From a virus, in IMG/VR virus record IMGVR_UViG_3300020438_004021, positions 1-64,000 of that record: 64,000 nt of DNA; one strand, written 5' to 3'. The notes under the pieces are model-generated. The model saw nothing but the letters and a program-made list of their open reading frames with translations. It was not told where the DNA came from and ran no database searches. Positions 1 through 64,000 of this stretch are shown here, piece by piece; positions within the stretch are counted from its first letter, which is position 1; each line of letters starts with the position of its first letter. A program made the position numbers and the translations under genes.

Positions 1-99
1 TACCTTGATGGTGGTGAACCTCCAAGTCAAATCTGAAGTCTTTTTTTTGGCACCCGGACACTAGTATTTATCGGGGCTTGATAGGATTTGTCAATATAC

Positions 100-128
100 T
101 TGACGAGAGAACAGAGCTATAGTATAAT
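100..128 (+). promoter_or_regulatory. sigma70-type promoter upstream of gp55
   Basis: TTGACG-N17-TATAAT; shares CTTGACGAGAGA with the promoter at 7303. Confidence 0.75.
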
Positions 129-162
129 AGATGAGTCAAGTTAAAGACGAAAGGACCACAAA

Positions 163-771
163 ATGGCGAAAAAGAAAAAGAAAAAGAAGAATCCAGCACA
201 TTACGTAGATAACGAAGATTTCTATGATGCCCTGTGTGTTTGGAAAGACAAAATTATAGAGGCTGAAGAATGCGGAGAGCCGAGACCACCAGTATGCGAT
301 TTTATAGGAGAGTGTTTCCTGAAGATGGCAGAAGGTTTATCTCATAGGGCTTGCTTCATCAATTACGATTTCAGAGAAGAGATGGTGGGAGATGCCATAG
401 AGAATTGCATTTTATATGCCCACAATTTCAAGAAAGAGGGGAAGAATCCTTTCGCCTACTTCACCCAGATGATGTACTATGCTTTCCTTAGAAGAATACA
501 GAAGGAAAAGAAGCAGATGTACATAAAGTATAAGCTGGTTGAAGAGTCCGAGGAGTTGAGGAACTTTATCAGATGGGATGACAGCGATCCCAATGAGAGA
601 ATGAAAGAGTTCAGACTAACGGAGAACGACATAAACAAGTTCACCCCCAAGAAGAAGGACTCCAAGAAGAAAGCAAGCAAGAAGAAGACTGCCAAAAAGA
701 AGACTAGTAAGAAGAAGACTAGCAAATCTAAGAGCAGTAAAGGAAGCACTTTAGATTCATTGCTAGATTGA
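163..771 (+). CDS. 55: T4-like late transcription sigma factor gp55
   Basis: HYVDN, IGECFLKMAEGLS, F.NY.FREEM.GDAIENC and NPFAYFTQ..YYAFLRRI.KEK motifs; precedes gp47. Confidence 0.95.
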   Translation: MAKKKKKKKNPAHYVDNEDFYDALCVWKDKIIEAEECGEPRPPVCDFIGECFLKMAEGLSHRACFINYDFREEMVGDAIENCILYAHNFKKEGKNPFAYFTQMMYYAFLRRIQKEKKQMYIKYKLVEESEELRNFIRWDDSDPNERMKEFRLTENDINKFTPKKKDSKKKASKKKTAKKKTSKKKTSKSKSSKGSTLDSLLD

Positions 772-784
772 TGAGGTTTATATT

Positions 785-1846
785 ATGAAGATTGCTATAG
801 TGGCAGACACACATTTTGGTGCTAGGAATGATTCTCAATTGTTCTTAGATTATTTCACTGATTTCTTCAAGGATACCTTCTTCCCCACCCTGAAAAGGTA
901 TGATATTGACACAGTTATTCACTGTGGAGATTTGTTGGACAGAAGGAAGTATGTGAATTTCAATACCCTGCAATGTGTTAGGGAGAAGTTCATGGAACCC
1001 CTTAAGGAAATGGGTGTATCTGTCCACTGTATCCTAGGAAACCACGACACATTCTATAAGAACACCAATGATTTGAATTCAATCAGAGAATTGTTCTGTG
1101 AGAAGTATAGCAACTTCAATCTCTACGATAAACCAGAGACAATCAACTTAGATGGGTTCGATATTGCACTCCTACCTTGGGTAAACAAAGAGAACACCAA
1201 GGAGAGCATGGAATTCATCAGTGAGACGAAAGCACAGTGGTTGGTTGGACATCTGGAGCTGGATGGATATGAGGTCCTGCGAGGAATCAAGTATGATGGT
1301 GGAATGGACCCATCCATTTTCAAGAGGTTCGAACAAGTTCTAAGTGGTCACTTTCACTGTAAGCAGAAGAAAGATAACATCATGTACTTGGGATGCCCTT
1401 ATCAGATCACTTTCTCTGACGTAAATGACTCTAAGGGATTTTGGATTCTGGATACTGATACCAGAGAAATCGATTTTGTGAGGAATGATAGGAGCCTTTT
1501 TCATAACCTTTATTATGACGACTCCAAGAAAGACTACCAAGACTTCATCTCCAAGAGACATCCCAAATATAAAGATGCATACGTCAAAATATATGTGGTT
1601 AATAAAGAAAAACCTTATATTCTTGACAGGGTAATAGATTCATTGTATAATAGTGGTGTATATGACCTTACGATTGTAGAAGAAGAAGACATTATTTCCT
1701 CAGATGAGACTTTACAGAGTTCAGACGTATGTAAGTCTACACTAGAGTTAATATATGAAGAGATAGATAACGTAGAAGAGATAGAAGATAAATCTAAGGT
1801 CAAAAATCTAATTCAGGAACTATATATGGAATCCCTGACTGTTTGA
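785..1846 (+). CDS. 47: recombination endonuclease subunit gp47 (Mre11/SbcD-like)
   Basis: DTHFG, GDLLD, GNHD and SGHFH metallophosphoesterase motifs; synteny. Confidence 0.95.
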   Translation: MKIAIVADTHFGARNDSQLFLDYFTDFFKDTFFPTLKRYDIDTVIHCGDLLDRRKYVNFNTLQCVREKFMEPLKEMGVSVHCILGNHDTFYKNTNDLNSIRELFCEKYSNFNLYDKPETINLDGFDIALLPWVNKENTKESMEFISETKAQWLVGHLELDGYEVLRGIKYDGGMDPSIFKRFEQVLSGHFHCKQKKDNIMYLGCPYQITFSDVNDSKGFWILDTDTREIDFVRNDRSLFHNLYYDDSKKDYQDFISKRHPKYKDAYVKIYVVNKEKPYILDRVIDSLYNSGVYDLTIVEEEDIISSDETLQSSDVCKSTLELIYEEIDNVEEIEDKSKVKNLIQELYMESLTV

Positions 1847-1854
1847 GGTGAATT

Positions 1855-2088
1855 ATGGAATATAGAATGCATATTGACATGCCTGTAGGTATGGATAAAG
1901 AAGAAGCGGTTAAAAAATCTAGGTACATACTGGGTGTGATAGAAAATAACCTAGGTACTATACGTGCACATGGAGTCGAATCAGTCAATTTTAGACTGGG
2001 GAATGATGCCGACAGGCAGAAGTCTAATTATCTCGATGTAAACGAAAACGGACACTGTAGCAACAAGAAGAGCAAGATAGTTCTGTGA
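1855..2088 (+). CDS. hypothetical protein
   Basis: ORF with GAGGTG RBS, in operon. Confidence 0.7.
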   Translation: MEYRMHIDMPVGMDKEEAVKKSRYILGVIENNLGTIRAHGVESVNFRLGNDADRQKSNYLDVNENGHCSNKKSKIVL

Positions 2089-2096
2089 TTTTTCAT

Positions 2097-2169
2097 GGGA
2101 CAGAAGCGGATGGCATTAGCAGTATCGCTTATAACGGTATAATCGTGGGTTCGAGTCCCACCTGTCCCA
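2097..2169 (+). tRNA. tRNA-Ile(UAU)
   Basis: acceptor GGGACAG/CTGTCCC, anticodon arm TATCG-CTTATAA-CGGTA, T-arm GTGGG-TTCGAGT-CCCAC; weak D-arm, A at position 8, no encoded CCA. Confidence 0.8.
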
Positions 2170-2187
2170 CTTCAGGAGACTTATATT

Positions 2188-3642
2188 ATGAGTAGAAAAC
2201 CATATAAATTCTATGTATCGCCTTTCACAGACAGATATTCCTCTCCCGACATGAGGTACATCTGGTCTGAAGAGTATAAGTATGAAAGGTGGAGATATTT
2301 ATGGTCTATTCTGGCATCTGGTCAGAAACAACTTGGAATAGACATTAGCGACGAACAGATACAAGAGATGAATGATAATATATCATCTATCGACATGGAT
2401 AGGGTATCTGAGATAGAGAAAGAGATGAAGCACGATGTGATGGCACATATCACCGCTTTTGGTGAGGTAGCACCCAGTGCAAAGCCTTTCATACATCTGG
2501 GTGCTACAAGTCAATTTGTGGTAGATAATGCAGATTCTCTGGCGATGAAGGATTCATTGCTACTGATAATCAATAAGACGGTATCAGTAATAGAAAGGCT
2601 GTCAGAGAGTGCCGAAGCATATGCCTCTGTTCCCACAGTGGGTCTCACTCATCTACAACCGGCACAACCGGTGACAGTAGGCAAAAGAATCATGATGTGG
2701 GTCCAAGAGTTGGTGATTGCTCTGGAAGATATTGGATTCAAACTCGACAATATGAGGGTCAGAGGGATTTCGGGTGCTACCGGTTCTAAATTGTCATTCT
2801 TAGAGCTGTTTGAAGGAGACGAAGACAAAGTCTATGAACTGGATAGACTGATTTGTACCGGTATGGGATTCAGTGCGGACAAATCTCTTACAATCACCGG
2901 ACAGACATATCCCAGAATATTAGACTCATCAATAATGTCTGCACTATGTCTATTGGCATCGGCATGCAACAAAATATGCGGAGATATTAGAATCCTAAGT
3001 GGAAGAGGGGAAATCAGCGAAGGATTCAACGAAGGGAGTCAGAAGGGGTCTTCCGCAATGCCCTACAAGAGGAACCCAATCAGGTCCGAGAAAGTCTGCT
3101 CCCTTTCTAGACATATGATGTCACTAGCACAGACTTTCTACCACACATCTGCCAATCAGTGGATGGAGAGATCTCTAGATGACTCTGCTGGTAGAAGAAT
3201 TGCCATGCCTGAGGCATTCTTGGTTATGGATGAGGTCCTAGAGACGATGATCAGAATTTCTGGGGATATGGTCCCTGACCTAGAGACCATCAAAAATAAT
3301 TATTCCAAAGAATCTTATAAGTTCTTGTCTGAAAACCTGATAATTGCATTCACCACTGAAAACGGATGTGACAGGCAAGATGCTCATGAATACGTCCAGT
3401 ATATCATGGGGATGGTTGAAAATCATGACGGCAATAGGATTGAGGAGATTAAAAGATTGCTCAGAAAACCATCTAAAAGTGCCAAGGAAAATAACAAGAA
3501 GGTAGTAGGCAACATAGATATCGACTCAGTTATTGATGGATGCCTAGATATGACTGGAATGTGTGAGAGGGATGTGACCTCTTATAAGCAAAATGTCGTG
3601 GACACCCTTATGAAACATTACAAACAAAGAGAGGTGGAATGA
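2188..3642 (+). CDS. purB: adenylosuccinate lyase
   Basis: HDVMAH, IHLGATSQ, THLQPAQP and GSSAMPYKRNP signatures. Confidence 0.93.
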   Translation: MSRKPYKFYVSPFTDRYSSPDMRYIWSEEYKYERWRYLWSILASGQKQLGIDISDEQIQEMNDNISSIDMDRVSEIEKEMKHDVMAHITAFGEVAPSAKPFIHLGATSQFVVDNADSLAMKDSLLLIINKTVSVIERLSESAEAYASVPTVGLTHLQPAQPVTVGKRIMMWVQELVIALEDIGFKLDNMRVRGISGATGSKLSFLELFEGDEDKVYELDRLICTGMGFSADKSLTITGQTYPRILDSSIMSALCLLASACNKICGDIRILSGRGEISEGFNEGSQKGSSAMPYKRNPIRSEKVCSLSRHMMSLAQTFYHTSANQWMERSLDDSAGRRIAMPEAFLVMDEVLETMIRISGDMVPDLETIKNNYSKESYKFLSENLIIAFTTENGCDRQDAHEYVQYIMGMVENHDGNRIEEIKRLLRKPSKSAKENNKKVVGNIDIDSVIDGCLDMTGMCERDVTSYKQNVVDTLMKHYKQREVE

Positions 3643-3643
3643 G

Positions 3644-3868
3644 ATGGAAATCGCAGTTATAATAGTTTTAGTAGCAGCCTGCATATGGTTCAACATTAGA
3701 TATGCAATGATTCACGAGGAACTAATCAGAACCAGAGGAGAGCTGACATTCACCATTAGAAAGAAGAAAAGCGACTATGACTCTTATAGGACACACATGG
3801 TGAAGATGGCTGAAAAAGTCGACAGATTTGCCTCAGCCTTTGAAGAATGGAATTCCAAGAAGAGTTGA
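3644..3868 (+). CDS. small membrane-anchored hypothetical protein
   Basis: hydrophobic N-terminus, RBS, operon context. Confidence 0.7.
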   Translation: MEIAVIIVLVAACIWFNIRYAMIHEELIRTRGELTFTIRKKKSDYDSYRTHMVKMAEKVDRFASAFEEWNSKKS

Positions 3869-3873
3869 GGTTT

Positions 3874-3881
3874 TATAAATA
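3874..3881 (+). promoter_or_regulatory. T4-type late promoter
   Basis: intergenic TATAAATA. Confidence 0.65.
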
Positions 3882-3904
3882 ATGTGTTGCAACAGTAATT
3901 TAAA

Positions 3905-3944
3905 TAGGGTTTGGGGCGAACAAGAAATAGTTCGCCCCAACCTA
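3905..3944 (+). other. intergenic stem-loop upstream of gp46
   Basis: TTGGGGCGAAC-N8-GTTCGCCCCAA 11-bp stem, no U-tract. Confidence 0.7.
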
Positions 3945-3975
3945 TATACAATGAGCGGCGTTGTGAGTATATAGA

Positions 3976-5709
3976 ATGTTGATATTTAGAAAACTCAGAT
4001 GGAAGAATATGCTATCCACTGGCAATTCTTTTACAGAGATTTATTTAGACAAATATAATACTACCTTGGTATCCGGAGACAATGGGGCTGGGAAGTCCAC
4101 TATCTTGGATGCTCTGACTTATTCTCTATATGGTAAGTCCTTTAGGGGGATTAAAAACACTAGTCTAATCAACAGTATTAATGAGAAAGACTTCTCGGTG
4201 GAGGTAGAGTTCTCTATAAACAAGCATGAATATAAAGTCAGAAGGGGAATCAAACCCAAGGTCTTCGAAATCTTCAAAGACGGGTCCATGGTTCCCCAAA
4301 ATGCCACCGTCAAGGACTATCAGAATGTATTAGAGGAGCAGATTCTGAAAATGTCTTTCAAGGCATTTTGTCAGGTAGTGCTTCTAGGTTCCTCTAGTTA
4401 CATACCATTCATGAAGCTGCCTACTAAGGACAGGAAAATCATAGTAGAAGACCTGTTAGATATTAGTATATTTTCCACTATGAATGGTATTCTCAAGACT
4501 AGGATGTCCACAAACAAAGACAAGTTGACCATACTGGTCGGCAAGGTAAACGTTTTAGAATCTAAGATTCATGGTCAAGATACTTTGATAGAGAAGATAA
4601 AAGAGAAGTCCAAAGACTCAACCGAGGGATTCAAAGAGGAAATATCTAAGACCTTAAAGCAGGTGGAATCTTTACAAGAAGAGGTAGAGGATTTAAATTC
4701 TTCAGTGGACAACATGATGTCTTCAATAAGCGATAAAGATAAGGTATTCAGTGACTTAGAGAGGGCTGAATCTATCGAGAAGAAGCTTAAGAACAATTGC
4801 AAAAGATTGACTGGTGACTTGTCTCTATACGATAATAATAGTTGCCCCACCTGCCATCAGGATATAACTGAGGAGCACAGGGATAAGATGGTTGAATCCA
4901 AAAAGGGCAAGATTAAAGAGATAGAAGATGCTATCAAAAGCGTTTCTGAAAATGTAGTGTCCTTAGAGTCTACGGTCAGCAGAATCAACGAAGTCTTGAA
5001 CAACGTTCACAAGACCGAGATGGGCATATCCGATAAGAACGGTACTATATCTGCTTGTAACAAATATATCAGTAAAATGAATAAGAGTATGGAGGACCAT
5101 TCCAACAATGGAGACGAGTTGGAATCTGAGGTTACTCTTCTAGATTCACTCAAAGAAGAGCATATCAAGTTCGACTCCAATAGAAAAGAACTGGTAGATA
5201 GTAGAACTGAACTGGAACTAGTATCTAATCTACTAAAGGATACCGGAATAAAATCCAGAATCATTGGTTATTACCTTCCTATAATGAATAAGATGATTAA
5301 CCAGTATCTCACATCTATGGATTTTTTCTGCCACTTTAGTCTGGACGAGAATTTCGATGAGACTATCAGGAGCAGGCATAGAGATGAATTCACCTATTAT
5401 AACTTCAGCGAGGGAGAGAGACTTCGGATAGACCTATCTTTGCTCTTGGCATGGAGAGAGGTGGCAAGATTAAAGAACAGTGTTAACTGTAATCTGTTAA
5501 TATTGGACGAGGTATTTGATTCCAGTCTTGACTCAGTTGGTACCGAGGAATTTCTAAAAATATTAAGCAGTCTGGGCAATAAAGCAAACGTATTTGTAAT
5601 AACCCACAAGTCCGATCAGTTGATGGACAAGTTTGAGAATAATTTGCACTTCAAGAAGAAAGGCAATTTTAGCGAGGTAACTTTCAGGATGCATAGAGAT
5701 GAAGACTAA
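3976..5709 (+). CDS. 46: recombination ATPase gp46 (Rad50/SbcC-like)
   Basis: Walker A GDNGAGKST, CPTC zinc hook, FSEGE signature, LILDE Walker B. Confidence 0.96.
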   Translation: MLIFRKLRWKNMLSTGNSFTEIYLDKYNTTLVSGDNGAGKSTILDALTYSLYGKSFRGIKNTSLINSINEKDFSVEVEFSINKHEYKVRRGIKPKVFEIFKDGSMVPQNATVKDYQNVLEEQILKMSFKAFCQVVLLGSSSYIPFMKLPTKDRKIIVEDLLDISIFSTMNGILKTRMSTNKDKLTILVGKVNVLESKIHGQDTLIEKIKEKSKDSTEGFKEEISKTLKQVESLQEEVEDLNSSVDNMMSSISDKDKVFSDLERAESIEKKLKNNCKRLTGDLSLYDNNSCPTCHQDITEEHRDKMVESKKGKIKEIEDAIKSVSENVVSLESTVSRINEVLNNVHKTEMGISDKNGTISACNKYISKMNKSMEDHSNNGDELESEVTLLDSLKEEHIKFDSNRKELVDSRTELELVSNLLKDTGIKSRIIGYYLPIMNKMINQYLTSMDFFCHFSLDENFDETIRSRHRDEFTYYNFSEGERLRIDLSLLLAWREVARLKNSVNCNLLILDEVFDSSLDSVGTEEFLKILSSLGNKANVFVITHKSDQLMDKFENNLHFKKKGNFSEVTFRMHRDED

Positions 5710-7306
5710 AGACAAGGCTTTCTACGAAAGAAATACCCACATATTAGAATCTCCGGTGAATGTATGCTATGAAGACTTAGTATCAATGCAACCAGGCGAA
5801 TTCGAGCAGTGGGTCAAGAGCATGAGGAAAGAAATACTTAGGATTTGGGATGATTATGGTATTCCACCCAGATCTGGTGGCAAGACCGAAGAAGAGATTA
5901 TCAACCAGTTCAACAAAATGTCAGAGTATCCAATCCACAGGTTCATCTACACCGACGAACTGACCGATGGAGAAGACGATGTAATATTGAATACTACCGG
6001 TATAGGTGTAGAGGCTGACCAGTGGTTTGGGAACATGTACAAGACTAGGATTAATAGAGGTTGGAAGGATGATGGTCATTCTGTTTATGACTTATTCAAC
6101 AACGACGATTATCTAAATAGTGTGATCAAAAGGTCATATAGACATTTCAGAAGAGACGGGATGTATATTCATGCACATTCGATAAAGAAGAATGATAAAA
6201 AGTCTGGTCTTGTTTCTGCCTCCACAGCTAGTGAGTGGATAGATGCCTTTATAAATAATAGGAAGATTTTTAAGAATCACGACTTCATCATCGAAGAAGT
6301 AAAACCCCCAGTCGGAAAGAATGCGGGGTATTTTCAGTTAGACGAAACAGATTTATTACACCTTACACACGAACAAGTAAAGGATTACCATGCTAGGGGA
6401 ATACTCAGATATTGCAATGTTAGTAATTTTGATATGTCTGGCATTAATGCCGACAGACTCTACAGATTAAGGATGTACGAGAAGGGGAGAAGGATTTTCC
6501 CAAAAGGATTTATACCTTTCAGACTCGGGTACATTCAACCGGCAGTAAACTTCCCCCCTATGACTGCTAAATATTTGTATGAAAGATTCACAGAACACAT
6601 CAAAGACCAAGAAGTTATTAATATATATGACCCGTCTGCTGGGTGGGGTGGTCGCATACTTGGTGCTATGGCTTGTAGGGACGATAGGTGCGTTCATTAT
6701 GTTGGGACTGACCCTAATCCTGACAATTTCAATGATGACGGCACTGACAGTAGGTATGCTTCTCTTGCTTCTTTCTACAATACCAGAACTTATAGGGGAA
6801 ATAGCTTCTTTTCCCAGACAAACACTTTTGAAATATTCAAAAAGGGTTCAGAAGAAATCCAGAACTACGAAAGATTCCAGAAGTATAGAGGCGAACTTGA
6901 CCTCATATTCACTTCACCGCCTTATTTCAACAGAGAGGCTTATAGCGAGGACTCTAATCAGTCGTACAAAAAATACGGTTCATCGTATGAAGAGTGGAAA
7001 GAAGGATTCTTGAGGCCCACTTTAGAGACTTGTGTAGAATTCTTGAAAGAAGATAGATATCTGCTTTGGAACATAGCGGACCTTAAGATGGATGCAGACA
7101 CCTTCTTGCCTTTGGAGTTAGACTCTAGGGAGATATTAGAGGGGCTTGGGATGGAATACATAATGACCTTCAAGATGGCTCAAGTAGGGATGCCTGGCTC
7201 CAATCGACTTAGGGAAGATGGTAAGCCGCACGTCAAAAACCATTGCCTCATCAGGGACAAATATTATAAATATGAGCCGGTATTCGTTTTCAAGAAAGTA
7301 TCTTGA
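5699..7306 (+). CDS. putative DNA amino-methyltransferase
   Basis: YDPSAGWGG SAM-binding motif followed by FTSPPY catalytic motif. Confidence 0.8.
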   Translation: MKTKDKAFYERNTHILESPVNVCYEDLVSMQPGEFEQWVKSMRKEILRIWDDYGIPPRSGGKTEEEIINQFNKMSEYPIHRFIYTDELTDGEDDVILNTTGIGVEADQWFGNMYKTRINRGWKDDGHSVYDLFNNDDYLNSVIKRSYRHFRRDGMYIHAHSIKKNDKKSGLVSASTASEWIDAFINNRKIFKNHDFIIEEVKPPVGKNAGYFQLDETDLLHLTHEQVKDYHARGILRYCNVSNFDMSGINADRLYRLRMYEKGRRIFPKGFIPFRLGYIQPAVNFPPMTAKYLYERFTEHIKDQEVINIYDPSAGWGGRILGAMACRDDRCVHYVGTDPNPDNFNDDGTDSRYASLASFYNTRTYRGNSFFSQTNTFEIFKKGSEEIQNYERFQKYRGELDLIFTSPPYFNREAYSEDSNQSYKKYGSSYEEWKEGFLRPTLETCVEFLKEDRYLLWNIADLKMDADTFLPLELDSREILEGLGMEYIMTFKMAQVGMPGSNRLREDGKPHVKNHCLIRDKYYKYEPVFVFKKVS

Positions 7307-7331
7307 CGAGAGAGACCATTTGTGGTATAAT
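7303..7331 (+). promoter_or_regulatory. sigma70-type promoter with extended -10, probably leaderless
   Basis: TTGACG-N17-TATAAT with TG; ATG 6 nt downstream of the -10. Confidence 0.8.
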
Positions 7332-7337
7332 AAAAGT

Positions 7338-8438
7338 ATGAGTTTCAAAAGACTAAAATTGCACGGCGTTGATGAACCTAACACTGACTGGACCAAGCTC
7401 ACTAGCGAAAGCGATAGAGAGTGGGAATGGTTGAAGAACATGTACTGGTATAGGATTCATTCTAGTATTAAACAACAAAAATCTTGGGTCAGCAAGTATC
7501 TGAAGGCTCAGGGATTAGACCCCAAGGAGTACAACCACGGTAAGAAGAGGCTGTTTGAGTCTGCCGGTGGTCTATGTAGGATTCTAGAGACAGGGTGTCC
7601 CGAAGACCACAAGCTGATTAATCTTCTTAAGATGTTGCTGAAAGAAATCAAAGAAGAATCTTCTAAGTTCTCAGCATCCACAAAAGCCTCTCTCAAGAAG
7701 TCTAATCATGTCTCAATTCAAGAGAGAATGAGTGATCAGCTGGGTGAATATATGGACGAAATCAATGGCAAGATTGATTGGTTCTTGGCAAATCCTAAGA
7801 TGAAGAAGAAAGAGTGGTTCAGCATCGGTAAGTGGTTGAAAGACAAAAAGGTCAAACCAACCCAGACCATGCACATCCTCAAAGAAATACAACCCGTATA
7901 TAATGAGGTTGCAGCTGCTAAGAACAAAGAGTGTGAGCAGTTGGTAGAGGCATATGACTATCTAACTGCACACCAGATGTTCCGATATAATGAATTCCTT
8001 GAATCAATGTTGAAGGAAATAAAAGATTATATGCGGGTCACCAAACCAAAGAAGGCTACTAGGAAGGTCAGTCCTGAACAGGCAGTCAAGAAGCTTCCTT
8101 TTGCTGAGGAGTTTGATGAACTTTCCATTAAGTCGATCGACCCTACGGAAATTTTGGGTTCAACCGCTTTGTTTGTGTATAACACTACCAGCAGACTGAT
8201 GTGTGTGTACGTGGCATTTCAGAATAGTGGTGGTCTCTCAGTCAAGGGAGCATCAATCACACATTTTGACCCAGACAAATCCTACATGAAGAAGTGCAGG
8301 AGTTGCCAGCACAATACTAGGATGGTGGGTAAACTTACTAAAAAACACGCATTGGACCACGTGGATAAAATCACCACCAAGAAGCAACCCGTGAGACCAA
8401 GACTTAACAAGAACTGTGTAATATTGAGGGCTTTTTAG
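7338..8438 (+). CDS. conserved T4-like hypothetical protein
   Basis: long ORF; start moved to the ATG after the promoter; SIDP.EI.G...LFVYNT and RLN...VILRAF resemble a conserved T4-like family. Confidence 0.75.
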   Translation: MSFKRLKLHGVDEPNTDWTKLTSESDREWEWLKNMYWYRIHSSIKQQKSWVSKYLKAQGLDPKEYNHGKKRLFESAGGLCRILETGCPEDHKLINLLKMLLKEIKEESSKFSASTKASLKKSNHVSIQERMSDQLGEYMDEINGKIDWFLANPKMKKKEWFSIGKWLKDKKVKPTQTMHILKEIQPVYNEVAAAKNKECEQLVEAYDYLTAHQMFRYNEFLESMLKEIKDYMRVTKPKKATRKVSPEQAVKKLPFAEEFDELSIKSIDPTEILGSTALFVYNTTSRLMCVYVAFQNSGGLSVKGASITHFDPDKSYMKKCRSCQHNTRMVGKLTKKHALDHVDKITTKKQPVRPRLNKNCVILRAF

Positions 8439-8439
8439 A

Positions 8440-9333
8440 ATGATACTTATAGACTCAAACCAAATGATGATTGCTAACCTTTTCGCTATACATGGTAAGA
8501 ACACCGAGAATCTATCCATAAATGATGTTAGGTATGCTGTTCTAAAAGGGATTAAATACTTCGAGAGCAGATTCGGTTCCGAATATGGGCAAATAGTCCT
8601 GTGCTTCGACTCCACAAATTACTGGAGAACCGGATACTTCCCCCATTACAAGGCATCTAGGAAGAACAGACAGAAGACTAGCGATATCAACTGGAATAAA
8701 ATATATAATCTCTTTTCCATGGTCAAAGAAGAGATAGACGACAATTTCCGGTACATATCGGTCGAGGTCCCCACTTTGGAAGCAGATGACGTTATTTCAG
8801 CTATTTGCGATGATGTAAATAACGGTTCCGGTGAGAAAATTCTCATTGTGTCCTCAGACAAGGATTTTCAACAGCTTCAAAGGTATAAGAACGTCAAGCA
8901 GTATAGTCCAGCACACAAGGATTTCTTAGTATGTGTAGACCCAGAGTCTAAGCTTATTGACCACATCATAAGGGGTGATTCTTCTGATGGCATTCCTAAT
9001 GTGATGTCTGATGGGGATACTTTTGTGACTAAGGGAAAGAAGCAGACAATAATGAGTTCCAAGAGGTTCAACACTTTACTAGATAAAGTGAAGAACGGTT
9101 CAATCCGAGACGAAGGATATGAATATAAGGACAACTACGAGAGAAACGAGCAACTAATTGACCTGTCCCTCATACCTAGGGATTATAAAATCAAAACGAT
9201 CGAATGCCTGAAAGAGGCTGCCAAGCATTCGTGCACGATTAGCGAGTCCATTGAGATGGACTACATTCAAAGCAATAACTTGGGCAGCCTCCTAGAAGAG
9301 CTGACTGAGAATCAGACTAAGTTGAACATTTGA
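8440..9333 (+). CDS. rnh: RNase H / 5'-3' exonuclease (T4 rnh-like)
   Basis: MILID, YWR..YFP.YKA.R, EADD, SSDKDF.QLQ and GD.SDGIPN motifs. Confidence 0.92.
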   Translation: MILIDSNQMMIANLFAIHGKNTENLSINDVRYAVLKGIKYFESRFGSEYGQIVLCFDSTNYWRTGYFPHYKASRKNRQKTSDINWNKIYNLFSMVKEEIDDNFRYISVEVPTLEADDVISAICDDVNNGSGEKILIVSSDKDFQQLQRYKNVKQYSPAHKDFLVCVDPESKLIDHIIRGDSSDGIPNVMSDGDTFVTKGKKQTIMSSKRFNTLLDKVKNGSIRDEGYEYKDNYERNEQLIDLSLIPRDYKIKTIECLKEAAKHSCTISESIEMDYIQSNNLGSLLEELTENQTKLNI

Positions 9334-9342
9334 GGATATCAG

Positions 9343-9537
9343 ATGGATATTGAAAAGAATAAGGGTAAAAAGAAAATCAAACCCGAAAGTAACAGAGACT
9401 TCTTCGATGATGAATATGATGGTATGGGTAAGGGCGGCAACAAAGATAGAAGAAGAGGGAGTCGAAGGAACAGCAAGAGATTCTTTAAAGAGTATGGTGA
9501 CGATATTGAGTTCACCGATAATTTTGAAAAAAGGTAA
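9343..9537 (+). CDS. hypothetical charged protein
   Basis: GAGG RBS, fills the gap between rnh and gp45. Confidence 0.6.
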   Translation: MDIEKNKGKKKIKPESNRDFFDDEYDGMGKGGNKDRRRGSRRNSKRFFKEYGDDIEFTDNFEKR

Positions 9538-9545
9538 GTTAAACC

Positions 9546-10247
9546 ATGGAGAACAACATGACTACCGCTACTAAAGTGAGTATTTCTAGCAATACTCTGG
9601 ATTTGTTGAAGAATTTCGCTTCAATCAATTCAAACATCCTGATTAAACCAGGCAAGAAAATCAAGACAATTTCCAACTACAAGAACGTACTAGCCGAGGC
9701 TGAAGTGGAGGAGGTATTCGACACACCTTTTGGCATTTGGGATTTGCATAAGCTCCTAGGTACTATCTCTCTTTTCGAGAATCCCACGTTCGAGTTCCAT
9801 GAGAAGCATATGGTAATTGAAGCAGAGAATGGTGCTACCGTCACCTACTTCTATTCTGAACCCAAGCTCCTGACTACTATGGACAAAGAATTGAATATGC
9901 CTCCTCATGTGGTAGAATGCTACATCAAGTCGGATGATTTCAAAGAGGTGCAGAGAGCAGCCTCAGTATTGCAATTACCTGACTTGAAGATTTCTTCTAA
10001 TGGGGATAAGATTGAGCTGATAATTCACGACAGGAAAGACCCTTCCAGCAATAGTTATTCCTTCGAGGTCGGTGAAAACACAGGTAATGCTGATTTTGAT
10101 TTTCTATTCAAGGTAGAGAATATGAAGATGCTGCCCGGCGACTACACGGTCCGCATTTGTGAGAATAGTGTTGCCAAGTTCTCCAGTGATGATATTAATC
10201 TTACATACTGGGTAGCGATGGAACCAGACTCAAAATATAGTGGGTGA
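9546..10247 (+). CDS. 45: sliding clamp gp45
   Basis: LLKNFASIN.NI, FGIWDL, FK.ENMKMLPGDY and YWVAME motifs. Confidence 0.93.
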   Translation: MENNMTTATKVSISSNTLDLLKNFASINSNILIKPGKKIKTISNYKNVLAEAEVEEVFDTPFGIWDLHKLLGTISLFENPTFEFHEKHMVIEAENGATVTYFYSEPKLLTTMDKELNMPPHVVECYIKSDDFKEVQRAASVLQLPDLKISSNGDKIELIIHDRKDPSSNSYSFEVGENTGNADFDFLFKVENMKMLPGDYTVRICENSVAKFSSDDINLTYWVAMEPDSKYSG

Positions 10248-10252
10248 TTGAA

Positions 10253-10657
10253 ATGAGCATACCAAACAAAATATATATTGCAGGTCCAATGAGGGGGTAT
10301 CCTGATTGGAACTACAAGGCATTTAATGATACTGAAGGCAGACTGAAGGACAACGGTTGGGACGTTATTAATCCTGCTACTCTTGACTCCAATTACCAAG
10401 AGACTGCGGACTTAGACGCAACACCAGAATCCTTTGACCCAGATGGGAACGAGGACCATAGGTCTGCTAACAGAAAGATTATGAAAAGAGATGTGGATGC
10501 AATCTGTGATGAGTGCTCTGCGATTTACATGCTACGTGGGTGGCAAATGTCGCAGGGTGCTTGTGCAGAATTTTATCTTGCATGCTCTATCGGACTAGAC
10601 ATTTATTATGAAGGACCAAACAATGACCACGTTTGCGATGGACGCAGAAATTTCTGA
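10253..10657 (+). CDS. DUF4406 / nucleoside 2-deoxyribosyltransferase-like protein
   Basis: KIYIAGPM.G...N..AF, VINPA and IYMLRGW..S.GA.AE motifs. Confidence 0.75.
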   Translation: MSIPNKIYIAGPMRGYPDWNYKAFNDTEGRLKDNGWDVINPATLDSNYQETADLDATPESFDPDGNEDHRSANRKIMKRDVDAICDECSAIYMLRGWQMSQGACAEFYLACSIGLDIYYEGPNNDHVCDGRRNF

Positions 10658-10661
10658 AACA

Positions 10662-11606
10662 ATGAGTAACAACGACCAATATCTATGGGTAGAAAAATAT
10701 AGACCATCTAAGATTGGAGAGTGTATTCTCCCCGAAGGTCTCAAGAAGACTTTTAACCAGATGGTAGAGTCTGGTGAATCTCAGAATCTTCTACTGTCAG
10801 GCAGTGCCGGTTGTGGTAAGACAACGATCGCTAAGGCATTATGTAATGAACTTGGTAGCAACTGGTTGATGATTAACTGCTCAGAAGACGGTAATATTGA
10901 TACCTTGAGGACCACCATCAGGAATTTTGCCAGCACGGTGTCTTTCGATGGTGCTAAAAAGGTAGTGATTCTCGACGAATTCGACTATGCTAATGCACAG
11001 AGCACTCAACCAGCATTGAGAGGTTTCATTGAAGAATTCGCTGAGAACTGCAGATTCATACTTACCTGCAATTTCAAGAACAGAATCATCGAACCGATTC
11101 ATTCTAGATGCACATGCATCAACTTCTCCTTCACCAAGAAGGACACAGCATACATGTGTGCTCAGTTTATGGGTAGAGTGGAGAGTATTCTTAGCTCAGA
11201 GTCTGTGCCTTTTGAGAAAGAGGTGATTGCCAAACTGATTATGAGGCATGCCCCAGACTTCCGGAGGGTAATTAATGAATTGCAGAGGTACTCCATTGCT
11301 GGGACAATTGATGTAGGAATCTTGGCAGAGGTGGCAAACATCAAGGTGAAAGACTTGATGACCCACATGAAGGGCAAAGATTTTCAGAATGTGAGAAAGT
11401 GGGTGGTTGATAACTTGGATAATGACCAGACTCAAATCTTTAGGAAGATTTATGATAGCATGTCTGACCATATCGAACCACAGAACGTACCTTCTGCGAT
11501 ATTGATTATTGCAGAGTACCAATACAAATCGGCATTCTGCTCGGACCAAGAGATTAACATGACGGCATGCCTAGTCGAACTTATGATGGAGTGTGAATTC
11601 AAATGA
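10662..11606 (+). CDS. 44: clamp loader large subunit gp44
   Basis: LWVEKYRP, GSAGCGKTT, ILDEFD and SRC motifs; start uncertain. Confidence 0.95.
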   Translation: MSNNDQYLWVEKYRPSKIGECILPEGLKKTFNQMVESGESQNLLLSGSAGCGKTTIAKALCNELGSNWLMINCSEDGNIDTLRTTIRNFASTVSFDGAKKVVILDEFDYANAQSTQPALRGFIEEFAENCRFILTCNFKNRIIEPIHSRCTCINFSFTKKDTAYMCAQFMGRVESILSSESVPFEKEVIAKLIMRHAPDFRRVINELQRYSIAGTIDVGILAEVANIKVKDLMTHMKGKDFQNVRKWVVDNLDNDQTQIFRKIYDSMSDHIEPQNVPSAILIIAEYQYKSAFCSDQEINMTACLVELMMECEFK

Positions 11607-11914
11607 GTAAAAGAATGTACCCCCTAGGGGATTCGGTCGGTGTCAGAATGGATTCTAAGCCTGAGAGCAATTCCAATGGTATCATCTACACCCAGAAAGA
11701 GCATCGTTTTTATAGAACAGCCTTAGTAGTCTCAGTTGGACCTGGTACTCCTAATGAAAGAGGGGTGGTTCCATCAGTGGAATTTAAAGAAGGTGATAGA
11801 GTTATCTTTGATGCCCGTGAGGTGAAGGGTGGTTTTGGCGAGTTCAGTGGTGTTGCCATAATCAATAGACAGTGTATAATAGCCGTAATCGGCAAGGACG
11901 TGGACATATCATGA
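11603..11914 (+). CDS. GroES-like co-chaperonin
   Basis: PLGDSV, VVSVGPG, KEGDRVIF and IIAVI pattern. Confidence 0.75.
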   Translation: MSKRMYPLGDSVGVRMDSKPESNSNGIIYTQKEHRFYRTALVVSVGPGTPNERGVVPSVEFKEGDRVIFDAREVKGGFGEFSGVAIINRQCIIAVIGKDVDIS

Positions 11915-12300
11915 AGTTGGGAGACTATCTGAAATCTATTAATCACTCCAAGAAGTCGATGAGAGAGCTGGGAGATGATTTCCAGTCGGTTAAGAAGGGA
12001 TATGCTCCTTTCGTGATCAACAGATGCTTATCTTTCTTTCCAGATACCTTGATGCAGGCTAACAATATGAATGTCAACCACCATCTAGACAAAGAGATGC
12101 AGTATGAATATCTTAGGCATGCTGTGAGGAAGAGGAACAGGTTCAGTCCATGGTTGAAGAAGAACAAGCCCGAGAACCTTGATGCCATCAAAGAGTATTT
12201 CGGATACTCAGATCAGAAGGCAGTGGAGGCATTGCAGGTCTTGAAGGAGTCTGACGTTGAGAAGATTATTAAAGAGCTGTCTAAGGGAGGGCGTGCATAG
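11911..12300 (+). CDS. 62: clamp loader small subunit gp62
   Basis: DYLKSIN, Y.PF.INR.LS, RKRNRFSPW and IKEYFGYS motifs. Confidence 0.9.
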   Translation: MKLGDYLKSINHSKKSMRELGDDFQSVKKGYAPFVINRCLSFFPDTLMQANNMNVNHHLDKEMQYEYLRHAVRKRNRFSPWLKKNKPENLDAIKEYFGYSDQKAVEALQVLKESDVEKIIKELSKGGRA

Positions 12301-12353
12301 GGTCTCCAATATATTCTCTCTTATACATAATACAGAATCATTATGGTTTTATA

Positions 12354-12773
12354 ATGGAGAGAATCGAAATGGAAGGCAGATTAACAGCTGAAGATTTAGT
12401 AGAGGTCACTCTTGCGAAAGATGAAGACTTCCTAAAGGTAAAAGAGACCCTTACAAGAATTGGTGTGTCCTCTAGAAAAGAGAAGAGGCTATATCAGTCT
12501 TGCCATATTCTACATAAGAGGGGCAAGTACTACATAGTACATTTTAAAGAACTTTTCGGTCTAGATGGTTTACCGAGCAATCTGTCTGAAAATGATTTAG
12601 GAAGAAGGAATGCAGTCATAAGCCTCTTAGAGGAATGGGGTCTTTTGACAATAGTTGAACCCGAAGACTGCGAAGAACCTATGGCATCTATAGGTCAAAT
12701 AAAGATAATATCTCACAAGGAAAAAGGTGATTGGGAACTAGTCCCTAAATACCATATAGGTAGAAAAAGATAA
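12354..12773 (+). CDS. regA: translational repressor RegA
   Basis: DFLKVKETLTRIG, LYQSCHILHKRGKYYIVHFKELF. Confidence 0.96.
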   Translation: MERIEMEGRLTAEDLVEVTLAKDEDFLKVKETLTRIGVSSRKEKRLYQSCHILHKRGKYYIVHFKELFGLDGLPSNLSENDLGRRNAVISLLEEWGLLTIVEPEDCEEPMASIGQIKIISHKEKGDWELVPKYHIGRKR

Positions 12774-12791
12774 AATCAAGGATTTTTTATT

Positions 12792-13472
12792 ATGAAAATT
12801 GATTTACGTGATGTGAAGTGCTGTTGGATTAACCTAGATAAAGATGAAGACAATGCTAAGAAGATGGTCGAGCAGTTCGAAGAGATTGGTATTGAAGACC
12901 ACCATAGACTGTCAGCGAGGGTGATTAACCCTCCTGAGGATACACCAAAATCAATCTATCACTATAGAGGCTGTGCACAGTCCCACATAGACATTTTGGA
13001 TAACGAAGAGAATGGCATGCCTCTCCTCATTCTAGAGGATGATGCTATGATTACAGAGGATTTTGACCCTGTAATAGAAGTACCCGACAATACTGATGCT
13101 GTCTACCTAGGTATCTCTCATGGAGATAACAACTATTTTGCAGTGGACGTTGGTGGTGGGTTTGCCAGAATCGGAAAAGTCTTTGCTACCCACGCAATCT
13201 TATACATCACAGATTCTTATAGGAAGGCAATATCAGCAGTTGCAAAAGAATTCGTGTATGAGAGGAATACACCATTTGATTTGGGTTGTGCTCTGCTACA
13301 GACTCAGAATTTTGTTGTCACACCACACAAGCCTTATTTTTATCAGGCTGATGAGAGGGATAGTGCTAATAAATGGGAATATCTAACAAAGACTCCTCTC
13401 AGAATATTTAATGATGGACCTACGGATATGAAGACTGGTGCACCACCTGATCCTCTGGGTGAGTATGCATGA
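12792..13472 (+). CDS. glycosyltransferase, GT25-like
   Basis: INLD, GCAQSH and LILEDD motifs. Confidence 0.7.
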   Translation: MKIDLRDVKCCWINLDKDEDNAKKMVEQFEEIGIEDHHRLSARVINPPEDTPKSIYHYRGCAQSHIDILDNEENGMPLLILEDDAMITEDFDPVIEVPDNTDAVYLGISHGDNNYFAVDVGGGFARIGKVFATHAILYITDSYRKAISAVAKEFVYERNTPFDLGCALLQTQNFVVTPHKPYFYQADERDSANKWEYLTKTPLRIFNDGPTDMKTGAPPDPLGEYA

Positions 13473-14740
13473 AATCAATAGACCTACTGAGATTCAATAG
13501 ATTCGATGTAGCCGCTAAGCATCTATATCTAAAGAATTTAGATTCTGGATACCAGACTGATTTCGGCAGACACATATATTCAAGTCATATAGGAATCTGG
13601 AACAACTTTAAGGAATATGATAATCCCAATAAGAATAACGAGCAGTCTTTCATCGACTGCTTCGGGGATATCCATGATTCCATAAGCAAGGTTGGTTACA
13701 AAGAAGACCTCCCACCAGTCCCGATAACTGAAGAAGGTTTTCTGCTTAACGGTGCACATAGACTTGCTAGCTGCATAAAAAATGGTTGCGATATTCGAAC
13801 TGAGGTCACAAATGACCCCAAAGCCGGTCAAATCGATTGCACCTCTTATTTTTTCCTACAAAAGGGACTCGATTATAGAGTATGCGATTCAATCGCCATA
13901 GAATATGCTAAGCTGAAAGAAAATACTTTCATAGTCACCGTATTCCCAGTCGCTACCAAGAACGGTAATATGCTTGAAATCAGGGATATTCTGGTAGGGA
14001 ACGGGTGCAAGATAATTCATGAAAAAGGTGTGGTATTGGAAGGTCATGGACCCATAAACCTCATGAGGCAACTATACTCAGGAGAGGCTTGGGGTGGCAA
14101 TATGCAAAATGCTTTCTCCGGTTATTGCTTGAAAGCAAAATATTGTTATGAAGGTTCTTCAGAGAATCCGACATATGCCTTCTTGGTAGAGTGTGAAGAG
14201 GGTGGTCAAGAGCATATGCTCAAAGTGAAAGACAAGATTAGAGAAGTATACAATCTAGGCAAACATTCGGTTCATATAAATGACACCCATGAGGAGACCG
14301 TTAACCTAGCCAGGGTGTTCTTCAACGATAATAGCCTTCATTTTTTGAATAAGGCTAGCATACAACCATTCCAGAAATACGATTATTTATTCACACAATT
14401 GAAAGAGTGGATAAAATCTAATAAATATAACAGTGATGACATATGTATTACTGCTAGTTCAGTGATGTCAGCATATGGTATGAGGGAAGGACAAGATCTG
14501 GATTATCTCTACGGTGGTGAGGTTGAACCTTTGAATGGTCATGGTCTGATTAACGAGCATAACAAAGAAATTGAGAAATATACTGTTGGCAAAGACGAGA
14601 TAATGTATGATGATAGAAATCATTTCTATTTTGACGGGGTGAAGTTTGCCAGCCTTAAGATGATACATGAACTTAAAGAAAAGAGGTCTGAACCCAAAGA
14701 CCTCGCTGATATTGAAATAATGAAAGGTGTTTTAATATGA
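13469..14740 (+). CDS. hypothetical glycan-island protein (ParB-like N-terminus, nucleotidyltransferase-like C-terminus)
   Basis: LLNGAHRLAS; SSVMSAYGMRE..DLDYL. Confidence 0.55.
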   Translation: MKSIDLLRFNRFDVAAKHLYLKNLDSGYQTDFGRHIYSSHIGIWNNFKEYDNPNKNNEQSFIDCFGDIHDSISKVGYKEDLPPVPITEEGFLLNGAHRLASCIKNGCDIRTEVTNDPKAGQIDCTSYFFLQKGLDYRVCDSIAIEYAKLKENTFIVTVFPVATKNGNMLEIRDILVGNGCKIIHEKGVVLEGHGPINLMRQLYSGEAWGGNMQNAFSGYCLKAKYCYEGSSENPTYAFLVECEEGGQEHMLKVKDKIREVYNLGKHSVHINDTHEETVNLARVFFNDNSLHFLNKASIQPFQKYDYLFTQLKEWIKSNKYNSDDICITASSVMSAYGMREGQDLDYLYGGEVEPLNGHGLINEHNKEIEKYTVGKDEIMYDDRNHFYFDGVKFASLKMIHELKEKRSEPKDLADIEIMKGVLI

Positions 14741-15609
14741 AAATAGCATTATGCTTACACGGTTTGGCATCTGGGAAAAATGATAGAGGTGTTCCCGTGT
14801 CGATAGAGAATTCGATGTCCTCCATTAAGGGGAATCTGATGTCGGACTATGATGTTGACGTGTTCTATCACACCTGGTCGAAAGATTCCGAAGAGTATTT
14901 GAACGAGTCTTATTCACCGAAGGGGTATGAAATAGAGGAGCAGATTAATTTTGATCACCCATTTAAACCAGACGGTGAAAAAAGTGCTGATTTCTCCTTT
15001 ACCCCCGAAGTTCAAGTCAAAATGCAGAGCACTTATAGCAGGTGGTATTCTCTGGCAAAAAGCATCAAACTTAAAAAGGACTATGAGAAAGAGAACGACA
15101 TGAAGTATGACTTCGTGTTCTCTACTAGATTTGATATTGCTTTCTATGAGAAATTTATAAACTTCGAGAGTCTAGACCCTAATAACTTCTATGTATCCAA
15201 CTGGTGGCAGAACCGATACAAGTTCGGTTATAATGACCCGTGGTTCTTCTCTGGTTCTGATAATATGGATACAATCGCCGGTCTTTATGGCAAGATGGAT
15301 GAATACCTTTCTTCAGGCAGTGAATACGAAAGATATATGATGTCTCTAAATGAGATTGGTCCCATGGAACCCCCTTCTCATGACAAGAGGCTATCCAACC
15401 ATGGTCTCCTCAGGCATCATGTGAAAAGCAATGGAATTACATCCATGTTCTTGGGATTAGAGTATAACACCTGGTCGCTAGTTAGAAAAATACCATCGGG
15501 CAGAAATAACCCACATTACAAGAATGGGTTCCCCCTGCCACTGAACGAACCGATTGAGGAATCACGTGGAAGTAAGAACTTGACTGGTCCAGTTGGGGCA
15601 GGATGGTGA
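14737..15609 (+). CDS. putative glycosyltransferase-like protein
   Basis: MKIALCLHG, DVFYHTW and YDFV..TRFD pattern typical of phage glycan islands. Confidence 0.55.
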   Translation: MKIALCLHGLASGKNDRGVPVSIENSMSSIKGNLMSDYDVDVFYHTWSKDSEEYLNESYSPKGYEIEEQINFDHPFKPDGEKSADFSFTPEVQVKMQSTYSRWYSLAKSIKLKKDYEKENDMKYDFVFSTRFDIAFYEKFINFESLDPNNFYVSNWWQNRYKFGYNDPWFFSGSDNMDTIAGLYGKMDEYLSSGSEYERYMMSLNEIGPMEPPSHDKRLSNHGLLRHHVKSNGITSMFLGLEYNTWSLVRKIPSGRNNPHYKNGFPLPLNEPIEESRGSKNLTGPVGAGW

Positions 15610-16388
15610 GAATAGTAATACCTACATGTGACCCACACCTATTTGTGCTCAAGGGGTTCTCTTACTTCTTCAACAAATACTGGGGAGACGACTTTAAGGT
15701 AACCATCTTGGGTTTTAGTGAACCAGACTTCGAATTGCCTGAGAATTTCGAATTTGTGTCTATGGCAAAAGAGCAGGTGGGCAAGGCTAAGGGTTGGTCA
15801 AATTACGTTCTAGAGTATATTAACTCGATAGAAGATGAGCACTTCATCTTCGGGATAGATGATTTTTGCCTAGCAAGACCTTTCGATAGAGAACTATTTG
15901 ACATCCTCAAGGGAGAACTGGGTGAAAAAGTGGGGAGGATAGACCTACAACCATCTTTACAATATGCTAGAGACCCCAGAGATGTGACTACTTATAAAGA
16001 ATTTGATGGATTTGAAATGATTGAGTTAGCACAAAGATCCACTCGTGAATTCATATATAGGATAACAGGTCAGTTCTCAATTTGGAATAGGGAATATTTC
16101 CTCAAGAATCTACAACCAGACTGGACCCCTCATGACTGGGAACTAATTGGGGGTAGATTAGCCGAAGGTGACGGTTATAAAATATTGGGTACTAGAGGAA
16201 GACACTGCGTAAAGAAGGTAGAGCTAGTTAGTGAAAAGCAGTACCCCAATAAGATTAACGTCAAAGGTATGAGACAAGAAGATATAGATAAGGTAAAAGA
16301 GATTTACTCAGATAGACCTGAGGAAATAGGGGAATTTAAAGAAGAATGGCCCTTTGATAATTGGATTGATATTGTTTATGGAGATTAA
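15603..16388 (+). CDS. putative glycosyltransferase-like protein
   Basis: GT-A-like IDDF motif, SIWNREY; island context. Confidence 0.5.
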   Translation: MVRIVIPTCDPHLFVLKGFSYFFNKYWGDDFKVTILGFSEPDFELPENFEFVSMAKEQVGKAKGWSNYVLEYINSIEDEHFIFGIDDFCLARPFDRELFDILKGELGEKVGRIDLQPSLQYARDPRDVTTYKEFDGFEMIELAQRSTREFIYRITGQFSIWNREYFLKNLQPDWTPHDWELIGGRLAEGDGYKILGTRGRHCVKKVELVSEKQYPNKINVKGMRQEDIDKVKEIYSDRPEEIGEFKEEWPFDNWIDIVYGD

Positions 16389-16389
16389 T

Positions 16390-17253
16390 ATGAACGTTTT
16401 GAACCCTGACAGAAGATATTTAATAACTGGGGCTGCTGGTTTCCTTGGGGAGGCACTGCTGGACAGACTAGAAAGTCTAGGTTGTACCAATGTAGTGACC
16501 GTCTCTAGAAACGAAGGCAATCTAATTAAAATGAAGCAGAAGTATCCTTGGTTAGAGATTATACCAGGTGATATTTCGAATATACATTGCCTACACAAGG
16601 GGATGAAAGGTGTTGACGGTGTATTTCATCTAGCAGCATTTAAGCATGTGGGTATGGCAGAAACGCATTGTAGAGAATGTATTGCTAGCAACACGATTGG
16701 TTCGATGAATCTTCTAGACGAGACACTTGACTACGACTTAGACTTCGTTGTCGGTATTAGCACAGACAAGGCTGCTCAGGTAGTGGGAATTTATGGTGCT
16801 TCTAAACTCCTCATGGAAGGACTCTTTGACGAGTACAATAGAATCAAACCAGAGAACAACTATCGCATAGTCAGATACGGGAATGTGTTGTATTCCACGG
16901 GTTCCGTTCTGTGTAAGTGGAAGGAATTGCTGTCTGAGGGTAAAGAGGTAGTAGTAACAGATGCCAATGCTACAAGGTTCTTCTGGACCAGGGAGCAGGC
17001 AATAGACCTTATATTTTCTTGCCTTGAGAATGCTACCGACACTTCACCCTACTGTCCAGACATGAAATCAATGAAGATATCAGACCTACTAGAGGCGATG
17101 TCTAATAAGTACCTACCAGAAGGTGGTGAGCTTAAGGTCAAGACTATTGGTCTGCAAAAGGGAGAGAATCTCCATGAGAAGATTCTTGAAGAAGGACCAT
17201 ATTCAAATGAGGTAGAGCTTTACTCTGTATCCGAAATTGAAGAAATGGTTTGA
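16390..17253 (+). CDS. NDP-sugar 4,6-dehydratase (PseB/CapD-like)
   Basis: TGAAGFLG, HLAAFKHV, STDKA, YGASK, RYGNV and TRFF motifs. Confidence 0.85.
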   Translation: MNVLNPDRRYLITGAAGFLGEALLDRLESLGCTNVVTVSRNEGNLIKMKQKYPWLEIIPGDISNIHCLHKGMKGVDGVFHLAAFKHVGMAETHCRECIASNTIGSMNLLDETLDYDLDFVVGISTDKAAQVVGIYGASKLLMEGLFDEYNRIKPENNYRIVRYGNVLYSTGSVLCKWKELLSEGKEVVVTDANATRFFWTREQAIDLIFSCLENATDTSPYCPDMKSMKISDLLEAMSNKYLPEGGELKVKTIGLQKGENLHEKILEEGPYSNEVELYSVSEIEEMV

Positions 17254-17879
17254 TGCATAAAAACAAGATTAAAGCGATATTGTATGATTTGGATGGTGTC
17301 TTAATAGACGCCTGCGATTGGCATTATCATTCTTTAAATCGAGCATTAAAAGAAGTGGTGGGGTATGATATCAATAGGGAAGACCATGTGTCTACCTTCA
17401 ATGGTCTACCTACTAACACCAAATTAGATATGCTAGGTGTCATAGGAGAAAATGCTAGAGAGGTATGGAGGAAGAAGCAAGATTACACCATAGACGTAAT
17501 TGAAGAGATGGCGACTCCTATGGAGGAGAAGACAGAACTACACGAAGAGACCAAATCTATGGGGATAAAGTCCTGCTGTGTAACCAATTCAATCAATATG
17601 ACTGCTGAGTTGATGCTTAAGAAGACTGACCAACTGAAGTATATGGACTTTATAATAGCGAACGAGTCTGTTGAGAACAACAAACCACACCCAGATTGCT
17701 ATCTGCTCGCTATGTCTTCCCTACAGCTTAAACCAGAAGAATGTCTAATTGTAGAAGACTCTCCTAAGGGGTTAGAAGCAGCCTATGATACTGGTGCACA
17801 CGTCCTCGAAGTGGAGAATTCTTCAGAAGTCAATAAAGAGAGCATCATCAATGCTTTAATGGGAGTGGCAGTATCATGA
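17253..17879 (+). CDS. HAD-family phosphatase
   Basis: DLDGVL, KPHPD and VEDS..G motifs. Confidence 0.85.
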   Translation: MHKNKIKAILYDLDGVLIDACDWHYHSLNRALKEVVGYDINREDHVSTFNGLPTNTKLDMLGVIGENAREVWRKKQDYTIDVIEEMATPMEEKTELHEETKSMGIKSCCVTNSINMTAELMLKKTDQLKYMDFIIANESVENNKPHPDCYLLAMSSLQLKPEECLIVEDSPKGLEAAYDTGAHVLEVENSSEVNKESIINALMGVAVS

Positions 17880-18589
17880 ATATATTAATTCCAATGGCAG
17901 GTGAAGGTAGTAGATTCGCTAAAGAAGGATATACCTTCCCCAAGCCTCTAATCGATGTCAACGGGAAACCGATGATTCAAGCAGTCGTGGAAAATCTTGA
18001 CTTTAATGCGAACTATATCTTTTTGGTGAGAAAAGAGCATTTAAAGAAGTACGAAGGTCTGGAAGACACTCTATATAGAATCACCAATGGGAAATGTACC
18101 ATTGTAGAAGTAGATGGTCTTACTGAGGGGGCTGCATGCACGGCACTTCTTGCCAAGGATTACATTGATAATGATGATGACCTCCTGATTGCCAACTCAG
18201 ACCAAATCATCGAATACTCACCTGAGAATTTTAATCTAATGAGGGAGTTAATGCCCAATATAGATGCGATGGTTTATGCCTTTGAGGCAGTGCACCCGAA
18301 ATGGTCATTCGTAAAGACTAATTCAAGAGGCATCATTACCGAAGTGGCAGAGAAGAAACCAATATCAAACATCGCTACGTGCGGGATATATTGGTACAGA
18401 AAAGGTTCTGATTTTGTCAAGTGTGCCGAGGAGATGATAAACAAGAACGTGAGGGTGAATAACGAATTTTACATTGCTCCAGTCTACAATGAACTCATCG
18501 GTGACGGTGGAACATTGGTCCCCTTTTATGTCCACGAGATGTGGGGAATCGGAACACCAGAAGACTTAAGGTCTTATCTGGAGAGATAG
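17876..18589 (+). CDS. sugar-phosphate nucleotidyltransferase
   Basis: IPMAGEGSRF, PKPLIDV.GKPMI, EKKPIS and GTPEDL motifs. Confidence 0.85.
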   Translation: MNILIPMAGEGSRFAKEGYTFPKPLIDVNGKPMIQAVVENLDFNANYIFLVRKEHLKKYEGLEDTLYRITNGKCTIVEVDGLTEGAACTALLAKDYIDNDDDLLIANSDQIIEYSPENFNLMRELMPNIDAMVYAFEAVHPKWSFVKTNSRGIITEVAEKKPISNIATCGIYWYRKGSDFVKCAEEMINKNVRVNNEFYIAPVYNELIGDGGTLVPFYVHEMWGIGTPEDLRSYLER

Positions 18590-18590
18590 A

Positions 18591-19037
18591 ATGATTAAAA
18601 TAGCACACAGGGGAAATCTTTATGGCAAAAATCCATCCAGAGAAAATGACCCCATCTATATCATGGATGCCGTGGATATGGGATACCATGTAGAGGTAGA
18701 CATTAGGTCCTATAGGGGTAACTTGTACTTCGGGCATGATGAACCTACATATAGGGTGAGTTGGGAGATATTGACTCTTCCTGAGATAATCTGCCATGCC
18801 AAAGACTATGAAGCACTTCAAATGCTGAGGGCGGACCCAAGAATACATTGCTTTTGGCATCAGGACGATGACTACACAATCACCTCAGAAGGGTGGTTAT
18901 GGGTCTACCCGAAGAAGGACTTAATTCAAGACTCTGTTTGCGTCTTGCCTGAATTGGGTTTCTCTGGAGACATTTTAGACTGCAAGGCTGTTTGCAGTGA
19001 CCATGCTGGTGAATTATACAAATACTTACATGATTGA
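18591..19037 (+). CDS. glycerophosphodiester phosphodiesterase-like protein
   Basis: IAHRGN, EN, VEVD and GHD motifs. Confidence 0.7.
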   Translation: MIKIAHRGNLYGKNPSRENDPIYIMDAVDMGYHVEVDIRSYRGNLYFGHDEPTYRVSWEILTLPEIICHAKDYEALQMLRADPRIHCFWHQDDDYTITSEGWLWVYPKKDLIQDSVCVLPELGFSGDILDCKAVCSDHAGELYKYLHD

Positions 19038-19045
19038 GGTAGATA

Positions 19046-19930
19046 ATGACTAATAAGATATACTTCGCACCCAACTGGGGACTCTCTTCAGAGCAGATGC
19101 TTGACGATTATAGACACCAGACACCAGGTTGCTCCGGAATTTGGGAGGACGTGGAGGCAGTCACAGATGCTAATGAAGCAGATTATCTAATAATACAGGA
19201 CGAGTGCAACAAGGACTTATGGAGTAAGTTCGAACCGGAGAATAGGTTATACTTCTCTAGGGAAGCATTAACACCGGATTCAATCTACAAGTATCCTGAA
19301 GAAGAATGTGAGCATTTTTCATTTTGGGATGAGACAGGTATGCTTTGGACCAAATGGTGGTATCCAAATAAATTCAGCGGTGGCATCAATATGACCTATG
19401 ACGAGTTGGTAGCATTGGAACCGATTGGTGGTTCTAAGAAAATCAGCTGCATACTGTCAAATAAAGAAATGTGTACCGGTCATATCTGGAGAAAAAGATT
19501 TGTGTTTGATATAATGAGCAAGAAGAAGAACTTCATGGACCTATACGGTAGCACTATAGCTGCTAATTGTAATTTGGTGGAAGACGACAAAAGAAGTGGT
19601 CTATTCAACTACATGTACCATTTGGCATTCGACAACCAGAACACGATAAGAGATTTTTTCGGGACACAGTTCACGGATGCGATTCTGACTTGGACAGTAC
19701 CTATCTTTTGGGGGGGAGCACAATTAGATAAATACTTCCCAGAAGGGTCATATGAAACTGTAGATATAGAAGACCCCAAAGAAATCGACAGGATTATAGA
19801 AATAGTTGAGAGTGAAGACTATGAAAGTAGAGTACCAGCACTTAAAGAAGCGAGAGAATTGATATTAAATGAATATAACATGTGGCCCGTTATTAAAGAT
19901 GCTATTGATACTGTAAACGATGAGGAGTGA
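19046..19930 (+). CDS. glycosyltransferase, GT10 fucosyltransferase-like
   Basis: Y.YHLAFDN...F.DAIL..TVPIFWG resembles the GT10 motif. Confidence 0.65.
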   Translation: MTNKIYFAPNWGLSSEQMLDDYRHQTPGCSGIWEDVEAVTDANEADYLIIQDECNKDLWSKFEPENRLYFSREALTPDSIYKYPEEECEHFSFWDETGMLWTKWWYPNKFSGGINMTYDELVALEPIGGSKKISCILSNKEMCTGHIWRKRFVFDIMSKKKNFMDLYGSTIAANCNLVEDDKRSGLFNYMYHLAFDNQNTIRDFFGTQFTDAILTWTVPIFWGGAQLDKYFPEGSYETVDIEDPKEIDRIIEIVESEDYESRVPALKEARELILNEYNMWPVIKDAIDTVNDEE

Positions 19931-19933
19931 AAA

Positions 19934-21064
19934 ATGAAAGTCCCCCAATTTATGCCCTATGTCGGCATGGATGACTATGAAGCACTTAAGGAATCCTTCG
20001 AGATTAATTGGATTACTGAAGGTCCAAAGTCCAAAATATTCAACCAAAAAATCTGTGAAAAAATAGGAGTGAAGCATGGGTCTTTCGCACCCAATGGCAC
20101 TCTAGCATTATATCTGGCACTGAGAGCACTTGATATAGGTGAAGGGGATGAGGTAATAGTACCCAACTTCACTTTTATCGCGACTGCTAATGCGGTAGAG
20201 ATGGTGGGTGCTACACCTGTCTTTGCAGACATAGACGAATACCTCCAACTAGATGCAGATGCTTGCGAACCGTTGGTAACCGATAAGACTGCGGCTATAA
20301 TGCCAGCACACTTATATGGTTTCTCATGTAATATGGATAAGATACTAGATTTTGCTGATAGGCATAACTTGCTAGTAATAGAGGATGCTGCTCAGGCATT
20401 GGGTGTGGAGTGGAAAGGTGAAAAATGCGGTTCCATGGGGGACATTTCGTGTTTCTCATTTTTTGCTGACAAAACCATCACCACAGGAGAGGGTGGATTC
20501 GTAGCTACAGACTTCGATAGCCGTCAAGAAAGATTGATGTATCTGAGGAATCAGGGTAGGCTTGATAGAGGGACTTTCATTCATCCTGAGATAGGATATA
20601 ACTTCCGAATGACTGATATCCAGTCGGCATTGGGATTATCCCAACTAGGTAAGTTTGATGAGATAGTGAGCCGTAAGAGAGAAATTCATAAAAGATATGC
20701 AGAAATGTTGCATGGGATAGAAGAAGTTGAGGTGATTAAACCGAGTGATGATGTCACATCATTCATCCCATTTAGGGCGGTTCTAATAACCAAGGAAGAT
20801 ACTTCTGATGCCCTAATGGCCTATATGAAAGAAAATGGTGTAGAACCCAGAACATTCTTCTACCCATTACATAAGCAACCATGTTTCTCTGAATATATCA
20901 AAGATGAAAGATATGCCGACTACTCATTCGAGAAGTCCATTCACGCATATGAACATGGGGTCTGCCTGCCATCCTTCGCTTCTATGGACATGGAGCAGGT
21001 AGAATACGTTTGTAACACTATCAAGAATTATTATGCAAAAAAAGGTGAAACAGTAAATGTCTAA
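19934..21064 (+). CDS. DegT/DnrJ/EryC1/StrS PLP-dependent sugar aminotransferase
   Basis: NGTLAL, IEDAAQA, FSFFADKTITTGEGG and GYNFRM motifs. Confidence 0.92.
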   Translation: MKVPQFMPYVGMDDYEALKESFEINWITEGPKSKIFNQKICEKIGVKHGSFAPNGTLALYLALRALDIGEGDEVIVPNFTFIATANAVEMVGATPVFADIDEYLQLDADACEPLVTDKTAAIMPAHLYGFSCNMDKILDFADRHNLLVIEDAAQALGVEWKGEKCGSMGDISCFSFFADKTITTGEGGFVATDFDSRQERLMYLRNQGRLDRGTFIHPEIGYNFRMTDIQSALGLSQLGKFDEIVSRKREIHKRYAEMLHGIEEVEVIKPSDDVTSFIPFRAVLITKEDTSDALMAYMKENGVEPRTFFYPLHKQPCFSEYIKDERYADYSFEKSIHAYEHGVCLPSFASMDMEQVEYVCNTIKNYYAKKGETVNV

Positions 21065-21563
21065 GTACAAGATACATCCTAACCTACATGAACCAACCAT
21101 GCTTAAGATTCAGTCTATATCAGACGACAGGGGTCTATTGGTCCCTTTCACCGACGATATCGACCATGAATTATTCAGAAGATGCTATATTGTCGAAGAC
21201 TATGGCAGAGGTGTGATTAGAGGCCTTCACTATCATAAGTTGGAGATGAAGATATTCACTATCGTGTCGGGAGCCGCCAAGTTCGTCACCCTAAGGCTGC
21301 CACAGGATGTAGCAGATAGGAACGATGAGCATGAAATTGCAGGTCTCATTAAGAAGGACCCTGATATTGTTAAGACTTTCGTGCTCAGCAATAGGCATCA
21401 TTGCGTATTAGCAATCCCACCCAATTTCGCTAACGGTTGGGTGAGTCTGGAAGACAACACAGTTCTCACATCACTTAGCAATCTTAGATTCGAGGATGCA
21501 ATGAAAGACGATATTAGGATCAATCCTTATCTCGTCAATGAATGGGAAGTAGTGGGTAGATAA
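21057..21563 (+). CDS. cupin NDP-sugar epimerase/isomerase (RmlC/FdtA-like)
   Basis: DDRG, RGLHYH and IPP.FANG motifs. Confidence 0.75.
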   Translation: MSKYKIHPNLHEPTMLKIQSISDDRGLLVPFTDDIDHELFRRCYIVEDYGRGVIRGLHYHKLEMKIFTIVSGAAKFVTLRLPQDVADRNDEHEIAGLIKKDPDIVKTFVLSNRHHCVLAIPPNFANGWVSLEDNTVLTSLSNLRFEDAMKDDIRINPYLVNEWEVVGR

Positions 21564-21770
21564 ATGTTTAAAGAGACCAAGACGAGGAGCGTAACCAAGA
21601 CAGTTCTATGGAGGATGATAGCAATCCTCAACAGTTATCTGATATTGGTGCTCGTGATTTCTGATGAGCCGATATATAATGCTCTCTTAATGAACCTCAC
21701 TGGTTTTATTGTTTATTATTTTTATGAAAGATTCTGGGATAGAATCAAAAAAGGAAGGTATGAAGCATGA
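21564..21770 (+). CDS. DUF2061-like small membrane protein
   Basis: ET..RS..KT..WR and YY.YER.W motifs. Confidence 0.7.
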   Translation: MFKETKTRSVTKTVLWRMIAILNSYLILVLVISDEPIYNALLMNLTGFIVYYFYERFWDRIKKGRYEA

Positions 21771-22696
21771 AAGTACTAGTTACAGGTGGGGCAGGTTACA
21801 TAGGTAGCACCTTGGTCCCAGAGTTGTTGAAAGAGGGACACGAAGTGTGTGTTTATGATTCCTTGCTTTTTGGAGGAAACAGTATGTTACCTCATTTCAG
21901 AAATCCCAAATTCTCCTTTGTTGAAGGTGATATCAGAGATGTTGGTCTCCTGAGAGAATCCGTCGATGAAGCGGATGTAGTGATTCACCTCGCAGCTATT
22001 GTTGGTTATCCGGCATGTGAGAAGGATCATAATGTCACCAAGGCGGTGAATCTAGACGCTACTAAAGCACTGGTCCAGATGGTAAAAGGTTCAGATAAGG
22101 TCATACTGTTTGGTTCTACTGGCAGTAACTATGGTAGGGTAGACGGTGTTTGTAATGAAGAGACACCCTTAAATCCTCTGAGTCTATACGGCACAACCAA
22201 GACTGAAGCAGAACAATATATGATGGACAACTGCAATGCTGTGGCATACAGATTTGCAACAGCTTTCGGTCTTGCTCCTAGACTTAGACTAGATTTGCTA
22301 GTAAATGATTTCACCAATAAAGCAATCAATGACAAGTATATCGTAGTCTATGAATCTCATTACATGAGAACATTCATTCACGTTCATGACATCGCTAGGT
22401 CTTTCATGTTTGCATTAAACAATCTAGATAAGATGGTGGGTAATGTTTACAATGTGGGAAGTGACAACATGAACTTCAGTAAGAGAGAAGTCTGCGAGAA
22501 GATTAACGAAGTCACACCTTACTTCCTACACTTAGCAGATATTGGTAGCGACGCCGACCAGAGAGACTACGTGGTGTCTTATGATAAAATATCTTCTCTA
22601 GGATTTAGTACCACGATAGGTCTAGGCGAGGGAATCAAAGAACTGTCTGAAGGAATAAGAGTGATTAAAAATGACAGTCCATACAGTAATGTCTGA
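21767..22696 (+). CDS. NAD-dependent epimerase/dehydratase
   Basis: TGGAGYIG, HLAAIVG and Y..TK motifs. Confidence 0.9.
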   Translation: MKVLVTGGAGYIGSTLVPELLKEGHEVCVYDSLLFGGNSMLPHFRNPKFSFVEGDIRDVGLLRESVDEADVVIHLAAIVGYPACEKDHNVTKAVNLDATKALVQMVKGSDKVILFGSTGSNYGRVDGVCNEETPLNPLSLYGTTKTEAEQYMMDNCNAVAYRFATAFGLAPRLRLDLLVNDFTNKAINDKYIVVYESHYMRTFIHVHDIARSFMFALNNLDKMVGNVYNVGSDNMNFSKREVCEKINEVTPYFLHLADIGSDADQRDYVVSYDKISSLGFSTTIGLGEGIKELSEGIRVIKNDSPYSNV

Positions 22697-23450
22697 ATAC
22701 TCAGATAAACAAGCAGAGATATATGACATTGTGCATGGTGGTAAGTCATATCAGTCCGAGGTTGACTATATTATAAACATCGCAGAATCTAATAATGTCA
22801 CAACTAAAAAGGTGCTGGACGTAGGTTGCGGAACCGGAATGCATATGGAGGGTTTCCAATCTAGAGGGTGGGAAACACAAGGTGTTGATATATCAGACAA
22901 TATGCTATCGATTGCTAGGTCTAGATTGGAAGAAGGTACTGTCTTAGAAGAAGACTTAGACAAGATAGAGGACAAATTCGACCTAGCAGTTAGCATGTTC
23001 AATGTGATAAATCACATAGGTGGTAGATATGAGAATCTGGAGGATTTCTTCAGAGGGATATCTAGCAAGATGAATAAAAACGGCATATTGGTATTCGACT
23101 GCTTTAATCATGATGCATTTATAAGAGAGTCTCCTGAAGTCACCACTAAGAAATTAGATAACGGGTTCGAACTTAGGACGATACCGATGGCATCCCCATT
23201 TGATAGCAGGTTAGTGCTCAACTGCACCTATACTAATAATATGGGAGAGGACCACGACTATCAGATAGAACATAAGATATGGCACACCGGTCAGATATTC
23301 GCATCTTTGTTTAAACAGGGATTTGCCTTAGTCGGTCTATATGACCATTTTGAGCAGTATAATCATATTCAAAGTGGAAAATATGAGTCCAAAGATGAAA
23401 CTAAGTACAAAATAGTAGTTGTTGCCAAAAAAGTGAGGAGGCATAGATGA
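22689..23450 (+). CDS. class I SAM-dependent methyltransferase (sugar N-methyltransferase-like)
   Basis: AEIYD.V...K.Y..E, VLDVGCGTG.H and GVDIS..ML motifs. Confidence 0.8.
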   Translation: MSEYSDKQAEIYDIVHGGKSYQSEVDYIINIAESNNVTTKKVLDVGCGTGMHMEGFQSRGWETQGVDISDNMLSIARSRLEEGTVLEEDLDKIEDKFDLAVSMFNVINHIGGRYENLEDFFRGISSKMNKNGILVFDCFNHDAFIRESPEVTTKKLDNGFELRTIPMASPFDSRLVLNCTYTNNMGEDHDYQIEHKIWHTGQIFASLFKQGFALVGLYDHFEQYNHIQSGKYESKDETKYKIVVVAKKVRRHR

Positions 23451-24340
23451 AGTTCTTAGTTACTGGTGGTGCAGGGTTCATAGGTTCACATCTAGTGGAC
23501 CAATTACTGGCAGAAGGTCATAAAGTCATCTGCGTGGATGATGAATCTGCAGAAAACAACGATAAATTCTGGTGGAACCCTGAGGCAGAAAATGCCAAGT
23601 TCAGTATAAAATGCTATGACTGCCTTAAATACCAGATGAAAGAAGTAGACGTGGTATTTCACATGGCTGCTGAGTCTAGGGTGCAGAACTGCATGAAGAA
23701 TCCTAGAATGGCAGTAGAGACCAATGTATTGGGACTATGCAATGTATTGCAGTCAGCATTAGAATCTAATGTAAAGAGGGTCGTCTATTCTTCTACTTCT
23801 TCTGCCTATGGGATTCAAAACCCCATCCCCAACCGAGAGGATATGACCACAGATTGTATCAACCCATATGCGTCGACCAAGGTGGCAGGAGAGATGTTGT
23901 GTAAGAACTACTCCGATATCTTCGGTATGGAGACCGTAATATTCAGGTACTTCAATGTTTATGGTGACAGGTCTCCCGTAAGGGGTCAATATGCACCTTT
24001 GGTGGGTAGATTTTTAGACCAACACAGCCGAGGAGAATCCTTGACTTTAGTACCCGATGGCACTCAGAGGAGAGATTATGTTCACGTTTCGGACGTGGTT
24101 GAGGCTAATGTGATATCCGCTTTCAAGAAAGATATATGCTCGGGTGAAATATATAATGTGGGTACAGGCAACAACTACTCCGTCAAGGAGATAGCAGACA
24201 TTATTTCTGAAGAGCAAGTATTCATTGAACCTAGGGATGGAGAGGCTAAAGAGACACTAGCGGATTGTTCTAAGATAAAAAATGCCTTCTCTTGGGAACC
24301 CAAGATCGACTTGAAAGAGTGGATAGAACGAAATAAATAA
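23447..24340 (+). CDS. NAD-dependent epimerase (UDP-glucose 4-epimerase-like)
   Basis: TGGAGFIGSH, YASTK, RYFNVYG and RDYVHV motifs. Confidence 0.9.
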   Translation: MKFLVTGGAGFIGSHLVDQLLAEGHKVICVDDESAENNDKFWWNPEAENAKFSIKCYDCLKYQMKEVDVVFHMAAESRVQNCMKNPRMAVETNVLGLCNVLQSALESNVKRVVYSSTSSAYGIQNPIPNREDMTTDCINPYASTKVAGEMLCKNYSDIFGMETVIFRYFNVYGDRSPVRGQYAPLVGRFLDQHSRGESLTLVPDGTQRRDYVHVSDVVEANVISAFKKDICSGEIYNVGTGNNYSVKEIADIISEEQVFIEPRDGEAKETLADCSKIKNAFSWEPKIDLKEWIERNK

Positions 24341-24374
24341 TCAGAGTGCTGTGAACCAAAAAGGAACTGATGAT

Positions 24375-25676
24375 ATGCACAAATTAAGTCTATGTATGAT
24401 TGTTAAGAATGAGAACGTACCTCACTTCAAGGAGTGTTTGGAGTCCGTGTCTCCCTATATTGATTATTATGTGATAGCCGACAACGGTTCCACAGATGGC
24501 ACTCAGGAGTTCATCAAAGAATTCTTCGATGCTAAAGGTATCAAGGGAGAAGTGCATAATGTTCCATGGGTCAACTTCGGTCATAATAGAACTGAAGCGA
24601 TTCAGTTCTGCAATGGTAAGTCTGAATACTGTCTGATGATTGATGCGGATGACAGAATCATCGGCGAATTGGACCTAGATATCGACCAAATCATTGAAGA
24701 AGGTTGGGATGGTCATGCTCTAAGAATCCAGAGAGGTGACTTCACTTGGTGGAGAAATCAAATCTTCAAGATGACTTCCAACTGGAGCTATGAGGGTGTA
24801 CTCCACGAGTATGCAGCCTGCAATCGTGAAGCACCAGAAGGACACAAACTCGGAAGAATAACAGGTAAATATCACGTAGATGCTAGAACACTGGGTGCTA
24901 GAAACAAAAACCATGAATCTGGTGAAGGAATCGATGGGATTGAGAAATATTCTAGGGATGCCGATGTTCTGCTAAGTGCTTTGACTAATCCCGAAGACCC
25001 CGCTTATGAACCAGACAACGCAAGATACCAGTTCTATCTGGCACAGTCTTACTTCGATTCTCAGCAATGGCAAAAAGCGGAAGATGCATATGGTGCTAGA
25101 GCATCAATGGGCGGATGGCCCGAAGAGGTATTCTACTCTGTCTTCAGGGTAGCGATATGTAAATTGTTGTTGAATAAACCATGGCCCGAAGCTCAAGACA
25201 CCTTCCTTCAGGCATATAACCTTAAACCAGATAGGGCAGAACCTTTGTATCAACTCGCTAAGATACAAAGGATGAATGGGAACCCCAACTTAGGTTATAT
25301 GTTCGCTAAAATGGCATGCGAGATTCCATATCCGAAGGATGATATTTTATTCATCAGCGACCAGGTATATTCCTGGATGGTTCTGGACGAATTTGCTTCA
25401 ACGGCATATTATGCCGGAGATTACTATAACGGTTATAAGGCTGCTAAGATTCTATGTCAGAAGTTGGATGCGGGTGAGATCCCAGAAGAGCATAGAACTA
25501 GAATATTTGACAACATCTCCTTCTACGAGAATGCAATCAAGGAAGGCGAGAAGAAGAAAGAGGTAAATATGGCAAAACTGGAAGAGGCTGCTAAATCCAA
25601 GAGAGATAAAATGCTTGCTAAGAAGAAGACTCAGCAGAAGAACAAAAAGAGGAAGAAGCAGAAGGCTAGAACCTGA
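24375..25676 (+). CDS. GT2 glycosyltransferase with TPR domain
   Basis: LCMIVKNE, D.GSTDGT, IDAD, GVLHE; C-terminal FYLAQSY and RAEPLY TPR-like repeats. Confidence 0.85.
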   Translation: MHKLSLCMIVKNENVPHFKECLESVSPYIDYYVIADNGSTDGTQEFIKEFFDAKGIKGEVHNVPWVNFGHNRTEAIQFCNGKSEYCLMIDADDRIIGELDLDIDQIIEEGWDGHALRIQRGDFTWWRNQIFKMTSNWSYEGVLHEYAACNREAPEGHKLGRITGKYHVDARTLGARNKNHESGEGIDGIEKYSRDADVLLSALTNPEDPAYEPDNARYQFYLAQSYFDSQQWQKAEDAYGARASMGGWPEEVFYSVFRVAICKLLLNKPWPEAQDTFLQAYNLKPDRAEPLYQLAKIQRMNGNPNLGYMFAKMACEIPYPKDDILFISDQVYSWMVLDEFASTAYYAGDYYNGYKAAKILCQKLDAGEIPEEHRTRIFDNISFYENAIKEGEKKKEVNMAKLEEAAKSKRDKMLAKKKTQQKNKKRKKQKART

Positions 25677-25681
25677 ATAAG

Positions 25682-25689
25682 TATAAATA
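25682..25689 (+). promoter_or_regulatory. T4-type late promoter
   Basis: intergenic TATAAATA. Confidence 0.7.
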
Positions 25690-25708
25690 AATAAATCAGG
25701 AGATTCAC

Positions 25709-26176
25709 ATGGGTCGTGCAGGAAATTATGACATCAAGGCAGAGCAAGGTTCTGACTTCAATCTATACCTAGAGTATCAAGAGAACAACGGTACTGGGAT
25801 AACACTTAACAGTTATACTGCCAGTATGCAGGTCAGAAGGTCTGTGGTAGACACCGATGCCCTTTTATGGGTATCCGGCACTACGGTGGTGGGTACTACC
25901 CATCTTAACAGGGCTGTTACCGGTGGTGGTTCTACTGGGGAGTTCGATCCCACGTTGGCAACCGGTGGGGTATTAGGCACTGGTGGGATTAGACTGGATG
26001 CTACTTCAGCGGGCAAGTCAGGTTCTACAGGTGGAATCTTAATAACCATAGGCACAGACACCATGAAGAACGTCCCAGCTGGTAGGCACTTCTATGATTT
26101 AGAACTGCACAGTGGCAAATCTGCCGAGAAAGTGCTTAAGGGCAGATTCGAGGTAGAGGGTGAGGTAACCAGATGA
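25709..26176 (+). CDS. putative virion structural protein
   Basis: late promoter; EQGSDF, ASMQVR, YDLEL and EVTR pattern, Gly/Thr-rich. Confidence 0.6.
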   Translation: MGRAGNYDIKAEQGSDFNLYLEYQENNGTGITLNSYTASMQVRRSVVDTDALLWVSGTTVVGTTHLNRAVTGGGSTGEFDPTLATGGVLGTGGIRLDATSAGKSGSTGGILITIGTDTMKNVPAGRHFYDLELHSGKSAEKVLKGRFEVEGEVTR

Positions 26177-26280
26177 GCAAGGTAAAGGTTAATGAACAAC
26201 AACCTCATAGGGTTACAATCACCGCTAGAAATCAAATAAAAATAGTAAAACAGGCTGACACCGTCAAAATAGTAAGATGA
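26173..26280 (+). CDS. small hypothetical protein (MSKVKVNEQQ...)
   Basis: ATGA overlap with the upstream stop, GAGG RBS; 35 aa. Confidence 0.5.
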   Translation: MSKVKVNEQQPHRVTITARNQIKIVKQADTVKIVR

Positions 26281-26282
26281 TC

Positions 26283-26311
26283 TTGACTGTGCTTGGTCTT
26301 TGTGGTATAAT
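26283..26311 (+). promoter_or_regulatory. sigma70-type promoter
   Basis: TTGACT-N17-TATAAT with TG extension. Confidence 0.8.
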
Positions 26312-26337
26312 GTGTTTTTAACATGGAGATTTTTGTT

Positions 26338-26916
26338 ATGGATTTACCGACACTTGGATATTACCGGACTCACAGCAATGCGATTCCACCTAAAATGAGT
26401 ACAGCAGGAGCAGCCTGCTATGACCTATCTGCACAACTGGTTGTAGAAGACAAAAACGGTCGTGTCACTGACTACAGAGAAGTCACGATTTTCACACCAG
26501 AAAATGAGACCTATGTAGAGACAGCGACCTGCAAGGTGCACCCAACAGAGAGTGGGCGGTTCACACCTTTCAAGGTCGTAATTCCACCTAGACATAGAGC
26601 GATTATTCCAACTGGAATTATATTCGATATTCCAGATGGTTATTCTGTCAGAATACACCCTAGGTCTGGTCTCTCTATTAAGAAGGGATTCATCGTTGCT
26701 AACTGCGAGGGTGTCATCGACGAAGACTACTTCCACGAGATTAAATCTTTAATGGTCAACACAAGCGATGTCCCAATCATAGTTGAGCATGGAGATAGAA
26801 TCGTTCAGGCAGAGATTGTTAAAACAGTACAGCATTATATCGTAGAGACCCACGTTGAGCCTTGTCAGAAGACAGACAGAGTGGGTGGTCTTGGAAGCAC
26901 GGGAGTTAAGGTATGA
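26338..26916 (+). CDS. dut: trimeric dUTPase
   Basis: AACYDL, PRSGLS, GVIDEDY, GDRIVQ and R.GGLGSTG motifs. Confidence 0.92.
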   Translation: MDLPTLGYYRTHSNAIPPKMSTAGAACYDLSAQLVVEDKNGRVTDYREVTIFTPENETYVETATCKVHPTESGRFTPFKVVIPPRHRAIIPTGIIFDIPDGYSVRIHPRSGLSIKKGFIVANCEGVIDEDYFHEIKSLMVNTSDVPIIVEHGDRIVQAEIVKTVQHYIVETHVEPCQKTDRVGGLGSTGVKV

Positions 26917-27308
26917 ACAGAGATGAACTAATGCAGCACCATGTAGCATTGTGTGAAGAGGCTAGAGACTTGATGAGGATCAAGAACCATGATTATGCGG
27001 GCAAGGATGCCGAGACCCCTTGGATGAACTTCCAGAGGTCGGAGATAATGGGTCTGTGTAAGACTGAGCAAGCATTCATGGTTAGGATTCTGGATAAGAT
27101 TTCTAGACTAATCACTTACACAACCAGTGGAGAACTGATGGTTAAGGGCGAAGGTGTTAAGGATTCAATAGTTGACATAATCAATTACATGGTCTTATTC
27201 TCGGCTTTCATAGAAGACGGTAACGTTGATGAGGCCGATCTAGACGGCTTGAAGGACACGGCTGATAACTACGACTCAATCGAAAAGGAATATTGGAGGA
27301 GTGCTTGA
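26913..27308 (+). CDS. DUF1599 / nucleotide-modification-associated domain protein
   Basis: KNHDY, R..DK.SRL and DS..D..NY motifs. Confidence 0.7.
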   Translation: MNRDELMQHHVALCEEARDLMRIKNHDYAGKDAETPWMNFQRSEIMGLCKTEQAFMVRILDKISRLITYTTSGELMVKGEGVKDSIVDIINYMVLFSAFIEDGNVDEADLDGLKDTADNYDSIEKEYWRSA

Positions 27309-27333
27309 CAGTAGAAGTAAGCCATGGTAAAAT
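27305..27333 (+). promoter_or_regulatory. sigma70-type promoter for DNA polymerase, probably leaderless
   Basis: TTGACA-N17-TAAAAT with TG; ATG 7 nt downstream. Confidence 0.75.
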
Positions 27334-27340
27334 GGGAAAC

Positions 27341-29863
27341 ATGGAAAGAATGTACACAAACGTAGTGACCTATGGAAACAATATCCTCTACAGAGGGTAT
27401 GATGAGAACGGGGTTGAAGTCAGGGAAAGACCAGACTTCAACCCCGAACTATTTGTACCGGCTAGGAAAGAGACCAAGCATCGGAATCTCGATGGTGTCT
27501 ATCTAGAGAAGATAATCCCAGGCTCGATGAAAGAATATAGAGACTTCATCAAGGATTTTGATGGTGTCGGAGGAATGCAGGTTTGTGGTGACATCAATCT
27601 GGAAGTACAATTCATCGGTAAGGAATTTCCGGACGGTGTGAATTATGATTATGATAAGTTAAAAGTAGTGGCGATTGATATTGAGACCACTTGTGAAGGA
27701 GGATTCCCAGATGTTGATGACCCTAATGAAGAAATCATTGCTATCACTGTTAAAATCGGCGATAAAACTACTAGTTTTGGTATTCGTGATTTTGATATTT
27801 TGGGGGTGGATTGTAATAATTGCTCTGGGGAATCAGACCTAATCATAGCATTCTTGGACTATTGGGAATTTATCAAACCGGACATTATCACAGGTTGGAA
27901 CATTAGATTCTTCGACATGCCCTATATGTACAATAGAATGAGAAGGGTAGTCGGGGACAAGCAGGCTAAGAGGTTGAGTCCTTGGAACATCGTCAAAGAG
28001 AAGACTGTCCATAGAAGGAACAGAGAGCAAAAAATCTACGATATCGTGGGTGTTGCTACAATGGACTACTATGACCTCTATCAGTCTTTCACCTACACCA
28101 ATCAAGAAAGTTACAGGTTGGACCACATCGCCTATGTCGAACTAGGCGAGAGGAAGATGTCGTATGAAGAGTATGGGAGCATTAGAGAGTTCTATAAGCA
28201 AGACTTCCAGAAATTCATGGAGTATAACGTCAAAGACGTTGAATTGATTACAAGACTAGAGGACAAGTTGAGACTGATGGAACTGGCAGTTGCACTTGCA
28301 TATGCAGCAAGGGTCAACTTCATGGATGTGTTCAGTCAGGTAAAGATGTGGGATAGCATAATTTACCATTACTTGAAAGAGCACAATATTGCTGTTCCTC
28401 CAAGGGTAATCACCTCAAAGTCAGAGCAATATGCTGGTGCTTTTGTTAAAGAACCCATAGTTGGGATGCATGACTGGATTATGTCTTTCGACCTGAACTC
28501 CCTGTATCCCCACCTCATAATGCAATACAATATTAGTCCAGAGACCAAAGTACCCAACGTTGGTGACGTCTTCTCTAGAAATATAATCAACCCTGATGGC
28601 ATCTTGAGTGACAGCGATTTTACCAACAAGTACCTAGATGAATGGAAGGGCAAGGACCTGTCCATTGCTAGCAATGGGATATGCTTTACGAAGAGATTCA
28701 AAGGGTTCCTACCTGCCATCATGGAAAGACTCTACGAAGAGAGAAAAATAGCAAAGAAGAAGATGATTGAGGCACAGCAAAAGCAACAGTCATCCAGAGA
28801 TGTGGATAAGAATGCGATATCTAAGGAGATATCTAAGTACAAGAATGAGCAATTAGTTAGAAAAGTGCAGTTGAATTCGGCATATGGTGCAATTGGAAAC
28901 AACTATTGCAGGTATTATGATGTCGACCTAGCAGAAGCAGTCACCATCTCTGGTCAGCTCAGCATCAGGTGGATTGAGAAAGAACTTAATCTGTTCATGA
29001 ACGACCTTCTAAAGACAGAAGATGAGGATTACGTGGTGGCAATCGATACCGACTCCGTTTATATTGGGGTCGATAGGATTGTAGATAAGTTCGCTAAGGG
29101 TAAAAGCAAAGAACAAATAGTGGACATTCTAGATAAGTCTGCCAATGACATATTCTTGCCTTTCATCAATAAGAAGTATGAGGAGATGGCAGACAAGGTG
29201 AATGCCTTTCAGCAGAAGATGAAGATGGGCAGGGAGGTAATAGCAGACAAAGGAATCTGGACTGCCAAGAAGAGGTATATCCTCAACGTGCTAGATAATG
29301 AAGGTGTAAGATATGAGAAGCCCAAAATCAAGGTTACTGGGATTGAGACTACTAGAGCATCCACCCCAGCAGTGGTCAGAAAACATCTGACAGACATCAT
29401 TAGCCTCATCCTGAATACTGATGAAGATACGGTAATCAATCACATTGAGAAGGTGAAAGAAGAATTCTTCAGTCAGCAACCAGAAGACATAGCCTTTCCT
29501 AGAGGCATTAAAGGCATAGAAAAATACGGAGATGAGACAACGATATATGCTAAGCACACTCCGATAGCTACGAAGGGTGCTCTAATATATAATTCTCAAG
29601 TTAGAGCACGGAAACTAGATAAAAAGTACGAAATCATTAGGGATAACGACAAGGCGAAGTTCATCTATCTGAAAGAGCCTAATCCAGTTAAAGAAAAGGT
29701 AGTGACATTTCCAAATGCCCTACCAAAGGAGTTGGACCTTCATGATTTCATTGATTACGAGCTTCAGTTTGAAAAGTCTTTCCTAGACCCTCTCAAGTCA
29801 ATACTGAATGCTATAGGTTGGAAGAGCAAGAGAGAAAGTTCATTGGAAAGCTTGTTCGGTTAA
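27341..29863 (+). CDS. 43: family B DNA polymerase gp43
   Basis: DIET exonuclease motif, [20 protein letters not shown] and KKRY motifs. Confidence 0.97.
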
Positions 29864-29882
29864 TAACAAAGGTGGTGTACAA

Positions 29883-30944
29883 ATGAGTTTTTTACAGTCA
29901 ATAATCAAAGATTCCGGCAATGAGTATGCCAGTATCGTAGAAGAAGGTGTTGAAGGCAGCGATGTCACAGGATTCGTCAACACGGGGAGTTATGCTCTCA
30001 ATGCGTTGCTTTCTGGAGACATCTATAAAGGCATGCCAGATAATAAAATCATGGCATTGGCAGGGGAAAGTGCGACAGGCAAGACGTATTTTGCATTAGA
30101 CATTTGCAAGAAGTTTTTGGATGATAAACAAGAAGGACTCGTCCTTTATTTTGACACCGAGCAGGCTATTACCTCAGATATGATTAAGGATAGAGGAATA
30201 GATTCTTCAAGAGTTGCCATTTTCCCAGTTGCCACTGTGGAGGACTTCAGGCATCAATGCATCAAGATTGTGGATAAAGTCCTAGAAGTACCTAAGGATG
30301 AGAGAAAACCAATGATTGTGGTATTGGATTCTCTAGGGATGCTTTCTACCAACAAAGAGATGGCAGACACAGCAGACGGTAAAGAGACCAGAGATATGAC
30401 ACGTGCACAACTGGTCAAGGCTACCTTTAGGGTGTTGACCCTCAAACTGGGGAGAGCACAAATCCCCCTAATCTTGACCAACCATACCTATGACGTGGTG
30501 GGTTCTTACATTCCGATGAAAGAGATGGGTGGTGGTTCCGGTCTTAAGTATGCCGCATCCACAATCGTGTATTTGTCCAAGAAGAAGATTAAAGACGGCA
30601 CTGATATTATCGGTAACATCATCAGGTGTAAATTGTTCAAGAGCAGACTTACCAAGGAAAATAAGCAGGTTGAGGTCCAGCTGAATTATGATACTGGTCT
30701 TAATCCTTATTTTGGTCTGTCTGACTTAGCAATCAAATATGGAATCTTCAAGAAGGTTAGCACTAGGATAGAGTTGCCTGATGGAAGAAAGGTTTATGAG
30801 AAGCAGTTAAATACTCAACCAGAGCAATATTACACTAAAGAAATCCTAGACCAACTCAACGAGGCAGCTGCCAAAGAATACAAATACGGAAGCACTGAAG
30901 AAGAAGAGGTGATGCATGACTCAGCAGAAGAAGAAACCGTGTAA
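29883..30944 (+). CDS. uvsX: RecA-like recombinase UvsX
   Basis: [19 protein letters not shown] and [11 protein letters not shown] motifs. Confidence 0.95.
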
Positions 30945-31134
30945 TTGCAGCAAAAAACACAAGTTTATACCTCTGAAGGATGGTAGATTTGAGAACTACA
31001 ATTTCAAATCCTTAGGTCTAGGCGATACTGTCTACAAATTGATTGGTTATGCATCTTTAGGTATGGTCAAATCCTGCAAGGCCTGTAGCAGGAGGAGAAA
31101 TGTGCTTAACAGAATGTTCCCATATAGAGGATAG
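30916..31134 (+). CDS. small Cys-rich hypothetical protein
   Basis: GAGG RBS; CxC and CxxC; GLGDTV. Confidence 0.55.
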
Positions 31135-31136
31135 TC

Positions 31137-31475
31137 ATGAGTGAAATTCCCTCATATACTTTTGCGGAAAACCCAGATGACGACTCTATGGGTGGTATTA
31201 GAATAACTAACGGCAGATACAGAGGATTCATCTACCAATACGGTGTAGTGTCCTTCGGAGAGATGCCTGATGCCAATCCTTCATTGTTAAAGAGGTTATG
31301 GACCAAACTGGCAGGCATCTTCAAGAAGAATGACCAGACCCCTTCTCTCAACTTCACATACCAGATAATTGACAATCCTATGGGGTGTCCGGTAAATAGT
31401 GAGTTGAAAGCGATTATGGGTACAATATTAACAGAACTTATTTGTGAAAGATACAACAATGGAAGTATCGACTGA
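31137..31475 (+). CDS. gp40-like protein (head vertex assembly chaperone position)
   Basis: lies between uvsX and gp41 as in T4; YQYG.V.F and L.F.Y.I motifs. Confidence 0.5.
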   Translation: MSEIPSYTFAENPDDDSMGGIRITNGRYRGFIYQYGVVSFGEMPDANPSLLKRLWTKLAGIFKKNDQTPSLNFTYQIIDNPMGCPVNSELKAIMGTILTELICERYNNGSID

Positions 31476-32853
31476 GAAAACAATACTAGCGAACTTGGTG
31501 AATAACGACCCCTTCATGAGAAAGGTCCTACCGTTCATCAAAGAAGAATATTTTTCTGATAGAGTAGACAGAAAGGTATTCAAGGTGATTAATGAATTCG
31601 TGTCTAAGTACAAGAATGCTCCAGATAAAGATGCCTTATTCATCTGCATCTCAGAGTCTGGTGACATGTCTGAGTCTGAATTCAATGAAGCGAAGGAATT
31701 GATTAGAGACATCACATCTTACGATAATAAGGATGCAGATGATAAGTGGTTGATAGACAATACGGAGAAATTCTGTAAGGATAGGTCAATCTACAATGCC
31801 ATCTTGGAGTCGATATCAATCATAGATGGTAAGTCAGAGAATAGCAAGAATCATCTGCCTAAGCTGTTGCAAGATGCTCTATCTGTATCATTTGATGTGA
31901 GTGTCGGTCACGACTATGTGGAAGATTACGAGAACAGATATGATTTCTACCATAAGAGGGAAACGAGAATTCCATTCGACTTAGAATTCTTCAACAAGAT
32001 TACTAATAATGGTACTCCTCCTAAGACTCTCAATATCTGCCTTGCCGGAACAGGTGTTGGTAAGTCTCTCTACATGTGCCACCATGCCAGTAATTGTCTA
32101 ACTCAGGGTAAAAATGTCCTTTATATCACATGCGAGATGGCAGAAGAGAGAATCGCGGAGAGAATCGATGCTAACTTGATGGATATCACAATGGACGAGT
32201 TGAGAGATTTGCCCAAGACAATGTATGAAAAGAAGATTGATGCTGTGACTAAGGGGATGAGCGGTAAGTTAATCATTAAAGAGTACCCGACTGCCACTGC
32301 GAATGTCAATCACTTCCGTGCCTTGTTGGAGGAATTGAGTATGAAGAAGAAATTTAAACCCGATATCATCTTCATCGACTATCTAAATATTTGTTCAGCC
32401 GCAAGATTCACAAATGCTGCTAATGTCAACTCCTATATGTATGTGAAAGCAATTGCAGAGGAGTTAAGAGGTCTCGCAGTAGAACACGAAGTTCCCATCT
32501 TCTCTGCCACCCAGACCAATAGAACTGGGTTTTCAAGCACGGATGTGGGTCTGGAAGACACATCGGAGTCTTTCGGTCTTCCTGCGACAGCGGACTTCAT
32601 GTTCGCTTTGATTTCGACAGATGAGCTGGATTCAATGAATCAAATAATGGTAAAGCAATTGAAGAACCGATATAACGACCTTGTTTCTAACCGTAAATTC
32701 ATTATCGGTGTCAATAGAGCAAAGATGAAGTTGTACGATGTGAACAGTCTAGAGCAAGAAGACTTGGTATGTTCTGGACAGTCTACATATAGTAGGGATG
32801 ACCTTGATTCTAAGGTGAAGAAAGGTAAAGTATTTTCTGATTGGAATATTTAG
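31459..32853 (+). CDS. 41: replicative helicase gp41
   Basis: AGTGVGKS, EMAEERIAERID, IDYLNI, SESFGLPATAD and KQLKNRY motifs. Confidence 0.96.
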   Translation: MEVSTEKTILANLVNNDPFMRKVLPFIKEEYFSDRVDRKVFKVINEFVSKYKNAPDKDALFICISESGDMSESEFNEAKELIRDITSYDNKDADDKWLIDNTEKFCKDRSIYNAILESISIIDGKSENSKNHLPKLLQDALSVSFDVSVGHDYVEDYENRYDFYHKRETRIPFDLEFFNKITNNGTPPKTLNICLAGTGVGKSLYMCHHASNCLTQGKNVLYITCEMAEERIAERIDANLMDITMDELRDLPKTMYEKKIDAVTKGMSGKLIIKEYPTATANVNHFRALLEELSMKKKFKPDIIFIDYLNICSAARFTNAANVNSYMYVKAIAEELRGLAVEHEVPIFSATQTNRTGFSSTDVGLEDTSESFGLPATADFMFALISTDELDSMNQIMVKQLKNRYNDLVSNRKFIIGVNRAKMKLYDVNSLEQEDLVCSGQSTYSRDDLDSKVKKGKVFSDWNI

Positions 32854-32875
32854 AGATGTTTTTGGGAGAATTAAA

Positions 32876-33037
32876 ATGGATAAGAACATCGGTTATAGTA
32901 AGAAAGAACTAGAAGAGTGGAAGAAGTGGGCTGAAGAGTATGATAGCAGTGCTGGAGAGAAAGGTACTGACGAATTGATTAAGAACTATAAATCAAATAC
33001 ACCGGGTGAAACTGCTGACAATGAGCGTACTGACTGA
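32876..33037 (+). CDS. small hypothetical protein (MDKNIGYS...GTDELIKNYKSNTPG)
   Basis: GGAG RBS; 53 aa ORF filling the gap. Confidence 0.55.
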   Translation: MDKNIGYSKKELEEWKKWAEEYDSSAGEKGTDELIKNYKSNTPGETADNERTD

Positions 33038-34097
33038 CAAAAAATTCATTAATATCATATCTTCAGAGTTGAACAAATTCAAGTGGAAGAAAGACAATCT
33101 CGCCATTTGTAGATGTCCAATTTGTGGAGATTCCAAGAAGAACCCCAATAAATGCAGGGGTTACTTCTATCAGAAACACGGCAGGTACTTCTACAAGTGT
33201 CATAACTGTGGCTATTGGTCGAATATATATAATTTTCTTAAGGAGGTCTCTCCTAGTCTATGCAAGGAGTACTCCTTAGAGAATTTCAAGAATGGTATGA
33301 GCAATACCAAACGAAACAATAGCAAGAAGAATGACAAAAGTAGAGAGGAAAGTATGCTGAACATTAATTTTGGTAGGACTCCCAAAAGACCGAGAGATGG
33401 ATATAAAATCCTCGAAGGGTTGGAATGCCTCAAAGACTTGCCGGAAGAACACGAGGCAGCAAAATTCGCTAACCTCAGGATAATACCTAAGCAACATTGG
33501 AACCTTCTGTATTATACGGAAGACTTCGGTTCTTTGATGAGGAAGTTGGACCCTACTTGCCTTCCTGTGGGCAAAGAGTCGAGATTGGTGATACCGTTCT
33601 TCAACAAGAAGGGAGATGTGGTTGCTGTTCAGGGAAGAGCATTGAATATGAATGCCGAACACAATGCTAGGTCTACTGTTAAGTACATAACCGTTAAGGT
33701 GGATAAAAGCATAGACAGGTTGTGGTATGGTCTATGGAGATGTGACCCCAAGAAGACAGTGTATGTGGTCGAGGGACCGATCGACAGTCTCTTCATTCCT
33801 AACTCCATCGCCATGGTGGGGGCAGGAGCAATCAATAATATGCCTAGCAGATTGGTTGACAGCAATATGGTGTTTGCCCTAGATAATGAACCCAGAAATA
33901 AGCAGATAGTGCAATACAATGAAGAACTGGTCAGACAAGGCAAGAAAGTCTGCGTATGGCCTAAGGGTATAGAAGAAAAAGATATTAATGACATGTCCTA
34001 TAGTATTTCTACCAAGAAAATTAAGAAAATTATGGACGAGAATTCTTTCAGTGGACTTGAAGCAACCGCTAGGTTGAGGGAGTGGAAAAAAGTATGA
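33021..34097 (+). CDS. 61: DNA primase gp61
   Basis: CPICGDS...KCHNC zinc finger, RLVIPF, QGR, VEGPIDS, DNEPRN and KDIND motifs. Confidence 0.95.
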   Translation: MSVLTDKKFINIISSELNKFKWKKDNLAICRCPICGDSKKNPNKCRGYFYQKHGRYFYKCHNCGYWSNIYNFLKEVSPSLCKEYSLENFKNGMSNTKRNNSKKNDKSREESMLNINFGRTPKRPRDGYKILEGLECLKDLPEEHEAAKFANLRIIPKQHWNLLYYTEDFGSLMRKLDPTCLPVGKESRLVIPFFNKKGDVVAVQGRALNMNAEHNARSTVKYITVKVDKSIDRLWYGLWRCDPKKTVYVVEGPIDSLFIPNSIAMVGAGAINNMPSRLVDSNMVFALDNEPRNKQIVQYNEELVRQGKKVCVWPKGIEEKDINDMSYSISTKKIKKIMDENSFSGLEATARLREWKKV

Positions 34098-35179
34098 GTT
34101 ATAATTGCAAACTAGAATATCTTTGGTTAGATGGTTACAAGACCTCCAATTTGAGAAGCAAGACAAAATATGTCAACCTTCCTGCTGAGTCTGGAGTACT
34201 AAGTATAGATGACATCCCAGAGTGGGGATTTGATGGTTCCAGTACTGAGCAGGCAGACGGGGATAACAGCGATTGCATCCTGAGACCCGTTTCCCTCTTT
34301 AATAATACTGTAGACGCTATTGCGGGTACTAACTCCTATATTGTGATGTGTGAGGTGTTCAACACTGATGGTACACCCCACAAGTCCAATACAAGAGCAC
34401 TTCTCCGTTCCTACATTGAAGATGGAGAGGACAAAGAAATTACTGATGGGATGTGGTTCGGCATAGAACAAGAGTACACCATCATGGACCCTAAGAGCGG
34501 AAGACCTCTCGGATGGCCCGAATCAAGATTTGAATACCCTGCTCCTCAAGGTAGATATTATTGTGGGGTGGGTGGTGATGTTGTCAAGATGAGACAATTG
34601 GTACATGAACATGCCATGTGTTGCATTACCGCAGGAATCCCACTATGTGGTACTAACGCAGAAGTCATGTTGGGTCAATGGGAATATCAAGTAGGACCAC
34701 AGTCTGCACTTAAGATATGTGACTCCCTTTGGGTAGCAAGATACATGCTTGAAGTCCTAGCAGAAACGCAGGATGTTTACATTAGTTTGGACCCCAAGTT
34801 GATCACTGGTGATTGGAACGGTTCAGGTGCTCATATTAACTTTTCCACATCTTATATGAGAGATCAGGGTGGTGAAGAGTACATAGAGAACATTTGCAAG
34901 TCACTAGGTGAGAAGCACGATTGGCACATTGCTAATTACGGAGATGGAAACGAAGACAGATTGACTGGTTCCCATGAAACACAGCACATAAGCAAGTTCT
35001 CATATGGAGACTCTGACAGAAGTGCTAGTATTAGAGTGCCTTCTTCTACGGCATCCAATAAGAAAGGGTATCTTGAAGACAGAAGACCTGCCTCTAACAT
35101 GGATCCCTATAGAGCGGTTAGATGTCTGGTAAGTACCATAAGTGTGGTAGATGCAGAACACCAGTGGCAGACTGTTTGA
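34094..35179 (+). CDS. glnII: glutamine synthetase type II
   Basis: EYLWLDG, LRSKT, W.FDGSST.QA, GIEQEY, NAEVM.GQWEYQVGP, GDWNGSGAH and EDRRPASN.DPY motifs. Confidence 0.92.
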   Translation: MSYNCKLEYLWLDGYKTSNLRSKTKYVNLPAESGVLSIDDIPEWGFDGSSTEQADGDNSDCILRPVSLFNNTVDAIAGTNSYIVMCEVFNTDGTPHKSNTRALLRSYIEDGEDKEITDGMWFGIEQEYTIMDPKSGRPLGWPESRFEYPAPQGRYYCGVGGDVVKMRQLVHEHAMCCITAGIPLCGTNAEVMLGQWEYQVGPQSALKICDSLWVARYMLEVLAETQDVYISLDPKLITGDWNGSGAHINFSTSYMRDQGGEEYIENICKSLGEKHDWHIANYGDGNEDRLTGSHETQHISKFSYGDSDRSASIRVPSSTASNKKGYLEDRRPASNMDPYRAVRCLVSTISVVDAEHQWQTV

Positions 35180-35943
35180 TGAATAAAGAAGACGTTCTAG
35201 ATAATGGTTCAGTGCAATATGTAGACCATATGGGGTCTGACTTAACGATAGTTAATTCTGCACGTGTCTCATTCGATAGCGAGTCTGACTGGGTGGTTGA
35301 TGAGGAGGTAGAAAGTAGACTCAAGAGAACTAATTCTACCTTCAGACCCTCAGACATTTACAAATTATCAGACAGAGATGCTAAACTGATTAAATACCTT
35401 GCTAGACACAATCACTGGACTCCTTTTGCCCATCCTCAAATCACTCTTAGGATTAAAGCACCGGTGAGCATAAGGACTCAATTTTTCAAACATAAACAAG
35501 GATTCGTTGAAAACGAGATATCCAGACGATACGTGGATTTCGAACCAGAGTTCTACATCCCCAAGTTCAGGAAAAGACCTGAGAAGGGAATGAAGCAGGG
35601 GAGTGATGGTTGGTTGGAATGCGTAGACGGTGGTGGTGAGACCTCAGGTGGATTTGCTACCCACCATCTTTATGAGAAATATGAGGGTCTGATGAGGAAT
35701 GCATTGAATGTTTATGATGAATTAATCGCTTCTAATGTAGCACCAGAACAGGCAAGATTCGCACTTCCCCAGTCAATGTATACTGAATGGTATTGGACTG
35801 GTTCACTAGCAGCCTATGCTAGGTTCTATAAGCAAAGAATTGACGACCACGCACAGTGGGAAATACAACAATACGCCGAGAAAATTGGTAATATTATCAG
35901 ACCTCTCTTCCCAAATTCTTGGTCAGAGATTGCGTCCAGTTGA
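35179..35943 (+). CDS. thyX: flavin-dependent thymidylate synthase
   Basis: IVNSARVS, HWTPF, NEISRRYV, EQAR..LPQ and AQWEI motifs. Confidence 0.93.
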   Translation: MNKEDVLDNGSVQYVDHMGSDLTIVNSARVSFDSESDWVVDEEVESRLKRTNSTFRPSDIYKLSDRDAKLIKYLARHNHWTPFAHPQITLRIKAPVSIRTQFFKHKQGFVENEISRRYVDFEPEFYIPKFRKRPEKGMKQGSDGWLECVDGGGETSGGFATHHLYEKYEGLMRNALNVYDELIASNVAPEQARFALPQSMYTEWYWTGSLAAYARFYKQRIDDHAQWEIQQYAEKIGNIIRPLFPNSWSEIASS

Positions 35944-35999
35944 TAAAACGTATAGATATAAATGCGTCTTCAAGGAATAAAATGAAAGGACAACAGTAG

Positions 36000-37937
36000 A
36001 TGATAGAATTACCAACACCATATCAACAGTTTATCCACCTCTCTAGATACAGTAGATGGTTAGATGAAGAAGGAAGAAGAGAGACTTGGGAGGAAACTGT
36101 TGATAGGTATATCGGTTTCTTTAGAGAACACCTAGAGAAGACTTTAGGTTATAAGATGAGTAAAAATACAGAGAAGACTATGAGAGATTCTATCTTGAAT
36201 CTAGAAGTCATGCCTTCAATGCGTTGTTTGATGACTGCTGGTGAGGCACTTAAGAAAGACGCAGTAGCTGGGTACAATTGTTCATACCTGGCAATCGATA
36301 GGGTGAGAGCATTTGATGAAGTCCTTTATGCCCTCATGTGTGGCACAGGTGTTGGTTTTTCAGTGGAGAGAGAGTATGTATCTAAACTACCCACTATTGC
36401 AGAAGAATTTGAAGAATCAGATTCTACTCTTGTTGTTCAAGATTCTAGAATTGGTTGGTGTAAGGCATATCGGGAGCTTGTATCTCTACTCATTACAGGT
36501 CGTGTACCAAAATGGGACATGTCACGTGTTCGTCCTGCCGGGTCGAGACTTAAGACTTTCGGCGGTAGAAGCTCCGGACCGGAGAGTCTATCTGATTTAT
36601 TTCAATTCACAGTCGAGGTCTTTAAAAAGGCTTCTGGAAGAAAACTTACCACCATTGAATGCCACGATCTCGTATGCAAGATTGCAGAAATTGTTGTAGT
36701 CGGTGGTGTAAGAAGGTCCGCACTCCTCAGTCTTTCCTCCCTGACAGACGAGAGAATGAGAGATGCCAAGCAGGGACAATGGTGGGTGATTGAACCACAA
36801 CGTGCGTTATCCAACAATTCGGTATGCTATAAAGAAAAACCTGAAATCGGGACCTTCATAGAAGAGTGGTTAGCACTATATAAATCGAAGTCTGGTGAAA
36901 GAGGTATCTTCAACAGAGCATCAGCACAAAAGACTGTATCTCAGATACAAGGTGGAAGAAGGGAATCTAACCATGACTTTGGGACGAATCCTTGCTCTGA
37001 AATCATACTTAGAGACAGAGAGTTTTGTAATCTGTCTGAGGTTGTCGCTAGACATGATGATACCATAGAGACTCTTAAGCAGAAGGTAAGGTTAGCATCC
37101 ATTATAGGAACTTGGCAATCGACCCTTACAGACTTCAGATACCTATCAGCAGAATGGAAGAACAATTGTGAGGAAGAAAGACTGCTTGGTGTCTCCATAA
37201 CGGGCATTATGGACTCTGCTCTCTTAAATGGAGATAAGAAGTCGGTATCAGCACTACCTGCTCTTCTGGAAGAACTCAGAGATATCGCTGTTAAGACCAA
37301 TAAAGAGTGGGCATCCAGACTGGGAATTAACCCATCAGCAGCCATCACATGTGTTAAACCGTCTGGTACTGTTTCACAGCTTGTCGATTCTGCCTCTGGT
37401 ATTCATGCTAGACATAACCCTTATTATGTAAGGACCGTCCGTGCCAATACCAAAGACCCTCTATGCAAGTTCATGATAGAAAAGGGGTTCCCACATGAGC
37501 CTTGCCACATGAAGTCTGACACCACTATGGTATTTTCATTCCCAGTAGAGTCTCCCAAAAGAGCAATTTTCAGACAAGATATGTCCGCTATCGAGCAGTT
37601 GGACCTTTGGATGATATATCAGAAGCACTGGTGTGAGCATAAGCCGAGTGTTACTATCTCAGTCCAAGAGGGTGAATGGTTGGACGTTGGTACTTGGGTT
37701 TACAATAACTTCGATGATGTGTGTGGAGTATCTTTCTTGCCATTCAGCGACCACTCATATAAGCAAGCACCCTATCAGGACTGCACCAAAGAAGAGTACA
37801 AGCAGCTCCTTAAGCAGATGCCAAAAGATGTGGACTGGGATGAACTGACTGCATATGAGAAGGAAGACAACACGGCTGGCAGTCAAACACTAGCCTGTTC
37901 TGGCACTTCCTGCGAGGTAGTTGACCTAACCTCATAA
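36000..37937 (+). CDS. nrdJ: class II (B12-dependent) ribonucleotide reductase
   Basis: MPSMR, GGVRRSA, TNPCSEI, TCVKPSGT, EHKPSVT and C-terminal AC.G..CE motifs. Confidence 0.92.
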   Translation: MIELPTPYQQFIHLSRYSRWLDEEGRRETWEETVDRYIGFFREHLEKTLGYKMSKNTEKTMRDSILNLEVMPSMRCLMTAGEALKKDAVAGYNCSYLAIDRVRAFDEVLYALMCGTGVGFSVEREYVSKLPTIAEEFEESDSTLVVQDSRIGWCKAYRELVSLLITGRVPKWDMSRVRPAGSRLKTFGGRSSGPESLSDLFQFTVEVFKKASGRKLTTIECHDLVCKIAEIVVVGGVRRSALLSLSSLTDERMRDAKQGQWWVIEPQRALSNNSVCYKEKPEIGTFIEEWLALYKSKSGERGIFNRASAQKTVSQIQGGRRESNHDFGTNPCSEIILRDREFCNLSEVVARHDDTIETLKQKVRLASIIGTWQSTLTDFRYLSAEWKNNCEEERLLGVSITGIMDSALLNGDKKSVSALPALLEELRDIAVKTNKEWASRLGINPSAAITCVKPSGTVSQLVDSASGIHARHNPYYVRTVRANTKDPLCKFMIEKGFPHEPCHMKSDTTMVFSFPVESPKRAIFRQDMSAIEQLDLWMIYQKHWCEHKPSVTISVQEGEWLDVGTWVYNNFDDVCGVSFLPFSDHSYKQAPYQDCTKEEYKQLLKQMPKDVDWDELTAYEKEDNTAGSQTLACSGTSCEVVDLTS

Positions 37938-37941
37938 ATTT

Positions 37942-37949
37942 TATAAATA
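37942..37949 (+). promoter_or_regulatory. T4-type late promoter
   Basis: TATAAATA directly after the nrdJ stop. Confidence 0.7.
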
Positions 37950-37954
37950 TTCGC

Positions 37955-38030
37955 TTACGGGTTAATTTTACCCTAGGGGACACGTTGTCCCCACCATTTT
38001 TAAATGGGGACTGGAGTTGGTCCCTATTGC
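37955..38030 (+). promoter_or_regulatory. structured 5' leader with alternative hairpins
   Basis: GGGT/ACCC, GGGGACA/TGTCCCC and GGGAC/GTCCC hairpins, plus the alternative GTCCCCA/TGGGGAC pairing. Confidence 0.5.
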
Positions 38031-38051
38031 TCAAACACAAGGAGAAATCTT

Positions 38052-38249
38052 ATGAGCACCAAGTCTAAAGAGTCTTGCCCCGCGATGGGATGCAGCGACG
38101 CAGTTACTCGTACCTTAGGTAAGGTCGGAGTTTGTCGTAGCATGCTAATCACATTAGCACTACTTCCATACTCATGGAACGGTGTAGTATGGATTGCTGA
38201 TGCACTTCATTCACTTTGGAATGCTGCCACTAACGCAGTTGGAACCTGA
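38052..38249 (+). CDS. small membrane protein
   Basis: AAGGAG RBS; Cys-containing N-terminus, hydrophobic core. Confidence 0.7.
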   Translation: MSTKSKESCPAMGCSDAVTRTLGKVGVCRSMLITLALLPYSWNGVVWIADALHSLWNAATNAVGT

Positions 38250-38279
38250 ATCGCTTAAGCGATTCAAGGAGATAATCCT

Positions 38280-39449
38280 ATGAATATTTCAAAGAAAAAA
38301 TGGATGATGTACGGTGGTATTGCCGCTGCTATTCTAATCGCTTCGGTCGCGGTTGCTGATGGACCTTCATATGAAGACCTTCAGGCCCGTCTAGACGCAG
38401 CAGAGGCAAAGATCGCACAAATTGATTCCGACCGTGCTCCAAGCTGGTTGGAAAGCAGACGTAGTGAAGAAGTTCAATCGCTAGTGCAAGATGTCCTTGC
38501 CGATGCAGAAGCACGAACGATGATGCAGGGAGACAATTCCCCAATCACCGTCAATCTTCATGGATTTGCCATTACTCGTTGGGATTATAACAACGGTGGT
38601 GGTGTGGCAAGAAATAATGAATTCAGCATTCCATATGCTCGACTTGAAGTCTCAGGAGATATCCTAGACAAGGTTGGGTACTATGTCAGTGGTGAATATA
38701 GTGATTACACGAATGGCAGCATGGATCTTGTCGATGCCTACCTCACAATGGATGTGGGTCTGGGAGTAGACATGAAGGCTGGTCAGTTCGTGACTGCATT
38801 CTACCGAGGTTTCACTGATTCACCATTGGATCAGATCGCGGGAGAGTACAGCATTCTTGCTACCACTTTTGGTCAAGGACGATCGCAGGGTCTTCAATTC
38901 GCCAAGGATTTTGGTTGGTTGAATCTCTCTGCCTCTTATAACGACGGTTTCGATACCAGCAATTCCTTCATTGTGGACAACGACTACGGTGTCAGTGTTC
39001 GTGGTGACGTGGATTTTGGTGCTGGATTCCGTGCAGGTGCAGCATACGCCTATCAGTCAGAACTTGAAGATTACGGTACTTACACCGTGGACTTCGGGTA
39101 TTCTACCGATAAGCTAGATGCACAGGTCTCATGGGTTTCTGCCGACTATGCTGTCGGTGGGTACGGTGACAATTATGGTTTTAATGCCAGTGTTGCCTAT
39201 CGTTGTGCCGCCGACTTTACTGGTTTCGTTAATTATCAATGGGGCAAACTAGGGTTTGCTTCTGAAGATCTTAACGTGCTGGAAATCGGTGCTAACTACG
39301 ATATCAACGAATACGTTCGTTGGACCACCACCTTGGGTTATGCATTTGATGCCGTAGCCCCAGAGTGGAATACCGCTCGTTCTGGATGGAACAGCGGTTC
39401 GGAGAATGGTCAGTATCTACTGCGTACACAGCTTAGTGTAAGCTTCTGA
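38280..39449 (+). CDS. outer-membrane porin, Phycisphaerales-like
   Basis: signal peptide, coiled coil, WL..RR.EE...LVQDVLADA..R motif, amphipathic beta strands, C-terminal Phe (RTQLSVSF). Confidence 0.8.
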   Translation: MNISKKKWMMYGGIAAAILIASVAVADGPSYEDLQARLDAAEAKIAQIDSDRAPSWLESRRSEEVQSLVQDVLADAEARTMMQGDNSPITVNLHGFAITRWDYNNGGGVARNNEFSIPYARLEVSGDILDKVGYYVSGEYSDYTNGSMDLVDAYLTMDVGLGVDMKAGQFVTAFYRGFTDSPLDQIAGEYSILATTFGQGRSQGLQFAKDFGWLNLSASYNDGFDTSNSFIVDNDYGVSVRGDVDFGAGFRAGAAYAYQSELEDYGTYTVDFGYSTDKLDAQVSWVSADYAVGGYGDNYGFNASVAYRCAADFTGFVNYQWGKLGFASEDLNVLEIGANYDINEYVRWTTTLGYAFDAVAPEWNTARSGWNSGSENGQYLLRTQLSVSF

Positions 39450-39484
39450 TCTGTACGAGGGTCCCGCCCCTCGACACTTCACAG

Positions 39485-39519
39485 GAAAGGCCCTACCCTT
39501 CGGGGTGGGGTCTTTCTTT
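39485..39519 (+). terminator. rho-independent terminator
   Basis: GAAAGGCCCTACCC-TTCG-GGGTGGGGTCTTTC-TTT. Confidence 0.85.
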
Positions 39520-39526
39520 ATATACC

Positions 39527-39553
39527 CCCTTCCTGATATCAGAAAGGCATATA
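39527..39553. repeat. near-perfect palindrome, repeated at 50146
   Basis: CCCTTCCTGATATCAGAAAGG-CATATA. Confidence 0.75.
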
Positions 39554-39580
39554 CCACCCCTTGTATATCCCTCCAGAAAC

Positions 39581-39602
39581 CATATACAACCGGTTGTATA
39601 TG
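39581..39602. repeat. perfect 22-bp palindrome
   Basis: CATATACAACCGGTTGTATATG. Confidence 0.9.
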
Positions 39603-39636
39603 ACTAAAATATGTCAGGAGAATATCGGGAAGGTAC

Positions 39637-39665
39637 TTGACAGAAGAACTCCGGTATGATCTAAT
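39637..39665 (+). promoter_or_regulatory. sigma70-type early promoter, probably leaderless
   Basis: TTGACA-N17-TCTAAT with TG; ATG 6 nt downstream. Confidence 0.7.
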
Positions 39666-39671
39666 GGGAGT

Positions 39672-41993
39672 ATGGAAAAAACCTTGAACCGTACAAACCG
39701 TGACTCTAAAGATATCCTCGCTCGCCTACTGGCAGCCGAGAATATCGATGTCGAGCACCAACCAGTACCCACTGCGTACTTCGATACAGTCAGCCGTCGA
39801 CTGGTCCTTCCTCTCTGGGAGAACATGTCGAATGACCTGTATGACATGCTCGTGGGTCACGAAGTTGGACACGCACTATTCACCCCAACTGGCAATGACA
39901 AGACCAAGGCCGCAATCAAGCACATCGATGCTGATGCACCTGAAGGTCGAATCATGAATTACCTGAACGTCGCCGAAGATGTCCGCATCGAGAAGGCAAT
40001 CAAGGACAAGTTCCCTGGTCTCCGTCGCAATTTCACCAAGGCATACAAAGACCTTGCTGAACGTGACTTCTTCGGTATCGCAGGTAAAGACCACAACGAC
40101 ATGTCGTTCATCGACCGAGTGAATATCTACTTCAAAATCGGCATGCACGTCGATGTTACCTTTTCTCCTGAAGAGCAGGTAATCGTTGACATGGTTGATG
40201 CTGCTTATGACTGGGATTCGATGGTCGAAGCTGCAAAAGCGATGTATGGTCTTGCCAAGGAGCAGAAGAAGCAAGAGCAAGAGACCAAGATGGCAATGCC
40301 CGATGGGGATGGTGAATTCCAAGCACCTGCTGATGGTGAAGGCGATGCCGAAGGTCAATCAATGGGCATGGGTTCTGATGATGACAATCAGGACGAAGGC
40401 GAGCAGGAAGGTGCTTCTATGGGTGGTGATGACGAGCAGGGCGACGACTCTGCTGATTCCACCAGTGGTGGTGGTGAAGATTCTGGCGAATCAATGGAAG
40501 ACGATACCGATGATGGTGAGTCTGCTGATAGTCAGTCATCCACCAATGCAGATTCTGCCCAGAGCGGTGGAACTCAGCACGCCGACCAGATGATTGACGA
40601 GTCCGAGCTTCCTGATGACTGTGAAACGCAGAAGTCGATGAATCAGCAGTTGCAAGACAACTGCACGAACGCCGACCAGTACGACCAGAAGCGTCGTTCA
40701 TATGTCACCATGCCTAAGTCAAATACGGATAAGGTCATCGTTCCCGTCACACAGGTGATGGATGATTTTCGTCAGTATATTGTAACCTGCAATAGAGAAG
40801 ACACGAAGAACGGTGCTTATGGTGTCTTCACCAATTTCCAGAAGGAAATGTCAAAGACCGTAAATAAGATGGCACAGCAGTTTGAGATGAAGAAGTCTGC
40901 CGACCAGTACAAGCGTCGCAGCATCTCCGACTCTGGTATCATCGATACCATCAAGATGATTAACTACCGTTGGTCTGATGATATCTTCCTCAAGAACACG
41001 ACCATTCCTGGTGCCAAGAGCCATGGTCTGGTCATGTTCATTGACTGGAGCGGTTCCATGGCAGACCGAATGGCAGACACCATGAAGCAGCTGATGACTC
41101 TCGTCCTCTTCTGCAAGAAGGTCAATATCCCTTACGATGTTTATGCCTTCACTGGTTCATACAAGGAAGACGAAGTCGACGCAGGCAAGAACTACAAGGT
41201 GGGCGATGCTCAACTCGGTCAGTTCCGTCTTCTCAATCTCGTTTCCTCTTCGATGAAGAATCGTGACTGGACCGAGATGATGACCTATGTGACCATGCTT
41301 GCTAACAGTTTCGTGCATACGTACTACAGCACCTCCTCTGGTCGCTCCGAGTCCAGAGACACCATCCTAGACCCACAATACGGAGTGCGTCCTCGTGGTT
41401 ACAGCCTGGGTATGACTCCTCTCGATGACTGCATTGTCGCTGCTTCTGAAATCGTGAAGACTTTCAAGCAGAACCACAAGCTGCAGATTGTGAACGCAGT
41501 CTTCATGACTGATGGTCATACTTCGATGTCCCCACTCGGTGATGGTTGGAGAGGCAGCATCGTGTGGACCGGTGATAAGTTTGAGCAGGAACGTGATGTA
41601 AAAACAGTCTTGAAGGGTCGCAACGGCAAGATTTACAATGACCACAAGAGCACGACCGACAATCTGCTCGAATGGTTTACCGACAAGACCGGCATTCCTG
41701 CGATTGGTATCTTCCTCTGTGATGCACGTGACCTTTACTACAGCAACTTCGACGACAAGCAGATGGAAGAATTCAAGACCAAGAAATGCCTTGAAGTCGG
41801 TAAGCATGGTGGTTATAGCAACTACTACGTGATTGACACCAAGACCAAGAAGTTCAAGGGTGTTGATGACCTGAATGACAATGCAAGTGCGATTGCAGTT
41901 AGGAACGCATTCGTTCGTGAGTCCAAGATTCGCAAGACTCAACAGCAAATCATGAACAAGTTCGTTGACAAGATTTCGATGGAGACAGTATGA
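39672..41993 (+). CDS. metallopeptidase-like / VWA-domain early protein
   Basis: HEVGH, N..ED.RIE, acidic linker, DWSGSM MIDAS, TPL and MTDG motifs. Confidence 0.85.
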   Translation: MEKTLNRTNRDSKDILARLLAAENIDVEHQPVPTAYFDTVSRRLVLPLWENMSNDLYDMLVGHEVGHALFTPTGNDKTKAAIKHIDADAPEGRIMNYLNVAEDVRIEKAIKDKFPGLRRNFTKAYKDLAERDFFGIAGKDHNDMSFIDRVNIYFKIGMHVDVTFSPEEQVIVDMVDAAYDWDSMVEAAKAMYGLAKEQKKQEQETKMAMPDGDGEFQAPADGEGDAEGQSMGMGSDDDNQDEGEQEGASMGGDDEQGDDSADSTSGGGEDSGESMEDDTDDGESADSQSSTNADSAQSGGTQHADQMIDESELPDDCETQKSMNQQLQDNCTNADQYDQKRRSYVTMPKSNTDKVIVPVTQVMDDFRQYIVTCNREDTKNGAYGVFTNFQKEMSKTVNKMAQQFEMKKSADQYKRRSISDSGIIDTIKMINYRWSDDIFLKNTTIPGAKSHGLVMFIDWSGSMADRMADTMKQLMTLVLFCKKVNIPYDVYAFTGSYKEDEVDAGKNYKVGDAQLGQFRLLNLVSSSMKNRDWTEMMTYVTMLANSFVHTYYSTSSGRSESRDTILDPQYGVRPRGYSLGMTPLDDCIVAASEIVKTFKQNHKLQIVNAVFMTDGHTSMSPLGDGWRGSIVWTGDKFEQERDVKTVLKGRNGKIYNDHKSTTDNLLEWFTDKTGIPAIGIFLCDARDLYYSNFDDKQMEEFKTKKCLEVGKHGGYSNYYVIDTKTKKFKGVDDLNDNASAIAVRNAFVRESKIRKTQQQIMNKFVDKISMETV

Positions 41994-42484
41994 ACATCTT
42001 CTTTGTACACAAAGACCCCAGAACATCTGCACGGATGCTTTGCGACAAGCACATCTGCAAGATGATTCTGGAGTCTGTGCAAATGCTCTGCACCGCATGG
42101 TCCGAAGAGGAAGCACCAAAGACTTGTGGTGCTAGCCATGTGAATCATCCTTGCTCACGTTGGGCGAGGGAGACATCAGGCAACTACAACTGGTTGTCTG
42201 AACACGTGCTAGAGTTGAGCAAGGAGTACACCAAGAGGTATGGCAAGGTACATGCATGGCAAGGTGCGGTAGACTGGTTGAACGAAAACAATCCTTTTAT
42301 CACACACAACAAACCTTGCAGACCGATGACCACGAAACCACAGTGTATGCCCGCCTATTGCAAAGTTGACGGTGACTCCATTCAGGCATACCGCAACTAT
42401 TACATTAACGAAAAATCGTACATGGCAAAGTGGAAGAACAGCACCACACCCAAATGGTACGAACAAGCCTTGGAGACAGTTTGA
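41990..42484 (+). CDS. pyrimidine-dimer DNA glycosylase-like protein
   Basis: MNIF, DKH..KMILES.QML, H.NHPC..W, EY..RYGK.H and AYR.YY motifs. Confidence 0.75.
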   Translation: MNIFFVHKDPRTSARMLCDKHICKMILESVQMLCTAWSEEEAPKTCGASHVNHPCSRWARETSGNYNWLSEHVLELSKEYTKRYGKVHAWQGAVDWLNENNPFITHNKPCRPMTTKPQCMPAYCKVDGDSIQAYRNYYINEKSYMAKWKNSTTPKWYEQALETV

Positions 42485-42951
42485 TGAACAATTACAAAGT
42501 CATAGTTTTTTCCATAATGACTTGGTTTGCCTCAGCCTCCGCCGCTCACGCGGTGGGGGCAGGCGACTCCGAACAAGACCTTCGTAGACTGCTAGACGCA
42601 ATCTGCGAAGTAGAGTCCGGTTGTGACCCCTCAGCTATTGGTGATGGTGGAAATGCTATTGGACCCTACCAGATTTGGAAGAGCTATTGGATTGATGCCT
42701 GTAATTACAGCAAAAGTGATGACCTCAGTCTTGACGATGGTTATAAGAGTTGTATAGATAAGGAATACGCAGAGAAGGTAGTGATAACCTACTGGAAGCG
42801 TTATGCTAACGAGAGACGGCTTAAACGAGTACCTACCCTAGAAGACAGAGCACGCATGCATAATGGTGGACCTCGTGCGGTCTGGGCAAAGGGCAAGAAG
42901 AAGCGAAATCTCGATATCTATTGGAACAAAGTCAAGGAGGCAATGAAATGA
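42484..42951 (+). CDS. lysozyme-like protein (i-type/destabilase-like) with signal peptide
   Basis: AICEVESG, GD.G.AIGPYQI...YW.DA and AR.HNGGP motifs. Confidence 0.75.
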   Translation: MNNYKVIVFSIMTWFASASAAHAVGAGDSEQDLRRLLDAICEVESGCDPSAIGDGGNAIGPYQIWKSYWIDACNYSKSDDLSLDDGYKSCIDKEYAEKVVITYWKRYANERRLKRVPTLEDRARMHNGGPRAVWAKGKKKRNLDIYWNKVKEAMK

Positions 42952-43175
42952 GCGAAAAATACGACCCATTGTATAATCCTAATCCCAAGTGGATGAAGGA
43001 AGCAAAATCTGCCGGTAAGGGAGATAGAATGCGACCAGTTAACATGGACAAGTACCGTGATAACTACGATGCCATCTTTGCCAAGAAGAATGAAGAAAAG
43101 AAGGATGAAGGCAAAGAAGATGACAGCAAGAAGAAGAAGCACGTCGTTAAGCGGCAGAAAGGTAAGAAGAAATGA
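42948..43175 (+). CDS. small basic hypothetical protein
   Basis: AGKGD..RPV...KY.DNYD.IF motif; AGGAGG RBS. Confidence 0.65.
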   Translation: MSEKYDPLYNPNPKWMKEAKSAGKGDRMRPVNMDKYRDNYDAIFAKKNEEKKDEGKEDDSKKKKHVVKRQKGKKK

Positions 43176-43336
43176 GTTATATAGACGGAACCCCCCTAGG
43201 TAATCTAATTGACCGATGTGCAGATGGGTGGGCAAACATCCTAGGGTTCACCCAAAAGGGCAAGAACACCAAGAAGAAGATAGTGGTCAAGAAGAAAGTA
43301 GTACGCAAGAAAAAGGTAGGCAAAACAAATGAGTGA
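43172..43336 (+). CDS. small Lys-rich hypothetical protein
   Basis: ATGA overlap with the upstream stop; 54 aa. Confidence 0.5.
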   Translation: MSYIDGTPLGNLIDRCADGWANILGFTQKGKNTKKKIVVKKKVVRKKKVGKTNE

Positions 43337-43673
43337 AGTCAAAATCGTTAGACTAGTAACCCAAGAAGATATTATCTGCAAGTACGAGTATGAAGATGGT
43401 ATGCACATCATGAAGACACCCTGCATCATCGTAATCACACCTCAAGGTTATGGTGCGATGCCTTGGATGCCATTCGCGGAGCAGAAGGATGGACTGAAGA
43501 TATCTGACTCCCAAGTTATGATGGTGGTTGACCCAATCAAGGATATGTACAATCAGTACCAATCCTCTTTCGGAAGTGGTATCGTCGTCCCTGAAAAGCA
43601 AGGGATGCTTAACACAGTCGGTGCGGGAGTAGAAGCACCAATGGGACCAATCGGCATCGTTGGGGGAGATTGA
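43329..43673 (+). CDS. conserved T4-like Sm-fold-like hypothetical protein
   Basis: VKIVRL...EDII, PWMPF and Y...FGSGIV.P motifs. Confidence 0.7.
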   Translation: MSEVKIVRLVTQEDIICKYEYEDGMHIMKTPCIIVITPQGYGAMPWMPFAEQKDGLKISDSQVMMVVDPIKDMYNQYQSSFGSGIVVPEKQGMLNTVGAGVEAPMGPIGIVGGD

Positions 43674-43677
43674 TAAG

Positions 43678-43815
43678 ATGGCAAGAAAAAATAGCGTTTA
43701 TGACCCAGCAACATCAAACCGAATCAAGGTAGGTTCACCTCGTAAGAGCAAACCCAATAAGGGTAACGCACCTGCCAGAACCGCTAGATCAGGCAGCGGA
43801 AGAAAAATCAGGTAG
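43678..43815 (+). CDS. small basic hypothetical protein (MARKNSVYD...)
   Basis: GGAG RBS; 45 aa. Confidence 0.5.
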   Translation: MARKNSVYDPATSNRIKVGSPRKSKPNKGNAPARTARSGSGRKIR

Positions 43816-43830
43816 ACCCTGACTAACTTC

Positions 43831-43904
43831 GCTCCTGTAGCTCAGTTGGATAGAGCAGCGGACTTCTAATCCGCAGGTCACACGTTCGAGTCGTGTCGGG
43901 AGTG
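43831..43904 (+). tRNA. tRNA-Arg(UCU)
   Basis: canonical cloverleaf; GCGGA-CTTCTAA-TCCGC anticodon arm. Confidence 0.93.
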
Positions 43905-43910
43905 CTTATT

Positions 43911-44891
43911 ATGATGAAAAGACACCAGATTAAAATCGGCAATTCGCTTAGTGTCCTGAAGGAAATGGATGATAAAAGTGTGGACTGTGTTGTAACCTCC
44001 CCACCTTATTGGGGATTGCGTGATTATGGTGGTCAAGAAGAACAACTGGGTGCTGAAGGCACACCGCAAGAATTCGTTGACAATATGGTATCCATCTTTA
44101 GTCAAGTACATAGAGTCCTTAAGGACGAAGGGACTGTCTGGTTGAACCTTGGCGACAGTTATTATAACTACAGACCTGGTGCAGGTCAGACACTAATCAA
44201 GCAGACAATCGCTAACAGCGACCAAGACCTTCCCCAAGAGTGTGCTAGGAGAGGGAACAAGATTAAGGGTCTCAAAGAGAAGAGTCTAGTTGGGATTCCT
44301 TGGAGGGTAGCACTTGCTTTGCAGGAAGATGGATGGATTCTGAGACAGGATATCATCTGGCACAAACCCAATCCGATGCCCGAATCCGTAAAAGACAGAT
44401 GTACCAAGGCACACGAATATATCTTTCTCCTAACCAAGAATAAGAAGTATTACTACGACAATGAAGCAATCCTAGAGCCGATCTCTGAGATATCAATAAA
44501 GAGAGCGGAGTATGGTTGGGATTGCGACAGACCTTCAACCAAGAATGCATCAATGGGAGGCGAGGGTATCCACGTCGAAAAGATGGGGACCAGATTCGTT
44601 AATCCCAAGGGCAAGAACAAACGGTCTGTCTGGACGGTAAACACAGCGAGTTATAAAGATGCTCATTTTGCGGTTTACCCCACCAAACTGATTGAACCTT
44701 GCATCTTAGCAGGATGCCCTGAAGGTGGAACCGTTCTGGACCCATTCTCGGGAAGCGGAACAACGGGTATCGTTGCCCTTAACAACGGACGAAAATACAC
44801 CGGAATCGAGTTGAATCCTGAATACGCAGAACTATCGGAAAAGAGAATAGCAGAAGAATGTCCCAACAACCTAACGGAGCTTATGCAATGA
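43911..44891 (+). CDS. DNA methyltransferase (beta class, N4-C/N6-A)
   Basis: TSPPY before DPFSGSGTT; IIWHKPNPMPES. Confidence 0.9.
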   Translation: MMKRHQIKIGNSLSVLKEMDDKSVDCVVTSPPYWGLRDYGGQEEQLGAEGTPQEFVDNMVSIFSQVHRVLKDEGTVWLNLGDSYYNYRPGAGQTLIKQTIANSDQDLPQECARRGNKIKGLKEKSLVGIPWRVALALQEDGWILRQDIIWHKPNPMPESVKDRCTKAHEYIFLLTKNKKYYYDNEAILEPISEISIKRAEYGWDCDRPSTKNASMGGEGIHVEKMGTRFVNPKGKNKRSVWTVNTASYKDAHFAVYPTKLIEPCILAGCPEGGTVLDPFSGSGTTGIVALNNGRKYTGIELNPEYAELSEKRIAEECPNNLTELMQ

Positions 44892-45973
44892 GAACAGCAA
44901 TCACATTTGATGACGTTTTAATCGTCCCACAATACAGCGAAGTGACACCAGACATGGTGTCGACCAAGACCACCTTGGTGAAAGGAATCGAACTGGACAT
45001 CCCAATTATGTCCGCACCGATGGATTCGGTGACAGAGGTCGAAATGGCAACAGCGATGGCTGAAGAAGGTGGTATAGGCATCCTACACAAGAATATGGGT
45101 CATGATGAGCAGATACGTCAGGCCTATGAGATTAAGAAGTGGGGTCATAAGTTGGGTGTTGCTCTTAGCCCAACCAAGTACACCGATAGGATGGTTGAGG
45201 AACTGGTTGATGCCGGTATCGACGTGTTCGTCCTTGACAGTGCACATGGTCATTCTAAGAACGTGATGGATGCAACTGAGCGACTTAAGAAGCTCACCGA
45301 TATCCCTGTCATTGTAGGAAACATCGCAACCGCAGAAGCCGCTATAGAACTCTACAATGCTGGTGCTGATGCCCTAAAGGTGGGTATCGGTCCTGGTTCC
45401 ATTTGTACGACGAGAATCGTAGCGGGTGTGGGTGTCCCCCAAATCACCGCTATTCAGGATGTTGCCAGTGCCAATGGAGGCAAACTCGACATCCCCATCA
45501 TTGCAGACGGTGGTATCCGGTACAGTGGTGATATCGCTAAAGCTATCATGGCAGGTGCGAGTTGCGTGATGCTAGGTTCCCTCCTTGCAGGACATGATGA
45601 AGTCCCCAACTACCAAGGTGTCATCATTGACGGCAAGCGGTATGTCCCTTACCGTGGGATGGGAAGCGAAGGAGCGATGGGTGACGGTTCTGGAGACAGG
45701 TACAGTCAAGACGGCTCAGATAAGTTCGTCCCTGAGGGCATCGAGGGTTGCGTCCCTTATAAGGGTGCAGTTGCAGACACTATCTACCAGATGGTCGGCG
45801 GTCTAAAGTCAGCAATGGGTTATGTCGGTGCTGCAACGATTGAAGACCTGATTAAGCAGGGCGAAAGTTATTATCACATGGAAGGGTTCGTAGGGGTAAG
45901 TCCTAACTCCCTGCGAGAGAACCACCCACACGATGTCCATATCACCAAGGAAGCACCCAACTATGCGATTTGA
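44888..45973 (+). CDS. guaB: IMP dehydrogenase lacking CBS domains
   Basis: [40 protein letters not shown] and PEGIEG motifs. Confidence 0.93.
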
Positions 45974-46967
45974 TAAGATGCCAAAAGCGGAGCTGCACCT
46001 TCATATCGAAGGCACTCTCGAACCCGAGTTGATGTTCGAACTGGCAGACAGGAACGGGATGAAGATTCCCTACAAGACAGTCGAAGAAGTACGAAGTGCT
46101 TATGAATTCGACAGTCTTCAGTCATTTCTAGACATCTACTATGAAGGTGCTAAGGTCCTGAGGACTGAGCAAGACTTCTACGATTTGACTTGGGCATACC
46201 TGATGAAGTGCAAAGAGCAAAGAATCGTGCATACTGAAATCTTTTTTGACCCCCAAACGCACACCCACAGGGGCGTGGATTTTGGGACAGTTATTAACGG
46301 AATCAGCAACGCACTTCTAGACGCAGAAGCAGAATTCGGAATCACTTCTCTCATATTCATGTGCTTTTTGCGACACCTAACCGAGACATCTGCCTTCGAA
46401 ACCCTAGAGATGGCAATGCCTTATCAAAACAAGATTTATGGTGTTGGTCTCGACTCTTCAGAGGTTGGCAATCCGCCCTCTCGATTTAAAAAGGTGTTCG
46501 CAGAAGCGGCTGAACGTGGATTTGAGGTGGTATGCCATGCAGGAGAAGAAGGACCACCTGAGTACATTTGGGAGGCATTAGAACTAGGTGCTTCTAGAAT
46601 CGACCACGGTGTCCGTTGCCTTGAATCCTCCACCATAACAAACGAGCTGGTAGATAGGCAAATTCCTCTTACGGTCTGCCCTCTTTCTAACGTCAAACTC
46701 AAGGTCTTTGACACCCTCAAGGGTCATAATCTCAAGAAGATGATGGACAGAGGTCTTTTCGTTACGATTAACTCAGATGACCCAGCCTATTTTGGTGGTT
46801 ATCTCAACGAGAACTATGAGCAGTGCATGAAGGAGCTTAATCTGAGCGAGAACGATATGACCGTCCTCCTCAGCAATTCTTTCTTAGCATCTTATCTTTC
46901 CCCACTAGAGAAGGGACGATACATTGAGAAGATTGAAAAATGCATGCACATAGAGAAGGCGGTGTAG
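45963..46967 (+). CDS. add: adenosine/adenine deaminase
   Basis: PKAELHLHIEG, HAGEE, RIDHG, CPLSN and NSDDPAYF motifs. Confidence 0.93.
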   Translation: MRFDKMPKAELHLHIEGTLEPELMFELADRNGMKIPYKTVEEVRSAYEFDSLQSFLDIYYEGAKVLRTEQDFYDLTWAYLMKCKEQRIVHTEIFFDPQTHTHRGVDFGTVINGISNALLDAEAEFGITSLIFMCFLRHLTETSAFETLEMAMPYQNKIYGVGLDSSEVGNPPSRFKKVFAEAAERGFEVVCHAGEEGPPEYIWEALELGASRIDHGVRCLESSTITNELVDRQIPLTVCPLSNVKLKVFDTLKGHNLKKMMDRGLFVTINSDDPAYFGGYLNENYEQCMKELNLSENDMTVLLSNSFLASYLSPLEKGRYIEKIEKCMHIEKAV

Positions 46968-46968
46968 T

Positions 46969-47352
46969 GTGTCCATCTCGGTTGAGAACAGACTTCTGAA
47001 GTATGCAAGAATAGCACTCCCGATATCTTCTGAAGTGCCTCGTTCAAAGAAGCATGTGAGTCTCATAACCACCAGAAAAGGAACCATACTGGCACACGGA
47101 ACGAACCAATTCCGCACACACCCTCTGGCAAAGCAGTATGGTTATCGATATGACGAAGTGCATTCTGAACTGGATGCCCTTTTGAGGCTACCAAAGGGAG
47201 CAGATAGGAACGACCTCGTTCTTCTCAACTTCCGATTCAACAGATTTGGAGACATGAGGATTAGCAAGCCGTGCTGTCTTTGTCTCCCTTGGTGTCGGGC
47301 AGTGTTCAGTGACATCTTTTACAGCACGGACGAAGGAATTATTAAATTATGA
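46969..47352 (+). CDS. cytidine-deaminase-superfamily zinc deaminase
   Basis: HSE...SKPCxxC motif. Confidence 0.75.
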   Translation: MSISVENRLLKYARIALPISSEVPRSKKHVSLITTRKGTILAHGTNQFRTHPLAKQYGYRYDEVHSELDALLRLPKGADRNDLVLLNFRFNRFGDMRISKPCCLCLPWCRAVFSDIFYSTDEGIIKL

Positions 47353-47519
47353 TGGAAGCATTGATTAAAATACTACCGCTGATTTCAGCCGTCCTCTACT
47401 TCATCGTGGGGGTCAGTTACGGTTTCAAGAGGGAATGGGCATGGTGTCTAGTATGGATTTCTTATTCTCTTTCTAATGTGGGTCTTGTGCTTGCAGCCAT
47501 GGGGAGCAAATCAGGATGA
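47349..47519 (+). CDS. small membrane protein
   Basis: two hydrophobic stretches; ATGA overlaps on both sides. Confidence 0.6.
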   Translation: MMEALIKILPLISAVLYFIVGVSYGFKREWAWCLVWISYSLSNVGLVLAAMGSKSG

Positions 47520-47878
47520 AAATCGACATTTGGACGGATTCGGGACTCCCTAGTCACCTTGAGGCGATAATAGACACAACCATCAAGTGGTGCGTCAGAT
47601 ATTTTGACTTGAAGAACAAAAAGAAGCTATCCTTCACCGTTAAAGTCAACTCAAGGAAGAACTGCTGGGGTTATTGCCTCCAAGGTGACGAAGACCACTC
47701 TTATGAGATTTACGTCGCGGACAACCAGACAATTAGAGACTTCCTAGCCACGTTGACTCACGAGATGGTGCACGTCAAGCAATGGGAAACCGGCTGTTGG
47801 GTTGGAGAAGGAGAAAAAGAAGCAGAGAAGCTCCAATACCTGCTTGCTGATGAGATTTGGAAACAAGGACTGATTTAA
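47516..47878 (+). CDS. putative zinc metallopeptidase (SprT-like)
   Basis: TLTHEMVHVKQ (HExxH) motif. Confidence 0.7.
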   Translation: MKIDIWTDSGLPSHLEAIIDTTIKWCVRYFDLKNKKKLSFTVKVNSRKNCWGYCLQGDEDHSYEIYVADNQTIRDFLATLTHEMVHVKQWETGCWVGEGEKEAEKLQYLLADEIWKQGLI

Positions 47879-47893
47879 TAAAAAAAATGATAG

Positions 47894-47966
47894 GCGAGTG
47901 TAGCCCAACGGCAGAGGCAGTGGACTTAAAATCCATACAGTGTGGGTTCGAATCCCACCACTCGTA
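47894..47966 (+). tRNA. tRNA-Leu(UAA) with short variable arm
   Basis: GCGAGTG/CACTCGT acceptor, GTGGA-CTTAAAA-TCCAT anticodon arm, GTGGG-TTCGAAT-CCCAC T-arm. Confidence 0.88.
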
Positions 47967-47985
47967 TTCTCATGAGGAAAAAGAA

Positions 47986-48885
47986 ATGAATTTATCTAAC
48001 TGTTTATTGTCTGTAGTAGTAACGTCTGCGTCTGTATTGGCAAATGGGACCGTTAAAATAGACGGATCTTCCACTGCATACCCCATCACTGAGGCAGTTG
48101 CAGAAGAGTATGCTGAGGTAGCACCCAAGGTTAGGGTGACAGTGGGTGTGTCTGGTACTGGTGGTGGTTTTAAAAGGCTTATTGCTAATGAGACTGATAT
48201 TTCCAATGCTTCTCGTCCTATTAAAGAAAAAGAAAGAGAAGCATGCAAAGAAGCAGGGATCGAGTTCCTAGAACTGCCCGTGGCATATGATGGTCTAACC
48301 ATTGTTGTTAATAAAAAGAACACATGGGTAGACAGTCTAACAATGCACGAATTGAATGCTATCTTCGAAGGTGGTCTAAAGAAATGGTCAGATGTTAGAC
48401 CAGAATGGCCCGACAGCGATATTAATATCTTCTCTCCAGGCACCGACTCTGGTACTTTTGACTACTTTAAGGAGGTAGTCATCGGCAAGACTGGATCAAT
48501 GAGATCAGACATGTCTGTTAGCGAGGACGACAACGTATTGGTCAAAGGTGTTGCTGGGAGCACTAATGCTCTTGGATTCTTTGGTTGTGCTTATTACTAT
48601 GAAAATGCTGACAAGTTGAAGGTTGTCCCCATTGTAAATCCTAAGAATGGCAAGAAAGTCATCCCTTCAAGAAAGAATATCGAGTCTGGTGCTTATTACC
48701 CTTTCAGTAGGCCTTTGTTCATATACGTCAACAAGGCATCTATGAGGAAGCAGTCAGTCAGATCATTCGTAATATTTTATCTAGATAAGTGTCCCAAGCT
48801 ATCTGTTGAAGTGGGTTATGTGCAACTACCTCCCGAAAAGATGAAAGAGGTTAAGGCGAAGGTCAGAAAAAAGGATAAAAAATGA
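47986..48885 (+). CDS. pstS: phosphate ABC transporter substrate-binding protein
   Basis: IDGSST.YPI, SGTGGG, DISNASR, DSGTFDYF and SRPLFIY motifs. Confidence 0.92.
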   Translation: MNLSNCLLSVVVTSASVLANGTVKIDGSSTAYPITEAVAEEYAEVAPKVRVTVGVSGTGGGFKRLIANETDISNASRPIKEKEREACKEAGIEFLELPVAYDGLTIVVNKKNTWVDSLTMHELNAIFEGGLKKWSDVRPEWPDSDINIFSPGTDSGTFDYFKEVVIGKTGSMRSDMSVSEDDNVLVKGVAGSTNALGFFGCAYYYENADKLKVVPIVNPKNGKKVIPSRKNIESGAYYPFSRPLFIYVNKASMRKQSVRSFVIFYLDKCPKLSVEVGYVQLPPEKMKEVKAKVRKKDKK

Positions 48886-49142
48886 AGAAAAAAAGAAATA
48901 AAATCGTCCTTGAAATCACATTAGAGAGTGAAGCAGCCGTTAGTGAATTTAAAAGTAACCACAATGACACGATGGACCTATGCCCAATTGAAGAAATGAC
49001 AATGATAGCCGGACAGTTGAGACTGCCTTGGATGTGCAAAGGAATAAAAAAAGTAAAATGGAAAGAAAAAAGCGAAGATAGGTCTTACGAATATGACGTG
49101 TACCGCTTGCAATATGACTACAGTGACGTTGGACAAAAATAA
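48882..49142 (+). CDS. hypothetical protein
   Basis: ATGA overlap with the pstS stop. Confidence 0.55.
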   Translation: MKKKRNKIVLEITLESEAAVSEFKSNHNDTMDLCPIEEMTMIAGQLRLPWMCKGIKKVKWKEKSEDRSYEYDVYRLQYDYSDVGQK

Positions 49143-49252
49143 AAAGAACATTTTTTGATATATTCAAACCGCATTCCCAGTATTGGAAATAAAAGCCGTC
49201 ACAATGATAATGAAAGCCGTGTCAAGTCGACGTATACCCCCCTCCCATATCG

Positions 49253-49260
49253 TATAAATA
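49253..49260 (+). promoter_or_regulatory. T4-type late promoter
   Basis: TATAAATA upstream of hsp20. Confidence 0.7.
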
Positions 49261-49265
49261 CACCG

Positions 49266-49331
49266 TGAGTTGCCATTTTGGGACTCATATCAAACAAACG
49301 TGTCTTGCTTTTATAAGGAGAAACAGTTATG
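49266..49331 (+). promoter_or_regulatory. ROSE-like RNA thermometer in the hsp20 leader
   Basis: TCTTGCTT pairs with SD AAGGAGA with a bulged G (U[U/C]GCU motif); upstream TGAGT/ACTCA hairpin. Confidence 0.7.
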
Positions 49332-49850
49332 GACATGTACAATTTATCTTTCCCTCGTGACTTTGGTATCGGATTTGATGATGTATTCACTAGGATGCAT
49401 CGTCTAATGTCATCTGAGGAAAATAACAACAACGTTACAAAATTTCCACCATACAACATCATCAACGAATCTGATACCGAAAGTATCGTTGAGATGGCTG
49501 TTGCCGGGTTCTCATCTGATGAACTCGACATTACGGTAGAAAATAATGTGCTCAAAATTGTCGGTAAGAGAGATGTTAAGCTGGATGATGCAAAGTACCA
49601 GCATAAGGGCATCGCATACCGCAATTTTGAGCGTAATTTTGCTTTAAGTGATTATATTGAGGTCAATGGAGCCAGTTGTGCCGAGGGAATTCTTAGAGTC
49701 TACCTAGAAAAGGTAGTCCCAGAGGATATGAAGCCCCGTAAGATTAACATTGTTAATGATAGACAACTACTGGTAGAGGACCAAAAACATCAGAACGTGC
49801 CCTATGATAATCAGGGTTCAATTGATGTTCCTTACGACCCCAGTAAATAA
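49329..49850 (+). CDS. small heat-shock protein Hsp20 (IbpA-like)
   Basis: IGFD, FPPYNI, E.AVAGF, HKGIA.RNF.R.F.L and GIL...LE..VPE motifs. Confidence 0.93.
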   Translation: MDMYNLSFPRDFGIGFDDVFTRMHRLMSSEENNNNVTKFPPYNIINESDTESIVEMAVAGFSSDELDITVENNVLKIVGKRDVKLDDAKYQHKGIAYRNFERNFALSDYIEVNGASCAEGILRVYLEKVVPEDMKPRKINIVNDRQLLVEDQKHQNVPYDNQGSIDVPYDPSK

Positions 49851-49878
49851 TCGACTTAATCTCTTCCTTTAAAAAGTA

Positions 49879-49913
49879 ACACCCAGTATGCTCTTAATAA
49901 GGCTGCTGGGTGT
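49879..49913 (+). terminator. stem-loop downstream of hsp20
   Basis: AACACCCAGTA...TGCTGGGTGTT inverted repeat; weak U-tract. Confidence 0.55.
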
Positions 49914-50068
49914 TGCTGTATTTGCTACCAGACTGCCAATTGATTCAACGGCTGCTCGTAGGCCCGTTATTATTTTAATGGAAGAAAAAAAAAGAAAAAA
50001 GAAAACAGACGGTCTATACACACCTTTGGAGTATGGATGTATATCTGTGTGTCTCCAAAAAGAAAATA

Positions 50069-50228
50069 GGGGGGGGGATATTTCGGACAAAATAGGTATA
50101 TGGTCGGGGAAAGGGGGGAAGGTAACCGTTTTTATTGTGCAAACACCCTTCCCGATATCAGGAAGGGCATATATGGGGGGGGATATCGCGGCTGAGAAAT
50201 ATATATGGTCGGGAAAAAGGGGGAGAGG
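50069..50228. repeat. non-coding degenerate tandem duplication around a palindrome
   Basis: G7-9ATAT...TATATGGTCGGG.AAAGGGGG twice, ~105 bp apart; CCCTTCCCGATATCAGGAAGGG at 50146-50167. Confidence 0.7.
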
Positions 50229-50237
50229 GGACTCTCT

Positions 50238-50245
50238 TATAAATA
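50238..50245 (+). promoter_or_regulatory. T4-type late promoter
   Basis: TATAAATA. Confidence 0.65.
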
Positions 50246-50303
50246 CTGTGTACGTTTTTTTTTATGAAATGTGTTCTTTTTTACAAGTAGAGGATAATAA
50301 ACT

Positions 50304-50630
50304 ATGGTTGACATTCAAAAACAGCTTTACATGAACAACATTAGGGGTGCCAACAATAATGCCCAACCTGTTGACGGTGAGAAGACACCTCCACCACCAC
50401 CAGAGGTAGTACCCGTTGCTACACCACCCGAAGCATCTACAGATGGTAGCATCCCTCCCGCAGGTGATGTAACTACTGCAGATGGCAATATAGTACAGGA
50501 CGTTACGCAAGGCACAGATGACCCTGCTCCACAGAGTCCTTTCTTGGATGCTGTGATGAGAGAGCTGTCTAAGCACTCAGGTTTGGACACTACTCCAATT
50601 GTTGAGCCACCTGCTTCAGAAACTGACTGA
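50304..50630 (+). CDS. Pro-rich, probably disordered hypothetical protein
   Basis: GAGGA RBS, late promoter. Confidence 0.7.
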   Translation: MVDIQKQLYMNNIRGANNNAQPVDGEKTPPPPPEVVPVATPPEASTDGSIPPAGDVTTADGNIVQDVTQGTDDPAPQSPFLDAVMRELSKHSGLDTTPIVEPPASETD

Positions 50631-50633
50631 ATT

Positions 50634-50641
50634 TATAAATA
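50634..50641 (+). promoter_or_regulatory. T4-type late promoter for the putative ncRNA
   Basis: TATAAATA directly after the upstream stop codon. Confidence 0.7.
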
Positions 50642-50647
50642 CTGTAG

Positions 50648-50926
50648 ACCAAATAAAGGTATATAATACGAAAATGAACGCAAATCATTCGAACGATAAT
50701 GCAAATAATAGAAAAGACGGTGCAGTTCCTGCCTCACATTTCAGGACTGCACCGTCTTTTCGTATGAATTTTTCTTACGGTCCGAGCAAGATAGGCAGTG
50801 CGCCAGTCGTTATGCCATTCATGCAAGGTGGGGGTGTATCAGACCTCCACTAAGGAACTTCGCTACCTTTGGACCGTCATTCATAGTAGGCAACCCTCTG
50901 AGTATTTCAGGGGGTTGTCTTTTTTT
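50648..50926 (+). ncRNA. putative structured ncRNA with two arms antisense to 23S rRNA H69-H71
   Basis: bounded by promoter and terminator; ~20-bp hairpin at 50711-50761; arms 50793-50825 and 50852-50880 are reverse complements of conserved 23S sequence. Confidence 0.7.
50888..50926 (+). terminator. rho-independent terminator
   Basis: AGGCAACCCTCTGA-GTATT-TCAGGGGGTTGTCT-TTTTTT. Confidence 0.88.
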
Positions 50927-51001
50927 ATATATAAGAGGTAGCACTGTCCGTGTATATGGATATTTTTCCGAAAAATTCGGCCTCAGAGCGAAAGAGAGAC
51001 G

Positions 51002-51799
51002 ATGAAATCATTTAAACAATACATCAAAGAAGAACCGATGGGTATGAAAGGACTATTCGAAACACCTACCGGTGACGTGCTAATCGCAGAAGAACTGCAA
51101 ACGAAAGAAATCGACCCCAAGGAATTCCCAAAATCAATGAATTCTAGACTAGCAGCAATATATGCTAGAAAAGGTGAGATGGATGGGAAGCACTCAGACG
51201 ATGTGGTGAAGACCAAAAAAGCAACTTGGGCGGCTAGAAAGTTAAAACCCTCACAGTCTGCTATCTACCTCGGCAAAGCACTGGGTATGGCAGTCGGTGG
51301 TGTGAAGGGTGGGGACTTGGGTTCGATCGTTTCTAGCGATAACCACATCCTCGACGGACATCACAGATGGGCAGCCACAATGCTCTCAGAACCCACCGCG
51401 AAAATAATGGGCATATCAGCAGATTTAGGAATTGGTGACCTAGTTCCCGTATTGCGTTCCCTAGGAGATGCTTACGGTAATCAGAGAAGAGGTGAACCAA
51501 CTGGTGGTGATGTCAACATCTACAGGGCAAAAATGAAAGATGCTATGGATGCCCTAATGAACGGCACTAATATGAACCCCAAATTCTACGATAGAGAGAA
51601 ATCCATCGCTTGGTTAGAGTCAATTGGTGGTGAAGAAGAACTAGCAAACAGACTATCCGCACTACAGGATAGGACCCCACCCAGAGGTGCACCACCTAGA
51701 ATAGAGATGCCCGTCATTGATGCAGATAAAGGTCAAGAGAAAAAAGCGGCTAATGCATTGAAGCAAGGGCAACTAGATGTTAGAGCACCTTACGCATGA
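51002..51799 (+). CDS. ParB/Srx-like domain protein with capsid-targeting-like N-terminus
   Basis: MKSFKQYIKEE; LKPSQ and ILDGHHRWAA motifs. Confidence 0.75.
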   Translation: MKSFKQYIKEEPMGMKGLFETPTGDVLIAEELQTKEIDPKEFPKSMNSRLAAIYARKGEMDGKHSDDVVKTKKATWAARKLKPSQSAIYLGKALGMAVGGVKGGDLGSIVSSDNHILDGHHRWAATMLSEPTAKIMGISADLGIGDLVPVLRSLGDAYGNQRRGEPTGGDVNIYRAKMKDAMDALMNGTNMNPKFYDREKSIAWLESIGGEEELANRLSALQDRTPPRGAPPRIEMPVIDADKGQEKKAANALKQGQLDVRAPYA

Positions 51800-52506
51800 A
51801 AACATTCTCCCAATACATTTCGTTCATTTCAGAAGACAGCAATTTCAATATAGCTGTCGATGAGATAAAATATGGGTCTCCTACTGAAGAACAGAGAGAG
51901 AGGATGAATAGACCTCTGAATTATTTCTCTTCCGACGTTTTAGACTTGATAACTATGGGTGGTCCACCCAGCAATAGTAGCGATCTTACCCAGAAAGAGA
52001 TATTTTATCTTCTGAAACTGATTGATAATAGGACCGAGGAGGATGCTGAGAAGTTTAATAAATATGATGAACACTTCTCCCCCTACTTCATCAATTATGC
52101 CAAGGATAACGACTTGGAATTCGATGAAGAAGAGATTAGAGACATAAGAAGAGAGGCTGCCAACGTTATGCTCATTTCTAAGTTCCATTTCAACAGACCC
52201 AGACCACACCAGTTGGGTGTAGTGCTAGGAACAGAGATTAGAAGCATGAATACGGAGTCTGGACACACACCAGCATACCCGAGTGGACATGCAGCCCAAT
52301 CCAGACTCATTGCATTGGTGTTATCAGACAAAAACCCTGACCACCAAGAGCAGTTAATGAAACTAGCAGATGATATAGCACTATCTAGGGAACTAGGTGG
52401 TGTACACTACCCCTCGGACAATGACTTCGGCAAGAAGGTCGGAGACATGTTATATAGCAACCTGATGAGAGAAGAATATCCAATGTCTATGGATGGAGAC
52501 GACTAA
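51796..52506 (+). CDS. PAP2/vanadium-haloperoxidase-superfamily phosphatase with capsid-targeting-like N-terminus
   Basis: K..FNRPRP, PAYPSGH and SR..GGVHYPSD motifs. Confidence 0.85.
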   Translation: MKTFSQYISFISEDSNFNIAVDEIKYGSPTEEQRERMNRPLNYFSSDVLDLITMGGPPSNSSDLTQKEIFYLLKLIDNRTEEDAEKFNKYDEHFSPYFINYAKDNDLEFDEEEIRDIRREAANVMLISKFHFNRPRPHQLGVVLGTEIRSMNTESGHTPAYPSGHAAQSRLIALVLSDKNPDHQEQLMKLADDIALSRELGGVHYPSDNDFGKKVGDMLYSNLMREEYPMSMDGDD

Positions 52507-55500
52507 TGAATAAATTTAAACGTTTGATACTAGAGAGCAAACCCACTTTGAACTCTAGTGCTGATAGTGGTTCCGCCGCAATATTGACTCCAACCACCGT
52601 CAGTTCCGGCAAAATCGCTTTCTACCCCAATCCAGTCGGTATATGGAATTCCCTCCTAACCAGAGACATCAGAGGTATAGTTAAACCTGCATCTAAGAAA
52701 GATGCAGTTAGGAACCTTAAGTCTCTAATCGGTCAGGCTAGAGCAGAAGAACTATATAAAGACTTCGAAGATTACACCAGTCTACTTTTCAATAAGAGAG
52801 AAGCAGGTCTCGCTGCGACGATATATGATGCAGAGGCTACCTTAGAGAAAAGCAAAAATACTAAACCTTTCACCGAGTTTGAGTTGACCGGTGACATCTT
52901 ACTTTCTATGCTGCACGGTACTGATATTGGATTCAGATCAGATGACGATGGTGATGAGGGAGAAGATGAGAAAGAAGAAGATAAGCCCTACACACAGGAC
53001 CCAAAAGATCCTCTCCGATTTACTGATCCCGCTGGAAACGACTACTACGATTTAGATGGAGACGGTGTTCCAGATATGATTTGGAACGGGACAGAATGGG
53101 TTCCTCTACCAGATGGTGGTGGTTTTTGGGATGAAGACCCATCAGACGAAGGTGAAGACGAGGATGAAGACCCATCAGACGAAGGTGAAGACGAGGATGA
53201 AGACGAGGACGAGGATGAAGAAGATGAGGATGAGGATGAAGAAGATAAAGAAGAGCGGAAAGACGTATGGCCCGAAGAATGGCCTGGTGGTTGGGATAAC
53301 GTGCCCGATGATTTGAAACCAATCCTAATCAAACCATATATGGACGATGATGGCAAATTCACTGACCCAGAAAATCCACCTCCGATTCTAGAAGATGACG
53401 ATACGCAGGATGTACCTGGAAGTGGAACTCCAATTTGGAATCCAGAACTGAAAGAATGGGGGTGGTACGAAGTACCACCGGGTAAATGGTTTCCGTGTGA
53501 ACCCGAGGACTTCGGTCTTAATCCAGACCACCCATACCACCCAGACTACGATGATACTAGGGCAGCATCAGGACAGGGTGATGACAACCTTCCCGACGAC
53601 CTTCCGGACTTCCCCGAAGAGGATATGTATCAGAATATTCAGGATGATGGAACCTGGACTTCCGGTGGTTATACCTGGCAGGTAGGAGAAAATGGCGAAT
53701 TGATGGTTCTAATCGATGGTAGATGGATAGTCAGAGCAGATAAACTAGACACTGACCCTGATGAAGAAGGTGATGATGTTCCACCTTTAGATGACAATTT
53801 AATTCATCCCGGTTATTTTGACCAAATTATTCCAGGTGCTGGTGAACCCGGTTATTATAGTGATTCCACTCCTGATGACATTGCTGATATTCTATATCAT
53901 ATCATCGACAAGTATAATAAAGAGCAGCAACAACACTATCCGGATATTCACCAAAGGATACCAGGCGAGAACGAGCAGAAGCCTGCTTGGTTGGAAGACC
54001 CAATCCAACACCCTAATTATCAAAAACCAGGACGTCGTCCTGGTCGTATGAGAAAACCAGACTTCCAGATGGGGGGAGCGAAGAATATAGGTTTAGACGG
54101 CATTATAAAGATGTTGCCGAATATGGACCCACCACTAGCAAGGATGGTCAGGAATATACTTTCTGCGATGGAACAAATGGGACAGATGCGTGATGGAGAC
54201 ACTACAGGGGATAAACCAAAGCCTTGTGCTTTCCCTCCTTGTGCGGGAGACCCTCAACGTCCCGGAGACGACCCTAAAGACCAGATAGATTACACCGACG
54301 ATTTTCCTATTGATGATGACGACGACGGGGATGACGACGACGGGGATGATGAAGGAGAGACTGTAGGAGATGAACCAATACCATGTGCTTTCCCTCCTTG
54401 TGAGACTCGTCCTGAGGATGACCCGACAGACCAGATAGACAGTGAAGATGATTTCCCTATCGATGACGATGATGACGATGATGACGATGATGATGATGGT
54501 TTAAACGACTACTCAGGTCCGGCATCTATCTCTAATATACCATCATATGTCAAACCTAAACTGCCTAATCTGCAATGGAATAACTTCACAGATGATAACG
54601 GTGAGGTTGAAGACCCATATTTATGGCAAAGACCGGTGGGTGTCAGTGGAGGCTCCGTTAATTCTCCTGCCTTAGATTATTATAGCCCCTTCATTGATAA
54701 GATGGGATGGGTCAACGAATCTTTCAATAGAAGACTGAATGAGAGAGTAAGCAGAGAAGATATGGACCACGGAAAGTCTTCTAAACTTGCTAAGGGTTGG
54801 GTGCATCCTTCAGGCAAGATATATGTTTGGAAAAATTTGAAACCATATCATGTACAATATATTGCCACCAAACCTGGTAAATTTGGACTCAAAGAAGACG
54901 ATATTTATAACCATTTGCTACAAAGATACACAGAGTATGGTGTCAACCAACCTCAAAATAGTGCTATGTCAGATGTCGAAAAATTAAAAGATGGAACCGT
55001 TGACATCGATAGAAAAGTAGAGTTAATGGCGATTAAAAAGGGCTGGTGCAGATTTGTACTCGACGACGGTTGGGGAAGCCTTAGGGGTATGAAGAACAAA
55101 GATATGCATAAATGTGCCAAGATCCTGTTTAGCAAGATGGAAAGTAAGTTTACCAGAAGTTTCGGACTAGAGTTAAACAAGATAGATTCCAAGCTTGGAG
55201 ATTATGACTATAGAAAACATACAACTCTTGGTTTTGATATGTTCAGGGAATGGATAGGTGGAAGACAACCAGACCCTGCAAGTGTTAAAGTTAGAAAGCA
55301 TACCGAGATAGGCAAAACTATGAAGATGTTTAGAGGTCATGACTATGATGAACCAGTTAAAATATACAGCGATTGGCAACCACCTTCGTTCAAAGATTGG
55401 TTGAAAGAATCCGTGGAAATGGAAGACGGAAAGTATATTACTGTGAAGCAATTTAACTCTGAGGATGCAGCTATGGCATCTATAGAGAATGCAGAAGGTC

Positions 55501-56180
55501 TTATTGACCACATGAAGATTATGGATTCTGTGTATGCTATGGTGTTCGATAATGAAGACCACAAAGAGAAGTTCGTGAAAGATTATGAATTTAATCTTAT
55601 GGGGGAATCAACCATATATGATTCCAACTCAATTAGTGAGAAGAGCAGTAGAGCAGAAATAGAGGGTGCTATGGAATGGTGGCATGGTGAAATCCTTGCT
55701 TCCAGTAAGAGAGAAAGAGCAGCCATGGGATATAGTAGACCCGAGAACATCAGGGAACTGATTAGAAGACCTATTCCTATGCTCAAATATCATATCAAGA
55801 TGTATAATGCTTACCTAGACGAATATGGTCCTTTCGATGAAGTCCCGTCCAGACTAGAAGAGGGATGTGGGTGTGGTTGTGAAGAATGCAAAGGTTCTGA
55901 ATTAGAAGAGGCAGAGTACAAAGGCAAAAAGGTCACATTAAATAAACCTTTTAGAACACCAGGCGAATCTAAGAAATTCGCAGTTTATGCCAAGAATGAA
56001 AAAGGAACTGTTGTTATTGTGAGGTTCGGGGACCCTAATATGGAGATAAAAAGGGATGACCCAAAAAGGTTAAAGGCATACCGATCTAGAATGGGGTGCG
56101 ATACCGATCCGGGACCTAAATGGAAAGCAAACTATTGGTCTTGCTATCAATGGAGAGCAGGAGCAAAGGTAGACGATTGA
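52506..56180 (+). CDS. large acidic multi-module protein, candidate internal head polyprotein
   Basis: 1224 aa; D/E tracts, repeats, internal SFKDWLKES, C-terminal EAEYKGKKVTLNKP...YWSC module. Confidence 0.75.
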   Translation: MNKFKRLILESKPTLNSSADSGSAAILTPTTVSSGKIAFYPNPVGIWNSLLTRDIRGIVKPASKKDAVRNLKSLIGQARAEELYKDFEDYTSLLFNKREAGLAATIYDAEATLEKSKNTKPFTEFELTGDILLSMLHGTDIGFRSDDDGDEGEDEKEEDKPYTQDPKDPLRFTDPAGNDYYDLDGDGVPDMIWNGTEWVPLPDGGGFWDEDPSDEGEDEDEDPSDEGEDEDEDEDEDEEDEDEDEEDKEERKDVWPEEWPGGWDNVPDDLKPILIKPYMDDDGKFTDPENPPPILEDDDTQDVPGSGTPIWNPELKEWGWYEVPPGKWFPCEPEDFGLNPDHPYHPDYDDTRAASGQGDDNLPDDLPDFPEEDMYQNIQDDGTWTSGGYTWQVGENGELMVLIDGRWIVRADKLDTDPDEEGDDVPPLDDNLIHPGYFDQIIPGAGEPGYYSDSTPDDIADILYHIIDKYNKEQQQHYPDIHQRIPGENEQKPAWLEDPIQHPNYQKPGRRPGRMRKPDFQMGGAKNIGLDGIIKMLPNMDPPLARMVRNILSAMEQMGQMRDGDTTGDKPKPCAFPPCAGDPQRPGDDPKDQIDYTDDFPIDDDDDGDDDDGDDEGETVGDEPIPCAFPPCETRPEDDPTDQIDSEDDFPIDDDDDDDDDDDDGLNDYSGPASISNIPSYVKPKLPNLQWNNFTDDNGEVEDPYLWQRPVGVSGGSVNSPALDYYSPFIDKMGWVNESFNRRLNERVSREDMDHGKSSKLAKGWVHPSGKIYVWKNLKPYHVQYIATKPGKFGLKEDDIYNHLLQRYTEYGVNQPQNSAMSDVEKLKDGTVDIDRKVELMAIKKGWCRFVLDDGWGSLRGMKNKDMHKCAKILFSKMESKFTRSFGLELNKIDSKLGDYDYRKHTTLGFDMFREWIGGRQPDPASVKVRKHTEIGKTMKMFRGHDYDEPVKIYSDWQPPSFKDWLKESVEMEDGKYITVKQFNSEDAAMASIENAEGLIDHMKIMDSVYAMVFDNEDHKEKFVKDYEFNLMGESTIYDSNSISEKSSRAEIEGAMEWWHGEILASSKRERAAMGYSRPENIRELIRRPIPMLKYHIKMYNAYLDEYGPFDEVPSRLEEGCGCGCEECKGSELEEAEYKGKKVTLNKPFRTPGESKKFAVYAKNEKGTVVIVRFGDPNMEIKRDDPKRLKAYRSRMGCDTDPGPKWKANYWSCYQWRAGAKVDD
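53130..53247 (+). repeat. coding tandem repeat (DEDPSDEGEDE x2) plus D/E tract
   Basis: 33-bp unit GATGAAGACCCATCAGACGAAGGTGAAGACGAG present twice. Confidence 0.85.
54216..54498 (+). repeat. coding duplication PCAFPPC...DQID..DDFPIDDDD x2
   Basis: two degenerate copies, each followed by poly-Asp. Confidence 0.85.
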
Positions 56181-56226
56181 GGCAGAAATGAAATCTAAAA
56201 AAAATAAATAATCTGGAGATAATAAT

Positions 56227-57594
56227 ATGAAATCATTTAAACAGTTTACTTGCCTGACGGAGGCGACTAAGGACGAGAAATCTTTTGTCTCCTATTTGAG
56301 AACTAATGTATTCAATAACGATAAAAAATTCGTGGCAAGAAGCAGAAATGGTTATCATGTTAGATTTCCCATAGACGGCAGTGATAGTAAAATCGCCTCG
56401 TTCTGGAAGAAACACGGCATCCTATGCGTACACGATCCAGAGATGGATATAAGCGGTTCATTCAAAGAATATCTCCTAACTGCCACGGACAAAATGCCCG
56501 GTTCTGATGGAAGTTTGACTGGTAAGACACTATGGTATGTCAACAACAGCAGAAAGGCTGCCAGCGGTGGAGAATTGATATTCGGTAATAAAGAGCTGAC
56601 ACCCGACAAAGTTGGTCTTGATGGAAAGACATTGGCATTGAGAGGAATCAAGACAACAATTAAGAAATTTACTGATGGTCTTGACAAAAGGATAGGCAAC
56701 TATCTGTTCTCACTGGTAGACCTAGCAGGTAAGACCAGAGGAGAAGAGTCTAAAATCGATTTCGACATTGGTTTAAAACCAGCAGATCTGAAGGTAGTAT
56801 CTAAAGACTTCGGTGAAACCATAGCAGCAGCCTGGGCACTCAAGTCCAATATAGTAGATGCTAGCAAGATTTACTTCCCAGCAGCGGGCAACGAACCATT
56901 AGTCGACTTTTATGCAGTACCTAAGGGCGGTGGGATGGTGGGTTATTCTGTCAAGTCTGGTGCTGGTGCTGGAACTAGCATTAAGAACATTGCGGAAGAC
57001 TTGGAAAGTAAGGCAGCAGACCCTAAATGGATGAAGTCCTTCAGCAGCACTGAGCAGAGTGTAATTAGACTTGTGGGTCACCTACACAAGACTTCTGCTA
57101 CCCAAGGTGTCATTGATGCAAATATCGCTATGGGGACACCAGGCATCAAAGCACTAGCAGATGCTATGGGTGTAAGAAGACCTCAAAGGAAATCCTTGGG
57201 TGCAATCACTCCAGACCAGATAAATCTCTGGTTACAATCTATTGGTACACTAGAAAAAAGATACGAGGCTGCTAAGAAGCTTTATAAAATCTTCGGCAGT
57301 GAGACCACTTGGGCGATTTGGAAAAGGATAGGCAGGTCTAACTCTCAGGCAGCAGCGATTATTAATCCCCTAGGGTATCATGTTGTCTCACACCTTAATA
57401 AGGCAGGTCAAGACACGCTGAACAAGGCTGTTAAGAAGTTGCAAGTCCTTCAGCTAGATGTAAATGTAACCAGCACCAAACTTACATTCGGTGTTAAGTC
57501 CTTCAAAGATATGGATTTTGAATTCGAATATCACTCTTCAATAAGTGGTGGTACTAGTGTAAGTAACAAACTAGGATTTAAGAAGAAAAGATAA
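56227..57594 (+). CDS. putative PD-(D/E)xK-like nuclease with capsid-targeting-like N-terminus
   Basis: MKSFKQF..LTE; KDFGE, FP..GNEPLVDF and SVKS motifs. Confidence 0.55.
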   Translation: MKSFKQFTCLTEATKDEKSFVSYLRTNVFNNDKKFVARSRNGYHVRFPIDGSDSKIASFWKKHGILCVHDPEMDISGSFKEYLLTATDKMPGSDGSLTGKTLWYVNNSRKAASGGELIFGNKELTPDKVGLDGKTLALRGIKTTIKKFTDGLDKRIGNYLFSLVDLAGKTRGEESKIDFDIGLKPADLKVVSKDFGETIAAAWALKSNIVDASKIYFPAAGNEPLVDFYAVPKGGGMVGYSVKSGAGAGTSIKNIAEDLESKAADPKWMKSFSSTEQSVIRLVGHLHKTSATQGVIDANIAMGTPGIKALADAMGVRRPQRKSLGAITPDQINLWLQSIGTLEKRYEAAKKLYKIFGSETTWAIWKRIGRSNSQAAAIINPLGYHVVSHLNKAGQDTLNKAVKKLQVLQLDVNVTSTKLTFGVKSFKDMDFEFEYHSSISGGTSVSNKLGFKKKR

Positions 57595-58100
57595 TGAAAT
57601 CATTCGAGCAGTACATAGCAGAAGCAAAGAGGTGGACACTTGATAAACTTCAAGTCGGTGATATAGTTACCTATAAAGATGGTTCGCAAGCAGAGGTGAT
57701 GACCCATGAGACCAGTAAGAATAATTCTAACTATTTCGACATTCGTATGAAGGACATAAAGACAGGATACGAATTCGCACATCAAAATAAAAAGCCGGGA
57801 AGAACTACTGGAAGTTCAACAATAACCAAAGTGGTTCGCAATGGTGAAGTATCATCCAGATTAGAAGAGGCAAGAAGATTTACACCATCTGGTACATTCC
57901 AATTTCCTAGTGCAAACCAGGCAAAAGATTTCATGAGTGATATTTCAAGAGAAGGAAGAGGGAATATCCAAACTCAGCACAGATTTGAACAAGGTTACGG
58001 CAGGAAGAATATAATCGATGTAAAATGGTCAGGCACTATGGATAGAGTAGTATATGACGTTCTTAGAAAATATAATGGTCGTGCATGGACTCAAGGGTAG
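57594..58100 (+). CDS. two-module protein with capsid-targeting-like N-terminus
   Basis: MKSFEQYIAE; internal SRLEE linker. Confidence 0.7.
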   Translation: MKSFEQYIAEAKRWTLDKLQVGDIVTYKDGSQAEVMTHETSKNNSNYFDIRMKDIKTGYEFAHQNKKPGRTTGSSTITKVVRNGEVSSRLEEARRFTPSGTFQFPSANQAKDFMSDISREGRGNIQTQHRFEQGYGRKNIIDVKWSGTMDRVVYDVLRKYNGRAWTQG

Positions 58101-58107
58101 GACCTTA

Positions 58108-59070
58108 ATGAAATCATTCAAGCAATTCATATCAGAGACATACAAAGACTCAGGCATTGGTAAATGGATGAGTCAATCAGCAGGTGGTTCACCTGGTTGG
58201 GATAGATATGGTCTAGACGGTAAGAAAATTGGTAAATGTGGTGATGCCAAAGAGGGTGAGGCATATGCTGCCTGCTTGTCTCCTGCCAAGGCTAAGAAGT
58301 TGGGCAAGAAGGGGATAGCATCTTTTGTGAGAAGAAAGAGGGATGCACAGAAGAAGTCAGGTGATTCTGCCAAAGGCGGAGAAGAGAAAAAAGGTCAGAG
58401 TCCGACATATGTAAAGACTGAAGACTGGTCCGAAAAATACAAAAGAAGCATAGACTGTAATAATCCGAAAGGTTTTTCTCAGAAAGCCCATTGTGCCGGT
58501 AGGAAAAAGAAGAAAAACAACGAAGCAGTCAAGACCAGAATCGATACTGATCTAGAAGTGTTGGTGGTGCAAAACAAAGATGGTGAACCTAATACCTACT
58601 CTTCAATGGAGGATGCCAAGAAGACTGCTAAGAAGATTCAGGGCAAAGTTATTAGAGGAGTGGACGGAGAGATTATGGTTCAGGTCTTAATAGACCCCAG
58701 CATCAGAAAGCATTTGGATGAGAACAGCAAAAATCCGGGCAAAGAATATTATGAGAGAATGGCAGATAAGTTGAGAAAGGCTGGATATGACCTGAGGAAG
58801 CCTATTAATAGAAAGAAGGCATGGGATGTCATAGGCAGTATGGCAGTAAGCAGACTAGCCGATAAGGGATATATTGATATCGAAGGTGGTGAGGGTAGGC
58901 AAAAGAGAGAATCTGTTTCTGAGTCTGAGAACGAACCAACAAATCCGTCTCTGTGGAAGAAAGCATTATCTAAGGCTAAATCTAAGTTCGATGTCTATCC
59001 TTCAGCATATGCTAGTGCTTGGGCATCCAAGTGGTATAAAGAACAAGGTGGAGGTTGGAGGAAGAAATGA
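58108..59070 (+). CDS. multi-module protein with capsid-targeting-like N-terminus
   Basis: MKSFKQFISE; WSEKYKRSIDCNNPKGFSQKAHC and PTNPSLW...YPSAYA..W modules. Confidence 0.75.
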   Translation: MKSFKQFISETYKDSGIGKWMSQSAGGSPGWDRYGLDGKKIGKCGDAKEGEAYAACLSPAKAKKLGKKGIASFVRRKRDAQKKSGDSAKGGEEKKGQSPTYVKTEDWSEKYKRSIDCNNPKGFSQKAHCAGRKKKKNNEAVKTRIDTDLEVLVVQNKDGEPNTYSSMEDAKKTAKKIQGKVIRGVDGEIMVQVLIDPSIRKHLDENSKNPGKEYYERMADKLRKAGYDLRKPINRKKAWDVIGSMAVSRLADKGYIDIEGGEGRQKRESVSESENEPTNPSLWKKALSKAKSKFDVYPSAYASAWASKWYKEQGGGWRKK

Positions 59071-59273
59071 AATCATTTAGCGAGTACATATCGGAAAGAT
59101 TGAAGATTAACTACCGAAAAGGCAGGAAGTTGGTTGCTACAAAAGGGAGCAAAGAGGGGGAAACCGGCACTGTAGTGTCGATGGGTCCAAACGCTTCTTT
59201 TGTGAGCATAAAGTTAGATAAGAACGATCAGATAATCCAGCAGAATCCTAAATATTGGGAAGTTATGAAATGA
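59067..59273 (+). CDS. small protein with capsid-targeting-like N-terminus
   Basis: MKSFSEYISE; GGAGG RBS. Confidence 0.7.
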   Translation: MKSFSEYISERLKINYRKGRKLVATKGSKEGETGTVVSMGPNASFVSIKLDKNDQIIQQNPKYWEVMK

Positions 59274-60481
59274 AGTCTTACAAAGAATTTGTTACTGAAG
59301 GTAAAAATACCCATATGGAGCATCTTGAAGACGAGATGTGGAACGGTGGTTCCGTTGGTGTAAAAAATGCTCTCAACTTTGCCAGAGGTGTAGCCGAGAT
59401 GCTGTCTGGAAGCAGTAGTTCATCAGTTAATATAACAACCAAGTGGGATGGTGCACCCGCAATAATATGCGGCATAAATCCAGAGAATAAAAAATTCTTC
59501 GTGGGTACTAAGAGTGTATTCAACAAGGCAACACCAAAAATCAACTACACTAATTCGGACATAGATAAAAACCACAGTGGGGACTTGGCAAACAAACTGA
59601 AGACAGCATTAAAGCATCTATCCAAGTTAGGCATTAAAAATGTCATACAGGGAGATTTTATGTTCTCTTCTTCAGACTTAGGCAGTATGAAGGTGGATGG
59701 AGAGTCTCATATTACATTCACACCCAACACTATCACCTATGCAGTAAAAGATGGCGGTCCAATAGCAAAAGAAATTAAAAATGCTAAGATAGGGATAGTG
59801 TTTCATACCGAGTATAAAGGTAGAAAGATGTCAGAGATGACAGCATCTTTCAACCCTAATATTAAGAGATTAAGCAAGAACAAGAACGTATGGTTTAGAG
59901 ATGCAGATTATAAAGATGAGAGTGGTTCATCTACACTTACGAGTTCTGAACTCAGCTCCATAATGAAAGACATTAAATCTGCGGAGAGTAATATGTCTTC
60001 TAAAGTCTCTAAGATAATAGATGAGGTTATGTCCAACAGGAACATAATATCGCATATAAAAACATATACCAACTCTCAGATTAGGGGAGGTTCTTCCAAG
60101 GTAGACACTAAAGGTGTGGTGGGTCACATAAAAAACAAATTCCAAGATGCTATCTCCAAACTCAAGACTGATTCTGGTAAAGAGAGGAAGAAGGCGGCTA
60201 TGGATGAACTGGTTAAATACCTAGAGTCCATAAAGACGGAACTGGATTCAGCATTCGTACTTTATGGTCTGATTAGCGATATGAAGATAAAACTAATCAG
60301 GAAGTTAGAGAAAATAAAAGGCATCGGAACCTTTGTAAGGACCGATGACGGTTTCAAGGCAACCGCTCCTGAAGGATTTGTAGCAGTAGACAAGATTTCA
60401 AGCAGAGCACTGAAGCTGGTAGATAGATTAGAGTTTAGCAGGTCTAACTTCACTGTGGCGAAGAACTGGGTTAGCGGCTAG
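59270..60481 (+). CDS. conserved T4-like protein (DUF6267-like, ligase-like KxDG motif)
   Basis: MKSYKEFVTE; KNTHMEHLED, TKWDGAPA, QGD, PNTITY, EGFV and KLVDR.EFS..NF motifs. Confidence 0.75.
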   Translation: MKSYKEFVTEGKNTHMEHLEDEMWNGGSVGVKNALNFARGVAEMLSGSSSSSVNITTKWDGAPAIICGINPENKKFFVGTKSVFNKATPKINYTNSDIDKNHSGDLANKLKTALKHLSKLGIKNVIQGDFMFSSSDLGSMKVDGESHITFTPNTITYAVKDGGPIAKEIKNAKIGIVFHTEYKGRKMSEMTASFNPNIKRLSKNKNVWFRDADYKDESGSSTLTSSELSSIMKDIKSAESNMSSKVSKIIDEVMSNRNIISHIKTYTNSQIRGGSSKVDTKGVVGHIKNKFQDAISKLKTDSGKERKKAAMDELVKYLESIKTELDSAFVLYGLISDMKIKLIRKLEKIKGIGTFVRTDDGFKATAPEGFVAVDKISSRALKLVDRLEFSRSNFTVAKNWVSG

Positions 60482-60482
60482 T

Positions 60483-60490
60483 TATAAATA
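60483..60490 (+). promoter_or_regulatory. T4-type late promoter
   Basis: TATAAATA. Confidence 0.7.
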
Positions 60491-60511
60491 ATATATTGCT
60501 AGGAGACAACA

Positions 60512-61018
60512 ATGCCAACATTAAATTTGACAACACACTTTACGGTTACAATGGATGATGATGATAACCACATCATCTCCGGTGGAAGCACCAGTGCAGC
60601 AGATTCAATTACCGTAAACTACTATTATGATAAAAGATTCGAGATTGCCAACGGTGCTACCGCAGAAGTATTCAATGATGAACTTCTGGCAGATCCTCAG
60701 TTCTTATATCTAGAATCCAATGCCAGTCCAGTAGAAATTCAACTTATGTGTAGTCAGGCGGGAACGACCAGTGGTGAAAACATAGAAAATGCTTTTTGTC
60801 ACACCCTAAAGGCAGGTATACCATACATTTTGGCATCTACTTCTTGTAGACATCAAGGAGACATGGGTGCTTCTGGAGAGTCAGCAGGTATTGTTAAATA
60901 TCTTGGCGAGGTAGATGACTGGGTTAACCAGTGGGGCACTGGTGGCACACTAGACAGGATAGAGGTTTATAACCCATCAGGGGGAACCGCAAAGGTTAGA
61001 GTTTTCACAGCTAAATAA
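60512..61018 (+). CDS. hypothetical late protein
   Basis: AGGAG RBS, late promoter. Confidence 0.7.
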   Translation: MPTLNLTTHFTVTMDDDDNHIISGGSTSAADSITVNYYYDKRFEIANGATAEVFNDELLADPQFLYLESNASPVEIQLMCSQAGTTSGENIENAFCHTLKAGIPYILASTSCRHQGDMGASGESAGIVKYLGEVDDWVNQWGTGGTLDRIEVYNPSGGTAKVRVFTAK

Positions 61019-61044
61019 AAATATCATTTTAAGGAGATAAAGAA

Positions 61045-61248
61045 ATGGCTTCAAAGTTTTGGATAGCACACAACGAAGATGCAAGGGCTGCTCAGAATAG
61101 AGCATCATATGTCGCTGAGAACGGCGGTCAGTGGGTGAATCGTGGTGGTACACGAGGATGGCATCACACAAGTGGTGAACCAAAGGCTGCACCTGTTGCC
61201 AAAGAGGCAAAGGTCAAAAAAGCATTTAAGTTTAATAAAAAGAAATAA
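61045..61248 (+). CDS. hypothetical protein
   Basis: AAGGAG RBS. Confidence 0.65.
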   Translation: MASKFWIAHNEDARAAQNRASYVAENGGQWVNRGGTRGWHHTSGEPKAAPVAKEAKVKKAFKFNKKK

Positions 61249-61271
61249 TATTTATCTAAAAGGAGATTGAT

Positions 61272-61385
61272 ATGGACTCGATTTTAGGAACAATTTGGTT
61301 TTCGGTAATAGTTTTTGTGGCAGGTGCTTTAGTCGGTACACCACTTTGGAATTGGGCTAAGGGTTACCTACCTTGGAACAAGTGA
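61272..61385 (+). CDS. small single-pass membrane protein
   Basis: AAGGAG RBS; MDSILGTIWFSVIVFVAGALVG... Confidence 0.6.
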   Translation: MDSILGTIWFSVIVFVAGALVGTPLWNWAKGYLPWNK

Positions 61386-61389
61386 TATT

Positions 61390-63540
61390 TTGAATAGATA
61401 CACCCTTCCAACCAAGTCTAGGTTAAATGAGCAGGACGGTAAGGGGATAGTATTTACCTTTGGTAGATTCAATCCTCCACATACTGGTCATGAGTTGCTA
61501 ATTAATAAAGTTATGCAGGTATCCAAGAGAAAAGGGTATGATCATGGCATTTATGTTAGCACATCTCAGGGAGACGAGAGGAACCCAATACCATACGACG
61601 AGAAGGTTAGACTCCTAAGAGCAGCATTCAAGAAGAGTAATGTCGCGAAGGATAAAACCTTGAAGAATCCATTCTATGTCGCCAAAGAACTTAGCGACAA
61701 AGGATATAAGAATGTGATATTAGTGGTTGGTGGAGATAGGGTCAAAGAATTAGAAAGAAGCATGAAAAAATATGTGAACCACAGCGACCCCAATAAATCT
61801 TGGAACTTCGACTCATTTGAGGTGGTCAGTGCTGGCAGAAGAGATGCAGACGCAGATGATGTGAGCGGTATGTCTGCTTCTAAGATGAGAAAGTCGGCTA
61901 CTTCTGGAGACTTTGACACTTTCAAAAGAGGTGCACCCTCCGGAATGAAATCTAGGGACGTAAAGAAGATGTATACCTCAATTAGAAAGACGTCTGGAAT
62001 TAAAGAAGAAATTCAATCATTATTCGATGCCCTCAATCTTCTAGAAACTAGTAGGGATGACATAATGTCATTGGGTGAAGATACTTTGTCGGTAGAGGCC
62101 TTTAATTTCTTGCTAGAGCAGGACGAAGAGGATGACTCTCCTCAAGATACCCCCACTCTTGTGGTGCTATCTAAATTCGAAGAATCAGATGAATACAGCG
62201 ACACTGTAAGCAAAATAGATAAAGCATGTGACTCTTTGGACATATCATTCTTCGCTGTGTCTGTGGATGATGCCTTCATAGTAGATGAGGAAGTCTCAGA
62301 CGATGAGCTTATAATCCATAACTACGACGGAGAGAACAATAAGATAACTCTGAACACAGACAACACAGTCTGCTGGCCTAGAGGTGGGGTAATGTCTCAC
62401 CAATCTGGGATGGGTCTTCTTAGCACACTACAAGACTCTGGAGTTTTCTGTGTCAATAAGTTAAGCACGATGGAATTATGCAGGAACAAATTTGCTACCT
62501 CTACAATGTTAGACAGGAACAACATACCATCCCCAAGGACCGCACTGGTCACCAACGAAGATGCTGTGGATATTGCACTAGAGAATATAGGTGGAGAGTT
62601 CCCAGTGGTCATCAAGACCATCACTGGTGCTGAAGGAATAGGGGTATCCATTGTTGAGTCATATAAATCTCTTAAGAGTGTTTTACAGTCTCTATGGAAA
62701 TTCGATGCTGAAGTAATCATACAAGAATATATGGAAATAGAGTATGATGTCAGGACCATAGTACTAGATGGAAAAATCATAGCATGTATGAAGAGGTTGA
62801 AGGGGGATGGAGATTTCAGAACAAATAAGGCACTTGGAAATGAAACCGAACCGTATGATTTATCGGAAGAAGAAAAATCATTAGTACTAAAGACTGCCAA
62901 ATTAGTGGGTGGTTTTCTATCAGGTGTAGACCATGTTACTGTCGATGGAGAGCATATGGTGCTAGAGGTGAATACATCGCCGGGTAGCGGTGCTCAGAAG
63001 TACACAATGTATGATGAAGAAGGGGAACCATACATAGGTGTCGGACAAGATATAGTGAATGTGGTAGTAGGACACATAACGGATAAAAACAACTGGGTTT
63101 ATTCTACCAAAGAGATAGGTGAACTTGAGAAAATATATATCTATGGTGTTGGAGAACTCATATCTAAAGCCGATACTGGCAATGGAAGTTACAATTCACT
63201 TCATGCCGAAGAAATAACAATAGAAGACGATGTAGTAAGCTTCTTCACCGAGAATGATACAGAGATGGTTCTACCTCTAATCGATATGGTAACCATCAAT
63301 ATGGGGGGCGATACTGAAGAAAGACCAGTAGTCCCTCTAGACTTCAAGATGGGGGACAAGGAATATAAGTCTATACCCTTCTCTCTAACAGATAGAGACG
63401 ATATGGACTACCCCGTGTTACTGGGAAAAGAATTCTTACAAAAGGCTAGGTTCTCGGTTAACGTATCTAAGAAGTATGAACTGACAGAAGAACCGTTTTG
63501 CGACTGGTTTGCATGGCAGAAAAGAAACTTAAGCCCTTAG
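61390..63540 (+). CDS. cytidyltransferase-like + RimK-like ATP-grasp + retropepsin-like protease fusion
   Basis: FGRFNPPHTGH; PVVIK...G..G.GV, IIQEY, DVR, FRTN, LEVN.SPG; AKADTG...LLG. Confidence 0.82.
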   Translation: MNRYTLPTKSRLNEQDGKGIVFTFGRFNPPHTGHELLINKVMQVSKRKGYDHGIYVSTSQGDERNPIPYDEKVRLLRAAFKKSNVAKDKTLKNPFYVAKELSDKGYKNVILVVGGDRVKELERSMKKYVNHSDPNKSWNFDSFEVVSAGRRDADADDVSGMSASKMRKSATSGDFDTFKRGAPSGMKSRDVKKMYTSIRKTSGIKEEIQSLFDALNLLETSRDDIMSLGEDTLSVEAFNFLLEQDEEDDSPQDTPTLVVLSKFEESDEYSDTVSKIDKACDSLDISFFAVSVDDAFIVDEEVSDDELIIHNYDGENNKITLNTDNTVCWPRGGVMSHQSGMGLLSTLQDSGVFCVNKLSTMELCRNKFATSTMLDRNNIPSPRTALVTNEDAVDIALENIGGEFPVVIKTITGAEGIGVSIVESYKSLKSVLQSLWKFDAEVIIQEYMEIEYDVRTIVLDGKIIACMKRLKGDGDFRTNKALGNETEPYDLSEEEKSLVLKTAKLVGGFLSGVDHVTVDGEHMVLEVNTSPGSGAQKYTMYDEEGEPYIGVGQDIVNVVVGHITDKNNWVYSTKEIGELEKIYIYGVGELISKADTGNGSYNSLHAEEITIEDDVVSFFTENDTEMVLPLIDMVTINMGGDTEERPVVPLDFKMGDKEYKSIPFSLTDRDDMDYPVLLGKEFLQKARFSVNVSKKYELTEEPFCDWFAWQKRNLSP

Positions 63541-63543
63541 AGA

Positions 63544-63551
63544 TATAAATA
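63544..63551 (+). promoter_or_regulatory. T4-type late promoter
   Basis: TATAAATA. Confidence 0.7.
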
Positions 63552-63594
63552 ATTTCAGAACCTTTCCTCAAAGAGAACAGATATGGAGAAGAAA

Positions 63595-64000
63595 ATGAAA
63601 ACTTTCAATGAACTAAAAGAATCGATAGCGGCTGTAGTGCCTAGAGCATATCATGCCATGACAGCAGTGCCTCAAGAGACAGACAAGAATTTCTCTGACA
63701 CTAGAGACCCCGAGATAGTAGATAGGATTAATGTTGCACTATCGCACATCAATAAACTGCCTACCTCGGACCCTCGTTCTAGAATTAACGAGATTAAGGT
63801 GATTTTGAGTCACGCGGGTATAGATTTCGACCATACTAGTGTGCAGTTCCAAGAAGGTGTACCAATGGCAGTGCCAGTGAAGAAATTCGGCGGTCGCATC
63901 GGAATGACACCAGAAGACGGATACATCAACGACGATGGCTTTGGTGGGATGCCCCACCAGCTTACCTTTAACTGGTCCAAGAGCAGTGGTTCTTGGATGC
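63595..64000 (+). CDS. partial late gene with capsid-targeting-like N-terminus (runs off the window)
   Basis: GGAG RBS; MKTFNELKES; open to the window end. Confidence 0.65.
   Translation, partial: MKTFNELKESIAAVVPRAYHAMTAVPQETDKNFSDTRDPEIVDRINVALSHINKLPTSDPRSRINEIKVILSHAGIDFDHTSVQFQEGVPMAVPVKKFGGRIGMTPEDGYINDDGFGGMPHQLTFNWSKSSGSWM

Follow-up and report, generated by a model that had tools for sequence, protein, structure and literature searches.

Can a short piece of host 23S rDNA, inverted and with one of its helices exchanged, become an RNA gene of a phage, and against what would such an RNA act? This question is raised by a locus in the window, which is the whole 64,000-nt (64-kb) stretch of DNA that was analysed. 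The window is the first part of a 136,240-base IMG/VR virus record whose completeness is estimated at 75%, and the source phage is marine, with a T4-like, lytic genome. Nearly all long ORFs of the window are on the + strand. At the locus, 371 non-coding bases separate a 108-codon gene (50304–50630, +) from a 265-codon gene starting at 51002. Judged from sequence comparison, the element that occupies most of this gap (50634–50926) is a genuine and conserved RNA gene of the phage that descends from the host's 23S rDNA.

Genome context

The genes upstream of the element encode PstS-like and Hsp20-like proteins, and those downstream encode functionally unrecognised proteins with the N-terminus MKSFKQY. 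Only one copy of the element is present in the phage record. No rRNA gene was found in the 136-kb record by Rfam search, nor were genes for TROVE, RNase III, or Rnl2-type ligase proteins found in this 75% complete record. The position of the element at the head of a presumed late cluster raises the idea that the phage RNA may act at, or be carried into, the next infection.

Organization of the element

The motif TATAAATA, which we take to be that of the T4 late promoter, is located at 50634–50641 (+), right after the stop codon of the 50304–50630 gene. The window contains ten copies of it on the + strand, mostly close upstream of gene starts in our reading, and one on the − strand at 54909, far from the element. 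The original prediction had placed a late promoter at 50634; the motif is indeed there, and by this motif match the promoter is a putative one. It is followed by an A-rich leader with weak predicted structure (50648–50710, +), whose first base is the presumed start point, and then by hairpin 1 (50711–50761, +), a 20-pair stem between an A run and a T run that is terminator-like on both strands. This strong hairpin between the promoter motif and the core was missing from the original prediction. It either belongs to the RNA as its 5′ module or terminates the upstream gene. A comparable hairpin lies ahead of the core in L003/L094, L113, L108, L083, and the L096 group.

The multi-branched folded core extends from 50777 to 50887 (all of its features being given on the + strand). 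In the minimum free energy (MFE) fold it is closed by helix P1, whose 5′ strand ACGGTCCG (50777–50784) pairs with 50870–50877 and which is maintained in homologues with differing sequences. An outer stem, P0, is formed by TATGAAT (50763–50769) and 50881–50887. The two closing stems described before, ACGGTCC/GGACCGT and TATGAAT/ATTCATA, are both in the fold, but the outer one is missing in the closest homologue, L113, and may therefore be fortuitous. Inside P1 lies arm 2 (50793–50825), antisense to 23S ~1963–1995 and partly engaged in an internal helix, GGCA/TGCC. Next comes the central hairpin (50827–50851), supported by the fold and by covariation, which has nine pairs and a 7-nt loop and stands at the place of rRNA helix 71. 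Its outermost pair, 50827/50851, is an extra G-U added by the MFE fold; the 8-bp hairpin of the original prediction, with a G-U pair on the + strand that is an A-C mismatch on the − strand, is present at 50828–50850.

Block 2 (50852–50869) consists of an AAGG/CCTT stem and the 10-nt loop AACTTCGCTA, which is the complement of 23S 1931–1940. The remaining part of the core (50870–50887) contains the 3′ strand of P1, antisense to the 3′ strand of helix 69 (1919–1925), and then CATTCATAGT, which includes a sequence complementary to the loop of helix 69 but for a 4-nt insertion. Within it, the CATAG ahead of the terminator is conserved in the window's subfamily. The antisense match opposite the helix 69 3′ strand is weaker than had been claimed: this segment doubles as a structural helix, and it varies. 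The element ends with an intrinsic terminator (50888–50926), as had been anticipated, in which a 15-pair stem (50888–50920) is followed by a T run; the terminator scan detected it on the + strand only.

The + strand RNA from 50648 to 50926 was predicted to fold with −104.5 kcal/mol (z = −8.96), and none of 200 shuffled sequences was equally stable, compared with −91.7 kcal/mol (z = −6.04) for the − strand of the same stretch. The non-coding RNA gene is probably ~280 nt long, running from 50634 to the terminator at 50888–50926. If the 5′ end lies after hairpin 1, the length of the RNA would be ~150 nt.

Similarity to 23S rRNA and the planctomycete signature

The minus strand of 50793–50880 is 71.6% identical to E. 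coli 23S rRNA over 88 nt, and blastn gave this match in all 5426 of 5426 E. coli genomes. The bacterial LSU rRNA family (RF02541) has no match in the window or in the 136-kb record, and the likeness is confined to the 88 nt. No Rfam 15 family was found at the locus, at gathering thresholds or at E ≤ 10. The 23S secondary structure of the region was read from a piece of E. coli 23S as aligned by Rfam, and for canonical 23S numbering we assume the position in locus L115 minus 585. Helix 69 then occupies 1906–1924 and helix 71 occupies 1945–1961, with junction strands at 1925–1944 and 1962–1971. The minus strand of the core corresponds to a remodelled 23S ~1913–1995 with helix 71 replaced.

Arm 1 (50852–50880) matches E. 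coli 23S at 26 of 29 positions without gaps, the very count of the original prediction, and for arm 2 the predicted 16 of the first 19 positions were reproduced, with 19/33 overall. The arms match far better to planctomycete sequences: the best among them, L336 (a Planctomycetota MAG) and L309 (Planctomycetaceae), give 28/29 and 31/33, and in the rRNA panel a variable stretch of the arms is exactly common to these two sequences only. The match had been expected to be to Planctomycetota/Phycisphaerales. The phylum was borne out, but the best type is Planctomycetia (Planctomycetaceae) rather than Phycisphaerales, since the latter order has a different arm 2 signature. When single genomes representing each species were scanned for the arm 1 block carrying G at 1938, at least 120 stretches were obtained. 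Among the matches listed, 71 of 80 titles were Planctomycetota, six belonged to other phyla, and three were unnamed, as we read the lineage names in these titles.

The sole difference of arm 1 from planctomycete 23S lies opposite U1926. The two differences in arm 2 are C-to-U and A-to-G on the + strand, and both still wobble-pair with the rRNA. They turn two A-C mismatches into Watson-Crick pairs of the internal stem GGCA/UGCC; the rRNA-sense strand was already able to form this stem by using G-U pairs. Because the changes repair a stem of the + strand, they provide a small argument that this strand must fold.

Different clusters of the family resemble different planctomycete classes. The L078-type cluster has a Phycisphaerae-type arm 2 and fits Phycisphaerae best in 6/6 members, the L096 cluster fits Planctomycetia best in 7/7, and that of the window is divided (8, 2, and 2 ties); with score margins of 1–5 points and a panel heavy in Planctomycetota (48 planctomycete sequences vs 7 others), this class tracking is suggestive only. 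For a guaB-like protein, identity was 54–58% in two planctomycete genomes and 57% in a Coproplasma MAG, values that do not separate the phyla. When 20 kb of DNA was compared with three planctomycete genomes, the matches were limited to tRNA-like ones, that to rRNA itself, and an exact one of 23 nt lying outside any repeat array. A Planctomycetota host is presumed for the phage.

Homologues and covariation

Three scans of IMG/VR by sequence pattern yielded 44 stretches, more than 110, and more than 116, respectively. Among the 44 loci of scan 1, only L104 (2356 nt) and L107 (349 nt) have long rRNA alignments. Eight others (L071, L072, L082, L087, L093, L095, L100, and L109) are probably chance matches in coding sequence, and the remaining 34 follow the plan of the window. 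The finding of long rRNA alignments at only 2 of the 44 loci speaks against an assembly chimera, which had been named as a possible refutation, and we rejected this explanation, as dozens of independent contigs have helix 71 replaced. After scan 2 and removal of duplicates, the family comprises at least 69 distinct elements in 17 sequence clusters, all from uncultured phage contigs. In cultured-phage records the element was not found at E ≤ 1. One blastn match, in Paenibacillus phage Pd_22F, proved to be a whole unannotated 23S gene rather than the element. Block 2 was found in none of four large related phage records (37–70% complete), which indicates that the element is accessory.

The 5′ part of the common plan often begins with TATAAATA a few bases before the first helix, and continues with the closing helix and a block like TACGC.AT.CATGC, antisense to about 1964–1979. 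The 3′ part has a variable middle, AAGGAAYTTCGCTACCTT (antisense to 1927–1944), the 3′ strand of the closing helix, and the terminator. A substitute hairpin opposite helix 71 had been predicted, and in the window's subfamily the middle is indeed such a hairpin, 95.1% paired in its helix and with 7 of its 9 pairs changed on both sides. It is not general to the family: the hairpin is missing in L003 and in minimal forms, and in L008 and L010 the middle is an antisense copy of helix 71 itself. The latter two came from a search with a covariance model of eight elements resembling the window's, and their sequences were then inspected directly. Homologues with conserved arms and a covarying central hairpin, which the original prediction had called for, do therefore exist.

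The covariation score was 0.450 against 0.275 in shuffles, with 0 of 500 shuffles reaching it. In all, 14 of 29 pairs have changed on both sides; compensatory changes were found in three helices, and the terminator stem covaries. The element is 89.2% identical to that of L113 over 186 nt, compared with 80.5–87.6% for aligned coding segments, and the DNA adjoining it in L113 fails to align to the window. The same pattern was seen in L108, L150, and L146.

Block 2 is the most conserved part of the family and is invariant in the window's subfamily, although this conservation is partly forced by the search patterns. Position by position, identity to rRNA is 0.7–0.9 at 1915–1924 and at 1964–1979, is near 1.0 at 1927–1942 (again partly forced by the search patterns), and falls to 0.2–0.3 at 1925–1926 and to 0.1–0.4 across helix 71. 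In a scan anchored on block 3 alone, the six members re-found among the matches listed (L117, L074, L122, L127, L078, and L081) all keep the block 2 core. The results of that scan were dominated by an unrelated coding match in one large contig group.

Strand and transcription

On sequence grounds, the + (antisense) strand is very probably the transcribed one, as the original prediction had also favoured from the orientation of promoter and terminator. Downstream of the core, 52 of 64 distinct elements have a + strand terminator; a − strand terminator was found in 19/64, where it is the upstream hairpin. The motif TATAAATA lies 40–260 nt upstream on the + strand in 21 of 69 elements and at the equivalent distance on the − strand in 2/69. 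The consensus-fold energy is better on the + strand in four of five clusters (e.g., −46.2 vs −30.8). Counted over the pairs predicted on both strands, G-U pairs outnumber A-C by 30 to 13, and in one closing helix of the family three G-U pairs are A-C mismatches on the − strand. The asymmetry of single-sequence MFE across the family was not significant (35 vs 29, p = 0.06). A strand-neutral search for closing helices was dropped, as it returned many spurious helices (Watson-Crick 275, A-C 56, G-U 54).

Parts of the stretch are contained in seven RNA-library runs from three studies. In the four RNA runs examined the contigs were of low depth; X2 covers 50722–51061 and X6 covers 50771–50921, and both are identical to the window. 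Such contigs show no strand, ends, or level, and DNA carry-over is possible in them.

Predicted pairing with nascent 23S rRNA

Since the core is an inverted and remodelled Planctomycetota-type 23S ~1913–1995, the + strand RNA would be antisense to three parts of 23S: the loop and 3′ strand of helix 69, the junction strand 1927–1944, and the strand 1963–1995. For the ten bases in the block 2 loop (+), the mean unpaired probability is 0.56–0.84 across 68 elements, against 0.39 overall; the GG and CC beside the loop are paired in the prediction. Cofolding of 50765–50926 with a 122-nt Planctomycetota 23S fragment gave a net −75.4 kcal/mol relative to the separate folds. The corresponding values were −48.5 with the E. 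coli fragment, −3.4 with the sense strand, and −9.9 on average for 30 shuffles (the best being −16.8). With both arms paired, the predicted dimer still contains an intact helix 71, phage hairpin, and terminator. The minimum-energy dimer is thus predicted to be a four-way junction in which helix 71 is free, the very arrangement that had been proposed.

The target strands are buried in the mature 50S subunit, so only nascent or unfolded rRNA could be the target. We propose that the open 10-nt loop, the complement of 1931–1940, would first touch the unfolded, newly made 23S rRNA, and that pairing would then extend over both arms to up to ~64 pairs. A four-way junction would result, with the rRNA helix 71 and the phage hairpin protruding from it. 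The domain IV core, which carries intersubunit bridges, could then not fold, and new 50S subunits would stall or a double-strand RNase would cut the long duplex. As originally suggested, the RNA might block assembly, guide cleavage, or act as a shield. We consider pairing with nascent 23S to be the best explanation of the element, and give it a probability of about 0.5.

Several features count against this pairing. The arms are partly sequestered in internal helices, to which their sequence has been adapted. A C faces A1969 in most members of the window's subfamily, and in none of 35 scan-1 elements are the bases opposite 1925–1926 both complementary. Transitions are only weakly biased towards wobble pairs (202 vs 150), with 488 transversions among 5014 aligned positions. 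In addition, the terminator-like hairpin 1 intervenes between the promoter motif and the core, the element is accessory, and a gene for a partner enzyme was not found in the record.

We would suggest, more tentatively and at somewhat less than even odds, that Planctomycetota phages, and perhaps others, repeatedly invert and refold a fragment of host 23S domain IV into a late sRNA directed against nascent 23S. Such a late sRNA would flank helix 71, stopping or redirecting the production of large subunits.

Alternative explanations

The same observations could be read in other ways. If the + strand RNA is functional as a scaffold whose conserved loops bind a phage or host protein or another RNA, the rRNA likeness would be a mere trace of its origin. 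The helices that were gained at the cost of complementarity, namely GGCA/TGCC in the window and GATAG/CTATC together with the C opposite A1969 in L113, L108, and L150, fit this explanation, as does the weakness of the wobble bias; one hairpin loop held constant on very different scaffolds would also suit a protein-binding site. We nevertheless regard it as unlikely, for two separate blocks stay complementary to rRNA, in the correct order and on the correct sides of helix 71. The subfamilies also bear the signatures of different planctomycete classes, a pattern that requires capture to have occurred repeatedly, each time in the same orientation, or the element to have co-evolved with rRNA. Moreover, no partner gene was found in the 136-kb record (75% complete), and the neighbours of the homologues differ. 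The functional strand could instead be the minus one, the RNA of which would imitate the helix 69–71 core and would draw away a protein that binds rRNA, a modification enzyme, or a toxin that cuts rRNA. It is the minus strand that resembles rRNA, hairpin 1 could end a minus transcript (such a site is present in 19 of 64 elements), and L108 and L113 fold slightly better on this strand. Such mimicry is quite improbable in view of the terminator right after the core, which acts on + only, and of the distance to the sole minus-strand TATAAATA of the window (54909). The G-U count (30, against 13 A-C), the consensus energies in 4/5 clusters, and the strand of the window's long ORFs point the same way, and helix 71, which belongs to the surface to be imitated, is replaced or deleted.

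In a cis-acting role, the element would either give the upstream transcript a structured 3′ end or attenuate expression of the downstream MKSFKQY gene cluster. It lies between two + genes and has two terminator-like hairpins, and one RNA-library contig spans 50722 to 51061 across the terminator, all of which would agree with such a role. This is improbable, however, as the flanks fail to align in L113, L108, L150, and L146, a different gene follows the element in L003, and in many members TATAAATA precedes the first helix by a few bases; the match to the PyrR site (RF00515) was weak (17.7 bits vs a threshold of 54) and fell on the terminator alone. That the element is a relic, either neutral or of use at the DNA level, such as host rDNA captured at a recombination or homing-endonuclease site, seems highly improbable to us. 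L141 does carry a plain 126-nt 23S fragment with helix 71 intact, two bacterial 23S genes of the panel are interrupted near the helix 71 loop, and the family departs from rRNA (at 1925–1926 and helix 71) near what we take to be known rRNA intron sites. But the compensatory changes in three helices, the conserved terminator, and a conservation higher than that of the flanks indicate selection on a folded RNA. Three further candidates were rejected. An attP-like rRNA fragment does not agree with an internal, remodelled fragment in a T4-like lytic genome. For a trans-acting hammerhead or other small ribozyme, core motifs were not seen by eye and Rfam gave no match. For a tRNA, tmRNA, or Y RNA, ARAGORN and Rfam gave no match at the locus and the TROVE gene is absent from the record.

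Comparison with known systems

To our knowledge, the known means by which phages take over translation are proteins, tRNAs, or small RNAs directed against mRNA. Trans-encoded base-pairing sRNAs occur in bacteria and phages. Like them, the phage element is a short non-coding gene that has a promoter-like motif, ends in an intrinsic terminator, and is predicted to fold while leaving a complementary stretch exposed; of the features by which sRNAs are recognised, we found the 3′ intrinsic terminator, a fold backed by covariation, and a predicted exposed seed complementary to 23S. It differs from them in that its putative partner is the universally conserved 23S core rather than an mRNA, that its complementarity amounts to ~60 nt in two arms, and that its gene is built from inverted host rDNA. 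The cyanophage antisense RNA CFrI is mentioned in PMC9602691. A phage RNA complementary to rRNA was not described in what a full-text literature search covered, including the parts of PMC9602691 seen; together with the lack of any Rfam match, this agrees with the original statement that no such phage system was known. What is new here is the planctomycete-specific match, the class-level signatures, the exposed-loop statistic, and the helix 71 variants.

At least 69 distinct copies were collected, enough for comparisons across the family. Since its arms bear rRNA signatures specific to a lineage, the element would, if this holds true, report the host lineage of uncultured phages. It could serve as a host marker, open to testing, for the phages of Planctomycetota, a group in which few cultured virus-host pairs are known to us. 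Were the pairing real, it would represent a new viral means of controlling ribosome production.

The antisense RNAs of plasmids, such as CopA/CopT and RNA I/RNA II, are similar in that pairing would begin at a hairpin loop and end, by prediction, in a multi-way junction. However, RNAs of the CopA or RNA I type are read opposite their own target gene, whereas the target-like gene of the phage element is in the host, the phage having no rRNA gene. The leaders that mimic rRNA and bind ribosomal proteins likewise contain a short copy of an rRNA site outside an rRNA gene. They are sense copies, while the evidence on the phage element favours the antisense strand.

The eukaryotic and archaeal snoRNAs (U3, U8, and snR30, and the C/D and H/ACA guides) are small RNAs that pair with conserved rRNA strands during assembly, as is proposed here, and some of them have two guide arms around a hairpin like the phage RNA. 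The phage RNA differs in its much longer arms and in having no match to an Rfam guide family; the sole guide-RNA match, to H/ACA (19.8 bits vs a threshold of 60), was on hairpin 1 and not on the core. We know of no bacterial or phage counterpart of snoRNAs, and the phage RNA would, if its pairing is real, be an analogue in the bacterial world of the pairing between snoRNA and pre-rRNA. Synthetic antisense oligomers against rRNA have been treated in a review (PMC12828698) as a way to block the ribosome by pairing with its rRNA. Those oligomers are man-made; the phage RNA would be natural and virus-encoded, and, should the pairing be real, a natural counterpart of antisense antibacterials.

Elements retaining an antisense helix 71

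Elements were found at L008:2255-2342 and L010:1371-1458, in each case approximately 700 nt upstream of the gene for a 265-aa protein. These two viral contigs come from relatives of the window phage, with 54% and 53% identity, respectively, in the 265-aa protein. Both elements contain either TATAAATA or CATAAATA together with block 3 (the part antisense to 23S rRNA positions ~1964-1979), and helix 71 itself is present in them as an antisense copy. Their block 2, the part antisense to positions 1927-1944, is the GGGAT variant, and a terminator follows the element immediately.

Conserved details of the subfamily and its surroundings

In the subfamily of the window element, the loop of the central hairpin (window 50836-50842 and its homologues) keeps a TATC/CATC core while the stem covaries freely, the loop versions being GTATCAG, ATATCTA, and CTATCAA. 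A TTTATATATA-like stretch after the terminator (window 50921-50940) is also kept, in the window as well as in viral loci L113, L108, L083, and L094. This stretch may belong to the U tract, or it may act as promoter for the gene that follows. Downstream of the element (window 51002-64000), the genes encode near-identical N-termini (MKSFKQY...), and the same protein start was also found in viral loci L003 and L004.

The phage tRNA-Arg(TCT) at window 43831-43905 showed 83% identity over 89 nt to the tRNA-Arg(TCT) of a planctomycete genome (G005), a sequence likeness too weak to suffice for naming the host.

23S rRNA sequences in other records

The 23S genes carrying the G1938 block (the arm 1 variant with G at position 1938, mostly from Planctomycetota among the matches listed) in two bacterial genome contigs, L388 and L406, are both broken near the helix 71 loop, that of L388 by an insertion of ~380 nt around position 1950. 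This insertion may represent an intron or intervening sequence. In the record of Paenibacillus phage Pd_22F (MZ092003.1, 82209-84658), we found an unannotated 23S rRNA gene of ~2.5 kb with 75% identity to that of E. coli. Two short calls, both labelled 'hypothetical protein', overlap this gene, which probably belongs to host DNA within the assembly.

Among viral contigs, the 41 nt at L087:3436-3476 are 97.6% identical to E. coli 23S (~1917-1957) and lie within an apparent coding sequence. The plan of the window element's family is absent there. L141:14417-14539 is a free-standing 126-nt piece with 83% identity to E. coli 23S (~1917-2038), in which no obvious terminator was seen and helix 71 is kept whole. 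It may represent the same kind of 23S capture as the window element, only little remodelled.
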